This document shows, piece by piece, positions 1-64,000 of a stretch of 64,000 nt of DNA (its first letter is position 1; every line of letters starts with the position of its first letter). Location: positions 32,001 through 96,000 of the forward strand of contig CBDCCZ010000060.1 of NCBI GenBank assembly GCA_965215005.1, read 5' to 3'. The DNA comes from Kofleriaceae bacterium (GTDB lineage Bacteria; Myxococcota_A; Polyangia; Haliangiales; Haliangiaceae). Below the pieces are notes generated by a model. It did no database searches and was not told the DNA's origin. It saw nothing but the letters and a program-made list of their open reading frames with translations. A program made the translations under genes and the position numbers.

Positions 1-428
<428 letters not shown>

Positions 429-469
429 GGCCGCATCCTAAACCATGGGCAACCCCCGAAGAGGGCCTC

Positions 470-3400
470 TCAACGCGGCGTCATGCGAGCTACGGCGGCA
501 CACGTTCCGCCGGCGATTGGGCTCGTGCCCGCGCACGCTTCGTTGGCCTCGGCGAGAAGCGAGCTGGCGCTCGCCGGCTCTAAGCGCGCCAGTGCCAGCG
601 CGCTCGCCGCATGCTCGAGCGGCGCATCGAGCGTGCGCCGCAGCTCGAGAGCTGCCCGCAGATCCCCGCGCGCGGCCCTCGTGTTGCCCAAACTCGCCCG
701 CGCCGTCCCGCGTAGGTGGAGAGCCTTGGCCAGCACGGTGTCGTCGTGCGTCTCCTGCTGCGTTGCCGTTTCAATGAGTGCGTCGAGCTCTGCAATCGCC
801 GCATCGCTGCGTCCTTGCGCTATCGCGAGCTCGACCTGCGCTTGCCGTATGACCAGCATGAGGGGGTGGGTGGGGCCACGGGAGCGCGTCAAGCGACGCT
901 GCGCTTCCGCCAGCGAGCGCGCCGCCTCGGGCCAGCGACGCTGTTGCATGCGAATGTTCGCCACGAGTAGCAGTGTTTGCGCGAGGTCAGGATCGGCGTC
1001 GGGTGTTGCTGCGAGGATATCCAAGGCGCGAGCGCAATTGGCATCGGCTTCATCGAAGCGCCGCAGCGCGGTGAACGTCTCGCAAAGATTTACGACCGAC
1101 ATCACCACCGCGTGACCCTTGGCGCCAAGCACGGTTTCTCGCAACGCCAGCCCGCGCTGATGAATCGGCAGTGCCTCGCCAGGCCGACCGAGCAGCACGA
1201 GCGCCGAGCCGACGTTGTGCAGGAAGTAAGCAAGCCGAGGAGCATTGGGACCGAGTAGGGCTTCTTGTGCAGAAAGTGCCTTCTTGAGGTACGGCAGCGC
1301 TTCTCTGAGCCGGTGAAGCTGCCCGAGCATGCTGCCAATCGCGTTCAAAGCACCAACCGTGAGCTCCGCATTCTCACCGAGCGAGCTCTGATAGATCGAC
1401 AACGCGCGCTGGTAGTGTTCGAGCGCCGCAGGATAGTTGCCTTCACCGCTGTAGTTGAATCCGAGCGCGTATTCGAGGCCTCCGAGCTGCGGGTGCCAAG
1501 GCCCGAGCTGGCGGCGCAACACCTCGCCTGATGCGGCCAATAGCGCGCGCGCCTCGTCAAAGCGACTCTGCTGTCGCAGCGTTGCGGCGAAATAGGTCGT
1601 TGCGTGGGCAACGTCTGGATGGTCGGCACCCAGCTCATCCGTCAACAGCTCGAGCTCGCGTCGTTGGTGCTCGGCCGCGCGATCCAAGTTACCGCGAACT
1701 AGAGCGTCACGCCCTTGCACCCCGTGAAGTCGTGCTCGCAGCCGTGGCGGCTCTCCCGCGCGCACGATTGCTGTGCTCGATACCTCGATGAGGGCCGTTG
1801 CGGCTTCGGCGCGGCTTTCACGTCGTTGCACCACATCGGCGAGACTGACCCATGCGTCGGCCAAGCGCAGGTCATCACCAGCACGCGCTGCTTCCGTGGC
1901 ACTCGCGAGCAGAGACGACTCTGCCAGCTCGTCCTGACTGAGGAAATAGTGGCTTCGTCCGAGCAGGAGCAGCGCATCGGCGAGAAGAAACGGGATCGCT
2001 GCTTTGCGGGCGAGCTCCACCGCTCGTTGAGCGGTCGCAAGGGCGGCGGGATAGCGGGAGAGCTCAAGGTCCGTGCGAGCTTGCGCCAGCTCGTGCTCGA
2101 GCTCGTCCACCGCCGCGCGATCACGAGCGGCCGCGGGTAGCGAATACTGTGACAACAGGCGCGAATCGTCGCACTCCGCGGCGCTGGGAAGTGAAGCCGC
2201 TGCGCGCAGTGCGTTGGCGACCAGTTCAGCATCGACGTCAATCTGAATCGAGCGGATCAGAGCGTCTACCTCGCCGAGGCGCTGGTCCAGGCAGTGGACG
2301 CGGCGATCGAGCATCAGTCCCGATTGCGTTCCAGCGCTATACGTAGCCTCGCAGGCATCCCGGTGCGTCGCCTGCCAAGTCTCGCGATACTGAGTAAGTC
2401 GCTCCGCAAGCTGAGCAGCAGCGACGCGGCCACTGCTGCCCAATGCATCGTTCCAGACCGAGCGCAGCTCGCCGGCCTCCGTCGCATTCCAAGCGCGGTC
2501 GAAGCGGCTGCCGCTGTCGATGCAGCGCGCGGTCGCGCTGCGTTCCTCACGCTGCGCCAGTGCCACCGCACTAACGATGAGCATGCTCGCGACAGCCAAA
2601 CCACCAGCAATGATCATTGCGCGGCGAGGTGGCGGTGCGATTGCCGCTAAGAGCGCGTCCATGGTCGGGAATCGCTCATTTGGCTCGGCGCGCAGACCGC
2701 GGTCGAGGGCGCGCTGCAGCCGTCGATTCGTGCTCTTTGGCGGCTGTTGGCGTCGGCCAGCCAGGATGTTATCGCGAATCCCCTTGACCGTTTTACCGGC
2801 GAACGGACGTGCTCCACACAGCGCTTCCCATGCGGTAACGCAGAACGACCATTGATCAGAGCGCACATCCCCCTGCTCATACCGCAACCTCTCGGGAGGC
2901 ATGTACGCTGGGGTTCCGGCGATGGAGCCAAACCTCGTCAGCTGACGGTTGAGTAGTCTTTGTGGCTCCTCGAGATCCCGCGCGGTTATGGTCGGCTCAG
3001 CGTCTTGCGTCTCGTAGGTTGCCAGATGAGAAGCTCCTGACGACTCATTCGACTCTTGCCAGACCTCATTCCCGGATGAAGCGCCCTGCCGCGGATCGCT
3101 GGAGTCTTCTGCCATGAGGCGTGCAAGCCCGAAATCTGCGATGCGAACCCGCCCGTCGTCGGCCACTATTATATTGTCAGGTTTGATATCACGATGAACC
3201 AGCCCGGCGCGGTGAACGGCGGCCAGCCCGCGACCTGCGGCGGCCAGCGCACGCAAGATCTCACTTCGCGAACGCTGCTCGAGTCGTAGCCAGGTTCGCA
3301 GCGTCGGCCCGCTCACGAGCTCCATGGCGATGAAGACGTCGTCGTGCGCGGTGCCGACATCATGCACTGCAACCACGTGAGGGTCGCGAATTTGCGCCAG

Positions 3401-3739
3401 CGCTTGCGCCTCGCGCAGTACCCGGCTGCGCCGTTGTCCGCGCGCTGGATGTAGCTTGAGCGCTATGCGACGGTCGAGCTGCGGGTCATAGGCCTCATAC
3501 ACGATGCCCATGGCGCCAGCGCCGATGCGCGAGAGCAGGACATAGCGGCCAACACAGCTGCCTTCCCGGTACTCGAGCTGCTCACAATCGGCCGCGCGTT
3601 CCGGCGAGGCCGAGGTCTTGGTAGGTGCCTCGGCTGGATCGGCCGCGCCCGTCGGCGCGTCACTCTCGGCCTCGCCTCGAGCGGGCGCGATACCACCCTC
3701 GAGTCGGCCCTGACCCGCATCGATCTTGCCGCTAGTCAC
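470..3739 (-). CDS. Membrane-bound Hanks-type Ser/Thr protein kinase with C-terminal TPR array
   Basis: GAGAMGIV, IALK, HRDIKPDN, DFGLA and GTPAYMPPE kinase motifs; one hydrophobic TM (AMIIAGGLAVASMLIVSAVALA); Cys-containing region, then kinesin-light-chain-like TPR repeats (LGxxHP). Confidence 0.93.
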   Translation of the reverse strand: MTSGKIDAGQGRLEGGIAPARGEAESDAPTGAADPAEAPTKTSASPERAADCEQLEYREGSCVGRYVLLSRIGAGAMGIVYEAYDPQLDRRIALKLHPARGQRRSRVLREAQALAQIRDPHVVAVHDVGTAHDDVFIAMELVSGPTLRTWLRLEQRSRSEILRALAAAGRGLAAVHRAGLVHRDIKPDNIIVADDGRVRIADFGLARLMAEDSSDPRQGASSGNEVWQESNESSGASHLATYETQDAEPTITARDLEEPQRLLNRQLTRFGSIAGTPAYMPPERLRYEQGDVRSDQWSFCVTAWEALCGARPFAGKTVKGIRDNILAGRRQQPPKSTNRRLQRALDRGLRAEPNERFPTMDALLAAIAPPPRRAMIIAGGLAVASMLIVSAVALAQREERSATARCIDSGSRFDRAWNATEAGELRSVWNDALGSSGRVAAAQLAERLTQYRETWQATHRDACEATYSAGTQSGLMLDRRVHCLDQRLGEVDALIRSIQIDVDAELVANALRAAASLPSAAECDDSRLLSQYSLPAAARDRAAVDELEHELAQARTDLELSRYPAALATAQRAVELARKAAIPFLLADALLLLGRSHYFLSQDELAESSLLASATEAARAGDDLRLADAWVSLADVVQRRESRAEAATALIEVSSTAIVRAGEPPRLRARLHGVQGRDALVRGNLDRAAEHQRRELELLTDELGADHPDVAHATTYFAATLRQQSRFDEARALLAASGEVLRRQLGPWHPQLGGLEYALGFNYSGEGNYPAALEHYQRALSIYQSSLGENAELTVGALNAIGSMLGQLHRLREALPYLKKALSAQEALLGPNAPRLAYFLHNVGSALVLLGRPGEALPIHQRGLALRETVLGAKGHAVVMSVVNLCETFTALRRFDEADANCARALDILAATPDADPDLAQTLLLVANIRMQQRRWPEAARSLAEAQRRLTRSRGPTHPLMLVIRQAQVELAIAQGRSDAAIAELDALIETATQQETHDDTVLAKALHLRGTARASLGNTRAARGDLRAALELRRTLDAPLEHAASALALARLEPASASSLLAEANEACAGTSPIAGGTCAAVARMTPR

Positions 3740-3826
3740 AGGACACCATGTTACGGACGCCAGACCACTGATCCTAGCCCAACGAGCTCAACGGCTCCTC
3801 GGGCGCGGTCGCTGGTCCACCCACCT

Positions 3827-5062
3827 CTACTCGACGCTGCTCGAGCTCCGAAGCACCGGTTGTGACAAGTCGGGTTGGCTGGCCACGGTTGTGCTATTGC
3901 CGCCGCAGGCGATGGGGCCCGACTGCGGGCACATCTTGCCGTAGCGATTCTTGCGAACCTTGCGACAGTCTTCGGAGTTCAAGATGTTCCATAAGGCGAC
4001 TTTGCCGGGGCAGTCGCGACGGTTGCGTTTGCGCACCCGGTCCCACAGCATATCGACGAACATGCAACACTGTGGGCAGGCGGGGATGCCGCTCTCTTGA
4101 CCATTTTTCCCGATCCAATAGGCGTCCCAGCTCTTGATTCCGCACAGCGTGTCGTCGAGCTTCTTACTGGTATCGACGCGGCAGCGGTCGAGCACCTTGC
4201 GAAAGACCTGCTTCTCGGCGCAGTTGAGCATCGATACGGGCGCGCGTTTGTTCATCAGGCACTCCTTGACGTTGTCTGGGAGTGATGACCAGTCGCCGGT
4301 GGCGCCGCGGACGATCGACTCGAACATCGGCGGCCACGAGTATCGATTCAAGGTCTCGCCCTCGTTGCCGCGGCTGCACTGGGTGAGGGCGTCGAGCCCC
4401 GAGAGGCCCTCTTCCTCTACCGTGGTTCCGTCGAGGCACTGAACCTTCAAAGCCGACTTGGCTTGGAACTTCTTCCGTGGCGGCGGGAAGGGAGCCTCTG
4501 GCGGCTTTTCCTCATCGGGATCCGGCCGAGATTCTGTCGAGCCACGCGGCTGGCAGATCAACTCCGAAGCCGCGTATCCGACGACGAAGCCGACGCCGGC
4601 CGCAGCGGGAACGCCAACCGGCTGACAAATGAGAGCTCCAGGCCCCGTGGCCACGCACGATACGGCTGCGGTAGCGCCGCCAATCACCGCACCACCGGCA
4701 CCAGCTTTGAGGCGGCAAGAGATGACCTCCGCCTGGCGCTGGAAGTCGCGCCAGTTGAGAGCGACCTGCTGCTCTGGATCGCCACCGCCACCTCCGCCGC
4801 TAAGCCCTTCACCGCCGCCATAGAGTCCACCAGTGTTACTGGCTGCAACGCACATCTGGCTTGTCGTTAGCGGCCTGCTATTGTCTGAAGTGGCCTTCTC
4901 GACCTGCCACTCAGGCACCAACGACTGGATTGCGTGACCCGTTACCGTCTTGTGGTAGCCGAGATAGCCAACTCCAATGGCCATTCCAATCCCGGAGATG
5001 ACCAATGTGCTGACAGCGGTGGTGCCGCGGGTATTTCGCAGGAGATGTAGGAGGCTCTGCAC
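3827..5062 (-). CDS. Putative Flp-pilin-like exported protein with C-terminal deaminase-type toxin domain
   Basis: N-terminus LLRNTRG|TTAVSTLVISGIGMAIGV resembles an Flp/TadE prepilin leader; Gly linker; Gly-zipper hydrophobic hairpin; Pro/acidic linker; NCAE (4225-4214) and PACPQC (4084-4067) Zn-deaminase-like motifs. Confidence 0.6.
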   Translation of the reverse strand: MQSLLHLLRNTRGTTAVSTLVISGIGMAIGVGYLGYHKTVTGHAIQSLVPEWQVEKATSDNSRPLTTSQMCVAASNTGGLYGGGEGLSGGGGGGDPEQQVALNWRDFQRQAEVISCRLKAGAGGAVIGGATAAVSCVATGPGALICQPVGVPAAAGVGFVVGYAASELICQPRGSTESRPDPDEEKPPEAPFPPPRKKFQAKSALKVQCLDGTTVEEEGLSGLDALTQCSRGNEGETLNRYSWPPMFESIVRGATGDWSSLPDNVKECLMNKRAPVSMLNCAEKQVFRKVLDRCRVDTSKKLDDTLCGIKSWDAYWIGKNGQESGIPACPQCCMFVDMLWDRVRKRNRRDCPGKVALWNILNSEDCRKVRKNRYGKMCPQSGPIACGGNSTTVASQPDLSQPVLRSSSSVE

Positions 5063-5074
5063 GTGGACGCGCTG

Positions 5075-5090
5075 AGCAGATCACGTGCCA
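5075..5090 (-). promoter_or_regulatory. sigma54 (-24/-12) promoter
   Basis: TGGCACGTGATCTGCT on the minus strand, GG-N10-GC, 13 nt before GTG at 5062. Confidence 0.75.
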
Positions 5091-5184
5091 TCGTCTCCCA
5101 CTGGGCCGCTCTTGAAGAACCGGCGAGCGCGCCTGTGCTCGAAGTGCGCGCTCTTTTCTTGAAGGAAGCTAACTGAGCTTCACG

Positions 5185-5835
5185 TTAACTTGTCATCTTG
5201 CCAACGGCTACTTGGGCGGGCCGAAGGCTTTCTGCGCCGATCACGTAGCCTTCTTTCATGACGCCTAGCACGCGTCCATGCTGGCGAGGATCGACGATGG
5301 GCACAACGCTTACCGCCTCGTGCAGGCTGGGGTCGAAAACCTGGCCGAGAGCAGGCACGTGTTGAACTTGGTGCTCGGCGAGCTTCCGGAGGAACTCACT
5401 GCGGACGAGCTCGAGGCCCTCCAGTAGCGCCGGTGGCGCCTTGTCGCTGCGCGCCGCGTGCAAGGCGCGGTCGAGGTTGTCGAGAACCTCGAGGAAGCTC
5501 CGGAGCAGCGTGCGAGTCCGCCCTTCGACCTCCTTGCGCGCCTCTTTGCGAATGCGTTCGCCGGCGCGGTCGACGTCTTCTCGAGCTTGCCGCGCTTCGA
5601 CCGCAGCGCGACGTGCGGCGCGGTCCTTTTCATCGGCCAAGGCGGTCAACCGCTCGACTTCCGACTCGAGAATTTCCGTGTAGCTGTCGCCGCTGCGCCC
5701 GCCGCTGCGATCGGTGTCGCCCAGCGCGTCGCGAAGCTCTTCGGCGGCGGCGACCGCATCGAAATGCTCGAGCTCATCGCGTGCTTCCGCCGAGGTTTGA
5801 GGGCGATGCGGATGTTGCTTGCCGTCTGCAGTCAC
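5185..5835 (-). CDS. grpE: Nucleotide exchange factor GrpE
   Basis: Coiled coil, LEVLDNLDRAL, FDPSLHEAV, GY...LRPAQVAV motifs. Confidence 0.9.
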   Translation of the reverse strand: MTADGKQHPHRPQTSAEARDELEHFDAVAAAEELRDALGDTDRSGGRSGDSYTEILESEVERLTALADEKDRAARRAAVEARQAREDVDRAGERIRKEARKEVEGRTRTLLRSFLEVLDNLDRALHAARSDKAPPALLEGLELVRSEFLRKLAEHQVQHVPALGQVFDPSLHEAVSVVPIVDPRQHGRVLGVMKEGYVIGAESLRPAQVAVGKMTS

Positions 5836-6806
5836 AGCTGTCCTCCGTAGTCACGCAAGTGGGATGCGTCAAGGTGCGCCGCTCCGCGCTGCGACTGCAG
5901 CGGCACCAGGCAGCGCAGGTCGAAACCCGCCGAGATCGCATGCACCTCATCAACGAACCCAGCGAGGCGCACGTTGGGCGAGAACTTCATAGGGGCTGAG
6001 AGCGGCCGGAAGAAATCATCGTAATGATGCGGCACGATGATACGCGGCTGCAGCTTGCGCAGTATTCTACTGACGTAGGCGCGAGAGAATCCGCGGCCGG
6101 CAATGCCGCACAAGAAGATATCGACGTCGCGATGAGTGACCGCGTCATCGATGAGGTCGGCGCTGCCTTGGTGGTAAAGGGTGATGCCCGCGACGCGAAC
6201 GTGGATCCCCCAAACCTGCCCGCAGCCAAACGCGCTAGGAGCGAGCTCGTCGAAGTGCTCGCAGCTGATGTCGTGATCATAGGGAACACGCAGTCCGAGA
6301 AGTAGCTTGGAGTGCGCACTGGGGACGAACGTCACCTGAAACGGGCCGATCTCATAGATGCGATATGGCTCGACCACCACGGAAGAATCGTTCAAGCCAT
6401 AAAGTCGCAGCAAGTTGGCTACAGAGTTTGAACCGTAGACTTTTGCGCCGTAGCGGGCTGCGATGAGTGGCGCATCGAGAACGTGATCGAAATGCGAGTG
6501 ACCGATCAGAACCGCATCAGACGCGCCAACGTAGCGCTCGATGAGCGATTTTCGTGGTGGCGTCGCGCGGCCGGAAACCAGCGCGCGCAGCGGTACCCGC
6601 GTTACGTACGGATCGATGAGCAGCTGGTGATTTGCGTAACGCAGGCGGAACCCCGAGGTTCCTAGCCACTCGAGCTCGAGGCCTGAGGGTAAGTCATGGC
6701 CATCCTGCCAGCTCAGCTCAGCAGCACACTGTGTGTCACTCTTGCTCTCTTCGCGCCGGTTGAAGACATGGCGCGCCAGCGAGAGCAGTTGTCGAGCACC
6801 GGACAT
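5832..6806 (-). CDS. MBL-fold metallo-hydrolase
   Basis: LIDPY, HSHFDH and PHHYD motifs. Start placed at ATG 6806, after a TACACT -10 box. Confidence 0.85.
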   Translation of the reverse strand: MSGARQLLSLARHVFNRREESKSDTQCAAELSWQDGHDLPSGLELEWLGTSGFRLRYANHQLLIDPYVTRVPLRALVSGRATPPRKSLIERYVGASDAVLIGHSHFDHVLDAPLIAARYGAKVYGSNSVANLLRLYGLNDSSVVVEPYRIYEIGPFQVTFVPSAHSKLLLGLRVPYDHDISCEHFDELAPSAFGCGQVWGIHVRVAGITLYHQGSADLIDDAVTHRDVDIFLCGIAGRGFSRAYVSRILRKLQPRIIVPHHYDDFFRPLSAPMKFSPNVRLAGFVDEVHAISAGFDLRCLVPLQSQRGAAHLDASHLRDYGGQL

Positions 6807-6904
6807 CCTTCGCGGAGTGTACACTGGCTGGGCGCGCGCTCTATGGCTACACGCTGCCAATGCATTGGCGGCTGGATATGCAAATAGAGCAGGGGGAGCA
6901 GAGC

Positions 6905-6934
6905 TTGACACCCCGGTGGCCTGGCTTCCATGCT
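6905..6934 (+). promoter_or_regulatory. Putative sigma70 promoter of sodB
   Basis: TTGACA-N18-CATGCT upstream of the AAGGAGAGG RBS. Confidence 0.45.
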
Positions 6935-7010
6935 ACGAGCCCTGCGGCGCGCACGTCGCGCTGCACGATTCCCATCTACGGAACCTTCTAGTCCTAAGGA
7001 GAGGCACCTC

Positions 7011-7601
7011 ATGGCATTCAAACTTCCCGAGCTACCGTACCCCAAAGATGCACTGGCGCCGGTGATGTCGGCGGAGACGCTCGAGTATCACCACGGCAAG
7101 CATCACGCCGCTTACGTGAACAAGCTCAACGGCATGATCGAAGGCAATCAGTACGCGAGCATGAGCCTCGAGGACATCATCAAGAAGTCTCACGGCCAAG
7201 CGAGCGAGAAGGGCGTGTTCAACAACGCGGCTCAGGTCTGGAATCACACGTTCTTTTGGCACTGCCTATCGCCGAGCGGCGGTGGCGAGCCCACTGGAAA
7301 AGCCGCAGACGTCATCAAGAAGTCATTTGGGAGTTTTAAAGACTTCAAAGAGAAATTCTCTACTGAGGCAGCAGGCCGCTTTGGCAGCGGCTGGGCGTGG
7401 GTCGTCCCCAAGGGCGACGGCATCGAGATTGTGACCACGCAAAATGCCGAGACGCCGGTCCAAGACGGCACCAAGCCGCTCCTCACCCTCGACGTTTGGG
7501 AGCACGCCTACTACATCGACTATCGCAACGCGCGTCCCAAGTTCATCGAAGAATTCTGGAAGATCGTCAACTGGGATCACTTCAACAAGCAGCTCGGCTA
7601 G
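7011..7601 (+). CDS. sodB: Superoxide dismutase [Fe]
   Basis: HHGKHH, NNAAQVWNH (AQ is the Fe-type signature), FGSGWAW, DVWEHAYY; strong RBS before ATG 7011. Confidence 0.95.
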   Translation: MAFKLPELPYPKDALAPVMSAETLEYHHGKHHAAYVNKLNGMIEGNQYASMSLEDIIKKSHGQASEKGVFNNAAQVWNHTFFWHCLSPSGGGEPTGKAADVIKKSFGSFKDFKEKFSTEAAGRFGSGWAWVVPKGDGIEIVTTQNAETPVQDGTKPLLTLDVWEHAYYIDYRNARPKFIEEFWKIVNWDHFNKQLG

Positions 7602-7649
7602 CGGTTCACGGCGCAAGTCGTGAACCGCTAGAAAGCAACGGTCGATGAG
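7598..7649 (+). repeat. REP-like palindromic repeat, copy 1 (overlaps sodB stop; possible terminator/stabiliser)
   Basis: CTAGCGGTTCACG-gcgcaagt-CGTGAACCGCTAG perfect 13-bp stem, followed by AAAGCAACGGTCGATGAG; related copy at 14829-14879. Confidence 0.75.
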
Positions 7650-7827
7650 GGAGACGCCGAAAGGGGGGCATGAGCAGCGTTTCGCGCCCGCCCTCGCCGC
7701 CGAAGGGGCGGGCGAGAAACGCGTCACGACTCTTGCGGCGTCGTACTAGCGGTCAGTGCGTCTTTCTGGGCGCGGCCGCGCTTCCTGACGCGGCCGTGAT
7801 CTCGGAAGTTGGTCGCCGCTGAATCGC

Positions 7828-8310
7828 TCACGCTGCCGCATCACCGGCAAAAAAGTCAATTTCGTCGATGGTGCTGTGCTCCATATCGATGAGCAGCGCG
7901 CCGGCGGCTTCGTAGGCGATGACGTACTCCAGGAGCTGTCGGCGGGTCGCTGAGTTATAGATAGACGGCGCGAACTCGCCCGTCTTCACCTCTGCGACCA
8001 GCACGCGCCCATCGACGTCCTCCACCAGCAGATCGGCGCGGATCTCGATGATGCACGCTTGGTCACCGACGCCGACCTCCCACGAGAGCGGCACCTGTCG
8101 ACCAAGGATTTTATACCCGGCTGTGAGCAGCAGCGCAGCTGCCTCATGCTCGCCAGCGATGGCACGAGTGGCGCGCGCCTTTGCCACTCGACTGGCGAGG
8201 CGGTGATCGCGATGCACCCTAAGCCACTGCGCCAAGAGAGTGACCAACAACAGGGCGGCAAATCCCGCCGCAAGAACATAACCGAGGTGTGGACCGAGAA
8301 GCTTAGGCAC
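7828..8310 (-). CDS. Membrane-anchored PD-(D/E)XK-fold protein
   Basis: N-terminal TM; GE...RADLLV...AEVKTG...RQLLEY motifs resembling YraN/RecB-type nucleases. Confidence 0.6.
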   Translation of the reverse strand: MPKLLGPHLGYVLAAGFAALLLVTLLAQWLRVHRDHRLASRVAKARATRAIAGEHEAAALLLTAGYKILGRQVPLSWEVGVGDQACIIEIRADLLVEDVDGRVLVAEVKTGEFAPSIYNSATRRQLLEYVIAYEAAGALLIDMEHSTIDEIDFFAGDAAA

Positions 8311-8343
8311 TCCACGACCATGCCATGACGATCTGATGCCGCA

Positions 8344-8904
8344 TCAGCGGCCGAGAGCCTGGGGTTTCGCTTTGCGATTGGCTTTGGGCGTCGTCGCGAA
8401 CGCCTCTACTTCGGCACGGTGGACGAGCTGATCGCCGTTGGCATCCACCGCTGCGAACCAGCGATGGAGCTTTTCCAGTCGGCGGGCTCTGTTCGGATGC
8501 TTTGCAGTCTTGCTGGCAGTAGGCAACTCCGCAAGCGCGAGCGCGGCATCGCCATTGGTGTCTAGCTTCGAGAGCAGCCGCTCGTATCGGGCAGTGGCGC
8601 GCTCGGTGCGCATGACGATGCGCTCGGGCTCTTCAATGTGGCCGCTGTGGTCAGCATCATAGCGAGCCAGAATACTGGCCTTGCGGTCCGCGCGCAGCGT
8701 CGCGCGCTCGTCGGGATCGAGAGCTCCATTGCCGTTGCGATCGTAGCGGGTGAGCAGCTGCGTGTGCTTCGCAGCGCGCTTCTGCTCATGAGCCGCGGAG
8801 GCGTGCTCGTGCTTTGCGGGCTTGCCAGCAGGCTCGGCCGAGGCCGCTGCGGCGAGAAGTGAGGTAGTGAGAGCAACAGCGAGGCAGGACTTCCAATGGT
8901 TCAT
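8344..8904 (-). CDS. Secreted EF-hand calcium-binding protein
   Basis: Signal peptide; four DxxxD/N-type loops (DRNGNGALD, DADHSGHIE, DTNGDAALA, DANGDQLVH). Confidence 0.8.
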   Translation of the reverse strand: MNHWKSCLAVALTTSLLAAAASAEPAGKPAKHEHASAAHEQKRAAKHTQLLTRYDRNGNGALDPDERATLRADRKASILARYDADHSGHIEEPERIVMRTERATARYERLLSKLDTNGDAALALAELPTASKTAKHPNRARRLEKLHRWFAAVDANGDQLVHRAEVEAFATTPKANRKAKPQALGR

Positions 8905-8934
8905 GATCTCTCGACCCGTGGGCGCGATTGCAGG

Positions 8935-10116
8935 TTAAGTAGCTTCTATGGCGGCAACGGTGATGCGGTACAGCTCGGCCCCTGCTCCGTTTAGCTCGTA
9001 GCTCGAATCTCCGCCGCAGATGAAGGCACTCTCACCCCTACACAGGTGCAGGTGCGACCCCGCCGAGGTGACGGTGACGCTACCGGTCATGCACAAGAGG
9101 ATCTCCGGCCCCCACGGCTCGAGCGTGATCGGTTGCTCTGGCGTCAGCCGCCACAATCGAAATTCGTTGGCGCTGGAAGGCCATTGCTTGCTCTGCGCAT
9201 CCCCCACCGACAGGATTGGCTCGCAGGGATATGGATGGCAGTCCACGATATCGAGCAGCTCGCGTACATCGACGTGCTTACCGGTGAGGCCGCCGCGAAG
9301 AACGTTATCGGAGCTCGCCATCAGCTCGACACCGGCGCCGCTTAGATACGCATGTAACTTTCCTGCAGGTAGGTACAGCGCCTGGCTCGGCTGCAGCCGA
9401 ACTCGGTTGAGCAAGAGCGCCGCGACGACGCCGCGGTCGCGGGGATAGCGGCGGGCCAACGTTAGCGCGAGCGCGGCCGCCTCCCTCCACGGCCCGTGCT
9501 GAAGGCGCGCGCACGCAGCGACTACTTCGTCCACGAGCTCGGCTGGTTTGGGCTCGGTGAGAATCGCCGCCAACGTGACGCGCAGACCATCGTCGGCGGT
9601 GAGCTCGGCGGCTAGCCGCGTGAGTCGCGGAGAGCCAATGGCGGCGAACAATGCTGCGGTCTCGCTGGGTTCTCGAAAGCCACAGAGGGCATCGAAGTTG
9701 GTCAAGGCACAGAGAAGCTCAGGCTTGTGGCTCGCATCTTTGTAGTTTCGATGCGCGGCGTCGCGCGGAACACCCGCGGCTTCTTCGGCGGCAAATCCGC
9801 GCTGCGCTTGCGTTTGCGACGGGTGGGCTTGTAGCGACAGCGGCTTGGCGGCCGCGAGAACTTTAACGAGAAATGGCAGCCGACCATAATCATCGGCGAC
9901 TCGCTCGCCGAGTGCGGCGCTGGGATCGGCGGCAATGAGCTGATCGAGGGGTATCAAGCCGGCGGGAGTTTCGGCCAGAGAGGGCGCGTTTGGATGCGCT
10001 CCGAGCCAAAGCTCTGCTTCGGTTCGCGGCGCCGGCGATGCGCGACCCTGGAGCTCGGCGATGACGGTTCGCGAGCCCCACGGGTAGTACTGAATGATTC
10101 CGTGAAGGCGATGCAT
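8935..10116 (-). CDS. manA: Mannose-6-phosphate isomerase, class I
   Basis: YPWG, AELWLGAHP, LSLQAHP, YKDASHKPE, HAYL and SDNVLRGGLT motifs. Confidence 0.95.
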   Translation of the reverse strand: MHRLHGIIQYYPWGSRTVIAELQGRASPAPRTEAELWLGAHPNAPSLAETPAGLIPLDQLIAADPSAALGERVADDYGRLPFLVKVLAAAKPLSLQAHPSQTQAQRGFAAEEAAGVPRDAAHRNYKDASHKPELLCALTNFDALCGFREPSETAALFAAIGSPRLTRLAAELTADDGLRVTLAAILTEPKPAELVDEVVAACARLQHGPWREAAALALTLARRYPRDRGVVAALLLNRVRLQPSQALYLPAGKLHAYLSGAGVELMASSDNVLRGGLTGKHVDVRELLDIVDCHPYPCEPILSVGDAQSKQWPSSANEFRLWRLTPEQPITLEPWGPEILLCMTGSVTVTSAGSHLHLCRGESAFICGGDSSYELNGAGAELYRITVAAIEAT

Positions 10117-11202
10117 TCAGCTGCGAAACAGTTGCTCGATGTCCTGCTCGATACGCTCTGCGGCGGCGGGCGAGACCTGCACGGGCACGCGCGTACGCGG
10201 ACTGCGCAAGTAGTATTCGGGTTGCGGCGCCATCGCGGCGGTTGCTTGGGGCGCAGCACTATCCACCGCGACCGGGGGGATGGCCGGTGTAGCGGGCTTC
10301 TTATACAGCTCGAGCCAGCCGAGCTCGCGACTGCCTTTGCCCGCGTACTCGACTCGAAGTAGCCGCTCGAGCTCGGTGGGCGCGATCATGCTGTCGAACT
10401 TCATCAGCTCGAGGCTTTTCAGCGACGATAAGAAGTTGGCCATGGTTTGATCGTTCTTGCCGGGCGCCGACTCCAGGGCCCAACCCTGCTTGGTTTGACC
10501 ATTGTCGTCATAGCTGAGGCGTTGCAGGCGTTTTTGCGTGGAGCCCGCTTCGATGACCGCCGCCGCGACCTCGTCCTCTTTGAAGCCAAATGGATCGGTG
10601 ATTTTGAGCGTCGACTCGCCGAGCTCGAGCGGCTGCACGATCGAGCCTGCGAGAACGAAGCCTTGCTGAAGGATCGGATCGAGAGCGTAGCGATCGATGC
10701 CGCCCTGCACCCGGCCGCCTACGGTGAGAGTCTTCTTGCCGTCACCGAGCTCGACCGTTAGCACATCCGTGGCGTTTTCGAGCTCGTACTCGGCTTTGGC
10801 GGCATCATCGAGCTTGCCGAGCGCAACGAGCGCATGGAGGTCGGCCAGCGATTCGATGAGCTCTTCGCCTTTTTCGCCCACCGCAAACTCGCGGGTGTGC
10901 GTGGTCGCTTCGCCGCCTGCCTCACCCCCGCCTGCCTCACCGTCGCCTGCCTCACCGACTGGTGCGGCAGTGCGCGTTTGCGTGCCCCAGAGATAACGAG
11001 CGCCATTCTGCTCGCGCCGCTCCACACGCACGGTGAAATTTTCTTTGTCGTAGCTCACCGCCGTGACGTCATCCGCGCGGGCCCGCCACACCGGAACATC
11101 GCCGGTCTTGGTCTCGGCGACGTCATCTCGAGTCCACGTCTGATACGCGATGAGCAGCGAAACAGCCAGCAGTGTGCCGTAAACTATGGGCCCCGTCTTC
11201 AT
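10117..11202 (-). CDS. DUF4340-like periplasmic protein of ABC operon
   Basis: Start MKTGPIVYG overlaps the upstream stop; N-terminal TM; last gene of a GldA/F/G-like operon, the usual position for this family. Confidence 0.7.
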   Translation of the reverse strand: MKTGPIVYGTLLAVSLLIAYQTWTRDDVAETKTGDVPVWRARADDVTAVSYDKENFTVRVERREQNGARYLWGTQTRTAAPVGEAGDGEAGGGEAGGEATTHTREFAVGEKGEELIESLADLHALVALGKLDDAAKAEYELENATDVLTVELGDGKKTLTVGGRVQGGIDRYALDPILQQGFVLAGSIVQPLELGESTLKITDPFGFKEDEVAAAVIEAGSTQKRLQRLSYDDNGQTKQGWALESAPGKNDQTMANFLSSLKSLELMKFDSMIAPTELERLLRVEYAGKGSRELGWLELYKKPATPAIPPVAVDSAAPQATAAMAPQPEYYLRSPRTRVPVQVSPAAAERIEQDIEQLFRS

Positions 11203-13130
11203 GCTGTCCTCCGCGCGTTGCGCCGGCGGCGCACGTAGCCGATGCCGAGACCAAACCCAAGGATCAGCAGCGGAGCGCCGACGATGCTCGAATATAGGAG
11301 AATGACGTCTTCGCTCTCGCTGTGCTTGATGAGCACGTCTTCCTCGGAAATCGTCTCGCCAGCGAGGTCCTCTTCGCCACCGAGCCACATCACCGAGTCG
11401 GCGAGTAAGTGGTTGCTGAGCGGCACGAGCTGCTGGATGGGGTCACCGAAGAGGTCACCATCGGCGACGACCACCGCGCGCATCCCTTTGGTGAGCTCCG
11501 TTTCCGTGTTGCCCTCGCCGGCAGGAGTGGCTTCGACGGCTGCGGCGATGTTGTAGCGAGCGCGGGTTTCGGTGTCCGAGTCGAACTCCAAGTCATTGTC
11601 GAGATCCGCCCAAGCGTTGGGCGTGGATCGAATGACGAAGGTCCGCTGGATAGCGTCGGCGCCGGCAGTGGGAGGAGCTTCGCTGAGAGACCCGGAATTG
11701 GCGACCACGATCCCTGCGCGAGCGCTGGCGCGGCTGAGGGTGGTCGTCGATGCGTGTGCAGAGAATTGATTGGTGAGGATGAGGCGCCGATCAGAGCTGT
11801 TGCCGCGCTGACGCAGGTGCTCGCGATCGTCGGTGAGGGGCGTGGGATCGAAGTCGAGGCCCAGGCGCCCTCCGAGCGGCCCCAGCCGCGCCTCCGAGTC
11901 TGGATCGAGCGCGATCAACATCGCGCCGCCGCGCTCTAGATACCGATCTAACGTGGCCAGCTCCTCGTCTCGAAGCGGCGTCCGCGGCGCCAGCATCACC
12001 ACCAGCGTCGCGTCGCCAGGGACCTCACTGGCCAGTCCCTGCGCCAACCCGAGCTCCTGCACCGAATAATTGAGTGCCTCGAGGATTCGCTTGGTGATAC
12101 TTGCGCGGCCCTCCGGTTGCTGCGCGGCCAACTGTCCCAGCGAGGAAGGATCATTTAGCTCACCATGGCCCACGGTGAAGTAGGCGACGTGGCGCGCGCG
12201 GACCACCTTCAACAGTGCTGTGTTGACCTTGGCGTCGAACGTACGCAGCTCGGTGCGCCGCGCGCGCTGAAAATCAGGACTGACCGCCAGCTTCTCGCTC
12301 TTATCGCCGCGCGAAATGATGATGGTGCCGTCGCTCGTGATGCGGTGCTTGCGGGCAAGCGTTGCGGACACCATCCGGTCGTGCATCTCGACGTTGACGT
12401 TGCCAGTGCGGCGAGCGAGCTCTTTGAAGTACTGCTGCACTTCCTTGCCAACTTGATTCGACTCGGGGAAGAACAACAGCACCTCCAGCGGTTCGCTGAT
12501 GCTGCGAGCAATCTTGACGGTGGATGGACCCGGGCTCGAGGTCTTGAAATAGCTGAGATCTCCACGAACGTTGCGCTGCTCGGCGATGTTGCACGTCACC
12601 ATCAAGAAGCCCGCGGCTAAGGCGATGCTAAGCCCGGAGGTCGACATCTCGAGCACCCGAACTAGCTCCACTGCCTCGTCGTGCCCGCGACCCGCAGAGG
12701 CCGCCAGCCGCCCGCGCTGCGCAACGCCGAGCGACAGCTCGACCATGAGCAGAGGCAGGAGTGAGATGGCGAGGATCACGCAATACAGCACCGTCATTGG
12801 TACCAGGTAGCGCTGAAGGCCCGCCTTATCGAGCGCGTCGATTCCGAGCAGGTGCATGGTCCACGGTGTTGTGAACCAATAGCCAATGAGTCCCAGCGCA
12901 ATGCCCGCATGGCAGGCAAGGAAGATGGCCTCGACGCGCCGGCGGGCGCCGCGAGTGACGGCGAACGCCCAGATGCGCAGCGCTGTGGCCGTGAGGATGA
13001 GCATGAGCCCGCCTATCGAAAGAAACCGCGCTCCCCCGAAAGTGTCCAGCGCCCGCTCGCCGACAAACAGCGCCGCTAGGCCCGCGAGAAGGATGGCCGA
13101 TAGCCACCACGGGGAGGCGGTTCGCGTCAT
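11199..13130 (-). CDS. GldG-like ABC transporter auxiliary protein
   Basis: Several N-terminal TMs, YFTVGHGE, YLERGG..LIALDP, VVVADGDLF, C-terminal TM followed by RRRR. Confidence 0.8.
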   Translation of the reverse strand: MTRTASPWWLSAILLAGLAALFVGERALDTFGGARFLSIGGLMLILTATALRIWAFAVTRGARRRVEAIFLACHAGIALGLIGYWFTTPWTMHLLGIDALDKAGLQRYLVPMTVLYCVILAISLLPLLMVELSLGVAQRGRLAASAGRGHDEAVELVRVLEMSTSGLSIALAAGFLMVTCNIAEQRNVRGDLSYFKTSSPGPSTVKIARSISEPLEVLLFFPESNQVGKEVQQYFKELARRTGNVNVEMHDRMVSATLARKHRITSDGTIIISRGDKSEKLAVSPDFQRARRTELRTFDAKVNTALLKVVRARHVAYFTVGHGELNDPSSLGQLAAQQPEGRASITKRILEALNYSVQELGLAQGLASEVPGDATLVVMLAPRTPLRDEELATLDRYLERGGAMLIALDPDSEARLGPLGGRLGLDFDPTPLTDDREHLRQRGNSSDRRLILTNQFSAHASTTTLSRASARAGIVVANSGSLSEAPPTAGADAIQRTFVIRSTPNAWADLDNDLEFDSDTETRARYNIAAAVEATPAGEGNTETELTKGMRAVVVADGDLFGDPIQQLVPLSNHLLADSVMWLGGEEDLAGETISEEDVLIKHSESEDVILLYSSIVGAPLLILGFGLGIGYVRRRRNARRTA

Positions 13131-13841
13131 TGCCATCGCTTCGCTCCCATCGTCTTGGTGGCAACCAACAAGAAGAAGTAGATCACCGCGACGTAATAAA
13201 CGACATCCACGAGGTTGAGAATGCCGACCATGAAGCCTTGGACGAAGTGAATCCACCACAGGTCGAGCTGCTCGAGCACTCCTTTGAGCGGCGCATCGAG
13301 GCGCACAGCGAGCGGAAACAGCAGCACCAACACTCCATTGATAGTTGCAGCGACCGCCAATGCTACGAGCTGCTGACGAGCCAATGCACTAGCAAATGTG
13401 CCTATCGCAAGGCTGGCCGCTCCCAGCAGCAATAGGCCGAGATAGCCGACGAGGAGCTGCCCAAAGGCGATCTTGCCGTTTACCAGGATGAGGAGCGGCA
13501 TATAAATCGAAAGGAGCAGCATGCCGGCCAGGAACACCAGCGCAGCAAAGAACTTGCCCAGAACGACCTCGATATCGCGCACTGGCGAGGTGCTGAGCAA
13601 GACGATGGTGTGCTGGCTGCGTTCCTCTGCGATCAGTCGAAACGACAGCACGATGCCGGCGATTTGCGTAATCACGCCGGTGTACATGAAGAAGTCACGC
13701 AGCACATCAGCGGAGACTCGCGGCCGCGAGCCGATCGCGAACGTCTGAAATAGAATGCCATCGATGAACAGCAGCAGCGCCGCAATGACGTAGCCGATGG
13801 GCGAGCGCAGATAAGCCCCGAGCTCGCGGCGAAAGATGATG

Positions 13842-13855
<14 letters not shown>
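13127..13855 (-). CDS. ABC-2 type permease (GldF-like)
   Basis: IFRRELGAYLRSPIGY, AEER, VVLGKF; GGAGG RBS before GTG 13855. Confidence 0.85.
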
Positions 13856-14792
<937 letters not shown>

Positions 14793-14825
14793 TGATTACG
14801 CGCGTCTCTTTCCGTGGTGGGAGCT

Positions 14826-15950
14826 TCACTCATGATCGCTTCTTTCTAGCGGTTCGCGACGTTCGCCGTGAACCATTAGCGGCAACGGGAGCTGATTTCC
14901 GATGGCCGTAGGAACCTTGCGACGATCGGTCGCGAGCGGCGGAGCAGGTTGGTCGAGGCCTAGCCGGCGAGTCGCGAGGGCGAACCGGCGCGCCAGGAGC
15001 TCAGCGTATGGGCCGGTTCCACGCATGCGCTGATCAAATGCGGAGCGATACAACGCGCCGTCGCGGGTTTGGCGAATGAGCGAGAGGACCCGCTCCGCAC
15101 GGTCTGGATAATGAGCCCGTAGCCATTCTGCAAACAGCTCTTTGACCTCATGTGGCAGCCGTATCAGGATGTATGCTGCAGTGACAGCGCCGGCGCTGGC
15201 AGCACTCTCGAGAATCCGCTCGAGCTCAACATCGTTGAGCGCGGGGATCATCGGCGAGGCCAAGACGCCCACGGTGACTCCGGCATCGCTGAGCCGAGCG
15301 ATGGTCTCTATGCGGCGCTGCGGCGCCGCAGCGCGCGGCTCCATGCGCCTGGCGAGGGCGCGATCTAGCGTGGTGACGGAAACGCGGACGCTCACCAGCC
15401 GCTCGGCGGCCATGGCTGCGAGAATATCGAGATCGCGTAGTATCAGGCTCGACTTGGTGACGACGACCAGTGGTTGGCCGTGCTCGTGCGCAACCTCGAG
15501 GAGTTGGCGCGTGAGTTGGAGTTTTCGCTCGATCGGTTGATAGGGATCCGTGTTGGAGCCAAGCGCGATGACCCGACATTCGTTATTTCGCCCCAGAGCG
15601 CGCCGCAACAGCGCGGGCGCGTTTGGCTTGAAGAACAGCCGGCTTTCGAAGTCAAGCCCTGGCGATAGGCCGACGTATGCATGACTCGGGCGGGCAAAGC
15701 AGTAGATGCAGCCGTGCTCGCAGCCGCGGTAGGGATTGATCGATTGATCGAAGGGAATGTCGGGTGAGTCGTTGGTGCTGATGATCGTGCGCGCGGTCTC
15801 TTCGGAGAGCACCGTCTCCAGCGCCGGCAACTCCTCATCGAGGCTACCCCAGCCGTCGTCGAAGCTCTCGCGCGCGCAGCTCTCGAAGCGCGAGCTGCGA
15901 TTACTAACCGCACCGCGGCCCTTGCGCAGATCGGGCAACGACTCACTCAT
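14826..15950 (-). CDS. PA0069-family (SplB-like) radical SAM protein
   Basis: GRGAVSN, SINPYRGCEHGCIYCFARPSH (CxxxCxxC), TDPYQP. Confidence 0.92.
   Translation of the reverse strand: MSESLPDLRKGRGAVSNRSSRFESCARESFDDGWGSLDEELPALETVLSEETARTIISTNDSPDIPFDQSINPYRGCEHGCIYCFARPSHAYVGLSPGLDFESRLFFKPNAPALLRRALGRNNECRVIALGSNTDPYQPIERKLQLTRQLLEVAHEHGQPLVVVTKSSLILRDLDILAAMAAERLVSVRVSVTTLDRALARRMEPRAAAPQRRIETIARLSDAGVTVGVLASPMIPALNDVELERILESAASAGAVTAAYILIRLPHEVKELFAEWLRAHYPDRAERVLSLIRQTRDGALYRSAFDQRMRGTGPYAELLARRFALATRRLGLDQPAPPLATDRRKVPTAIGNQLPLPLMVHGERREPLERSDHE
14829..14879 (-). repeat. REP-like palindromic repeat, copy 2 (within 3' end of radical SAM ORF)
   Basis: Minus-strand CTAATGGTTCACGGCGAACGTCGCGAACCGCTAGAAAGAAGCGATCATGAG aligns with 7598-7649. 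Confidence 0.7.
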
Positions 15951-16936
15951 GGCTCCGCGTACCAGTTTTTGCTCCAGGTGTGGTCCTCGAGCTTGGCCAA
16001 GAGTCTACTACTGAGCGTGCGGCCATCGCTCACCGCGATGTTGGCGTCGACGTGCTCGCGGCGACGCATGCCGGTGATGACGGTACTGACCTCGGGGCGG
16101 TGCAAGCAGAAGCGAAGCGCCAGCTCGGCCATTGTCTGCGCTTCGTCGCCCAGCAGTGGGCGCAATGCATCAACTCGCGCGGCGACCTCGGCCTTGCGGG
16201 CGCCGGCGAAGTAGCGGGCGCGGAAGTCGTCGGCAGGAAACGAGGTTTGAGCGTCGATGGCACCGCTGAGGGCGCCCTCGTCGAGCGGCACGCGGGCAAT
16301 GACGCCAACGTCGCGCTCCATGGCGCGTGGCAGCAACGTCTCTTCGGCCGATTGGTCGAAGATGTTGAAGATGACCTGGACGGTTCCGATGATCGACTCA
16401 TCGAGGATGCGGACCGCGTTGTCGGCTTCGTGCGCATTGGCGGAGATGCCCCAATGAAGCACCTTGCCTTCGCGCACCAGGCGCTCCATCGTGCCGCGCA
16501 GCTCGGGCCACGCCGGCGAATCGAGCCATTCGTCGCGCCACACGTGCAGCTGCTCGAGGACGAGAATTTCAGCGCGCAAGTTGCGCAGTGACTGCTCGAC
16601 GCACCGAGTGACATAATCGACTGGAAACTCTTCCTCGAGCTTAGCTCCCGCCGGCGCTGGCCAACGTTTACCGCGAGGTGGCACCTTGGTAGCGACCACG
16701 GCCCAGTCGCGGGCCCGCAAGTCGCGGACAACCTCTCCTACGAGCGTCTCAGCAGCGCCGTCGCCATACGACAGCGCGGTATCGACGAAGGTCACACCTG
16801 CGTCGAGGGCATGATAGAGGGCGCGTTGAGCAGCGCGAGGATCGACGCCTCGCCAAGAATCGCCGCCGAGCCCCCACGTGCCGTAGCCGAGCTCTGTTAC
16901 ATCGAGCTGAGTGCGTCCGAGTCGCCGGGTCTTCAT
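15947..16936 (-). CDS. Aldo/keto reductase
   Basis: RRLGRTQL...LGYGTWGLGG, DTALSYG, ATKV, GKVLHWGIS. Confidence 0.92.
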   Translation of the reverse strand: MKTRRLGRTQLDVTELGYGTWGLGGDSWRGVDPRAAQRALYHALDAGVTFVDTALSYGDGAAETLVGEVVRDLRARDWAVVATKVPPRGKRWPAPAGAKLEEEFPVDYVTRCVEQSLRNLRAEILVLEQLHVWRDEWLDSPAWPELRGTMERLVREGKVLHWGISANAHEADNAVRILDESIIGTVQVIFNIFDQSAEETLLPRAMERDVGVIARVPLDEGALSGAIDAQTSFPADDFRARYFAGARKAEVAARVDALRPLLGDEAQTMAELALRFCLHRPEVSTVITGMRRREHVDANIAVSDGRTLSSRLLAKLEDHTWSKNWYAEP

Positions 16937-17100
16937 CGATGGGAGAATAGCCGAAGCGCGCGCCGCGAGCGCAACCTCTGGCTGCACTGACTGCGTCGCT
17001 TTGGGAGGCAACGCGCTAGACTAGCGGCGATTCGTATGCGGTGGTGCAGAGGCGATAGGAACCAGTGTGTCGCGAGGATGCAAAGCGTCGCGAGGACGCG

Positions 17101-17951
17101 ATGAGGCGCAACCGCCGAACGCGGCTCTTCGTCCGCAGCGTGATCGTGGTGTTGGTGCTCGCCGGCAGCTGGATCGGCGTGATGACGGCGCTGCAGCTGC
17201 TTAGCTCCAAGGACTATGAATTCCGCAACGAAGCTGCAGCGATCTTCACGCGCTTGAGTCGCGGCGATGGTGGCGAGCTCTGGGAGGCGTCTTCGGCGGG
17301 CTTGCGCGAGCGCATCGGCAAGCAGCGCCTAGTTGCGCTGTCACGCCAGGTTCGCGATCGACTCGGCGAGTTTCGCGGCATCGCCAGTGTCACGAGCACC
17401 TACTCCGCCTCGGATCTGGGGCGAGTCGCGATGCGGGTAGAATTCGCCAACGCGACCATCCCCGCGGCTCTGAGCTTCATCCGCGAAGACGAGCGTTGGA
17501 AGTTGCTCGGATTGACGATTGAGGTGCCGCGGGCGTTGAGCGCCGCGTTCGCCGCCGATGAGACCAAAGATGAGAGTTTCATGGCTCCCGGGCAGTTTTG
17601 GAAGAGCTTCGTGGGCTCCTAGAGCGCGAGCGTCGAGGCCACTGGGAAGACATCTACGATGCGTCCTCCGAAGCGTTCCGCGAGTCGATCGACCGTGGCA
17701 TTTTCGAGAAGCTCCTCACCAAGCGCACGCAAAGGCTCGGCCGCTTCGTGCGCATCGCCGACCTCTCCACCACCTGGCGCAGCCCACGCGGCAACCAAGC
17801 AGAAGTCGTTGCTGCTTTGCAGTACGAACGCGCCACCGTCACCGCGACGGTAGAATTCATCTACGAAGACGGCGGCTGGAAGCTGCTTGGATACAAGATC
17901 GTGTTGCCGCAGCCGAGCGTGCCTAACAGCTCAACCCCGCGAGCGGAGTAA
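17101..17951 (+). pseudogene. TM-anchored protein with two tandem homologous (DUF3887/NTF2-like) domains, split by a frameshift near 17587-17592
   Basis: ORFs 17101-17622 and 17598-17951 overlap; ELWEASSAGLRERI...WKLLGL repeats as DIYDASSEAFRESI...WKLLGY. Confidence 0.6.
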
Positions 17952-18010
17952 AACCAGCCAACGCGGTGACCGCAGGGTGCAGCCGCCGCGTTGGCACAGG
18001 GCACTTCGCA

Positions 18011-18517
18011 TTAGACAGTGCGATGGTGGGCTTCGTGACGGCGCATGATTTCGAAGGCTTCGTCGGTACGATTTCCAGCCTTGACGATTACCACTGTGCG
18101 CCCTTTGCGGAATTCTTCGTCGTAGTAAGCGGCGTCTTCATCGCTGACACCGAGGCCGGTCAACGCGCCAACGACGCCACCCGCGGCGGCGCCAGTTGCC
18201 GCACTCGCTGCAACCGCAGCGAGTATACCGCCAGCGATCACCGGACCGATGGCCGGCAAGATTCCGGCTGCGATGCCGAGCGCCCAGAGTGCGCCACCGC
18301 CGGCTCCCACTGCTGCGCCCGCGGCTGCACCAGCACCCGCTTTATTGCCCGACATCTCTTTGAGCGACTTGATGTCTGCATCGCCTTCTTTGTCGTGAGA
18401 GAGCACGCCGACGTCGCTCGACGAGAATCCGGCTTCACGAAGTGACTCCAGGGCAGCACGAGCGTGGCCGGAAGTACGGAATGCTCCAATTACGAGACTC
18501 TTATCGGTCGTCTTCAT
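18011..18517 (-). CDS. General stress protein (YflT-like) with glycine-zipper membrane segment
   Basis: [13 protein letters not shown]...[10 protein letters not shown]...GAAAGAAVG...[10 protein letters not shown]...GRTVVIV. Confidence 0.8.
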
Positions 18518-18529
18518 GCAAAGCGTGGG

Positions 18530-18545
18530 AGCATTTCGCATGCCA
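18530..18545 (-). promoter_or_regulatory. sigma54 promoter
   Basis: TGGCATGCGAAATGCT, GG-N10-GC, 13 nt before ATG 18517. Confidence 0.7.
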
Positions 18546-18629
18546 GACTCTGACGCCGCTCCGTGGGGGATTAACTCCGGGCTAACGGCAGGAGCGACAC
18601 AGCGGGGCATGCTTGTGCAGAACGGCTCG

Positions 18630-19505
18630 TCAAAGCGTGCTGCTGAAGGGCCACAGCTGCGCCACCCACTCCCGTGGAACGACTGGCGTCGCTCCGCGTT
18701 GCGAGGCGATGAACGAGCCGTAACGATTGGCTGCCGCGGCAATATCGTTGAGCGGCTTGCGTGCGAGCAGCCCGCTCGTCAACACCGCTGTAAATGCATC
18801 GCCGGCGCCGACGTTGTCGCCACCCGCTGCCGCAAGCACGCCGGGTTGATCCGCGACCTCGCCGCTAGCTGCTCGGAGCTGACAACCCCGCGGTCCGCGG
18901 GTCACCGCGACGAGCTCGACGCCGAGGTGTTCGAGGAGCCATGCTGCGGCGTCGTTTGCGCCGGTGTGCGCAGCAAGGAGTCTTTCCTCGGCATCATTTA
19001 GCTTCACCACGTTGGCCAGGCGCATGCAGCGGATCGATAGCTCGAGCTCCGCGTATTGCGGACGCAGATTGATATCACAAACCTTCAAACATTCGGCTGG
19101 CAGGGCGGAAATGGCCGTCTCGAGACGGCGCATTGCTGCTGGTTCTAGCTGGCTCAGGGTTCCAAAGCAGAAGCCAGTTGCTGGGGCCAGGAGCTCGATA
19201 GGAGCGTCGATATATTCCCACGCACAACCGCGGCGGAGGGTGTAGCGCGCTTCGCCATCGACGACGGCGACTTGCACCGATCCTGTCGGTAAGCTCTCGC
19301 GCGTGTTAACGCCTCGGATGTCGACGCCGCTCGCTGCAAGTCGCGCCCGCGCTTCGTGGCCGCGCGCGTCATCACCAACCGCACTTACCATGAGCACCGG
19401 CTCGCCGAGCGCAGCCAGATGATAAGCCACGTTGGCCGGTGCGCCGCCGAGGCGAGGCTCGTCAGGATAGAGGTCCCAGAGAATTTCGCCCCAGCAGACG
19501 ATCAT
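18630..19505 (-). CDS. PfkB-family carbohydrate kinase (fructokinase-like)
   Basis: [37 protein letters not shown]. Confidence 0.92.
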
Positions 19506-19654
19506 GGCGAATGGTAACTGCACGGCATGCCGAGCGGTCAATACAGCGCGCCAAACACCGCCCCGTAAGCGACATGCGCGGCGACTCCCAATAAGCTGAG
19601 CTCGAGAAGTGCGTCAACTGTGATGGCCGAGTCGCGCATCCAACAAATATCGAT

Positions 19655-19836
19655 ACCACTGAGCCGCTGTCGAAGTGAGGCCAGCACAGCCAGTCGAGCG
19701 AGCCGTTGCGGGAGATGAGCGCTGCGGTTCGGCAGCCGCCGAGGAGGGCGTAGTCGCGAAGTGGCGTGTAGCCAGCGCGGGCAGCGATGAGCGGCGAGTC
19801 GCCAATTGGCGGAGCGACGTGCTGAAGGGGTCGCAT
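19655..19836 (-). pseudogene. 5' remnant of a GH15 (trehalase/glucoamylase-like) glycoside hydrolase
   Basis: [38 protein letters not shown] matches the GH15 trehalase-like N-terminus; similarity stops abruptly and there is no room for the rest of the gene. Confidence 0.8.
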
Positions 19837-19848
19837 CGCTGCTCGGGC

Positions 19849-19864
19849 TGCAGAGAATATTCCG
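19849..19864 (-). promoter_or_regulatory. sigma54-like promoter of the GH15 remnant
   Basis: CGGAATATTCTCTGCA, GG-N10-GC, 13 nt before ATG 19836. Confidence 0.5.
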
Positions 19865-20015
19865 CGTGGTGAGCGCGTTGCAAGATTTCTAACTGGCTAC
19901 CGTCGTGGTCTTATCGGGATGGAATGGCCGCCGACGAGAGGCATAACCGACCCTTTGTGGCGAAACCGCACGAACGGCGCCGAGCTCGCACAGCAGCGGA
20001 TTGTTGCAATCGAGG

Positions 20016-20939
20016 ATGGCAGTGAGCTTGCTCTTGTTCTCGACCGCCGCGTACGAGTACCTGCGAGACGCTATGAGCGCAGTTGGCGGCTATGATGTTG
20101 GCGAAGTCGAGCGCTGCGTCTTCCCCGATGGGGAGCGTTATCAGCGTCTGCTCGGCGACTGCCTCGATCGTGACGTCGCCGTAGTCGGCGGAACCATCAC
20201 CGACGCCGATACGCTCGAGCTCTACGATTTAGCCTCGGCGATCGTTGGCTACGGCGCGGCGCGCCTCTCGGTGATCATTCCCTACTACGGCCACTCCACC
20301 ATGGAGCGGGCCGTTAAAATCGGCGAAATCAGCACGGCAAAGACGCGCGCGCGATTGCTGTCGGCCATTCCAGCAGCGGGCATGGGCAACCGCGTCTTCT
20401 TGCTCGATTTGCATGTCGCCTCGACAGCGCACTATTTCGAAGGCGCGGTGCGTCCAGTTCACGTCTACGGCAAACCAGTGATCTCTGCGGCGTTGCGACG
20501 CCTGGGCGGCACCGATTTCGTGCTTGCCTGTACCGATGCCGGGCGCGCAAAGTGGGTCGAGTCGCTGGCCAACGACCTCGAGGTAACTGCCGCGTTCGCC
20601 TACAAGCGGCGCATCAGCGGCGAGAAGACCGAGGTCTCAGGCGTGAGTGCGCATGTCAGCGGCCGGCGCGTGATCATCTACGACGACATGATCCGGACTG
20701 GCGGCTCACTCCTGGGAGCGGCGCGAGCGTATCGCGAAGCGGGCGCTGCCTCGATCGCCGCGGTGGCGACGCACGGCGTATTTCCCGGGCAGTCGCTGCA
20801 GCGATTGCAGGCGGCCAAGCTCTTCGAGACGATCGTCTGCACTGATAGTCATCCGCGAGCACAGTCGCTGGCCGGGGAGTTTCTCGTGGTCGATAGCATT
20901 GCAGCACTGCTCGTTGAACAACTGGAGCGTAACCGATGA
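20016..20939 (+). CDS. prs: Ribose-phosphate pyrophosphokinase family protein (divergent)
   Basis: FPDGE, IPYY, DLH, KRR and DDMIRTGGS (PRPP-binding loop), THG. Confidence 0.85.
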
Positions 20940-22933
20940 AGCTCATTAAAGTAGGCGCCGCGGTTCTCAATCAGACTCCGCTGAGCTGGCAGCAGAATCA
21001 ACGCAACATCGCAGCTGCCATTGCGGCGGCTCGGGCCGACGGTGTGAGCATCCTGTGTATGCCGGAGATGTGCATTACCGGTTACGGCTGCGAGGACGTG
21101 TTTCTATCACCGGGACTTCATCGCAGCGCCGCGCAGATGCTCTGCGAGCTCGCGCCGCTGACCGAGGGCATGGTGGTGTCGCTGGGCCTGCCCCTCTATC
21201 ACGAGAAAGCAGTCTACAATGCTGCTTGTCTCTTGATCGATGGAGCGGTGGCGGGATTTGTGTGCAAACGCTTTCTCGCCGGTGATGGTGTCCACTACGA
21301 GCCGCGATGGTTCAAACCGTGGCCGGCCGGCATGCAAGGCACCATCGACTTCAATGGCGCCGAGGTGCCAATTGGCGACTTGTACTTCAATGTTGGCGGC
21401 ATCGGGATCGGCTTTGAGATCTGCGAAGATGCGTGGGTTGCCAATCGCCCGGGTGCAGAGCTAGCGCTGCGCGGCGTCGACGTCATCTTGAATCCGAGCG
21501 CGAGCCATTTCGCCTTCGATAAGGTCGATATTCGCAAGCGCTTCTGCATCGAAGGATCGCGTGCCTTCGGCGTGGTGTACGTTTATGCGAATCTCTTGGG
21601 CAACGAGGCGGGCCGCATCATTTATGACGGCAGTGCGCTCATCGCCAGCGAAGGTCGACTCGCCGCCGTGGGGCCGCGGTGCTCCTACGCTGACTTTCTT
21701 CTGACCTCAGCGGTCGTGGACATCGAAGCCAACCGCATCGAACAATCCCGACGCGGCAGTCACACGCCGCATCACCAAGCCACGGAGCGGGTGCGGGTGC
21801 GCAAAGACTTCGACTATCCGGAGCTAGCGCCCCAGCGGGTCGAGCTGGCGCCGCTCGCGAGCTGGGAAACCAGCCCACATCGTGCTGAAGAAGAGTTTGC
21901 TCGCGCCGTGGCGTTGGCGCTGTTCGATTACCTGCGCAAGAGTCGAACGCAGGGGTTCGTGGTGTCGCTTAGCGGCGGCGCCGATTCGACCGCCACCGCT
22001 GCTCTAGTGGCTCTAGCGATAGAGCTGGCGGTGGCCGAGCTCGGGGTCGAGGGTGTCAAGAAACGGCTTTCTCACGTGCGCGGGATCGAGGGGGATGGTG
22101 ACGCTCGCAGCATCGTGCATCGCGTGCTGACCTGCGCGTATCAAGGCACGCGCAACAGCTCAGACACCACGCGCAACGCGGCGGCAGTGGTGGCCAAGGC
22201 GCTCGGCGCCGAGTATCACGAGCTCGAGGTCGATGCCCAGGTCGATGGTTACGTGAAAATGATCGAACGCGCGATAGGTCGTGAGCTGACGTGGGAGCAC
22301 GACGACGTGACGCTGCAAAACATCCAAGCACGGGTTCGCAGTCCGTCGATCTGGATGCTCGCCAATCTTCGCGGCGCGCTGCTGTTATCGACGAGCAATC
22401 GCTCGGAAGCGGCGGTGGGCTATGCCACCATGGATGGCGACACCAGCGGTGGCGTTTGCCCCGTCGGTGGCATCGACAAGGCGTTCTTGCGGCGCTGGTT
22501 GCGCTGGCTCGAGCGCGAAGGTCCTAGCGGTCATCATCCCGTTCCCGCGCTTGCGGCAGTGACGGCGCAGCAGCCGACCGCTGAGCTGAGACCGCGCGAG
22601 AGCGAGCAAACCGATGAGGGCGATCTCATGCCGTACGAGCTCCTCGATGCCATTGAAAACGCCGCGATTGGTGCCAAACACACGCCGCTCGAGGTGTATC
22701 GGGAGATGCGCGCCTTCTTCCCACAATACGAACCGCGGCAGCTCGGCGTATGGATCGAGCGGTTCTTCGTGTTGTGGTGTCGCAATCAGTGGAAACGCGA
22801 GCGTTATGCTCCGTCGTTCCACGTCGACGATAAGAACCTCGATCCCAAGACCTGGTGCCGCTTTCCGATCCTCTCGGGCGGGTTCGACCGCGAGCTCGCC
22901 GAGCTAAGGGCGCACGTCGCAAAGGAAGCGTGA
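20936..22933 (+). CDS. nadE: Glutamine-dependent NAD+ synthetase
   Basis: Nitrilase-fold domain (PEM...K...ICED, SAS) followed by [35 protein letters not shown] overlap with prs. Confidence 0.95.
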
Positions 22934-22970
22934 AGCGGCTGCAGATGGCAAGGGCTCGTTGCCGGCACGA

Positions 22971-23606
22971 TTACTCGCGCGCAGGGCACTCTCCCACCGG
23001 CATCGGGAGCGCCTCGCCGATGGTTCCCGCCTCGATGGCGATCGCGCCAAACGTCGATCCCTCGAGCGTCATTCCGGTTCTAATTTCCATGCCGGTCAGG
23101 CGGCCACAGAAGAGCATTCCGCTGCGAATCTCGGCCCGCAGCTCTGCGTCCGCGGCCTCGAGCTCTAGCCCCGGAGCAATCGTATCCGCGGCTCCCGGAA
23201 TGACCTGGTCGAAAGGCACGATGAACTCGCCGCTCGCGTTGATGGGCAGATCGGTCACCGTGATCGACGGGCCGGCACCGATCAGCTGGCCGTCGGCGAC
23301 GGCAACCGGTTGCGATGTCAGCCGGGTCACCAGCCCGCCGCCGGGCATGACCGTGGCCTCAACGTTGACGATGAACCGAATCAGTTTTCCTTCATCGACC
23401 GGCTTTGGATCCACCGCCAGCAGATACTGGCCGCTGATGTCGGGGATGTCGTCGAGAACGGGTGCGTCGATCAGATCCGAGGGGCCCGCGTCGACCACGC
23501 GGTTTCCAAAGTTCGTCAGCTCCGCCTTAGGATCGACGCAGCCGACCGAAGACAGCGCGAGCAGTGGCACGATAGCGACCAAGGGGTTTGACAAACGATT
23601 CAGCAT
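22971..23606 (-). CDS. Hypothetical lipoprotein
   Basis: Lipobox-like LSSVG-C, beta-rich body, two further Cys; divergent from the fadL-like gene. Confidence 0.7.
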   Translation of the reverse strand: MLNRLSNPLVAIVPLLALSSVGCVDPKAELTNFGNRVVDAGPSDLIDAPVLDDIPDISGQYLLAVDPKPVDEGKLIRFIVNVEATVMPGGGLVTRLTSQPVAVADGQLIGAGPSITVTDLPINASGEFIVPFDQVIPGAADTIAPGLELEAADAELRAEIRSGMLFCGRLTGMEIRTGMTLEGSTFGAIAIEAGTIGEALPMPVGECPARE

Positions 23607-23676
23607 AGATTGAAAGTTACAGCCTACTTTGGCGCTGTGGGTCAAGGTAGATGTACCTGGCTCCAGAAAGGTTTGC

Positions 23677-25116
23677 ATGCAGTTCTTACGATACGTGGCT
23701 TTCCCCATCACGCTGCTTGCAGTCTCACCTCTCGCCGTTGCCGGAGGATTTACGACCGCGCGCTTCGGTGCCGAAGATGGCCACGCCGCCACCGATCATC
23801 CTACATCGATTTACTACAATCCCGCGGGGTTGGCGCTCTCCCACGGCACCCACGTCTATCTCGAGGGGCTGCTAGCCTATCGCTCTGCCGAATATCAGCG
23901 CCCGGTCGAGGCCATCGACAACCTGCGTCAAGGCCCCACGGGCGCGGGAACGCCGGAGGCGGCCGTGACCGCCAACTCGGGTAAGGCGCGCCTGCAGAAT
24001 GTCTTGGCGTCGCCATTTTTCGCGGTGACCAGCGATCTTGGCGTCGAGCACCTCGGCGTCGGCTTCGGAGTCTACGTCCCCTTCGGTGGCCAGGCGAGCT
24101 GGGACGAGAACGATGAGTATCGCGGCAGCGAAGCCTTCCCTGGTGCTGTTTCCGGCGTGCAGCGTTGGTCGGTGATCGAGGGGTCGCAACGGGCCCTCTA
24201 CGTCACCCTCGCCGGCAGCTACGAGATTCCTGGCAGCGGCGTTTCCATCGGCGCGGGTCTCAATCTCGTTCGGCAGGAAATCGAGTCCATCCGCGCTCGC
24301 ACGGGGTCGGCTACCGATGACTTGGTTACCGCGGTGGGCTCGGTTGCCGAAGGGCGCAGTCTGCTCGACGTCGCGGACACCACGTTGGCCGCTTCGATAG
24401 GCGTGATTTACCAGCCGCTGCCCGTACTTCGCTTCGGCCTCTCCTATCAGAGCCAGCCCGGCTTCGGCAAGACCACGCTAGAGGGCACGCTCACCAATCG
24501 CTTCGGTACCGCGGGGCCGCAGCCTCTCGATGTCGAGCTCGAACAAAGCTTGCCCGACATCGCGCGGTTCGCGGCCACCTGGCGGCCCATTCCAGCCGCC
24601 GAGGTGCGTCTTGCTGGCGATTATCAGCGCTGGAGCACTTACGAGCGGCAGTGCATCTTGGACCGCACCATGCCCGACCGCGCCTGTGAGCTCACCGCCA
24701 CCGGTGGTCTCGATGAAGAAGCCGGTGGCGCGAGCGTACTGGTGTCGCTGCCGCGCGACTGGCACGACACGTTCGGCGTCCGTCTGGGCGGCTCATACTG
24801 GGTCGTGCCGGCGGTGGAGCTGTTCGGCAGCGCTTCGTTCGACTCCAACGCGGTTCCCGACGAGACTCTCGAGCCCGCGCTCATCGACTCGAACAAGGGC
24901 ATCTTTCAAGGCGGCGCCACCTTCCGCGTAAGCCGCATGGTGTCGCTCAAAGCGGCGTTGGCGTACGTGTTATACGCCGATCGCGAGACCTCTCCGCGGC
25001 CCCGTGGCGAAGATGGGGAGCCGCTGATCGAGCGACCGAGCCGCAATCCAGACGGCGCCGGTCGCTACGAGCAATCGCTGTTCTTTCTGACTCTCGGCGC
25101 GATGGCCTCGTTCTAG
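23677..25116 (+). CDS. OmpP1/FadL-family outer-membrane transporter
   Basis: Signal peptide, GGF start, IYYNPAGL motif, beta-strand periodicity, C-terminal Phe. Confidence 0.88.
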   Translation: MQFLRYVAFPITLLAVSPLAVAGGFTTARFGAEDGHAATDHPTSIYYNPAGLALSHGTHVYLEGLLAYRSAEYQRPVEAIDNLRQGPTGAGTPEAAVTANSGKARLQNVLASPFFAVTSDLGVEHLGVGFGVYVPFGGQASWDENDEYRGSEAFPGAVSGVQRWSVIEGSQRALYVTLAGSYEIPGSGVSIGAGLNLVRQEIESIRARTGSATDDLVTAVGSVAEGRSLLDVADTTLAASIGVIYQPLPVLRFGLSYQSQPGFGKTTLEGTLTNRFGTAGPQPLDVELEQSLPDIARFAATWRPIPAAEVRLAGDYQRWSTYERQCILDRTMPDRACELTATGGLDEEAGGASVLVSLPRDWHDTFGVRLGGSYWVVPAVELFGSASFDSNAVPDETLEPALIDSNKGIFQGGATFRVSRMVSLKAALAYVLYADRETSPRPRGEDGEPLIERPSRNPDGAGRYEQSLFFLTLGAMASF

Positions 25117-25427
25117 CGTCGGCCCGAATTTCGGCCGCGGCCGAGCAATCCGCGCGCGGCGCGGCGCGCTAGCGAAGGCGCGGCAAAGAGTGCCTTCGCT
25201 AGCGACAGCGCCAGCTGCACGGGACTGTCGCCGCGAGCCTCGATAGCCACACTCTGTCCCGAGCCCACGTCTTCCATCGCTCCGCGCGCCACGGTTCGAC
25301 TGCCATCCGAGCGGATTTCGACGACCAATCGCGCAACCACCGGCGGCTCATTTTCCAGCTCGGTGCCCGCATCGATCGCCACGGGCGCCCCGGGTTTGGC
25401 GGCGGGTGAATGGTCGTCGTCACGCAC
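25113..25427 (-). CDS. Hypothetical protein
   Basis: Plausible core ARLVVEIRSDGSRTVARGAMED; TATTCT box 9 nt before GTG. Confidence 0.6.
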   Translation of the reverse strand: MRDDDHSPAAKPGAPVAIDAGTELENEPPVVARLVVEIRSDGSRTVARGAMEDVGSGQSVAIEARGDSPVQLALSLAKALFAAPSLARRAARGLLGRGRNSGRR

Positions 25428-25456
25428 GGAGGCTACAGAATAGTACACTCGCGGCG

Positions 25457-26011
25457 ATGAAGCTTCGTGATCTGGCTCTCACTGTGTTCGCGCTCGCTGC
25501 CGCCGCGGCGTGCGGCGGGAATCAAAGCGCTCCACCCATGGCTCCAGCGGCGTGTCCCGAGCCCATCGAGCGTGAATGTCCCGCCTGTCCGACCTGCCCA
25601 GAGTGCCTCATGGAGAGTAGCGGCCTGGTCACGATTCCGAGTAGCAACGAGTTTGCGATCACCGTAAAGCGTCTGGAGAAGGCGATCCGCAGCAAAGGAA
25701 TGGTTCTTCTCGCCAAGGTCGACCACAAGGCGAACGCCAAGAAGGCCAAGCTCGAGCTCTTGCCCACCACGCTGCTGCTGTTCGGCAATCCGGCTGCCGG
25801 AACGCCACTCATGCAAGCACAGCGGTCGATAGCCATCGACTTGCCGCAAAAGATCCTCGTTTGGCAAGACGAGGCCGGCAAGGTGTTCTTGACCTACAAC
25901 GCCGTGGAGTATCTGCGGGCGCGACACGACCTCGAAAACCAGGATGATGTCCTGGGCAACGTCTCAGCGGCGCTCGAGGCCCTCGCCAACGAAGCTGCCA
26001 CCGCTAAGTAG
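25457..26011 (+). CDS. DUF302 domain lipoprotein
   Basis: AAAA-C lipobox, CP-repeat linker, VDH...[12 protein letters not shown]...[10 protein letters not shown]. Confidence 0.88.
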
Positions 26012-26017
26012 CGCCCG

Positions 26018-28231
<2,214 letters not shown>

Positions 28232-28265
28232 ACGTTCGCGGCAGCAACAGTGATATCTTGAAACG

Positions 28266-29768
28266 GTGGCTGGAAGGGATGAGGCCGAAATTCTGGCTCG
28301 AGCGCTCGCGCACGTCCCGGACAGCGTCGAGGTCACGGATGCCTCGGATCGCATTTGTTACGCCAACGCCGCCTTCGAGCGATTAACTGGCTTCGGCCGT
28401 CGTGAGTGGCTCGGCCGCGCGTCGGCGGAGCTACTCGTCGACCATGCGCCTGCGCAGCGAGAGGAGCTCGAGCGAACTACCGCCGCTGGAAGCGCGTGGT
28501 GCGGGCGCGTTACGAGCCGCATCAAGAACGGTGAAGAGCGCACGTTCGATACGGTGGTAACGCCGATCGTCGACGACTCTGGCGTCATGAGTCACCGCAT
28601 AGCCGTGCGCCGGGACGTCACCGAGAGCAACGCGCGGCAGCGGCAAGATCTGCTGGCTGATCGACTTCTGACCGTCGGCCAGCTTGCCGCCGGCGTTGCT
28701 CACGAGATCAACAACCCGCTGTCGTACGTAAGCGCCAACCTCGGCTATCTGCAGGAGCTCGTCACCGAGGCTCTCGCTCTGGCGACACCCGTGCTGCGTG
28801 AGGAGGTGTTGACCACCATTGCAGACATGCAACACGGTGCTGCTCGCATTTGCAACATCGTGCGAGAGCTGCAGACCTTCTCTACATCCACCGACCCTTA
28901 CCTTGGTCCGGTGGATGCGTCGGTCGTATTGCAGTCGACGCTCAAGCTCCTCGACAACGAGATTCGTCATCGTGCTCAGTTGCGCACGGAGATTGCCCCA
29001 TTACCAGTCGTCTGGGCCGAACGCGCCCGACTGAGCCAAGTGTTCTTGAATCTGCTTCTCAACGCGATCCAGTCGCTGCCCGAAGGTCACAGCGCCTGCC
29101 ACGAGATCGTCGCGCGGGCGGCGTCGGACGACGCTGTCCAACAAATCGTGGTGGAGATCAGCGACACCGGCAGCGGCATTGCCAGCGAAGACCTGCCGCG
29201 CATCTTCGACCCATTCTTCACCACTCGCCCGGTGGGGCAAGGCACGGGGCTTGGCCTCTCGGTGGCCCACAGCATCGTCACCAGCATGCGCGGCACCTTA
29301 GCGGTGAGCAGCCAGCGCGGGGCGGGCACGAGAGTGACGGTGCGCCTGCCACGGGCGCCAGTGCAGCCAGAAGCCCCAGCGAGTCGAGCCAGCGGCGACT
29401 CAGTGGTTCGCGGCGGTCAGATCCTGGCGATTGACGATGAGAGCGGCGTTCTCCGCGCGATCCAGCGCATCCTGCGTCACTATGACGTCGACGTGTGCGA
29501 GTCGTCGGTGGACGCGCTGGCCCTCCTCGAGGAGCGCAACTTCGATCTGATCTTCTGCGATCTGATGATGCCGCAGGTGACCGGGATGGAACTGTTTGCG
29601 GAAGTGGTTGCCTCGCGACCCGATCTGCGCGAGCGGTTCGTCTTCATCACCGGCGGAGCGTTCACCGAAGGCGCGGCTCAGTTCGTGAAAGAAGTGGGGC
29701 GCCCCACCGTCGAGAAGCCATTCGGGGTTCGTGAGCTACGGGCGCTCGTCGCTTCGATGCTCGGCTGA
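28266..29768 (+). CDS. Hybrid sensor histidine kinase (PAS-HisKA-HATPase-REC)
   Basis: YANAAFERLTG, HEINNPL, NLLLNA, DTGSGI, FFTT, GTGLGL, IDDE...DLMMP...KPF. Confidence 0.93.
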   Translation: MAGRDEAEILARALAHVPDSVEVTDASDRICYANAAFERLTGFGRREWLGRASAELLVDHAPAQREELERTTAAGSAWCGRVTSRIKNGEERTFDTVVTPIVDDSGVMSHRIAVRRDVTESNARQRQDLLADRLLTVGQLAAGVAHEINNPLSYVSANLGYLQELVTEALALATPVLREEVLTTIADMQHGAARICNIVRELQTFSTSTDPYLGPVDASVVLQSTLKLLDNEIRHRAQLRTEIAPLPVVWAERARLSQVFLNLLLNAIQSLPEGHSACHEIVARAASDDAVQQIVVEISDTGSGIASEDLPRIFDPFFTTRPVGQGTGLGLSVAHSIVTSMRGTLAVSSQRGAGTRVTVRLPRAPVQPEAPASRASGDSVVRGGQILAIDDESGVLRAIQRILRHYDVDVCESSVDALALLEERNFDLIFCDLMMPQVTGMELFAEVVASRPDLRERFVFITGGAFTEGAAQFVKEVGRPTVEKPFGVRELRALVASMLG

Positions 29769-29867
29769 GCGCACCTCCCGCCGCCTCGCCCTCATCGATC
29801 GCGTCACCAGCCGTCACTCGTCGACTTGAACGTCGTCACGGCGAGAAGCTATTGGCTCCGCAATGAT

Positions 29868-30031
29868 GCGGCAAATTGTCGCGAGCTCGAGCCTGGATGC
29901 ATCGGTTGGCGACTCGCCGCGCGATGGGCTATTCCGCGGCAGCTGCGGCGAATTGTCGCGTAAAGGGCCACCGACTCGTGAGATTTCCAGTAGCTGCTGC
30001 GCATAGGGATCTCGCTGCGACCGAATGCCAC
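29868..30031. promoter_or_regulatory. Three RegA/RegR-type boxes upstream of the ACIII operon
   Basis: GCGGC-AAATT-GTCGC (29868-29882), GCGGC-GAATT-GTCGC (29945-29959), GCGAC-CGAAT-GCCAC (30017-30031). Confidence 0.65.
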
Positions 30032-30201
30032 GCGCCATCGGGAAGCAATTTCGCATCAATAGGGCCGTTGACGGCGATGCAGCCCACCTCTCAAAACGGT
30101 GACTTCCCCCTTGCAGACTCAGCTCCCGATGTGGTGAGTCATGAGCGCTTTTTCGCGTCCTCGCGTGGCGAGGGTTGGTCGAACTGAAAGCGGACTGGAA
30201 C

Positions 30202-30867
30202 ATGGCCCGTTTCGTATTTCCCGAATGGACTGAGACCCTCAAGAAGTGGGTCGGGTTGCTGGTGCTCGGAGCGCCGGTGTATCTGGTGGCCCTCGTTGCA
30301 TACGGCGTCACGCCGGAAGCGTTACGAATCGGCTACGCCCCTGAGCAGCCGGTTCCCTATAGCCACGCGCTGCACGTCGGCGAGCTCGGCATGGATTGCC
30401 TCTACTGCCACAACACCGTGGATCAGTCGGCGCATGCAGCCGTGCCCCCGGCGGAGACCTGCATGAACTGCCACGCGCGGATTCATGCAGAGAGCCCGAG
30501 CCTGCAGCCGGTGCGGGATGCCTTCGTCAAGGACGAGCCACTCAAGTGGGTGCGCGTCCACGACACGCCCGACTACGTGTATTTCAACCACAGCGCGCAC
30601 GTGATGCGCGGCGTCGGCTGCGAGTCCTGCCACGGCCGCATCGACCAGATGGAAGTCGTCTTCCAGGCCAAGCCCTTGACCATGCAGTGGTGCCTCGACT
30701 GCCACAACGCGCCCGAAGACTATCTTCGTGAGCCCAGCGAGGTCACCGTCATGGGACTGAGCGAAAAGCTCGGGTTATCGAGCGAAGAGCAGCGCAAGCG
30801 TGGCCTCCAGCTTCGCGCGGCCTACAACATCAATCCTCCAAGGGACTGCTCGACATGTCATCGCTAG
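30202..30867 (+). CDS. actA: Alternative complex III pentaheme cytochrome c subunit
   Basis: One TM, QPVPYSH, five CxxCH motifs, YFNHSAH, LTMQWC. Confidence 0.93.
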   Translation: MARFVFPEWTETLKKWVGLLVLGAPVYLVALVAYGVTPEALRIGYAPEQPVPYSHALHVGELGMDCLYCHNTVDQSAHAAVPPAETCMNCHARIHAESPSLQPVRDAFVKDEPLKWVRVHDTPDYVYFNHSAHVMRGVGCESCHGRIDQMEVVFQAKPLTMQWCLDCHNAPEDYLREPSEVTVMGLSEKLGLSSEEQRKRGLQLRAAYNINPPRDCSTCHR

Positions 30868-33800
30868 ACAAAAAGACCCAAGACGTCGGGTTCTGGCGCA
30901 GCCTCGACGAGCTCGAGCGCGACGCGGCAGTCGACGAGCTCGTGGTTCGTGAGTTCCCCGAAAACGCGGATGAGCTCACCGATCCGGTGTCGCGCCGCGG
31001 CTTTCTTCAGGTCATGGGCGCCTCCATGGCGTTTGCCAGCGTCACCGGTTGTCGTCGCTGGGAGCGAGAAGAAATCGTTCCCCTGGGCCGACGCCCCGAG
31101 GACTACGTTCCTGGCGAGCCGCGGCACTACGCTTCCGCCATCGACCTCAGCGGCTGGGCGCACGCCATCACGGTGAGCACGTTCGATGGCCGTCCGGTCA
31201 AGGTCGAGGGCAATCCGGATCATCCCTTCTCGACCGGCGCTTCGACCACGTTTGCACAGGGCAGCCTGCTCAACCTCTACGACCCGGACCGCTCGGCGCA
31301 GGTGCAGCGCGCACGGGGCGCCGGCACCTTCGAAGATTTCGAGATCGAGATGGGGCGCCTCATGGAGGCGACGCGTGGCAAAGGTGGCGGTGGATTGGCC
31401 ATCCTCACCGACGGCTCCACCTCGCCCACCATGTTCTATCTGCTCAGCAACGTGCTCGGGCAGGTGATGCCGCAGGCGCGTTGGTACGACTGGACCCCGC
31501 TCAACCTCGACAACATCCACCAGGGCACCAAGCAGGCTTACGGCCGGGCGCTGCGGCCGATTGCCAAGCTCGACCAGGCCAACATCATCGTCGCGCTCGA
31601 CGTGGATCTGTTCAAGGATCATCCGGCGGCACTTCGTTACGCTGCCGACTTCGCCAAGCGTCGCAATCCAGACGATGGCGAGATGAATCGGCTCTACGCT
31701 ATCGAGAGCACGTTCACGACCTCCGGCGTGCTCGCAGATCATCGACTACCACTGCGCGCCGACCTGATGCTGCCGCTGCTGATGGCAGTCGATGCCAAGC
31801 TCGGTGGTGGTGCCGCGCCGGCATCGGCGTTCTTGCGCGACCCAGACATCGCGCTGTTCGTCGACGCGATGGCCGAAGACCTGGCGGAAAATCGCGGTCG
31901 CGCGGTGCTCGTGGCCGGTATCGGACAGCCGCCGGCGGTTCACGCCTTGGTCGCCAAGATCAATCACACGCTGGGAGCGCCGGGCGCCACGCTCACCTAC
32001 GTCGCTGATATCGACGAAGGTCGGCCCACGCGCCTCGAGCAGATCCAACAGCTCACCGCAGAGATGGCAGCGGGCCGAGTAGAGACCCTGCTGATTCTCG
32101 GCGGCAATCCGGCGTACGACGCTCCTGCCGATCTCGACTTTGGCGCCGCCATGGGCAAGGTGAAGACGTCCATTCACCTGAGCCAGTATCTCGACGAGAC
32201 CTCGACGCTTGCGAGCTGGCACGTGCCGCAGGCGCACTATCTCGAGAGCTGGGGCGACGCGCTCACCTACGACGGCACGTACACTCTCATTCAGCCGATT
32301 CTTGAGCCCATCTGGAACGGCAAGAGCGCCATCGAGCTCATCGCTCTGATGCTCGGTCGTGAGTATGTCAACCCCGACACGATCGTGCGGTCGACGATGC
32401 AGCTCGCGAGCGGCAAGGGCGATGACGCTTCTTGGCGCAAGGCGCTTCACGATGGCTTCGTGCCCGGGCAGGTGTTGCCGGAAATCAATGCCCTGCCGGC
32501 GCCGCAGGTACGCCCGGCGCAGCTGACACCGAGTCAGCTCGGCGGCATCAAGGCGCCTGAAGGAACGCTCGAGGTGGTCTTCACCCCCTCAGCGCACACC
32601 TGGGACGGACGCTTTGCTAACAACGCGTGGCTGCAGGAGACGCCAGACTTCGTCACCAAGCTCACGTGGGACAACGCCGCGTTGATCAATCCGCGCACCG
32701 CGGAAGAGCTGGGCATCGAGAACGACACGCTCATCAAGGTTCGCGTCAACGACCGCGACCTCACCGTGGTGGCGTACACCTTGCCCGGCCAGGCGCTGTC
32801 ATCCATTGCGATTGCTGTGGGTCATGGGCGAACGCACGCTGGGCGGGTTGGCGGTTTCCTCGCCGCGAAGGTCGAGCCAAAGGGCTTTGACACCTACTCG
32901 ATCCGAACATCGAATGCGCTGTGGAACGCAAGCGGCGCCACTGTCACGCCTACCGGCAAGTCGTACGGCTACGCAACCACGCAGGAGCATTGGGATTACC
33001 GCGACGCGCTTGGACGCAAAGGCATCGATCAACGGCTCGATCAGCTCGTACGCGCCGGAAGCCTGCTGGCCTATACAGCAAACCCCAACTTCGCGCGCGA
33101 GAAGGTCCACGTTCCCGTGTATGGCGGTCACGTAGAGGGCCACGGCGCCGACGATGGCGCTGTGATTCCGCAGCTCTGGCAGCAGCACGGGTACGAAGGG
33201 CACAAATGGGGAATGGCGACCGACCTCACCAAGTGCACCGGTTGCAATGCATGCGTCGTAGCGTGCCAGGCCGAGAACAATGTTCCGGTCGTAGGCAAGC
33301 GCGAGGTCAAGCGATCGCGTGAGATGCACTGGCTGCGCATCGATCGCTATTTCAGAGGCGATGTCCTCAACCCTGAGATCGCGCATCAGCCATTACTCTG
33401 CCAGCAGTGCGAAAATGCCCCATGCGAGCAGGTGTGCCCGGTCGGCGCCACGGTTCACTCGCACGAGGGTCTAAATGACATGGCGTACAACCGTTGTGTT
33501 GGTACCCGCTATTGTCTAAATAACTGCCCTTACAAGGTTCGCCGCTTCAACTTCTTGGACTGGCACAAAGACCTCGATGACTCGCGCAGTAAGCTGAAGA
33601 AGCTGGTTTTCAACCCGGAAGTCACCGTTCGTAGCCGCGGCGTCATGGAAAAATGTACTTGGTGCGTGCAGCGCATCCAGACTGCAAAGATCCTGGCCAA
33701 GAACGACCGTCGGCCGCTTATCGACGGCGAGATTCAGACCGCTTGCCAGCAAGCGTGTCCTACCACCGCCATCGTGTTCGGCGATCTCAACGACCCGAAG

Positions 33801-33944
33801 AGCCGGGTTTCAGAGCTGCACAGCAAACGTCGCAGCTACGCGCTTCTCGAGGAGCTCCATACGCTGCCTCGGAATCGCTTCCTCGCTCGCATCACCAACC
33901 CCAACCCGAGGCTCGTCAAACTCGAGCCCAAGGCTGCTCACTAA
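30855..33944 (+). CDS. actB: Alternative complex III subunit B (molybdopterin-oxidoreductase-like + Fe-S)
   Basis: FWRSL, TAT signal SRRGFL...GC, GRPVKVEGNPDHP, and four Fe-S Cys clusters at the C-terminus. Confidence 0.93.
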   Translation: MSSLDKKTQDVGFWRSLDELERDAAVDELVVREFPENADELTDPVSRRGFLQVMGASMAFASVTGCRRWEREEIVPLGRRPEDYVPGEPRHYASAIDLSGWAHAITVSTFDGRPVKVEGNPDHPFSTGASTTFAQGSLLNLYDPDRSAQVQRARGAGTFEDFEIEMGRLMEATRGKGGGGLAILTDGSTSPTMFYLLSNVLGQVMPQARWYDWTPLNLDNIHQGTKQAYGRALRPIAKLDQANIIVALDVDLFKDHPAALRYAADFAKRRNPDDGEMNRLYAIESTFTTSGVLADHRLPLRADLMLPLLMAVDAKLGGGAAPASAFLRDPDIALFVDAMAEDLAENRGRAVLVAGIGQPPAVHALVAKINHTLGAPGATLTYVADIDEGRPTRLEQIQQLTAEMAAGRVETLLILGGNPAYDAPADLDFGAAMGKVKTSIHLSQYLDETSTLASWHVPQAHYLESWGDALTYDGTYTLIQPILEPIWNGKSAIELIALMLGREYVNPDTIVRSTMQLASGKGDDASWRKALHDGFVPGQVLPEINALPAPQVRPAQLTPSQLGGIKAPEGTLEVVFTPSAHTWDGRFANNAWLQETPDFVTKLTWDNAALINPRTAEELGIENDTLIKVRVNDRDLTVVAYTLPGQALSSIAIAVGHGRTHAGRVGGFLAAKVEPKGFDTYSIRTSNALWNASGATVTPTGKSYGYATTQEHWDYRDALGRKGIDQRLDQLVRAGSLLAYTANPNFAREKVHVPVYGGHVEGHGADDGAVIPQLWQQHGYEGHKWGMATDLTKCTGCNACVVACQAENNVPVVGKREVKRSREMHWLRIDRYFRGDVLNPEIAHQPLLCQQCENAPCEQVCPVGATVHSHEGLNDMAYNRCVGTRYCLNNCPYKVRRFNFLDWHKDLDDSRSKLKKLVFNPEVTVRSRGVMEKCTWCVQRIQTAKILAKNDRRPLIDGEIQTACQQACPTTAIVFGDLNDPKSRVSELHSKRRSYALLEELHTLPRNRFLARITNPNPRLVKLEPKAAH

Positions 33945-33956
33945 GAGGTCGATGGG

Positions 33957-35321
<1,365 letters not shown>

Positions 35322-35341
35322 GGAAACACGGAGACTCGACG

Positions 35342-36529
35342 ATGAGCGCAGAATCTACGCATAGCGCCAAGGGCGAGCTCTACGGCTACCTGGCGGAATT
35401 CAAAACCCCAGGCGAGCTGATCGCTGCGGCCAAAAAGGTGCGCGCCGCCGGCTTCACCAAGTGGGACTGCTACAGCCCGTTTCCAGTACACGGCCTAGAC
35501 CCTGCTATGGGCATCCGCATGACGATTCTCCCATGGATCGTCTTCGCGGTTGGGCTCTGTGGGCTCGGTGGTGGCCTGCTTCTTCAGTGGTGGACCAACG
35601 CCCACTACTGGCCATGGATCGTCTCGGGTAAGCCCTTCTGGAGCATTCCGGCGAACATCCCGATTGCCTTCGAGACCACCATCTTGGCGTCTGTTTTCGC
35701 CGCCTTCTTCGGAATGTGGGCGCTGAACAAGCTGCCGCAGTGGTGGCATCCTTTGTTTCGTAGCGAGCGGTTTCGGAAAGTCTCCGATGACGGCTTCTTT
35801 ATCGGAGTGGAGGCCCGCGACGGCGCCTTCGATCCGCAAGAGACCCGCCAGCTCTTGGAGGCGGCGGGAGCCGTTGCTGTCGAAGCGTGCCATCTGGATC
35901 CCAGCCCGCTTGGCAAGCGCATGCCGAGGCCGATCTTCGCCTTCATCATCGTCTCTTCGGTGTTGGCGCTGGTGCCCTTTGCTCTGATTGCCAAGGCGCG
36001 TGCTTCGAAGTCCACCGAGCCGCACTGGCACCTCATCCCGGACATGGACGATCAGCCCAAGTACAAGTCACAGCGCGCAGCCCCTACGGAAATCTTCGCC
36101 AATCAGCGAGCCTCGCGCGTTCCCGTTGCTGGCACCGTGGCCCGCAACGAGCTAAAGGCCGACGATCACTTCTACCGGGGCCTCGTAGATGGGCAATGGG
36201 CGCAGGAGTTTCCGCCTGCGCTTGAGATCAACATGCGAACCATGGCGAGGGGCGAGCAGAACTTCGACACCTACTGCGCGCCGTGCCACGGATACGATGG
36301 CGGCGGTAACGGCATGATCCACCGGCGCGCGCTACAGGTGCCTCAGGTGGGCTGGGTGCCTCCTGCCAACGTCACCGATGCGCCTCGAACGCAGCAACCG
36401 GTCGGACAACTCTTCAATACGATTAGCCACGGTTACAACACGATGCCGGGCTATGCGTCCCAGATCCCAGAGAGCGATCGCTGGGCGATCATCCTCTACC
36501 TGCGCGCCCTACAGCGCGCGCAGAATTAG
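35342..36529 (+). CDS. actDE: Fused ActD (DUF3341)-ActE (monoheme cytochrome c)
   Basis: DCYSPFPVHG...GKPF..P..IP..FE.TIL (ActD), then DMDDQPK...CAPCHG...MPGY...DRWAI (ActE) in a single ORF. Confidence 0.88.
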   Translation: MSAESTHSAKGELYGYLAEFKTPGELIAAAKKVRAAGFTKWDCYSPFPVHGLDPAMGIRMTILPWIVFAVGLCGLGGGLLLQWWTNAHYWPWIVSGKPFWSIPANIPIAFETTILASVFAAFFGMWALNKLPQWWHPLFRSERFRKVSDDGFFIGVEARDGAFDPQETRQLLEAAGAVAVEACHLDPSPLGKRMPRPIFAFIIVSSVLALVPFALIAKARASKSTEPHWHLIPDMDDQPKYKSQRAAPTEIFANQRASRVPVAGTVARNELKADDHFYRGLVDGQWAQEFPPALEINMRTMARGEQNFDTYCAPCHGYDGGGNGMIHRRALQVPQVGWVPPANVTDAPRTQQPVGQLFNTISHGYNTMPGYASQIPESDRWAIILYLRALQRAQN

Positions 36530-36543
36530 GACGGAGTTTCGCA

Positions 36544-37803
36544 ATGAGCGCCGGACATTCAGTGGGCATTCATCCAGACGAGAGCTTCAAGCTCGGCAAG
36601 CTCGCATCTTGGGGACCCAAGCTCATCATCGCGGGCATTTTGGTTCTCCTCATCACCGTGGGAATCGGGTTTACACCTAGTGACCACTTCTCGCGGTTCT
36701 TTCACTCATATCTGCTTGGTTTCACGTACTTCCTGAGCCTCGCGCTCGGAGCGTTGTTCTTCACGATCCTGCAGCACCTCGTGCGAGCGAAGTGGAGCAT
36801 CGTGGTTCGGCGGCTCGCGGAGCTGCTGGCGTCGACGTTTCCGCTGCTCATTCTGTTGTCGCTGCCGATCCTGATCGGAATGCTTGCGGGTAACAACAGC
36901 TTGTACCACTGGTCGGATCCAGTGCTCGTGGATCCCAACAGTGAGAGCTTCGTCCATTTGATCTACGTCAAGCGGGCGTATCTCAACGTTCCCTTCTTCG
37001 TCGGTCGTGTCGCCGTTTATCTCATTGGGTCTTGGCTAATTGCCCGGTGGTTCGTGAAGAAGTCCATCGAGCAAGACGAGACGGGTAATCCTGAGCTGAG
37101 CGAGAAGATGCGTGTCGCGTCGGCACCGGCGATGATTGCGTTCGCGTTCATCACCGCCTTTGCCGCGTTCGACTTGCTCATGTCGCTGGCACCGGAGTGG
37201 TTCTCCACGATGTGGGGTGTCTACTACTTTGCTGGTGCGGTGGTTTCGATCATGGCCACGCTTGCGCTGTTTGGCATGATTCTTCAGCGCAGCGGACGCC
37301 TCACTCACTCCATCACCACCGAGCACTATCACGACCTGGGCAAGCTCTTGTTTGCCTTTGTGTTCTTCTGGAGCTACGTCGCGTTTTCACAGTTCATGTT
37401 GATCTGGTACGCGAACCTGCCCGAAGAAACGGTCTGGTTCTATCCGCGAATGTTCACCAGCTGGAAGTGGCTATCGTGGTTTCTCTTCTTCGGCCACTGC
37501 GTTTTCCCCTTCATCTGCCTGCTATCGCGAAATACCAAACGGCGGCGTACCCTGTTGGCTTTCTTCTCCGGCTGGATGCTGCTGATGCACTACTGGGACC
37601 TGTTCTGGATCATCATGCCGCAGTACGGTGGTCCTCACGCCGACCCCTACCATGGGTTCATCTTCAACATCATGGACATCACAGCCGTTCTAGGAATCGG
37701 ACTTCTGTTCTTCGGCTGGGTCCTCATTCGCGGCCGCAACGTCAACTTGCTGCCCATCAAAGACCCGCGGTTGGGTGAGTCGCTCGCCTTCGAGAACTTC
37801 TAG
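36544..37803 (+). CDS. actF: Alternative complex III subunit F
   Basis: LYHW, YLNVPFF, MSLAPEWFST, HDLGK, SQFMLIWYANLPEE. Confidence 0.92.
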   Translation: MSAGHSVGIHPDESFKLGKLASWGPKLIIAGILVLLITVGIGFTPSDHFSRFFHSYLLGFTYFLSLALGALFFTILQHLVRAKWSIVVRRLAELLASTFPLLILLSLPILIGMLAGNNSLYHWSDPVLVDPNSESFVHLIYVKRAYLNVPFFVGRVAVYLIGSWLIARWFVKKSIEQDETGNPELSEKMRVASAPAMIAFAFITAFAAFDLLMSLAPEWFSTMWGVYYFAGAVVSIMATLALFGMILQRSGRLTHSITTEHYHDLGKLLFAFVFFWSYVAFSQFMLIWYANLPEETVWFYPRMFTSWKWLSWFLFFGHCVFPFICLLSRNTKRRRTLLAFFSGWMLLMHYWDLFWIIMPQYGGPHADPYHGFIFNIMDITAVLGIGLLFFGWVLIRGRNVNLLPIKDPRLGESLAFENF

Positions 37804-37812
37804 AGGGACGTC

Positions 37813-38619
37813 ATGGAGCACTTTCCACGTAAGCAGACAGACACGCTGAACACCGTCGCGATCGTTGTGATCGGTCTAGCCGGTGCGCTGCTGGTCTATA
37901 TCAGCGCCGTTGCTCTCCAGGCGTTCTACCGCAATGAGTCGACCGAGCTTTTGGCGCAGCGTGATTCGTGGGGTATGAGCAGCGACCTCGACGCTCTTCG
38001 CAGCGAGCAAGAAGCCAAGCTCATCGGCAAGCTCGAGCCTGCGGAGCAAGCAGTGATCGCTCAGCTGCGCTCCGGCCGCGGTGGTTCTCTGGTTCCATCG
38101 GTAGGCTCGCAAGACAAAGCAACAATTCCGCCAGTCGTGGGATACTACGACCCGATGAAGGGCACTGCCGCGGCTCCGCAAGCGCCCACGGCTGAAGGAG
38201 CAGGAAGTGCAACGCCTGCCGGAGAGGCGGAAGCCGCACCTGCAGAGAGCGCCCCTACCACGCCGGGAGCGCCCGCAGCGGAAGGCGATACTGCAGCTGA
38301 CAAAGCCATGACTGAGCGTGAGGCTGGTAAATCGGCCGCGGCACCCGAAGAAGCAGCAAAGGTGCAGGGCGCGGCCGCAGGACAGGGTGGAGCGGCTCCA
38401 GCAGTTCCGCAACGCAACGCGGTGAAGGAGGGCGAGGCCGAGAGCGATGAGCCCGCCGAAGCCCCTCGCGCCAGAGCCACCAAGAAACCCGCCGCAGCGG
38501 CGGATCAAGCAGAAACTCCGTCGCAGCGGAAGCAACGACCGGCGCCAGCTCGCGAGCAAGACGGCGCCGCTCCAAATGGCACCAAGACGCCACGTAAAGA
38601 TGATGGAGCGGATCGTTAG
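37813..38619 (+). CDS. Single-TM protein with long Ala/Pro/Glu low-complexity tail (ActG position)
   Basis: One TM near the N-terminus, RBS present, located between actF and sco. Confidence 0.65.
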   Translation: MEHFPRKQTDTLNTVAIVVIGLAGALLVYISAVALQAFYRNESTELLAQRDSWGMSSDLDALRSEQEAKLIGKLEPAEQAVIAQLRSGRGGSLVPSVGSQDKATIPPVVGYYDPMKGTAAAPQAPTAEGAGSATPAGEAEAAPAESAPTTPGAPAAEGDTAADKAMTEREAGKSAAAPEEAAKVQGAAAGQGGAAPAVPQRNAVKEGEAESDEPAEAPRARATKKPAAAADQAETPSQRKQRPAPAREQDGAAPNGTKTPRKDDGADR

Positions 38620-39484
38620 CAACCGATTCTACTGCTGCTACGCCGGTCTTTCTCTGGTGCTGTGGGTAGCGGCGCCAGCAATGGCTGGGGTACCTGCGTC
38701 GAAGGGCGCGGCGACCGGCTATGTCGAGCCCGCTCCCGGAGACTTCGATGGCATCGCTGTTGCCGAGCAGGTTGGGGCACAGGTGCCAACTGAGCTGCAG
38801 CTTCGCTCGAGCGATGGCAACGCTACAACGCTTGCCGAAGTGCTAGCGGGCGAGCTGCCGACGATTCTCACCTTCAATTATTCTGACTGTCCCATGCTGT
38901 GCAATATGCAGCTCAGCGCTCTCAGCGAAGCGATGGAGAAGCTTCCGCTCGTTCCTGGACGCCAGTTTCAGGTGGTAACGGTCGTGCTCAACCCGGATGA
39001 GTCGGTGGAGAGAGCTGCCGAGACCAAAGCGAGCTATCTCGCGCGATTTCCGCAACAGCGCCGGGAAGCGATGCAGAGTGGCTGGCACTTCTTGCTGGGA
39101 GACAAGGCTGCCATCGACGCGTTGGCGGAGGCGGTTGGTTTCGCCTATAAGTACCTTCCTGAGCGAAACGAATACGCTCATCCGGCGACTCTGATTTTGT
39201 TGTCTCCCTCGGGCCGGGTCAATCAGTACCTTCACGGGATTCAGTACCAGCCCGCAGATTTGAACCAAGCGATCTTTCGCGCAGGATTGGGCGAGGAGCA
39301 AACTTCGCTGGGATATATCTTGTCCTGCTTTCACTACGACGCAGAAGCGAACAGCTACGCCGACACCGGTGAGGGAATCATGCGCTACGGCGCCATGGGC
39401 TTCGTCTTGATCATGCTTGCTACCTTTGGTGTTTGGCAGTTTGCGCGGGCTAGGAAGTCGAGCCGAGAGGCAGGATCGTCATGA
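38600..39484 (+). CDS. SCO-family copper chaperone
   Basis: CPMLC (CxxxC), WHFL, YAHP, C-terminal CFHYD + TM; start uncertain. Confidence 0.9.
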   Translation: MMERIVSNRFYCCYAGLSLVLWVAAPAMAGVPASKGAATGYVEPAPGDFDGIAVAEQVGAQVPTELQLRSSDGNATTLAEVLAGELPTILTFNYSDCPMLCNMQLSALSEAMEKLPLVPGRQFQVVTVVLNPDESVERAAETKASYLARFPQQRREAMQSGWHFLLGDKAAIDALAEAVGFAYKYLPERNEYAHPATLILLSPSGRVNQYLHGIQYQPADLNQAIFRAGLGEEQTSLGYILSCFHYDAEANSYADTGEGIMRYGAMGFVLIMLATFGVWQFARARKSSREAGSS

Positions 39485-40887
39485 ACAGCCGACTCACGTA
39501 CTCGTATGAATGGGTAAAGGTGCATCCTATGGGCCTGACGTTCCGAAGTCCTCGACGGGGTCTGGCTGCCCTCATCGCGGTGTTCTCGCTGACCATCACG
39601 ACGTCGTTCGCAGTTGCGCAAGACGCTGACGAAGCGGCTGCCCAGCGGGCCGTGACTCCGGTCGACATTCCGCCTCGCAACGAAGAGGTAGCGCCAGAAG
39701 AGGGAGCTCCAAGTGGCGACGCGGCGGCGGCGGGCTCGGCTGAGAAAGCCGAGGCCACCGGTGAAGCAGCGGTTGCCCCCTTCACTGATACCGCGCCGTC
39801 GGAGGGCGACGGTGCAGGCGACGGCAAAGGTCCTACCCAGCCGGGCGACGCACCCTCGGAGACCTCGGAAAGTGGCGAGTCGTGCCAGCGATACATCAAC
39901 GGCCGTCCTGATTCCGATCCGGTCCTCTCGGTCGAGCCAGGCCTCCCAGGCGGCACCGCCTGGATGCCCGTTAACGCTTCAGCCATCTCCGACGCATCCG
40001 ACGACCTGTTCTACGGCGTGCTCGGTATGTCGATCTTCCTCTTCCTGGCCATTACAGCGGCTGTCATCTACTTTGTCCTGAAATATCGTATTCGTCCGGG
40101 CAAGCATGAGAAGCCGCTGCCGTCGTCATCGCACAACGATGCGATGGAGGTCACTTGGACGGTAATACCGTCGATCATCTGCGTGTTTCTGTTTCTGTGG
40201 GGCTGGCGAGCCTACATCGATATGACCACGCCGCCGCGTCACGCCACGGAGATCAACGTCTACGCCACTCAGTGGGCATGGCTCTTCAATCACGAGGGCG
40301 GCATCGCCGACGACGTGTTGCATGTACCCGTCAACGAGCCGGTGCGCCTGGTGATGACTTCGCAGAAGGTCTTGCACAGCTTTTTCGTGCCGGCGTTCCG
40401 GGTAAAGCAAGACTTGGTTCCGCGCCGCTTTACGCAGGTTTGGTTCAGAGCGACGAAGCCAGGCGTGTATAGGCTGTACTGCACTGAGTACTGTGGCATG
40501 GACCATTCCTGCATGAAAACTTGGGTCAAGGTTCACGAGCCTGGCGGCTACGAGCAGTATCTGCAGAAGATGAAGGCTCGAGCCGCCGATATGGACCCCG
40601 TTGCATTGGGTAAGCAGATCTATGCGCAGCGCGGCTGCATCGCCTGCCATAGCTTGGATGGAGCTCCACGCGTGGGTCCAAGCTTCAAGGGGATCTGGGG
40701 CGAAGAACACGTAATGGCGAGCGGCGAAAAAGTCACGGTCGATGAGAACTACATCACCGAGTCCGTCGTGGACCCGCAGGCGAAGATCCGCGCCACTTTT
40801 CCGCCGAGCATGCCGTCGTTCGCCGGGCAGCTGTCCGACGCCGAGCTCAACGGCATCATCGAATTCATCAAGAGCCTCAAGGAGTAG
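39481..40887 (+). CDS. coxB: Cytochrome c oxidase subunit II with fused cytochrome c (caa3 type)
   Basis: EVTWTVIP, QWAW, VLHSF, CTEYCGMDHSCM (CuA), CIACH heme; the true start may be 39529. Confidence 0.93.
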   Translation: MNSRLTYSYEWVKVHPMGLTFRSPRRGLAALIAVFSLTITTSFAVAQDADEAAAQRAVTPVDIPPRNEEVAPEEGAPSGDAAAAGSAEKAEATGEAAVAPFTDTAPSEGDGAGDGKGPTQPGDAPSETSESGESCQRYINGRPDSDPVLSVEPGLPGGTAWMPVNASAISDASDDLFYGVLGMSIFLFLAITAAVIYFVLKYRIRPGKHEKPLPSSSHNDAMEVTWTVIPSIICVFLFLWGWRAYIDMTTPPRHATEINVYATQWAWLFNHEGGIADDVLHVPVNEPVRLVMTSQKVLHSFFVPAFRVKQDLVPRRFTQVWFRATKPGVYRLYCTEYCGMDHSCMKTWVKVHEPGGYEQYLQKMKARAADMDPVALGKQIYAQRGCIACHSLDGAPRVGPSFKGIWGEEHVMASGEKVTVDENYITESVVDPQAKIRATFPPSMPSFAGQLSDAELNGIIEFIKSLKE

Positions 40888-40899
40888 CGAGGGACCATT

Positions 40900-42660
40900 A
40901 TGGCTGAGCACGCCGTTCACCCAGAGACGCTTCTTGGCGAGCCCTCGAAAGTCGAGCCTGACTATATCGAGTGCAAGCGGGGGCTCAAAAATTGGCTCAT
41001 CACGCTGGATCACAAGCGGATTGGGGTCATGTACCTCGTCGGCATCCTTACTGCGCTTCTCGTTGGTGGGATGTTTGCGCTGCTGGTGCGGATCGAGTTG
41101 TTCACTCCTGGCGAGACCTTTGTCGGGAAGGACATGTACAACCAGTTCTTCACGCTACATGGCGCCGTGATGGTGTTCCTCGTCATCATCCCGGGCATAC
41201 CCGCGGCGTTGGGCAACTTCGTGCTGCCCATTCAGCTTGGAGCGCCGGATGTGGCGTTTCCTCGCTTGAACCTTGCCAGCTTCTATCTCTGGTGCGGGGG
41301 TGCATCGCTTCTGTTAGTGACGATTGCAACCGGCGGCGTGGATACCGGCTGGACCTTCTATACGCCCTACAGCCTAACCACCGGTACCTCGGTGTTGCCC
41401 GCCGTACTCGGCGTGTTCGTCTTGGGGTTCAGCTCCATCTTCACTGGGCTCAATTTCCTAGTGACGGTACATAAGTTCCGTCCACGCGGGATGGGCTGGT
41501 TCAAGATGCCGCTCAACCTTTGGGCACTGTACTCCACCGCGGTGGTGCAGGTGTTGGCGACGCCGGTGCTGGGCATCACCGTGCTGCTGCTGTTCGTCGA
41601 GCGCTTCATGCACATCGGAATCTTCGATCCGGCTCTGGGCGGCGATCCGGTGCTATTCCAGCACTTCTTCTGGTTCTATTCCCATCCCGCTGTCTACATC
41701 ATGATCATTCCGGCGATGGGTGTCGTCTCGGAGCTGATGACCACGTTTAGCCATAAGCCCGTCTTCGGTTATCGCTTCATCGCATATTCGAGTATCTCGC
41801 TGGCGCTACTCAGCTTCCTCGTCTGGGGGCACCATATGTTCGTGTCGGGACAGTCGCAGCTCGCGACGATGGTGTTCTCGGCGCTGACGTTCACCGTAGC
41901 GATTCCCTCGGCCATCAAAGTCTTCAACTGGACGGCCACACTTTACAAAGGTGCGATACGGCTCGATACGCCGATGCTGTACGCGCTCAGCTTCATATTG
42001 CTGTTCACGATTGGTGGTCTAACCGGCCTGTTCCTCGGCATGTTGGCCGTCGACGTGCACCTGCACGACACCTACTTTGTCGTGGCCCACTTTCATTACG
42101 TGATGATGGGCTCGACGTTAGTGGCCTTTCTTGGCGCCCTGCATTACTGGTGGCCGAAGATCAGCGGACGCATGTATCCGGAGAAGCCGGCTCGCTGGGC
42201 CGCGGTTGGCGTGTTCTTCGGCTTCAATCTCACCTTCTTGCCGCAGTTCGTCATGGGCTCGCAAGGGATGCCGCGTCGCTACTGGGATTACGACCCTGGC
42301 TTCGCCATCTACCACCAGCTGTCCACCATCGGCGCGCTCATCCTCGGCTTCTCGATTTTTTTCCAGGTGCTGTATCTGGTGCGCTCACTCAAGAAGGGAC
42401 CGAAGGCGCCGGCGAATCCTTGGGGTGCGACGACGCTGGAGTGGGTTCAGCCTTCGCCGCCGCCGCATTACAATTTTTCTACGCCTCCGGCGCTGCCGCC
42501 GCTCTACGAGTACAGCCACCTGGTGTACGACGCCAGGATCGGCGGGTATGTGCGCGTGAGCGACGTCGAAGCGCCCTACGAGCCGCAGTTTCCCAATACT
42601 GCAGAGCCTGGGTCTGAGTCAGCTCCCAGCACGGATCAGTCTGGTAAGCACGAGGATTAG
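40900..42660 (+). CDS. coxA: Cytochrome c oxidase subunit I, A2 type
   Basis: [23 protein letters not shown] (YS motif defines A2), WGHHM, HFHY, MPRRY. Confidence 0.96.
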
Positions 42661-42692
42661 GCTTCAGGTCGAGCAAACACGGGGCAGCAGCG

Positions 42693-43484
42693 ATGACTGA
42701 CAACCACGATCATGAGCACGGCGTATCGCCGTTCATTCAGCACCACTTCGACGACGGCGAACACCAATTTGAGGCCGGTAAGCTAGGCATTTGGTTTTTT
42801 CTCGCGCAGGAGATTTTGTTCTTCTCCGCTTTGTTCGTGGCGTACGTGCTACTGCGCGCACATCACCCGGACATCTTCGACTACGCGAGTCACTATCTAG
42901 ACACCACTATGGGAGCCATCAATACGGTGGTGCTCTTAGTGTCTTCGTTGACGGCAGCGTGGGCAGTTCGTTGCGCGCAGCTCGGTCAGAAACGCGGATT
43001 GATCATCACCATTGTGATCACAATCCTCTGCGCATGCACCTTCATGGGCATCAAGTATCAGGAGTACTCGCACAAGATTCACAACGGGGTGCTCTACGGG
43101 GCCAAGTTCAAGCCTGTAGAAGATCCCTGGGGGCGCGAGTTCACGCCCGAGGCACGCGAGGCCGCGGCCGCAGAGACAGCAAATTGGAGCGATGAGGAGA
43201 AGGCTGCGCTCGAGAAGATGAAGGCGGAAGGCCGTGGTGATCCGCAAGCGGTTCTGCCGCCACAGAACACCAGCATGTTCTTCACCATCTACTTCGCAAT
43301 GACTGGCCTCCATGGCATTCACGTTCTAGCTGGTATCTTCGTCTTCATCTGGCTCTTGATACGCGCGATCAAAGGTCATTTTACTCCCCAGTACTACGGT
43401 CCTATCGACTTCGCGGCGCTCTACTGGCACCTCGTGGACCTGATTTGGATCTTTCTGTTTCCGCTTCTCTACTTGATTCACTGA
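42693..43484 (+). CDS. coxC: Cytochrome c oxidase subunit III
   Basis: LGIWFFLAQE, NT..L..SS, TGLHGIHV, YWHLVD. Confidence 0.94.
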   Translation: MTDNHDHEHGVSPFIQHHFDDGEHQFEAGKLGIWFFLAQEILFFSALFVAYVLLRAHHPDIFDYASHYLDTTMGAINTVVLLVSSLTAAWAVRCAQLGQKRGLIITIVITILCACTFMGIKYQEYSHKIHNGVLYGAKFKPVEDPWGREFTPEAREAAAAETANWSDEEKAALEKMKAEGRGDPQAVLPPQNTSMFFTIYFAMTGLHGIHVLAGIFVFIWLLIRAIKGHFTPQYYGPIDFAALYWHLVDLIWIFLFPLLYLIH

Positions 43485-43494
43485 GAGGTACGCT

Positions 43495-43879
43495 GTGGCC
43501 ACGCACGCTCACGATCCGCACGCACCTGGCAAGCATCACGTGCTTCCCTGGCAGGTTCTCGTAGGGGTCTTCTCTGCCCTAATAGCTCTCATCACCATTC
43601 TTACGGTGCTAGCGACCAAGGTCGACCTCGGCTCCAACTACAACCTCGCCCTCGCGATGGCAATCGCCGCCGTGAAGGGAACCCTCGTGATCCTTTACTT
43701 CATGCATCTGCGCTACGATAAGCTCTTCCACTCCGTACTCTTCGTGGGCGGCATCCTTACAGCGACTCTCTTTGTCACCTTCTCACTAATGGACTCACGG
43801 CGAATACACAGGAGTCCGTCATTTGGGATTCCGAGAGCGTCCTCCCGCCGCCCCCTACGGCCCCAGCCTCCGCCCGTAA
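43495..43879 (+). CDS. coxD: Cytochrome c oxidase subunit IV; 3' end apparently frameshifted
   Basis: His-rich N-terminus, IAAVKGTLVILYFMHLRYD; after MDS the reading frame becomes implausible, while the +1 frame stops at TAA 43877-43879. Confidence 0.8.
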
Positions 43880-43899
43880 ACGCGCCACCGCCGCACGCC

Positions 43900-44013
43900 G
43901 CTGCCGCTAGCGCAGCGACCATCGCCTCACACTGCTGCCGCTAGCGCAGCGACCATCGCCTCACACTGCTGCCGCTAGCGCAGCGACCATCGCCTCACAC
44001 TGCTGCCGCTAGC
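43900..44013. repeat. Perfect 34-bp tandem repeat, 3 copies + 12 bp
   Basis: Unit GCTGCCGCTAGCGCAGCGACCATCGCCTCACACT at 43900, 43934 and 43968; partial copy at 44002. Confidence 0.95.
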
Positions 44014-44319
44014 CGGCAAAACAGCAGACACTTCTGGGCAACCGTAGATATCGAAGAAGCCGAGCGTCGTCGCCGCAGCCTCGCGCGCCGTCCCTGCTCT
44101 CGTCCACGGCCACACGGTACGCGTCACCAGCGCCAGCGACAAACCACCGGTACGCCTCCTGACTTCCCCGTCTTCCGCGCTTTCGCGCGCCCGTCAAACG
44201 GCCAAACACAGCTCCGCCTGCAGTCGGCGACGGCATAGCAGTAGGACGCAGCCCGCGCGGTCGAACGCGGGGGCCTCTCGCCGTGCTCGCGCCGTAAGCG
44301 CCCGACAGCGCGCACCTGC

Positions 44320-46018
44320 CTAAGGCGGTGCGGCCGTGCGAAAAGGCGGGGGTGAAATGTAGTGAACCAGGAAGAGCCGCCGAGGACGGGCTCGCCGGCG
44401 CTTTGGCGTCAGGAGAGAGTATCGCCGGCGGGGCTGCTCTGGGCACTCGCGGGCGGCGAGCCAGGCGCGTTGGCAGGAGCTCAGGGGCGCGGCTCATCAT
44501 CCAGCCGTTAGCGACTTTGTCGATGACATCGGCGAGGTAGTCGTAGGGGTTGACGCCGTCGATCTCGCACTGGAGAACGAGCGAGAGGAGGATGGCAAAG
44601 CGCTGACCTGCCTCGACGCTGCCGACGAAGAGGCAGTTTTTGCGGAAGATGCCGACGGTGCGCAGCCGGCGCTCGACGTGGGCGTTGGAGATGGGCAGCG
44701 AGCCATCGGTAAGAAAGACCTCGAGTGTTGGCAGCTGGCGCTGAAAGTAGACGACGGCTTTGCCCAATGCACTCTTGCTGCCTGCTTGCGGCGCGAGTTT
44801 GGCAACGGCCTCTGTGAGCCGTTTCCAGGTCGGCACCGACGCGGCAGCGCGCAGCGTGCCCCGCCCCACGTCATCTAGCCCGCGCTCTTTAGCCTCGCGT
44901 TCGATGGCGTAGAGTGCTTTGTAGATGTCGACGATCGGCTGAGCGCGTCGATCGCCTTGCTCGAGCGCAGCCACGAATTTGCGGCGTGCATGGTCGTTGC
45001 AGCCGACGCGGATAGGTCCACCTTCGCGGGCGAATAGCGGATTGATGCCGCCATAGCCGTCGCCTTGGATGCTGCCGGAAAAACTAGAAAGCACAGCGCG
45101 AGGGTGCTTTCCTTTCCAGTCTTCGCTGAATTCAGCGTAAGCGATACGACTGATGTCGCCAAGGTAAAGCCATTGACGGCCGCGCACCATCGTCTTGCCG
45201 CTTGGCGAGCCGCGGCTTTGTGCCTTGAGCGGTGTGTCGTCCAAACTGATGAGTCTAGACTTTAGAAGCTCTGTTCGCAGGAGCGGATGGAGAAACGCCA
45301 GCATGCGTGCCGTCTCGCCAAACCAGTCGTTGAGGGTCGACGTAGCTAGATTCGCACCATGGCGGCGGAGGCCGCGGGCAATACGCTCGATCGGCAGACC
45401 ATCGAGCACTTTGCCAACCACCAAATGGGCAAGCAAGCTGGCTGACGCCATGCTACCGGAGATGGGCTTTGCAGGCAGTTGAGGCGGCGCCGTTACGATG
45501 CCGTCGTCGCAGCGCCGACATGCGTACTTGAAGCGGTGCTCTTCCAGCTTATAGAGCTGCGCCGGCTGAAAGATGATGCGCCGCTGGATATCTGGCGGCA
45601 GCTCCGCTCGCGTCTTGCCGCACGAGCCGCAGTTACGCTCGTCGCCAGTGAGGCGTGCTTCGACCACCTCGACACGTAGCTCCTTGCCACGACGCACTCG
45701 CTTCTGTTTTGGCTTTGCCGGCGCGCTGCGTTCAACTTCCACTGGCTCCGGGGAAGTCACTTCGCGGTTGAAGGCGAGCACATTCAACAGATCCAGCGCT
45801 AACTGTCCAGCGGGCACCGCTTCAGCCTTCTTGCGATATGGTGCGCCGATCAACCATCGCACGCGCTCGCTGAGCTCGGACACCTCGTCTCCGAGCGAGC
45901 TCAGCAGAGCAATGATGCGATCCACCGTCGCGCGTTCCGCGTCGCTCACCTTGTCTCGAAGCGCATCGAGCGCCTCAAGTGCCTCGTGAACCTCTGTGCG
46001 CGCTGCCGTCACCTGCAC
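44320..46018 (-). CDS. tnpC: IS66 transposase TnpC (apparent +1 insertion near 44470)
   Basis: Coiled coil, CGSC...CRRC Zn finger, LDDTP, GDGY, CNDHARRKF, SNAHVERRLR, ELLP; the +1 frame gives LLPRAW and a TAG inside the element. Confidence 0.9.
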
Positions 46019-46046
46019 TCTTCGCTAGCAGGCGGCGGATCGAAGT

Positions 46047-46385
46047 TCAAGTGCTTTGCGACATCTCTTGCACCAACTCAGCGCGCGTAAGCAGTCGACT
46101 TAGCTCCGCTTGCGTTATCTCAGCAGCGCATTGATCATTTTTGATCGAAAGGCGCATCTGAAACGTGCCCTTCACCAGCCGCTTGCTCAGTAAGCAGTAC
46201 CCGCCTTGATCAAAGAACAAGATCTTGATCATATCGCCGCGACGGTTGCGAAACAGATACAGGTCGCCACCTTCTGGCTCCCGCTCGAGCTGTTCGCGCA
46301 CCAGCGTCGACAGCCCATCCATCTGCTTGCGCATGTCACACGGCGACGCATACGCAAAGACGCGCGCGGCACGGTTACTCAGCAT
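46047..46385 (-). CDS. tnpB: IS66 accessory protein TnpB
   Basis: PCDMRKQMDGL, LYLFRNRR, KILFFD, KRL..G.F. Confidence 0.92.
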   Translation of the reverse strand: MLSNRAARVFAYASPCDMRKQMDGLSTLVREQLEREPEGGDLYLFRNRRGDMIKILFFDQGGYCLLSKRLVKGTFQMRLSIKNDQCAAEITQAELSRLLTRAELVQEMSQST

Positions 46386-46764
46386 GGTCGCCTCCCAAGA
46401 CTGCCATCCAAGGCCGTAGCGACACCGCATTCCAGTCGCCACGAAACACCATCGTTGCGCCAGTTCGCAGCGTGACCTCGACCTGCCGCCGATCCATCGT
46501 CTGCTCTGGCTCATCCACCACCAGGACCGGCACGAAGCCGCCCGTTCCCGCCATCGATCTTGCAAGCGGCTCCGCGCCAAGCCTCTTGCGCCAATACTGA
46601 ATTCGGTGCGACGCGACCCCTGTTCGGCGCGAATAGCCGGCGTCACTTTCGCCGCTAGCCGCCAACTCCTCCAACATCGCCGCTCCCTCCGCCGCGCTCC
46701 ACCGCGCACGACCGCCCAGCGGGGCAGCTGATTGGCCCTGATCTCGCTCTCGTTGATGCTTCAT
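46375..46764 (-). CDS. tnpA: IS66 TnpA (HTH)
   Basis: SGES...YSRRTGV...QYWRKRL, FVPV, VEVTLRTG; overlaps the tnpB start. Confidence 0.8.
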   Translation of the reverse strand: MKHQRERDQGQSAAPLGGRARWSAAEGAAMLEELAASGESDAGYSRRTGVASHRIQYWRKRLGAEPLARSMAGTGGFVPVLVVDEPEQTMDRRQVEVTLRTGATMVFRGDWNAVSLRPWMAVLGGDHAE

Positions 46765-47055
46765 GCCCTCCTACTGACCATGAAGCCGCGCATCGCAGTA
46801 GGTGCGGACTGTCGGGCGGATACGCTCGCGCCGAAGGCGCGATGCAAGCGGCGAGCGGAGCGTCGACGTGCCGCCGGGCCAAAGGCCCGCCGGCGTAACA
46901 GCGCGTCCCCCGGGGCTCGACTGCACGGGCGGAGTCCGGCCACACCTTGCGCCGAAGGCGCGGTGCAAGCGCGAGGGGAAGCCCGGCCGCCGCGCAAGCG
47001 CACGGGGCCGGGTTGTGGAAGGAGCGAATGAGAGACGTACAGCTATGTCACAGCG

Positions 47056-49677
47056 CTACGGGGTGGGCGTGCGATCGATGATGAAGACAGGGGACTCTGC
47101 TAACTCGACGTGGTTTGGGTTGGTGGGGTCGCCGAGGGCTTTGACCAACGTGAACCGAATTCGGTAGCGACCGTCCGGAAGGTACCGTGCATCCAGCTCG
47201 CCGAATCCAAAGGTGTTCACTCCCCCCGGATTGTTGCGCCTCACCTTGGCCGCTGAGAACACGGGCTGCGGGCCCATCCAGGCGTTCTCGCCCAGTGGGA
47301 TGATTGCTATGGTCAGTTTCGCTACCGCATGGGCGAGCCCGATGCCGACGGTGACATGGTCGCCTTCTGTCATCGTGTAGGAGGTGCCTTCGGGAAGTAC
47401 CGATATTCCTTCTTCGCTAACGTCGGCCAGGAACGGTTGGAAGGACACTGCTGGCAGGCTTTGATAGTCGCCTTTAAAGCCGACGTACGGGACAACCGCC
47501 GAGTTTGCCTCTAGTTCCGCGCCTTGAGGAATGACGGTGATGTAGCCGCCGTATACGCTTCTATCGGGCAGGTCAGTTGGTGCCTCGATCGTTGCCTCGA
47601 CGGTGACGTAGCCACCGGCAGGAACGGTTACTTCGTCGATAGGTTCATCGCCCTGCGTGATCGCCCGAAAGGTGACGCTCGCCGTTCCTAGAGCGAACTC
47701 AGGCTCATTGGTGGAGCCGATGGTCGATACTGCAGCAATGTTCTGCAGACTGTATGTGACTTCCTCTGCGCTTTGATTGCTAACCGCCAGGACGTGCGTG
47801 CTCGCCCCTGCTTCACTCTCCCCAAGAGCCAAAGCCGATGGTGCGACGAACGTCTCGTTGAGGATTGCGTTGTCGATTTGCAGAAGACCCGCTCCCTGTC
47901 GATGCGTTGCTTCGAGAAGACCCAAGTCTCGATCGCCCGACCAGAGGATGGGATCGGCAGTATTTTGCAGGCGTGGTCGCACCTGCGAAGGGCTAATGTC
48001 CGGGCGAGCCTCCAGCAGGAGCGCCACTGCGCCGGCAACGTGCGGTGAAGAAAACGATGTTCCGTTGAGCACGGCGTACCCATTGCTGCCCTCGATGTCG
48101 AGAGGATAGGTCGAGCGAATGAAGCCACCGGGAGCCGTGAGGTCTGGCTTGAGGCCTAGGTTTGGCAGTGGCCCATAGGAGCTAAAGCCCGAGGCCAGTC
48201 CGCCCGTGGGGAGCGCTTCTAAGAAGATCTCCGCAGTCCACGTAATTGTCACACTCTGGCCCGCTGTAAGCATTTCCTTGAGGACGCTGCCTGCTTCGGC
48301 TGAGATGGAGATGCCGAAGCCGTTGTCGTACTCGCCGCCTAAAGTACCGTTGAATCCACCGGGGCGATTATTCTCCACGACCACCCCGATAGCGCCGGCC
48401 TCGAAGGCACGCAGATACTTCTCGGCGAAGCTGCATGCTCCTCTGGTGATCAGTGCAACTTGGCCAGTGGGATCCGCAAGGTAATCGTCAGCCGCACAGC
48501 CCTGGCCGACGAAGACGATAGGAGCCGTCTCACCTTCTTGGGGCGGCACGGGAGCGCCCGTTAGAACCTGGTAACCCACCTCGGTTCCGCCGGTAAGAAT
48601 CAGCTTATTCGCTGAGCCAAAGAGGTTGTCCACGGAGCCCACGGCGATAACTTGTTCACCGGCGCCGGGCGAGCCAATGGAGTACACGCCGCTTCGCCCA
48701 TTGTTGCCAGCAGAGGCAACCGGAATGACTCCTAAATCGAGAACTCGGCCCAGCGCTGTCGCAAGAAAGTCGTCCGGCCAACCATTATTGGAGCCAAGAC
48801 TCAGGTTAATGACGTCCATGCCATCGCGAACGGCGCGCTCGATGGCGCTCACAATGACGTCATCATTTGTAGATCCGTCGCAACCGAAGACCCGGTAACT
48901 GCCGATCGATGCGCCCGGCGCTACGCCGCGAGCACCTCCCATTTCTGGGTCACCGCCGGCTGCTGCAATGCCCGCGACGTGGGTGCCGTGACCGCCGCAA
49001 TCATCCCCACCTGGGCGAGTTCCGGGACCAGGCTCGGGCACCGGAATCGAGTTGGCTGGATCGTTGGCATCGTAGGCATCTCCGACGAAGTCAAAGCCGG
49101 TGATGATGCGTGTACCGAAGTCGGGATGCTGGAGATCGACGCCGCTGTCGATGATACCGATCTTGATCCCGCTGCCGTCGTAGCCGAGCTCGCTCTGCAC
49201 CACGTCAGCGCCAGTCATCGATAGGGCGCTCACCAGGTTTGGCTCGCTCACCTCCAGAGGCTCAGGCATCGTGCTGGTGCCGACCGGAAGCAGTCGTTTG
49301 ACGTTAGGAATGGACGCAAGCGCCGCAAGCTGCGCGGGTTCGACGATTACGGTCAACCCGTTTAGCAGTTCCGTAAAGCGGTAGCGCTCCTCAAAGTCGA
49401 CCGCTAAAGCTTCTGCGGTTGATCTGAATAGGGCAACCTCATCGACCTTCGCTAGAGTTGACCCTCCAAATATGTTGGCCGGTTCTTCGAGCTCCACAAA
49501 CCAAATGTTCGTAGTCTCATCGGTGAGGCCTGCGGTTACGTCCTGAAGAGTAGAGCCGTTCTCGGGGGCCGGAGCTTCATCGGTCCGCTCCTCTGGAAGA
49601 GGATGCTCGGAGCTCGTGCAATGAGGCAACACCGCAAGCATCGCGGTGAGCAGTGTCAAGTTGAAAAAACGTCGCAT
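47056..49677 (-). CDS. S8 subtilisin-like serine peptidase with PA and Fn3-like domains, probable lipoprotein
   Basis: IIDSG, HGTHVAG, SAGN and GTSFSSPHVAG catalytic motifs; RGACSF PA domain; LPH-C after a hydrophobic signal. Confidence 0.92.
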   Translation of the reverse strand: MRRFFNLTLLTAMLAVLPHCTSSEHPLPEERTDEAPAPENGSTLQDVTAGLTDETTNIWFVELEEPANIFGGSTLAKVDEVALFRSTAEALAVDFEERYRFTELLNGLTVIVEPAQLAALASIPNVKRLLPVGTSTMPEPLEVSEPNLVSALSMTGADVVQSELGYDGSGIKIGIIDSGVDLQHPDFGTRIITGFDFVGDAYDANDPANSIPVPEPGPGTRPGGDDCGGHGTHVAGIAAAGGDPEMGGARGVAPGASIGSYRVFGCDGSTNDDVIVSAIERAVRDGMDVINLSLGSNNGWPDDFLATALGRVLDLGVIPVASAGNNGRSGVYSIGSPGAGEQVIAVGSVDNLFGSANKLILTGGTEVGYQVLTGAPVPPQEGETAPIVFVGQGCAADDYLADPTGQVALITRGACSFAEKYLRAFEAGAIGVVVENNRPGGFNGTLGGEYDNGFGISISAEAGSVLKEMLTAGQSVTITWTAEIFLEALPTGGLASGFSSYGPLPNLGLKPDLTAPGGFIRSTYPLDIEGSNGYAVLNGTSFSSPHVAGAVALLLEARPDISPSQVRPRLQNTADPILWSGDRDLGLLEATHRQGAGLLQIDNAILNETFVAPSALALGESEAGASTHVLAVSNQSAEEVTYSLQNIAAVSTIGSTNEPEFALGTASVTFRAITQGDEPIDEVTVPAGGYVTVEATIEAPTDLPDRSVYGGYITVIPQGAELEANSAVVPYVGFKGDYQSLPAVSFQPFLADVSEEGISVLPEGTSYTMTEGDHVTVGIGLAHAVAKLTIAIIPLGENAWMGPQPVFSAAKVRRNNPGGVNTFGFGELDARYLPDGRYRIRFTLVKALGDPTNPNHVELAESPVFIIDRTPTP

Positions 49678-49700
49678 GGTGCGTGTCCTTAGGCCCCGCG

Positions 49701-51500
49701 TTAGGGAGCTGCGATGTCAGTCGTGTTCGAGAACCACAGGTATTCGCTGAGATGCAATGGCGAGCTCGGCAGTGGAAGCTCTGCAAGGCCGACGTCTCCA
49801 GCCCGCAGGCGGACCGCGTACGGCTCCTCCTCCGTTAACGCGCCGCTCAAGCTCACCCGCAACGGACTGGCGGTGCCCCTGCTCACACCAGTCACCGCGC
49901 TGTAAATGCCATAGGCGTGCGCCTCGAACACTGAAGCGCCCGCAGGCGGGGTGAAGATCACTCTAAGGCGTTGATTGTTGGCGGAAGGAAGAACCCTGGT
50001 GATCGTCGGCACTTCGATGGCGCCGCCAGCATCGATTGCGCGTTCGATCGTCGTGTTCGGGAACTCGAATACGAACGTCCCGGAGGCAGCTGCTTGAGGT
50101 AGCGCGACGCCTTTGGGTGCAAATCGTGCGATGGACGGAGCGGGCGCGCTCTGGACGCTGCGTCGGCGGGCTTCCAGGCTGAGCTCTCGGAGAGTGGGAA
50201 GTGGAAGGCCGCTGTCGCCATCAGTGAGAACAATAGACAACATTCCACTCTGGCTCGGAGCTGGGTCGTAGAGGAACGGGAATTCGCCCGACACCGGATG
50301 GGTGATGCGCATCATCACCTTGTAAGGAACAGGACTGCCATCGGGCAGTCGAGCGCTCACTGCTAGTAAGTTTCCTGAGAATGCAGGAATGGTGCTGCGG
50401 TTACTCGCGGCATTGAAAGTTCCAACCACAGCCTCGAACGCAGCCTCGCTGGGTGCGGTCGCTACTGTGAGCTGATAATCGAAGTCTTCTCCGCCCGAGC
50501 CCGTCACATCGTAAACTTCGACGTAGTAGCTGCCCGGCTCGAGAACGAGAACTCCCAGCTCCCCGGAGGAGCTGCTGTCGATGAGTTGCTCGTCGAGAAG
50601 CGAAACTCCTGCCGCGAATGGAGACCCCACGCCAGCTCGCGCCGTAGCCGTGATCACCACCGGCTCCGCAACCGAGATGCGATACATATCAACGTCGCCG
50701 GCTGCGCAGATCGCTCCAAGGGCAAAGCCGTCGGCGAGATCGAGTGCAGTCTCTCGCGTATCACCAGCGTCGACGGCATCCGGCCCACAGGGCTCGTACC
50801 CTGCAATCGTAAAAGAGCCATCATCCGTCAGCGCCAGTAACTCGACTGGATAGCGAGATCCTTCAGCCGCGCTCATGGCTATGAAAGTGAGCCTGTCGCC
50901 CGCCGTTAGCTCTATGACGCCAGAGTCAAACACCACGTCTTCGGTGACTCCCGCCGCAGTGAGCCGCAGACGCGCCGTGCCCGCTGAGACGTCTGTGAAC
51001 GGGCTGGCTTCTCCAGCTGCTACATCGACAATCGTCGGCACGTCGTCCAATCCTGCGGCCGGCGGAGTGACGAAAAGGTCGACGGCGCCGATATCATCGA
51101 CCGCATGCACCAGACGAATCGACGCTGTCATTGCTGGCTCATCCTCTGCATTCACAGAGGAGCGACCTTGGTCAGTGAGCACCAGGCCGTTGCTCGGCAT
51201 GATCGTGTAGCGTTCGTCGGGGCTGAGTCGAAGTGTCTCCTCAAAGATGGTTGTCGTGCCGCCATCAGTGGTGATTTCTACGGCTCGAACGCCCGCTTGT
51301 ACATCGAGCCATCGTGCGCTCTGCTCGGTACCTAGATCTGCTATGAGAAGCTCACCATCGACTTTCAAAGCAACGGTGCTCGCGGAGGTGGGCTCCAATA
51401 GAACCCGTAGCTGCGCCATGCCCTGCGGCTCCGGCTCCGGCTCCGCGGAGCATGCGCACAGCGCGGCGGCCACGGCGGCAAGCCAAAATGTTCGTATCAT
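49701..51500 (-). CDS. Lipoprotein with DUF4397-like and PPC-like domains
   Basis: LCA-C lipobox, IRLVHAV...VDLFV, DVDMYRI...PGSYYVEV; 23 bp upstream of the S8 gene. Confidence 0.75.
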   Translation of the reverse strand: MIRTFWLAAVAAALCACSAEPEPEPQGMAQLRVLLEPTSASTVALKVDGELLIADLGTEQSARWLDVQAGVRAVEITTDGGTTTIFEETLRLSPDERYTIMPSNGLVLTDQGRSSVNAEDEPAMTASIRLVHAVDDIGAVDLFVTPPAAGLDDVPTIVDVAAGEASPFTDVSAGTARLRLTAAGVTEDVVFDSGVIELTAGDRLTFIAMSAAEGSRYPVELLALTDDGSFTIAGYEPCGPDAVDAGDTRETALDLADGFALGAICAAGDVDMYRISVAEPVVITATARAGVGSPFAAGVSLLDEQLIDSSSSGELGVLVLEPGSYYVEVYDVTGSGGEDFDYQLTVATAPSEAAFEAVVGTFNAASNRSTIPAFSGNLLAVSARLPDGSPVPYKVMMRITHPVSGEFPFLYDPAPSQSGMLSIVLTDGDSGLPLPTLRELSLEARRRSVQSAPAPSIARFAPKGVALPQAAASGTFVFEFPNTTIERAIDAGGAIEVPTITRVLPSANNQRLRVIFTPPAGASVFEAHAYGIYSAVTGVSRGTASPLRVSLSGALTEEEPYAVRLRAGDVGLAELPLPSSPLHLSEYLWFSNTTDIAAP

Positions 51501-51910
51501 CTAAGTTCTTCCTTCCCTGGTTCATCCCGGCCAATCGATCGGGACGCAGATTGTCCTCGCGGAGCCTGGTACACCGCCACGTCGCATGTAAGCGGGCAAG
51601 TACGCCGACGGCCAACCATTGCTAACCGACTGCGAGGCTGGCGACGCAGACAGGGAAGTTGCGCGCGTTGGCTGTGGCGGGACGAGCTGGAAATCCATCC
51701 CTCGCCGCCGCGCCGTCACGCTCGAGGTTGACGAACGGCGGTTCTGGTGACGGGCTCGTACTGCTCGCTCACGCTCAGGTTGCGCGTGAGCGATGACTCC
51801 TGCACGCGCGCGCTTCGCACGTTGCGGCTATTGCTCCGAATTTTCTGCAGCGTGTTCTGGGGGAGGCTTTTGCCCTGAGCAGCAGGGCACGTTATCATCG
51901 CTGGCGCTGC

Positions 51911-54900
51911 ATGCGATGGGGACTTGCTACGATGGTGCTAGTGCTCGCCGCTCCGGTGCATGCGGAGGATGCGGGTGCGGATGGTGGAGGATTGGCTAGT
52001 GGGGGCTTGGATGCGGGGGTTGCGGTCATCGAGGGCAATGGCGACGGCCCTGAGGAGGATGGCGAAGCCGCCGGCGCTGAGCTGACGCCGCTTGCGTGGC
52101 GGGAGGCGCGGAGCAAGACGTTGGCGGATGAGGTGCAGGAGTTGGTGAGGGCGACGGAGGCGTTGGTAGCGCTGGGGGATGCAAATCCGGTGTTGCCAGA
52201 GGCGTTGGCGACTCGCGCGGGGTCGGATGCCGCGACGCCGGCGGACGCGGCGACGCTCGAGCTGCGGCTCGAAAAGACCCGGCAGGTGCTGGAGAATCAG
52301 CTCCGCGATGAGGAGGCGCTAGCGGAGTTGGCTGCGTTGCGATGGGGGGATTCGAAGCGTCCGATCGAGCGTGCACGGGCGGCGGCGGCGCGGTTGACGG
52401 CGGAGCGAACGGCTGCGGAGCTCAACTGGCAGCTAGCGCTCGCGCGGTGGCTCGAGGCAACGGCGCTGGCGCGCGAGGCGGCGGCGGTCGATCCGTTGCA
52501 GCGCCAGATCGACAGCGAACGAGCGGCGGCGGCGGCGGCGGAGCGTGAAGCGGAGCGGGCGGCGGCGGCGGCGGCGGCGGAGCGGCGGGATGCACGTAGT
52601 GAGATTGAGCAATTGCTCGCAAGTGAGCGCGCAGCGCTGCAGAAGGTTGATTCGGCGCAAGCGCGCTATCGCGCGTTGCTCGTCGAGGAGAAGGCCAAGC
52701 TTGCACGGATTACGGCTGACATTGGTGCGTTAGACGATGCGTTGGCGGAGCTCGAGCCGGTGGATGGTTATGAGCGATTGATAGCGCGGCTCGAACGGCG
52801 ACGGGTGGCAGCGCTCGAGGACAATCTAACGCTATTGACAGGAGTGCAGCCTCCTGCGCGCCCGCCCGAACAGCTGGGCGCGGAAGTACGGGGCTTGCCA
52901 AAAGCGTATGCGGAGGTGGTCGCGGAGCTCGAGAGCCTGCGGGCGCGGCTGGCCAAAACCGGCCAAATCCTGACTTACGAGACCCGAAGCGTGATCAATG
53001 AGCGCGCTGACGTGCTCTATCGCCGAATGCTCGACTTGAATGATCGTCGAATCGAGCTGTTCCCGCGCCTCCCGGAGCGCTTTCAGGAACGCGTCTTTGG
53101 TATTAGCAAAGAAGGCGGCGAAGCGCTGCGTGGCGAGGCGGTGCAGTTAGCAGGGGAAGCAACCTACTGGCTCCACACCCGCGCTGATCAAGTGACGGGA
53201 CGCCGCTTGGAGTGGCGCAGTGTCATCGATCTTATTTGGTGGCTACTAGAAACTCTCATCCTACTAGCGTTGTTACGATTTGCGATGCGCCATTGGGATG
53301 AATGGATGAGTGCCGGCGTGGTAGCGATTGGTCGCTACATGCCGCTTGGCGACTGGTCGCTGTTTTGGGCGCGGTTTGTCGACTCGGCCAAGAGCTTTGG
53401 ACCGCCACTTTTGGTAGCTCTCGCTGCGATTGGCGTCAGAGCGCTGATGGGTGGCGTGGAAGCGCCGGTAGAGCTGCAAATCACCTACCGAATCGTGTTT
53501 TGGCTTGCCATCATGCGATTCCAACTGCGGGTGATACTGCGTTTGGCTCATTATGCTCAGTTGCGCGCCAGAGAGCGGCAGCGTGAGCGGCAAGATCAAG
53601 TCGAGGCCGAGGACGCTGCGGAGACTCACACCACGTTGCCAGCCACTGCGGCGGTGATTGCTCCGGCGCCGCTAGGAGACGCTCCGCCCGGGGCAATGGT
53701 CGCGAAGTCGGCAGCGACATTGTTCGCGTATACGTGGCGGGTTCTAACTCTATACGTTTCGATCATCGTGATCGTCTTGGCGCTAACCCGTTATGGGATC
53801 GGCCGGGGAGTCATCTATTATTGGTTGACGGTTCTCGCATGGTGGGGAGCGCTGCCACTCAGTGTTCATCTTCTGCGCCTCTGGCGGCCCCGTATCGTGC
53901 AGGAATATGTTCGCTGGTCTCCGAATGCGGGACGCCTCACGATCTGGGCGAAACGCCACTCCGACCACTTCTACGGTGTGTTCATTCTTGCGGCAGTGTT
54001 TCTGGTGGTGCTGGCGAGGAAGTTTGCGCGCTTTGGTCGCAATAATCTCTCGAATCTCGATGCGACGAAGCGGCTTCTAGCATTCTTATTTCGTCGTCGC
54101 GTAGAGAAGCACGCGCAGGAGCACGGCAGGGTTCTCGAAAAGCCCCACGAGCTGCCACCAGAGCTCACCGCAGCATTCCCCACAGGTGCCCTCCAGCCGA
54201 TCGATCGGCCGGTACGACCCGGATTTCTCGATGAGCTTGCCGCTGCGCTACGCGCTTGGACCGAGGATCAAGCGGATGGCTCAGTGGCAGTGGTTGGAGC
54301 CAGCGGCATGGGCAAGACCACTGCTCTGACGTTATTCGCGCGCGAGATCGAGACACCCGTGGTTTACGGAAAGCTGCGCAACAAGCTCACCGAGCCGAGC
54401 GCGATGGTCGCCCAGATTGCGGCATTGATAGGATTCGAGGAAACACCATCGTCCGAGGAACAGCTGGTTTCACTCCTTCGAGTGGGTGACCGCCGCGTGA
54501 TCATCGTTGACAACTGCCATAACCTGTTTCTGCGCCAGGTCGGGGGGTTCGACGCTTGGGAAGCGTTCACGCGGGTGGTGAACGAGACGTGTGATCATGT
54601 GTTTTGGGTACTGTCGTTCAATGCGACAGCGTGGCGCTATCTGAACAACATGTCCGGTCGCGTATCCTATTTCCGCCGCGTAATTGAGATGCCGCCCTGG
54701 ACGGACGATGCGCTGCGACGGCTGATTTTGGGGCGCATGCGCCGCGCTGGATTCAAGCCAAACTTCACGGACCTGCTGGTGACTCGTCTGGAGGGTGTGA
54801 AGACTTCTACACAGATTATCCGCACCTCCCAGGGATACTTTCGATTGCTCTGGGATTTCACCAACGGCAATCCGCGATTGGCGACTCACTTCTGGTTGCG

Positions 54901-55213
54901 CTCGCTGGTTCCTGAGGAAGATCGCAAGATGCGTGTCAATCTCTTCGCCGCGCCGCGGGTCGAGGAGCTAGAGCGGCTGCCTGACGATATTGCGTTTGCT
55001 CTCCAGGCAGTGGTCGAGCATGAGAACATCAACGCTGCCGAGCTCGCTCAGAGCTTGAGCCTCGGCATCGACTTCTGCAGGTTTGCGCTTCGCTTTGGGC
55101 GCGAGCGCGGGTATCTGTGGCGCAATCCAGTTACGGGTCGCACGCATGTCAGTATCCACTGGCAGGGTTCTATACAGCGGTATCTGAAGCGGAAAGGCCT
55201 CCTCTACTCGTGA
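51911..55213 (+). CDS. Large membrane protein: signal peptide, coiled coil, multiple TMs, C-terminal P-loop ATPase and wHTH-like end
   Basis: Walker A GASGMGKT, Walker B-like VIIVDN, GNPR motif, about 7 hydrophobic segments in the middle. Confidence 0.8.
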   Translation: MRWGLATMVLVLAAPVHAEDAGADGGGLASGGLDAGVAVIEGNGDGPEEDGEAAGAELTPLAWREARSKTLADEVQELVRATEALVALGDANPVLPEALATRAGSDAATPADAATLELRLEKTRQVLENQLRDEEALAELAALRWGDSKRPIERARAAAARLTAERTAAELNWQLALARWLEATALAREAAAVDPLQRQIDSERAAAAAAEREAERAAAAAAAERRDARSEIEQLLASERAALQKVDSAQARYRALLVEEKAKLARITADIGALDDALAELEPVDGYERLIARLERRRVAALEDNLTLLTGVQPPARPPEQLGAEVRGLPKAYAEVVAELESLRARLAKTGQILTYETRSVINERADVLYRRMLDLNDRRIELFPRLPERFQERVFGISKEGGEALRGEAVQLAGEATYWLHTRADQVTGRRLEWRSVIDLIWWLLETLILLALLRFAMRHWDEWMSAGVVAIGRYMPLGDWSLFWARFVDSAKSFGPPLLVALAAIGVRALMGGVEAPVELQITYRIVFWLAIMRFQLRVILRLAHYAQLRARERQRERQDQVEAEDAAETHTTLPATAAVIAPAPLGDAPPGAMVAKSAATLFAYTWRVLTLYVSIIVIVLALTRYGIGRGVIYYWLTVLAWWGALPLSVHLLRLWRPRIVQEYVRWSPNAGRLTIWAKRHSDHFYGVFILAAVFLVVLARKFARFGRNNLSNLDATKRLLAFLFRRRVEKHAQEHGRVLEKPHELPPELTAAFPTGALQPIDRPVRPGFLDELAAALRAWTEDQADGSVAVVGASGMGKTTALTLFAREIETPVVYGKLRNKLTEPSAMVAQIAALIGFEETPSSEEQLVSLLRVGDRRVIIVDNCHNLFLRQVGGFDAWEAFTRVVNETCDHVFWVLSFNATAWRYLNNMSGRVSYFRRVIEMPPWTDDALRRLILGRMRRAGFKPNFTDLLVTRLEGVKTSTQIIRTSQGYFRLLWDFTNGNPRLATHFWLRSLVPEEDRKMRVNLFAAPRVEELERLPDDIAFALQAVVEHENINAAELAQSLSLGIDFCRFALRFGRERGYLWRNPVTGRTHVSIHWQGSIQRYLKRKGLLYS

Positions 55214-56106
55214 GACGAATTGCGACCGCGCTAGTCGGATTCCTCGCCCTCTGCAGTCCTGCTGTCGCGGCGGCGCAGGACATGACAGAAGCCGCCAAGA
55301 TCGTCGATTTCGTCAACGCTGGAGGTCTTCTTCTCGGCGTGATCGCTATCGTCGTGGCGGTCTTTGCGCTCCGGGGCATCAACGGCCTCACCTCGCGATT
55401 TTCTATTCGCTTCTCCGAGCGACGGCTGCTCGCCCAGCAGGCAAACACCATCCTGCGGTTCATGATTTACATCGGCACTCTGCTGGTGGTCGTGAGCTCG
55501 GTGTTCAGTCTCGAGCGGGAGGCGATCTTGGCCCTTGGCGGAGTTATCGCGGTAACCGTCGGGTTCGCGCTGAAGGACCTTGCGTCGTCGGTGCTTGCCG
55601 GCATCACCATTCTGTTCGACCGGCCGTTTCAGGTCGGCGATCGAGTGACCGTTGCCGACGTGTATGGAGAGATTACGACCATCGGCCTGCGTAGCGTGCG
55701 TCTGGTGACCTTAGACGATTCGCTCGTAACCATCCCGAATAATCGATTCCTTACAGAAGTCGTAACCTCGGGGAATGCCGGCGCGCTCGACATGCAGATC
55801 GTGATCGATTTCTTTATTGCCCAGGACAGCGACTTCATTCTCGCGAAGCGTTTGGTGATGGAGGCTGTCCGCACGAGCAGATTCGTTTACCTGCAAAAGC
55901 CGGTGGTGATATTAACTACCGATCGATTCGAAGCCAACTATCTGGTGACTCGCCTGCGCGCCAAAGCGTACGTTCTAGACGTGCGTTACGAGAAAGTATT
56001 CGAGAGCGACGTAACCGAGCGCGTAAAGCTGGCGTTTCGGGAACATGATGTCCGCCCCCCAGTATTGCTCACGCGCGGTCCCGGGGAGCCAGCTGCAGGC
56101 ATGTGA
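55210..56106 (+). CDS. MscS-family mechanosensitive channel
   Basis: VGFALKD...LAG..ILFDRPFQVGDRV, G....IGLRS, VTIPNN; GTGA overlap with the upstream stop. Confidence 0.92.
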   Translation: MRRIATALVGFLALCSPAVAAAQDMTEAAKIVDFVNAGGLLLGVIAIVVAVFALRGINGLTSRFSIRFSERRLLAQQANTILRFMIYIGTLLVVVSSVFSLEREAILALGGVIAVTVGFALKDLASSVLAGITILFDRPFQVGDRVTVADVYGEITTIGLRSVRLVTLDDSLVTIPNNRFLTEVVTSGNAGALDMQIVIDFFIAQDSDFILAKRLVMEAVRTSRFVYLQKPVVILTTDRFEANYLVTRLRAKAYVLDVRYEKVFESDVTERVKLAFREHDVRPPVLLTRGPGEPAAGM

Positions 56107-56230
56107 GAGTCACCGATCGAGCGAGCACCACGGGTGCAGGCGATTGTTTGCTTGGCCGGTGACTCTTCGCACACGCGTCGTTCGTGGCGTTAATGTTGTG
56201 GCGGCGCGTGGCTTGATGCGCTCTATGCAG

Positions 56231-56737
56231 TCAGGACTGCAGTTGCGTGAGCTCGACAACGCCGTGGAGGTCGCGGTCGTCGGCATTGGCCGTATCGTCA
56301 CTGAAGGCAGCCTTGGCGGCTTCGTAGAGGAAGCGGAGGCCTTTGGTGCCGGTTTGGTCCCAGTATTCGGCTCGCACAGGACGTACATGTACTAGCGTTA
56401 CTTGCGGGTCGTCTTTGCCTTGTTCAAACCACGGGTCAAAGGCTTTCGACCACAGTTGTTCTACGCGTTGCTGGTCGCGAAGAACTTCGGCCCGACCGGT
56501 TATGGACAAGTAGCGGCGGCTGCCCTGAAAGGAAACAGCGACGTTCGGGTGGGCGCGCATCTCGTCGATCTTCTGAGTGTCGGCGGAGGTAATGAACCAA
56601 ATGCCGCCATTGGCATCACGGTCGGCGATGGCCATCGGCCGCGCCTGAATTTGATCGCGTTGGTCGCGCGTGGTGAGCATGCCGGTATCGAAGTGTTCGA
56701 GGATATCCTGCATCTTATGTTTCTGATTTGTTGTCAC
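56231..56737 (-). CDS. Pyridoxamine 5'-phosphate oxidase-like general stress protein (GSP26 type)
   Basis: GMLTT...ARPM, IWFIT, K..E...PNV, YLSITG, WF..GKDDP, AEYWD; AAGGAAG RBS before GTG 56737. Confidence 0.88.
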   Translation of the reverse strand: MTTNQKHKMQDILEHFDTGMLTTRDQRDQIQARPMAIADRDANGGIWFITSADTQKIDEMRAHPNVAVSFQGSRRYLSITGRAEVLRDQQRVEQLWSKAFDPWFEQGKDDPQVTLVHVRPVRAEYWDQTGTKGLRFLYEAAKAAFSDDTANADDRDLHGVVELTQLQS

Positions 56738-56794
56738 GAGATCTTCCTTGCGAATGAGGTGGACCGCAGGGGGCGGTCTCGACGCTCGCGCAAC

Positions 56795-56810
56795 TGCAAG
56801 TTGCGCGCCC
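56795..56810 (-). promoter_or_regulatory. sigma54 promoter of the GSP26-like gene
   Basis: GGGCGCGCAACTTGCA, GG-N10-GC with TTGCA. Confidence 0.6.
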
Positions 56811-57087
56811 GCTAAGGCATCATCACTCTTGAACTGGGCGGCCGAATCGGTCGCTTCGACAGAGTTGCCGTGTGGTGGGGTGACACAGGGTGTCGCGGCA
56901 GCGCGGGAGCGACTGGCGCATTGCGTAGTCTGCAACAGAGCGCTGGCCCACATCGAACGACCAACGCTTGCCTTCATTGTCGCAGCGACGCGCCCCGTTG
57001 GGCTCCCGCCGCGGCAGAGCCGCCGTTGTCGCTGTGGAAGCGTTCTGGCCGGCCGCGCCAAAGCGGCGCGGCCGCTGCAACCGGCAC

Positions 57088-57103
57088 CGGCACGGCGGCT
57101 GCA
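57088..57103 (+). promoter_or_regulatory. sigma54 promoter
   Basis: CGGCACGGCGGCTGCA, 13 nt before ATG 57116. Confidence 0.65.
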
Positions 57104-57115
57104 AATGTATTTTCT

Positions 57116-57421
57116 ATGTCGAGAGATCATATTCGGAGCGCGCTGGTAGCTTGTGCGTTGGTCGTCAGCTCGATGGGATGCGGTGAAGATCGCTCCATCA
57201 AGCCGGACGAAGATCCAGTCCCTGACGTTACTCAGCCGTGGCCTCGCACCATGGATCGCGTCGAAGCGCTGCCGGTCAAGGAAGGCCCACCTGATCCCGC
57301 CGCTGCTGTCGCAGTACCCGAGGTGGTCATAGGCGAGGAAGCGCAGACTGCCGAGGAAGCTCGGCGGAATGACGATGAAGCGCCACGGGTGGCTGCCCCG
57401 GAGCCGGAGGGTGATGAGTAG
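57116..57421 (+). CDS. Small acidic lipoprotein
   Basis: MSRDHIRSALVACALVVSSMG-C lipobox; Pro/Glu-rich body. Confidence 0.65.
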   Translation: MSRDHIRSALVACALVVSSMGCGEDRSIKPDEDPVPDVTQPWPRTMDRVEALPVKEGPPDPAAAVAVPEVVIGEEAQTAEEARRNDDEAPRVAAPEPEGDE

Positions 57422-57731
57422 AGGCAAACGCCCGCACGAATGGCGTTGAGGAGGGGCGTCCGCGGCGATTCTCGCTTTGGCTTGCGTGCTCGGCGGCTGT
57501 GACGGCTGCATCGGCGCTCTGGCGGCCCCGAGCCGCTCCGCGTGAGGTGGCTACCGGCCGGGGCAAGGCAGCCTAGACCGCCTCGAGCAGCGACCGCCGT
57601 GTCCCGCGGTTGCGAGTGGGTGCTCGCCCGCGAGCGCGACGAGCGCGAGAGGAAGACGCGACATTCCGCGGGATTGCGTGCGCCCTTCGGGCCGTGCAAC
57701 ACTGCCGGCCTTTCAGCGGAGGACAGCCTGC

Positions 57732-58358
57732 ATGCGCATGATTCTGGTCGGCCCGCCGGGGGCGGGAAAGGGAACTCAGGCGTCTCGATTGGTTCATACC
57801 TTCGAGATTCCCCACATCTCCACGGGCGAGATGTTGCGTGCGGCGGTGGCAGACGGCAGCGAGCTCGGTCGCCAGGCCGATGGGTACATGAAACGCGGCG
57901 CGCTCGTGCCGGATGAGCTGGTGATCGCGATGGTCATCGAGCGGCTGCAGAAGCCAGATTGCGCGAAGGGTTTCATGTTAGATGGCTTTCCTCGCACTCG
58001 TCCGCAAGCGGAAGCGCTCGATAAGGCGTTGTCGGATGCAGGTGTCGAGCTCGATGCGGTGGTGCTGCTGGAAGTGCCTGATAGGCTCATCACGGAGCGC
58101 ATCACCGGCCGCCGTCACGATCCGGTCACCGGCAACATCTATCATCTAGCATTTGCGCCGCCGCCGGCCGACGTCGCGGCGCGCGTGGTGCAGCGCAAGG
58201 ACGACACGCTGGAGGCTGTAGCCGCGCGGCTCAGCAAGTACCACTCTGAGACCGCTCCGATTGTGCCGTTCTACGCGCAAGCCGGCCTTCTCACCAGGAT
58301 TGACGGAGTGGGATCGCCAGACGAAGTTACCGAACGCCTGCAGCGCGCGCTGGCGTGA
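57732..58358 (+). CDS. adk: Adenylate kinase
   Basis: GPPGAGKGTQ, HISTGEMLR, LDGFPRT, QRKDD. Confidence 0.96.
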   Translation: MRMILVGPPGAGKGTQASRLVHTFEIPHISTGEMLRAAVADGSELGRQADGYMKRGALVPDELVIAMVIERLQKPDCAKGFMLDGFPRTRPQAEALDKALSDAGVELDAVVLLEVPDRLITERITGRRHDPVTGNIYHLAFAPPPADVAARVVQRKDDTLEAVAARLSKYHSETAPIVPFYAQAGLLTRIDGVGSPDEVTERLQRALA

Positions 58359-58385
58359 CAGTCGGGAAGACTCGGGCTCAGCAAC

Positions 58386-60917
58386 ATGGCCGGATACAAC
58401 CACCACGAGATCGACGCCAAGTGGCAAGAACACTGGCGAACGCACGACTCATTTCGCACCCTGAGCGGCCACGACCGGCCCAAGTACTACGTGCTCGACA
58501 TGTTCCCGTATCCGAGCGGCGCGGGTCTGCACGTGGGGCACCCGAAGGGTTACGTCGGAACCGACGTGGTCGCCCGGGCCAAACGGATGATGGGCCACAA
58601 TGTGCTGCGGGTGATGGGCTGGGACTCGTTTGGGTTGCCCAGCGAACGCCAAGCCGTGCGCGAAGGAACTCATCCGCGCCAGGTCACCGAGCGCAATATC
58701 GCAACGTTCAAGTCGCAGCTGAGTCGGCTGGGATTGTCGTATGACTGGTCGCGTGAGCTAGCCACGTCTGACGTTTCTTACTATCGCTGGACGCAGTGGA
58801 TCTTTTTGCAGCTCTACAAACAGGGGCTGGCTTATCAAGCGGAGGTTCCTGTTAACTGGTGTCCTGCGCTTGGAACCGTCTTGGCCAATGAAGAGGTGCA
58901 AGACGGCAAATACGTCGAGACCGGCGATCCGGTCGAGCGGCGCATGATGAAGCAGTGGATGCTGCGCATCACGCAGTACGCGGATCGACTGATCGATGGT
59001 CTTGAAGGTCTGGATTGGCCCGAAGGCATCAAAGAGATGCAGCGGCACTGGATCGGCCGCTCAATCGGCGCCGAGATTCTCTTTGGCGTCGACGGCTACC
59101 AGGCTAACGTCACCGTCTTTACCACTCGCCCCGACACGATCTTTGGCTGCACCTATTTAGTCCTTGCTCCCGAGCACGAGCTCGTTGCGCAAATCACGAC
59201 GGGTCGCCAAAAAGCGGCGGTAGATGCGTATATCGCCGAGGTCGGCAAGCGCTCGGAACGCGATCGGGTGACGGAGGCGGCCGAGGCGGAAAAGACTGGC
59301 GTCTTCACGGGTGCCTGCGCCATCAATCCAGCGAATGGCGCCAAAGTGCCGATCTGGATCGCCGACTATGTGCTTGCCAGCTACGGAACCGGTGCGGTGT
59401 TCGCGTGTCCTGCTCATGATGAGCGCGACCACGCGTTCGCGAAGAAGTACGAGCTTCCCATCGTGGAGGTTGTTTCTGGAGGCAACGTCGAGGGCGCAGC
59501 GTACACCGGCGACGGTCGGCATCTGAATTCCGAGTTTCTCGACGGCATGCTGGTGGCCGAGGCCAAAGAGGCAATTACCGCTTGGCTCGAGGAGCACGGC
59601 GTCGGCCAGCGCTCTGTCAACTATCGCTTGCGCGACTGGCTGTTTTCGCGGCAGCGATATTGGGGGGAGCCTTTCCCGGTCATCGAGCTCGAGGACGGGA
59701 CGGTAAAGCCGCTCTCGGAGAGCCAACTGCCGGTTGAGCTGCCGGAGCTCGATGATTTTCGTCCAACGGATGATGGCAGGCCGCCGCTAGCGCGCGCCGA
59801 AGCTTGGGTGGAGACGACCGATCCGGATACCGGCAAGCCGGCGCGTCGCGAGACCAACACGATGCCGCAGTGGGCCGGTTCGTGCTGGTACTACCTTCGC
59901 TTCATATCGCCTAATAATGAAGAAGCTCCCTGGGATCCCGCCGAAGAGCGCTATTGGATGCCCGTAGACTTGTATGTCGGCGGAGCCGAGCATGCCACGC
60001 TGCACTTGCTGTACTCGCGCTTTTGGCATCATGTTCTATACGACCTAGAGCTGGTATCGACGCCCGAGCCTTTCCAGCGGCTCTTCAATCAGGGCATGGT
60101 TCACGCCTACTCCTATAAGGACGCTGCTGGCAAGTATTACTATCCGGAGCAAGTGGAGAAGCGCGGCGACGCGTGGTTCGCGAAGGACAACGACATTCCT
60201 GTCGAAACCCGACTGGAGAAGATGTCCAAGTCCCGCTACAACGTCACCAATCCCGACCGAATGTGCGATGAGTATGGCGCGGACGCGTTGCGGCTCTACG
60301 AGCTGTTCATGGGGCCGCTCGAGGATGGTGTGGAGTGGGAAACATCTGGAGTTGCGGGCACCCGTCGATTTCTCGACCGCGCTTGGCGACTACTGGTAAG
60401 CGACCAAACCGGTGAATCTTCTGAGAAGGTGACGCACGATCCCGTTGCTGATCCGGCGCTCGAGCGCGTGCTTCACCTCGCTATCAAGCGGGTGACTCTG
60501 TCGATCGAAGAGCTGCGGTTCAACACGGCGATCGCCGAGATGATGGTGTTCGTCAACGAGGCGACCAAGGCGCGACAGCTCGCCCACGATTGGATGGAGG
60601 CGTTCGTTCGCATCCTGGCGCCGTTCGCTCCGCACTTGGCAGAAGAGATGTGGCAGCGGCTCGGGCACGCTGAGAGTCTTACGTATGCTCCTTGGCCGAG
60701 CTTCGATGAGTCGAAGCTCGCGGTCTCGAAAGTCACGTTGGCGGTGCAGGTGATGGGAAAGCTGCGCGGTACCGTCGAAGTGGCTGCGGAAGTGTCCAAA
60801 GAAGAGGCGATTGCCGCCGCGAAAGCTGACGAGAAGATCGCCAAGTTCCTCGCAGGCAAGACGATACGCAAAGAGATCTACGTTCCTGGTAGGCTCGTAA
60901 ACTTCGTCGCAAACTGA
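58386..60917 (+). CDS. leuS: Leucine--tRNA ligase
   Basis: [33 protein letters not shown]. Confidence 0.97.
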
Positions 60918-60924
60918 TAGTCAA

Positions 60925-61452
60925 ATGCAAGAATCGCAGCTCATCCCGGTCAGCGTTGCCGTCCTCACGATTAGCGATACCCGCACTCTCGAGACCGATA
61001 CGTCCGGCGCTGCGGCGGTTGCGCTCCTGGAAGAGGCGGGGCATCGCGTCGCAGCTCGTGCGATCATCACCGATGACCGTGCGGCAATCGAGCAGGCGCT
61101 GCGAACATGGATTGCCGATGAGTCGATCGATGTCGTCATTACCACCGGCGGCACCGGCATCACGTCGCGAGATGTCACCCCTGAAGCCTTGGCACCCATG
61201 ATAACCAAACCGATTCCCGGCTTTGGCGAGCTGTTTCGCTGGTTGTCATATGATGAGATCGGTACGTCTACGATACAAAGCCGCGCCGAGGCCGCTCTGT
61301 GTGACGAGACGCTGGTCTTTCTGTTGCCGGGCTCGACCGGAGCGGTGCGCACGGCTCTCACCAAGATTGTGCTTTCGCAGCTCGATAGTCGTCATAAGCC
61401 GTGCAACTTCGTGGAGCTGCTGCCGCGCATTCGCCGCACCCGAGGCGGCTGA
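60925..61452 (+). CDS. moaB: Molybdenum cofactor biosynthesis protein B
   Basis: LTISDTR, D.SG, TTGGTG..RDVTPEA, GFGELFR, LPGS, KPCNF. Confidence 0.94.
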
Positions 61453-61517
61453 CTCGCCACATTCTGCCACGTCGGGGTGCCGCGTTTCCTGCTAGGTTAG
61501 AGACGCAAGGGGAAGCC

Positions 61518-62447
61518 ATGAGCACCAGCGCCCAGAGCACCGCCCTCGAACGGGCGTTGACCATTCGACTCAACTTACAAATTTCCATCTCGTCGCTACC
61601 ACTGGTGGCCGAGTGGATGGACTTGCCGCTCACGCGATGGCTCGAGTCGGTGCCGCTGCCGCCGGAGATGCCTGCCGGACATCTGGCCAGCTTTGGGGTG
61701 ACGATCGGTTCCGACTTGCAGCGGCTCACGTGGGGTGCCTATGGCGACCCGGCTGGGTTCATTCCCAAGATGTCGAGCTACTTTCAAGCAGTAGGGATGA
61801 GCGATACCGACACGGCGCTCATCGACCTTCTCGGCAATCAGCTCGAGCCACGGTTGGTCGGCTCGTGGATCCACGTCGAGGGCGGCGCCGTCACCAGCGG
61901 CTGGCACTTCCACGACGAGCACGATTGGTCCGCGCTATATAGTGCCTTTGGTGAGCACGAAGCGCGCCGCTCATTGCAGGAATGGCTGCAACAGGCCGGC
62001 ATCACGCGGTTTCGTCGCTTCACTCAGGGGGTGCAGGAGCAGCCGTTTAGTGAGGTGGAGTTTGCGGTTCCGGGCGTGGCGATCGATGATCGCATCGAGG
62101 CAATTGCTGCAGCATTTTCGACATTGGCCAATGCATCCTTGCCCGACCACGTGGCACGGGCGTTTGCCGCCGCCACAGACACCGACTTTGCCATTGCCGC
62201 TCGTGTCGAGCAGGGGCGCATCAGTCGCGTGTCTGCCATTGTGCCTTCGCTTGCTAGCGACACCGCGTCTAAGCTGTGCAAAGAGGCAGGTGTGCCGTTC
62301 GAAGAGAGAGTTCACCGGGTCGAGCGAGCGCTGGGCTCAGACGGCATCGATCATCTCGAATACGTCGTCTGCGACGGCCAAGCCGCGGTCGATTTGCATA
62401 TCGTTCCCTCTGAGGCCAATCCGGCGGCAGTTGGCTCGGTCAACTAG
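61518..62447 (+). CDS. Hypothetical protein
   Basis: Long ORF with GGGGA RBS before ATG 61518; no motif recognised. Confidence 0.7.
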   Translation: MSTSAQSTALERALTIRLNLQISISSLPLVAEWMDLPLTRWLESVPLPPEMPAGHLASFGVTIGSDLQRLTWGAYGDPAGFIPKMSSYFQAVGMSDTDTALIDLLGNQLEPRLVGSWIHVEGGAVTSGWHFHDEHDWSALYSAFGEHEARRSLQEWLQQAGITRFRRFTQGVQEQPFSEVEFAVPGVAIDDRIEAIAAAFSTLANASLPDHVARAFAAATDTDFAIAARVEQGRISRVSAIVPSLASDTASKLCKEAGVPFEERVHRVERALGSDGIDHLEYVVCDGQAAVDLHIVPSEANPAAVGSVN

Positions 62448-62452
62448 CCGCG

Positions 62453-63001
62453 ATGCCCTCCGTCTATCATCGCTCTCGCGGGATCGAGCAGGACGATGCG
62501 TCGCTGTTGGCGGAGTGCGAGGTCGATGTGTATCGAGCCTCTGGTCCGGGAGGTCAAAAACGCAATAAGACCAGCAGCGCCGTACGTCTGCGCCATCTTC
62601 CAACTGGCTTGGCGGCGCAGGCTACGGAGAGTCGGTCGCAGCATGAGAACCGAGCCCGTGCGATTCGCCGATTGCGCGCGGAGCTCGCTTTGGAGTTGCG
62701 CAGCGAGCCTTCGCTGGGGCCAGAACCCGTGCCGCTCGTGTTGAGTGCATGTTTGCTCGAGCTCGTGCGCAGCTCGCCGCGCCGCGGTCGCCGAGCACAG
62801 GACGAGCCGCGTTACCTCGTGGGCATAGCGGAGGTTCTCGATATCTTTTGTGCGCTGGAGTTGTCGGTTGCAGACACCGCTGCCGCATTGCAGATGACGA
62901 CGGGTGCGTTGTCGCGCATCCTCACTGGAGATGACCGCGTGCTGCAGAAGGTCAACGAGCTGCGCAGTGCCCGCAGCTTACGTCCACTGCGGCCGCGGTG
63001 A
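62453..63001 (+). CDS. Peptide chain release factor-like protein (GGQ domain)
   Basis: RASGPGGQKRNKTSSAVRL.H.PTG...SRSQ..NR; no codon-recognition domain. Confidence 0.88.
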   Translation: MPSVYHRSRGIEQDDASLLAECEVDVYRASGPGGQKRNKTSSAVRLRHLPTGLAAQATESRSQHENRARAIRRLRAELALELRSEPSLGPEPVPLVLSACLLELVRSSPRRGRRAQDEPRYLVGIAEVLDIFCALELSVADTAAALQMTTGALSRILTGDDRVLQKVNELRSARSLRPLRPR

Positions 63002-63020
63002 CGCGCTTTGTTCAGCTCGC

Positions 63021-63521
63021 TCAGCGATCAGAGGCCGCGCCGAGGCGACGCAGCACGCGGGGCGCATAAAACCCGCGCAGAACCAAGTGCTTTTCACGCG
63101 GGTTTCCGTGCAGCCAGGCGACGCCGCCTTTTTTCAGCGCTAGCCGCTCGCCGTGCGCGGTACCGCCGGTGAGCAGTAGCGACAAGAGCTCGCTGAGCCA
63201 AGGCTCGTGCCCGACGAGCCCTATGGAGGCGTCGGCAGGATGCTCGGCAATGAGTGCCAATAGCGCAGTCGTCGGGGCGGCGGCCAATAGCGCCGTCTCT
63301 TCGAAGCTCTCCGGACACACGGGGCGCATCAGCTCCGCGGTTTGCACCGCACGCAGCCACGGACTGTGCAGAACCTTATCGAAGGTGAGCGCGAGATGCG
63401 CCATACCCCGCACACCGAGCCGAAACCGATTGACGCCTTTGCCCGTGAGCGGTCGCTCCGCATCGTCGAGCTCCTGGGTTCGGGCAGCGGCGATGGCATG
63501 ACGGATGAGCACGACCTCCAT
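63021..63521 (-). CDS. sixA: Phosphohistidine phosphatase SixA-like
   Basis: IRHA, RPLT..G, SPWLRAVQTA, VGHEP, LKKGG. Confidence 0.88.
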   Translation of the reverse strand: MEVVLIRHAIAAARTQELDDAERPLTGKGVNRFRLGVRGMAHLALTFDKVLHSPWLRAVQTAELMRPVCPESFEETALLAAAPTTALLALIAEHPADASIGLVGHEPWLSELLSLLLTGGTAHGERLALKKGGVAWLHGNPREKHLVLRGFYAPRVLRRLGAASDR

Positions 63522-63607
63522 GGCAGCGAGCAGACCAGACACGCGCCCTGGGCGCAATGGTGCCGCGCATTGACATCGCACAGACGTCGTGCGTTGATGC
63601 TCGGCAA

Positions 63608-64000
63608 ATGCGCGTCTGCACTGCATTGCTATTAGCGTCCATTGTGGTTGGTTGCGGCGGCGCCGACGCCACAGAGACGGCCGCGCCTGCGCAGCCTGCG
63701 CCGGCGGAAGCTGTCGCGCCTGCCGAGGCTTCCGCAGCGGCGGAGGAGGGCGAGCAGCATCACGCCTTCACCGGGGCGGTCGACGAATTCCACGAGGTAT
63801 TGGCGCCGCTGTGGCATGCGGAAGCAGGTCCGGGACGAGTCGATGCGACCTGCGCGAACACCAATGAGTTGTCGCGCCGTGCCGATGCGATTTCAGATGC
63901 CGATGCACCTGCGGGCGCGCGCGATCCCATCGCGTTCAAGAGCCGCGCCGCGACATTGGTGGCGGCCGTGAGCGCGCTGCAAGTCGTCTGCGATGGTGAT
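63608..64000 (+). CDS. Hypothetical lipoprotein, truncated by window end
   Basis: Manual translation: MRVCTALLLASIVVG-CGG...HHAF...DEFHEVLAPLWHAE; frame open to 64000. Confidence 0.75.
   Translation, partial: MRVCTALLLASIVVGCGGADATETAAPAQPAPAEAVAPAEASAAAEEGEQHHAFTGAVDEFHEVLAPLWHAEAGPGRVDATCANTNELSRRADAISDADAPAGARDPIAFKSRAATLVAAVSALQVVCDGD

Follow-up and report, generated by a model that had tools for sequence, protein, structure and literature searches.

Gene and genomic context

The window, that is, the whole stretch of 64,000 nucleotides that was analysed, comes from an uncultured myxobacterium, probably of the class Polyangia, whose genome is a MAG. On its minus strand, positions 3827..5062 hold a gene of 411 codons plus a stop that begins with GTG, and the homologues recovered by exhaustive phmmer among 1.84 billion representatives mark it as a genuine gene rather than a chance open reading frame (ORF). 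Two of them are full-length homologues, P0003 (39% identity, E 2.2 × 10−56) and P0004 (E 8.1 × 10−26). The public gene call, P0002, has 385 residues and begins at M27, and the leader is thereby lost. Given that similarity to other members of the family reaches upstream of M27 (LLRN.RGT, compared with LLKN.AGT in P0005) and that an in-frame stop lies six codons upstream of the GTG, the GTG start is supported. The initial annotation had described a 411-residue protein with a series of sequence motifs, each of which is present in the translation.

The gene sits in a housekeeping region between grpE, 122 bp upstream, and a Ser/Thr kinase–TPR gene, 87 bp downstream, which share its strand. This agrees with the earlier statement that no immunity gene is adjacent. 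A scan for promoters and terminators found none on the strand of the gene, and the base composition around it gives no island signature. Word-indexed homologue searches with the target returned its own record only, or its own record and P0010. No match to the target was found in NCBIfam, phmmer found none among PDB sequences, where a profile search gave one chance match (E 2.8), and the ESM Atlas, queried with the whole protein, yielded nothing usable. A metagenome locus (L016) was rejected as a chance match of 20 residues inside a transposase region, and weak matches in the genomes G023, G026 and G508, the last of which contains a stop, were discarded.

Domain architecture and the N-terminal module

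The protein begins with a short basic leader (residues 1–13; 5024..5062, minus strand) that ends in R12-G13 (LLRNTRG) and is followed by TTAVSTLVISGIGMAIGVGY, with Ser at position +5. Residues 14–36 (4955..5023, minus strand) form a Gly/Ala/Ser-rich hydrophobic stretch, a membrane or signal segment as judged from Kyte–Doolittle values and alignment A3; the 19-residue mean is 1.79 in the target and 1.3–1.8 in the other members. Directly after it comes the most conserved motif of the family, HK..TG.AI..LVPEWQV (residues 37–54; 4901..4954, minus strand). The residues identical in all nine members are G30, Y33, Y36, H37, T41, G42, I45, L48, V49, P50, E51 and W52, while the leader ends in RG in seven members and in AG in one, the ninth being cut at its N-terminus. 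Taken together, RG, the Gly/Ala-rich hydrophobic segment and GYLGYHK..TG.AI..LVPEW make up a module of about 45 residues that is common to nine proteins.

At E ≤ 0.001, the exhaustive phmmer search recovered 10 proteins, which differ in the part of the target that they match: P0005–P0009 and P0011 do so over residues ~4–66, or up to 166, only, and P0010 over residues 274–355 only. At least four unrelated C-terminal regions are carried by the module proteins. The C-terminus of P0006 is Ntox16-like (PF15523, E 0.0047, 17.6 bits, which is under the 25-bit cut-off), and a region of this kind is also seen in the middle of P0008; a GHSQG-containing domain occurs in P0007 and at the end of P0008, and a β-rich Cys domain forms the C-termini of P0011 and P0012. 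Hence, the idea put forward in the initial annotation, that the same N-terminus might carry variable C-terminal domains, is borne out by nine proteins. A conserved N-terminal trafficking part joined to exchangeable C-terminal toxin domains is what characterizes polymorphic toxins, and the protein is very probably one of them. Its N-terminal part is read as a new trafficking module, perhaps one linked to Tad machinery.

The middle of the protein consists of two linkers, read from the translation, on either side of a candidate membrane-insertion element. A poly-Gly linker (residues 78–94; 4781..4831, minus strand) precedes a Cys-bracketed, Gly/Ala-rich hydrophobic hairpin (residues 116–170; 4553..4717, minus strand), in which C116, C136, C146 and C170 are the cysteines and two hydrophobic peaks reach 1.51 and 1.78 on the Kyte–Doolittle scale. 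A similar C…G/A-rich…C element is found in P0003, P0004, P0006 and P0008. The hairpin is followed by a Pro/acidic linker (residues 171–198; 4469..4552, minus strand).

The C-terminal domain and its carriers

The toxin domain spans residues 199–372 (3947..4468, minus strand), with SALKVQCLDGTTVEEEGLSG at residues 203–222, and is assigned a predicted deaminase fold on the basis of AlphaFold2 (AF2) models and structural comparison by VIA-align, and the status of a toxin domain from its occurrence on RHS and lipoprotein carriers. Two short motifs stand out in an alignment of five sequences. The first, C281-A282-E283 (4214..4222, minus strand), lies at the start of predicted helix 2 and would provide a candidate Zn ligand and the catalytic Glu; C281, E283 and K284 are identical in all five. 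The second, C329-P-Q-C332-C333 within PACPQC (4064..4078, minus strand), lies at the start of predicted helix 3 and would hold further candidate Zn ligands; C329-x-x-C332 is again identical in five of five, with the residue before C329 being P in two and A in three. Altogether, the domain has eight invariant Cys. The C-terminal tail (residues 373–411; 3830..3946, minus strand) is predicted with low confidence and, except for C386, is poorly conserved.

This domain is not confined to module proteins. It matches the last ~190 residues of a 1374-residue RHS protein (E 1.1 × 10−17), in which RHS_repeat is recognized at 6 × 10−137 and the toxin domain lies beyond both the RHS core and a hydrophobic stretch, and it is also present on P0010, which has a lipobox-like signal. 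Because it occurs both at an RHS tip and on a lipoprotein, it was marked as a polymorphic-toxin domain. No immunity gene was found immediately downstream of the target, of P0010 or of the RHS gene; what follows P0010 are metabolic ORFs on the opposite strand, and what follows the RHS gene is an ORF for a Thr-rich, lipoprotein-like product. Searches of plasmids with tblastn returned nothing for the target domain and nothing for a YwqJ-like domain, and Pfam gave no match at E ≤ 10, either with whole proteins or with trimmed cores. The domain is thus predicted, with the models described below, to represent an uncatalogued family of deaminase-fold toxins.

A possible route through a Tad machine

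The initial annotation had asked whether the genome holds tad and prepilin peptidase genes, and indeed contig C4 of this genome (G000) carries a complete Tad/Flp locus that includes a prepilin peptidase. The operon encodes an RcpC/CpaB protein, a secretin, two T2SSF proteins, a TadE-like protein, two ATPases (an FHA-T2SSE and a second T2SSE), the peptidase and two Flp-like pilins, and its last gene is that of P0008, a paralogue of the target, which overlaps its upstream neighbours by 4 nt. The peptidase gene lies at 12113–12613 of locus L006 on C4. In the only other genome found with the module, P0012 occupies the same last slot, after an orthologous second ATPase (64% identity), and P0008 and P0012 have only the 35-residue module in common. 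The module is rare, and each of the two genomes holding it has a member at the end of a Kil-like two-ATPase Tad operon, where Kil-like refers to likeness in gene content to the Myxococcus xanthus kil locus. Since this rare module is also found on sister toxins at the end of a pilus operon, the target may be cargo of a Tad killing machine.

The genomic association is incomplete. The target gene itself lies outside any tad locus, P0003 has no tad gene within 6 kb, and of the five module loci whose context is known, two adjoin tad genes. Operons orthologous to the two-ATPase one are frequent in the class, with a match in 71 of 121 genomes at E ≤ 10−80, and no module protein was found downstream in the 11 such loci inspected. 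The proteins encoded upstream of the two tad-linked members, of 248 and 306 residues, were considered as a conserved adaptor; they are not similar to each other, and for this reason no such adaptor is proposed. Dependence of export or display on the Tad machine is rated as a real possibility, albeit one that falls short of even odds.

A somewhat unlikely alternative is that of an ordinary Sec-exported toxin, which would carry either a signal peptide, possibly cut at G-x-G before YLGYHK, or an uncleaved anchor, and would make no use of Tad, such that co-regulation for predation or chance insertion would account for the sister genes that close Tad operons. The leader and hydrophobic segment together have 24–32 residues, with small residues at −3/−1 before Y33 on a rule-of-thumb reading, and the distance of the target and of P0003 from tad genes fits this account. 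Moreover, Zhang et al. 2012 (Table 1) assign polymorphic toxins to Sec/T2SS by default, and since this toxin domain is also carried by RHS and behind a lipoprotein signal, no special route is required for it. However, a 12-residue invariant motif after a signal peptide would be unexpected across otherwise unrelated proteins, and the recurrence of a member in the same last Tad-operon slot in two of two genomes, in G000 with the 4-nt overlap, also argues against it.

The initial annotation had instead read the N-terminus as an Flp/TadE-type prepilin, which would mean that the peptidase of the locus cuts after G13, that the helix lies in or caps the Tad filament, and that the toxin is a pilin fusion. 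Part of this description holds: the leader is short, basic and Gly-ended, with RG or AG at its end in eight of nine members, and the C4 locus has five pilin or pseudopilin genes, every one of which likewise has RG just before the hydrophobic helix. The part of the module after G13 amounts to ~41 residues, near the size of a mature Flp pilin, and the required peptidase is encoded in the C4 operon. An hhalign comparison of the module with the five pilins of the locus aligns RG with RG and hydrophobic segment with hydrophobic segment, but with a probability of 3.8%. Glu at +5 is present in none of the nine members, against the Kil pilin motif G/XXXXE with its "invariant glutamate", although the TadG-like protein of the C4 locus also lacks it (RG/AVLIM). 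Similarly, the Flp_Fap, TadE, Tad and N_methyl HMMs gave no match to the module proteins at E ≤ 10, and an Flp_Fap search of the genome at E ≤ 1 recovered only the two Flp genes of C4. The segment is rich in Gly, Ala and Ser, whereas the helices of the C4 pilins are rich in Leu, Ile, Val and Phe, and conservation is highest after the helix (LVPEW) rather than at the cleavage site. Complex prediction of target residues 14–70 with the mature TadG-, TadE- and TadF-like proteins scored 0.00, a value that carries no verdict because the fold of the partners is uncertain and the run is without controls. Although minor pilins of the Kil pilus with variable distal domains are established (PMC12075869), a true prepilin is considered improbable here.

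A Sec signal peptide or signal anchor combined with a docking motif accounts for the data equally well as a prepilin. One can tentatively propose that the RG–transmembrane–LVPEW module represents either a degenerate pilin of Flp type or a peptide for docking at the tip, which would make its carriers cargo of a Kil-like Tad machine with exchangeable warheads (deaminase, Ntox16-like, lipase-like and others), the last slot of the operon serving as a cassette site; this is put forward as a possibility on the unlikely side.

The predicted deaminase fold

The final AF2 model, built with five sequences (pLDDT 75.3, pTM 0.74), presents in order a hairpin, an insert, a helix starting with CAE, a further helix, a strand, an 11-residue insert and a helix starting with CPQC. 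In model numbering, helix 87–98 starts right after C86 (C281 in the protein), which places a [H/C/D]xE motif as expected for deaminases, and strand 114–122 is followed by helix 135–148 starting at C134 (C329), which does the same for (P)CxxC. Strands 4–5 are absent from the model, which has nothing but helices beyond helix 3, and some 60 residues of the insert have a pLDDT near or below 50. An earlier AF2 model from four sequences (pLDDT 56.3) had no clear fold, with four deaminase-fold chains among the 50 matches listed.

When the final model was compared by VIA-align with 48,161 chains, 109 reached Z ≥ 2; the best 13 matches were all deaminases, and the best 50 included 33 named deaminases. 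The top match, blasticidin-S deaminase (3oj6_A), has a Z of 6.1, in the range that the tool grades as "middling", with an rmsd of 3.9 over 93 aligned residues. It is accompanied by the cytidine deaminases 3b8f_A and 3dmo_A (Z 5.0), DddB (9k3e_B) and a DYW domain (Z 4.7), and a T6SS cytidine-deaminase toxin, 9c63_A (Z 4.0). A language-model comparison points the same way: with residues 196–380, the first cluster in the ESM Atlas has a score of 0.91 and 184 shared features, PF14431 (YwqJ-deaminase) is annotated on 24% of its members, and 13 of 30 matches fall in that set.

Other methods gave no significant support. Foldseek found no match at E ≤ 0.001 with either model, its best for the five-sequence model being ERH-2 (E 0.29); cytidine deaminases appeared only at ranks 43 and 48. 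PF14431 has no match in this genome at E ≤ 10−5, and hhalign probabilities stayed at 0.65% for one YwqJ-like domain, 1.35% for a set of 20 canonical deaminases and 0.5% for four cytidine deaminases, with the CAE/HAE helix alone aligned each time. The proposal in the initial annotation of a deaminase C-terminal domain is thus upheld in that the domain models as a deaminase fold and retrieves mostly deaminases with VIA-align, but not in the Foldseek and hhalign comparisons. On these models, the domain probably has a deaminase fold, and the chance that it is an active nucleic-acid deaminase is put at about even.

As eight invariant Cys occur in an exported protein, those of CAE and CxxC could form disulfides rather than bind Zn, and the domain could be a deaminase-like scaffold that lacks nucleic-acid deaminase activity and acts by target binding, on a small molecule, or by membrane disruption together with the Gly-zipper. 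An even number of Cys (4–22) is found in all 10 module proteins and in the lipoprotein P0010, and the domain is exported; the model lacks strands 4–5, its top structural match is a small-molecule enzyme, and profile-level similarity to any deaminase family was not found. Yet this is judged improbable, for all five sequences keep C-x-E and C-x-x-C, precisely where the two Zn-holding helices of deaminases begin, neither E283 nor K284 varies though disulfides do not require them, the RHS-borne domain is presumably made in the cytoplasm, where disulfides are unlikely, and the language-model neighbours are YwqJ-deaminase clusters.

Comparison with known systems

YwqJ-like toxins (PF14431) belong to the "C-terminal hairpin" division of the deaminase superfamily, and the signatures of the clade are Gx[CH]xE, a His-bearing insert before helix 2, an insert between strand 3 and CxxC, and frequent truncation; truncation after helix 3 is found in the YwqJ, BURPS668_1122, OTT_1508 and XOO_2897 clades (Iyer et al. 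2011). The Bacillus subtilis YwqJ is described as an ssDNA cytidine deaminase (PMC13648612). The target family resembles this clade, its nearest neighbour by language-model features, in several respects: the toxin domain lies at the C-terminus of polymorphic toxins, RHS carriers included; CxE, besides HxE, is allowed in the clade; in the model, a long insert precedes helix 2, another separates strand 3 from CxxC, and the elements after helix 3 are lost. In addition, CAE and CxxC are 48 residues apart in the target and 52 in a YwqJ-family domain from Myxococcota, with T-[ES]-x-x-L … W between them in both. In contrast to YwqJ, the target family has no PF14431 match at any threshold tried, Gly stands two residues before C/H in only one of its five sequences, and its insert has no conserved His. 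The model places one more helix between helix 2 and strand 3, five Cys besides those of CAE and CxxC are invariant, and the target carries the domain on another N-terminal module, with no immunity gene adjoining.

In its overall layout, the protein joins a trafficking portion, through a linker or pre-toxin portion, to an exchangeable toxin, as do RHS and other polymorphic toxins (Zhang et al. 2012), and the same cassette is found on RHS. It differs in the module, which is not among the leaders listed there, the word "pilin" being absent from the available text, and in the lack of a downstream immunity gene at all three loci named above.

The resemblance to the Kil system of M. xanthus (Seef et al. 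2021; Herrou et al. 2025) lies in the type IVc machine of a myxobacterium, with its secretin, CpaB-like protein, two platform proteins, FHA-bearing ATPase, prepilin peptidase, Flp pilins and TadE/F/G-like genes. The KilLMN "Tip" offers a further likeness, in that the pilus is customised by variable disulfide-rich distal domains on N-terminally anchored proteins. Unlike these, the module proteins do not qualify as TadE/F/G homologues in HMM comparison and have no Glu at +5; their genes stand at the end of the operon opposite the TadE/F/G-like genes, and they bear recognizable toxin cassettes, whereas the published Tips have no assigned toxin. In Vibrio cholerae, TcpF, a type IV pilus-dependent effector, docks on the tip minor pilin TcpB (cited in Herrou et al. 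2025). By analogy, a conserved N-terminal peptide on a variable exported protein could be a pilus-tip docking signal, although that system concerns a type IVb pilus and a colonisation factor, whereas here a Tad pilus and a toxin are involved and docking is a candidate feature only.

Proposed mechanism and significance

The best explanation of these data, with a probability of roughly 0.6, is an exported modular antibacterial polymorphic toxin that carries a predicted deaminase-fold warhead and may be handed to a Tad machine through its module. In such a scheme, the N-terminal segment would bring the protein into or through the inner membrane, and the Cys-rich toxin part, with its 18 Cys, would fold outside the cytoplasm, which would explain the absence of an immunity gene. 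The conserved module would then pass the protein to the Kil-like Tad (type IVc) machine of the genome, either as a pilin-like subunit cut after G13 or as an N-terminal docking peptide. The Gly-zipper hairpin might subsequently aid the toxin in crossing the prey membrane, and the deaminase domain could act on prey nucleic acid, most likely, by analogy with YwqJ, on cytosine in DNA.

Contact-dependent killing by myxobacteria requires the Kil Tad pilus, the toxins of which are stated to be unknown, and Seef et al. 2021 call it unclear whether Kil serves to secrete toxins. The initial annotation knew of no description of this delivery route, and the literature search turned up no account of a toxin joined to a leader of pilin-like or Tad-linked kind. 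Deaminase-fold toxin families have also been sources of base-editing enzymes, DddA being an example. The module family offers a concrete, testable candidate both for the cargo of a Kil-like machine and for its address tag. If the module does address its carriers to such a machine, they would be the first toxins identified as cargo of a predatory Tad pilus.

The gene and its protein

The target gene, on the minus strand at 3827-5062 of the window, opens with a GTG and codes for a protein of 411 aa. The GTG is taken as the start because the family alignment reaches upstream of M27 and a stop codon is present six codons ahead of the GTG. The deposited gene call (P0002, its public record) starts at M27, inside the same frame, and carries neither the leader nor half of the hydrophobic segment; with such a start, automatic annotation of the family will miss the N-terminal module. 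Every sequence feature listed by the initial annotation, which had described a modular protein, was recovered in the translation. The leader has R12-G13 as its last residues, and the hydrophobic stretch that runs to Y36 is rich in Gly, Ala, and Ser. A poly-Gly run occupies aa 78-94, a Gly-rich hydrophobic hairpin is framed by C116, C136, C146, and C170, and aa 171-198 form a Pro/acidic linker. C281-A-E283 and C329-P-Q-C332-C333 lie in the C-terminal region, which is rich in Cys; the whole protein has 18 Cys. The gene is situated 122 bp from the upstream grpE and 87 bp from a downstream Ser/Thr-kinase/TPR gene, all on one strand, in housekeeping surroundings that include sodA, mannose-6-phosphate isomerase, ilvBNC, and DAHP synthase. 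Around it, neither a composition anomaly nor a mobile element was seen, and no candidate immunity gene was found beside it, as had been remarked. The downstream neighbor (470-3739, minus) is a large Ser/Thr kinase with TPR repeats.

A modular family with varying C-termini

The target has no match in Pfam, NCBIfam, or PDB sequences. When 1.84 billion cluster representatives were searched exhaustively with phmmer (E ≤ 0.001), 10 proteins were recovered, the target's own record included: the full-length homologs P0003 (39% identity, E 2.2e-56) and P0004 (E 8.1e-26), six that match at the N-terminus only (P0005-P0009 and P0011), and P0010, which matches in aa 274-355 only. Across the nine proteins sharing the N-terminus, G30, Y33, Y36, H37, T41, G42, I45, L48, V49, P50, E51, and W52 are invariant, and beyond this module of about 45 residues they can be aligned only within sub-groups. 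Varying C-termini behind a shared N-terminus, which the initial annotation had proposed to look for, are indeed present, in at least four kinds: the target's own domain (target, P0003, and P0004); an Ntox16-like region (P0006, where PF15523 at E 0.0047 is below the cut-off, and the middle of P0008); a GHSQG-bearing region with weak, sub-threshold thioesterase/hydrolase matches (P0007 and the end of P0008); and a beta-rich Cys domain (P0011 and P0012). Judged from sequence, the family shows the pattern of polymorphic toxins, with an N-terminal module dedicated to it. Downstream of its module and Gly-zipper, P0008 (L005 17190-19082, minus) seems to have two consecutive warheads, the first being the region in common with P0006 and the second that in common with P0007.

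Linkage of the module to Tad operons

The module is rare: among 401 genomes sampled within the class, it occurs in two (the source genome and G318), and among 401 sampled phylum-wide, in the source genome only, with a single locus, in G318, in the species-representative collection. The source genome was found to possess a complete Kil-like Tad/Flp operon with its prepilin peptidase, genes for which a search had been suggested, on contig C4 (~224,000-237,200, minus; L006 79-13120). This operon encodes a secretin, an RcpC/CpaB protein, TadF-, TadG-, and TadE-like proteins, two Flp-like pilins, and the peptidase (PF01478, 67 bits), together with an FHA-T2SSE ATPase, two T2SSF platform proteins, an FHA-like protein, and a TPR protein; an unassigned 329-aa protein and a second T2SSE ATPase of 370 aa are also encoded. 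Its last gene is that for P0008 (630 aa), the second module member of this genome. It has a 4-nt overlap with the 248-aa gene before it, and that gene in turn has a 4-nt overlap with a T2SSE ATPase gene. The 248-aa product is lipoprotein-like.

In G318, the gene for P0012 occupies the same slot, after two T2SSF genes, a TPR gene, an orthologous 370-aa ATPase (64% identity), and a 306-aa protein unrelated to its C4 counterpart. The similarity between P0008 and P0012 is confined to 35 residues of the module (51% identity, E 1e-8). Both are operon-final; therefore, a member takes the last slot in both of the two family-bearing genomes, and sister genes of the target are operon-linked to a Tad machine. 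Among five loci of visible context, these two are tad-adjacent, unlike the target, P0003 (from a 67-kb metagenome contig), and a further copy in G318. In that copy (contig C327, L011 1349-2301, plus), which lies downstream of a sigma-54-type activator, a 63-aa module ORF runs into a 272-aa ORF of another frame, owing either to a frameshift in the gene or to an error in the assembly. In the class, the two-ATPase operon is widespread, the second ATPase being matched in 71 of 121 class genomes at E ≤ 1e-80, paralogs counted. At the 11 best orthologous ATPase loci, the downstream ORFs encode other proteins and no module protein.

The C-terminal domain as a toxin cassette

The profile of the C-terminal domain (C-domain, aa ~199-372) found matches in 3 of 401 genomes sampled phylum-wide, the source genome, G282, and G508, the last of which was discarded as weak and containing a stop. 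The G282 match (E 1.1e-17) constitutes the last ~190 residues, at the tip, of a 1374-aa RHS protein (18 repeats; PF05593, 6e-137; L020 5394-9518, plus), in which two hydrophobic stretches separate the end of the RHS core from the toxin domain. In P0010, the domain sits behind a lipobox-like signal. The domain is found on an RHS protein, a lipoprotein, and a module protein, and thus one domain rides on three carriers. Fifteen residues are invariant in the five C-domain sequences: M278, C281, E283, K284, C294, L306, C307, W312, C329, C332, C333, F335, C351, P352, and C386. The RHS carrier is followed by a lipoprotein-like ORF rich in Thr, which has a weak lectin-like match and is not an obvious immunity gene. 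A kinase-AAA-TPR gene (L020 12544-16404, plus) lies ~3 kb from this carrier, and the occurrence of kinase-TPR genes near both it and the target is probably a coincidence in kinase-rich myxobacterial genomes.

Predicted fold of the C-domain

An initial AF2 model, built from 4 sequences over aa 186-411, was poor (pLDDT 56.3) and gave no significant structural match; four deaminase-fold chains were among 50 VIA rows (Z 3.6-4.1), and a cytidine deaminase and APOBEC2 fell within Foldseek noise. With the RHS tip sequence added and the region trimmed to aa 196-372, a second model reached pLDDT 75.3 and pTM 0.74. It comprises a beta-hairpin (aa 200-208 and 214-220), a helical insert of ~60 residues, mostly of low confidence, a helix beginning right after C281, a short extra helix (aa 299-307), a strand (aa 309-317) followed by an 11-residue insert, and a helix beginning at C329, after which there are only helices. 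A deaminase fold is thereby predicted, with the invariant motif residues at the expected positions.

The comparison by AlphaFold and Foldseek that had been proposed for this domain came out divided. In an exhaustive VIA comparison, only 109 of 48,161 chains reached Z ≥ 2; the first 13 are all deaminases, and named deaminases account for 33 of the best 50 of the 109. Blasticidin-S deaminase leads (3oj6_A; rmsd 3.9, 93 aligned) with a Z of 6.1, in the range that VIA rates as middling, followed by cytidine deaminases (3b8f_A and 3dmo_A, Z 5.0), DddB (9k3e_B, 4.7), a DYW domain (9kfx_A, 4.7), E. coli CDA (1af2_A, 4.6), and a T6SS cytidine-deaminase toxin (9c63_A, 4.0), with ADAT2, guanine deaminase, and TadA also among the matches listed. 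Foldseek, on the other hand, returned nothing at E ≤ 0.001, its best match being ERH-2 (E 0.29) and CDAs appearing only at ranks 43 and 48. Profile-profile probabilities were low against one YwqJ-like domain (0.65%), 20 canonical deaminases from five genomes (1.35%), and four CDAs (0.5%); all three comparisons align the CAE/HAE helix alone, and always in register. The ESM Atlas gives an independent lead: the first cluster for aa 196-380 scores 0.91 with 184 shared features, 24% of its members carrying the PF14431 YwqJ-deaminase domain, and 13 of 30 matches belong to the YwqJ-deaminase set, by statistics calibrated for whole proteins and here applied to a part.

YwqJ is an ssDNA cytidine deaminase according to the available text of PMC13648612. 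The points at which the model departs from the textbook deaminase fold agree with those listed in Iyer et al., but the G at -2 given there as conserved is present in just one of the five C-domain sequences, and their insert has no conserved His. PF14431 itself has one match among 301 sampled Myxococcota genomes, the terminal part of a 1519-aa open frame in G043 (L021 1261-1863, plus), in which 52 residues separate HAE from the Cys cluster, with V-T-E-A-D-L ... M-W between; the corresponding interval of the target spans 48 residues, with D-T-S-K-K-L ... S-W between. We conclude that the C-domain represents a new and divergent toxin family of predicted deaminase fold, with the YwqJ-like clade as its nearest neighbor, and infer that it would act by deaminase catalysis. 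The motif cysteines may instead be oxidized in an exported protein, with which the eight invariant Cys of the C-domain are consistent.

Nature of the leader and proposed delivery

Three readings fit the N-terminus. A prepilin leader of the Flp/TadE type, as initially annotated, agrees with RG standing directly before the hydrophobic helix in all five pilin-like genes of C4 and in 7 of 9 module proteins, with the register of these RG motifs in hhalign, and with the C4 TadG-like protein also being devoid of Glu+5. However, none of the nine module members has Glu+5, no pilin HMM matches at E ≤ 10, the hhalign probability against the C4 pilins is 3.8%, the hydrophobic segment is Gly/Ala/Ser-rich, and conservation is strongest past it. 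A Sec signal peptide cut at small residues before Y33 fits as well; it would leave a mature N-terminus YLGYHK..LVPEW, possibly a docking peptide, for which PMC12075869 cites a precedent in TcpF, docking on the tip pilin TcpB. An uncleaved signal anchor accounts for the hydrophobic segment equally well.

The initial annotation had proposed export or display through a Tad/type IV filament. In such a scheme, the target would be exported before folding and handed over to the Tad machine by the module, the Gly-zipper hairpin would provide the route of membrane entry, and the C-domain would deaminate prey nucleic acid. Export preceding folding would explain why the protein has 18 Cys and why no immunity gene accompanies it. 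Delivery of the target itself by the Tad machine is a tentative proposal, to which we give a probability of roughly 0.3.

Significance

In the available text of the Kil literature, the toxins of this system are stated to be unknown (PMC12075869; Seef et al. 2021), and TadE/F/G-type tip complexes with variable domains are described, with no toxin cassettes (PMC12075869). The word 'pilin' does not occur in the available text of Zhang et al. 2012, and our search of the openly accessible literature found no toxin family described with a pilin-like or Tad-linked leader. We rate the target as a polymorphic toxin that combines a new trafficking module with a new warhead of predicted deaminase fold.
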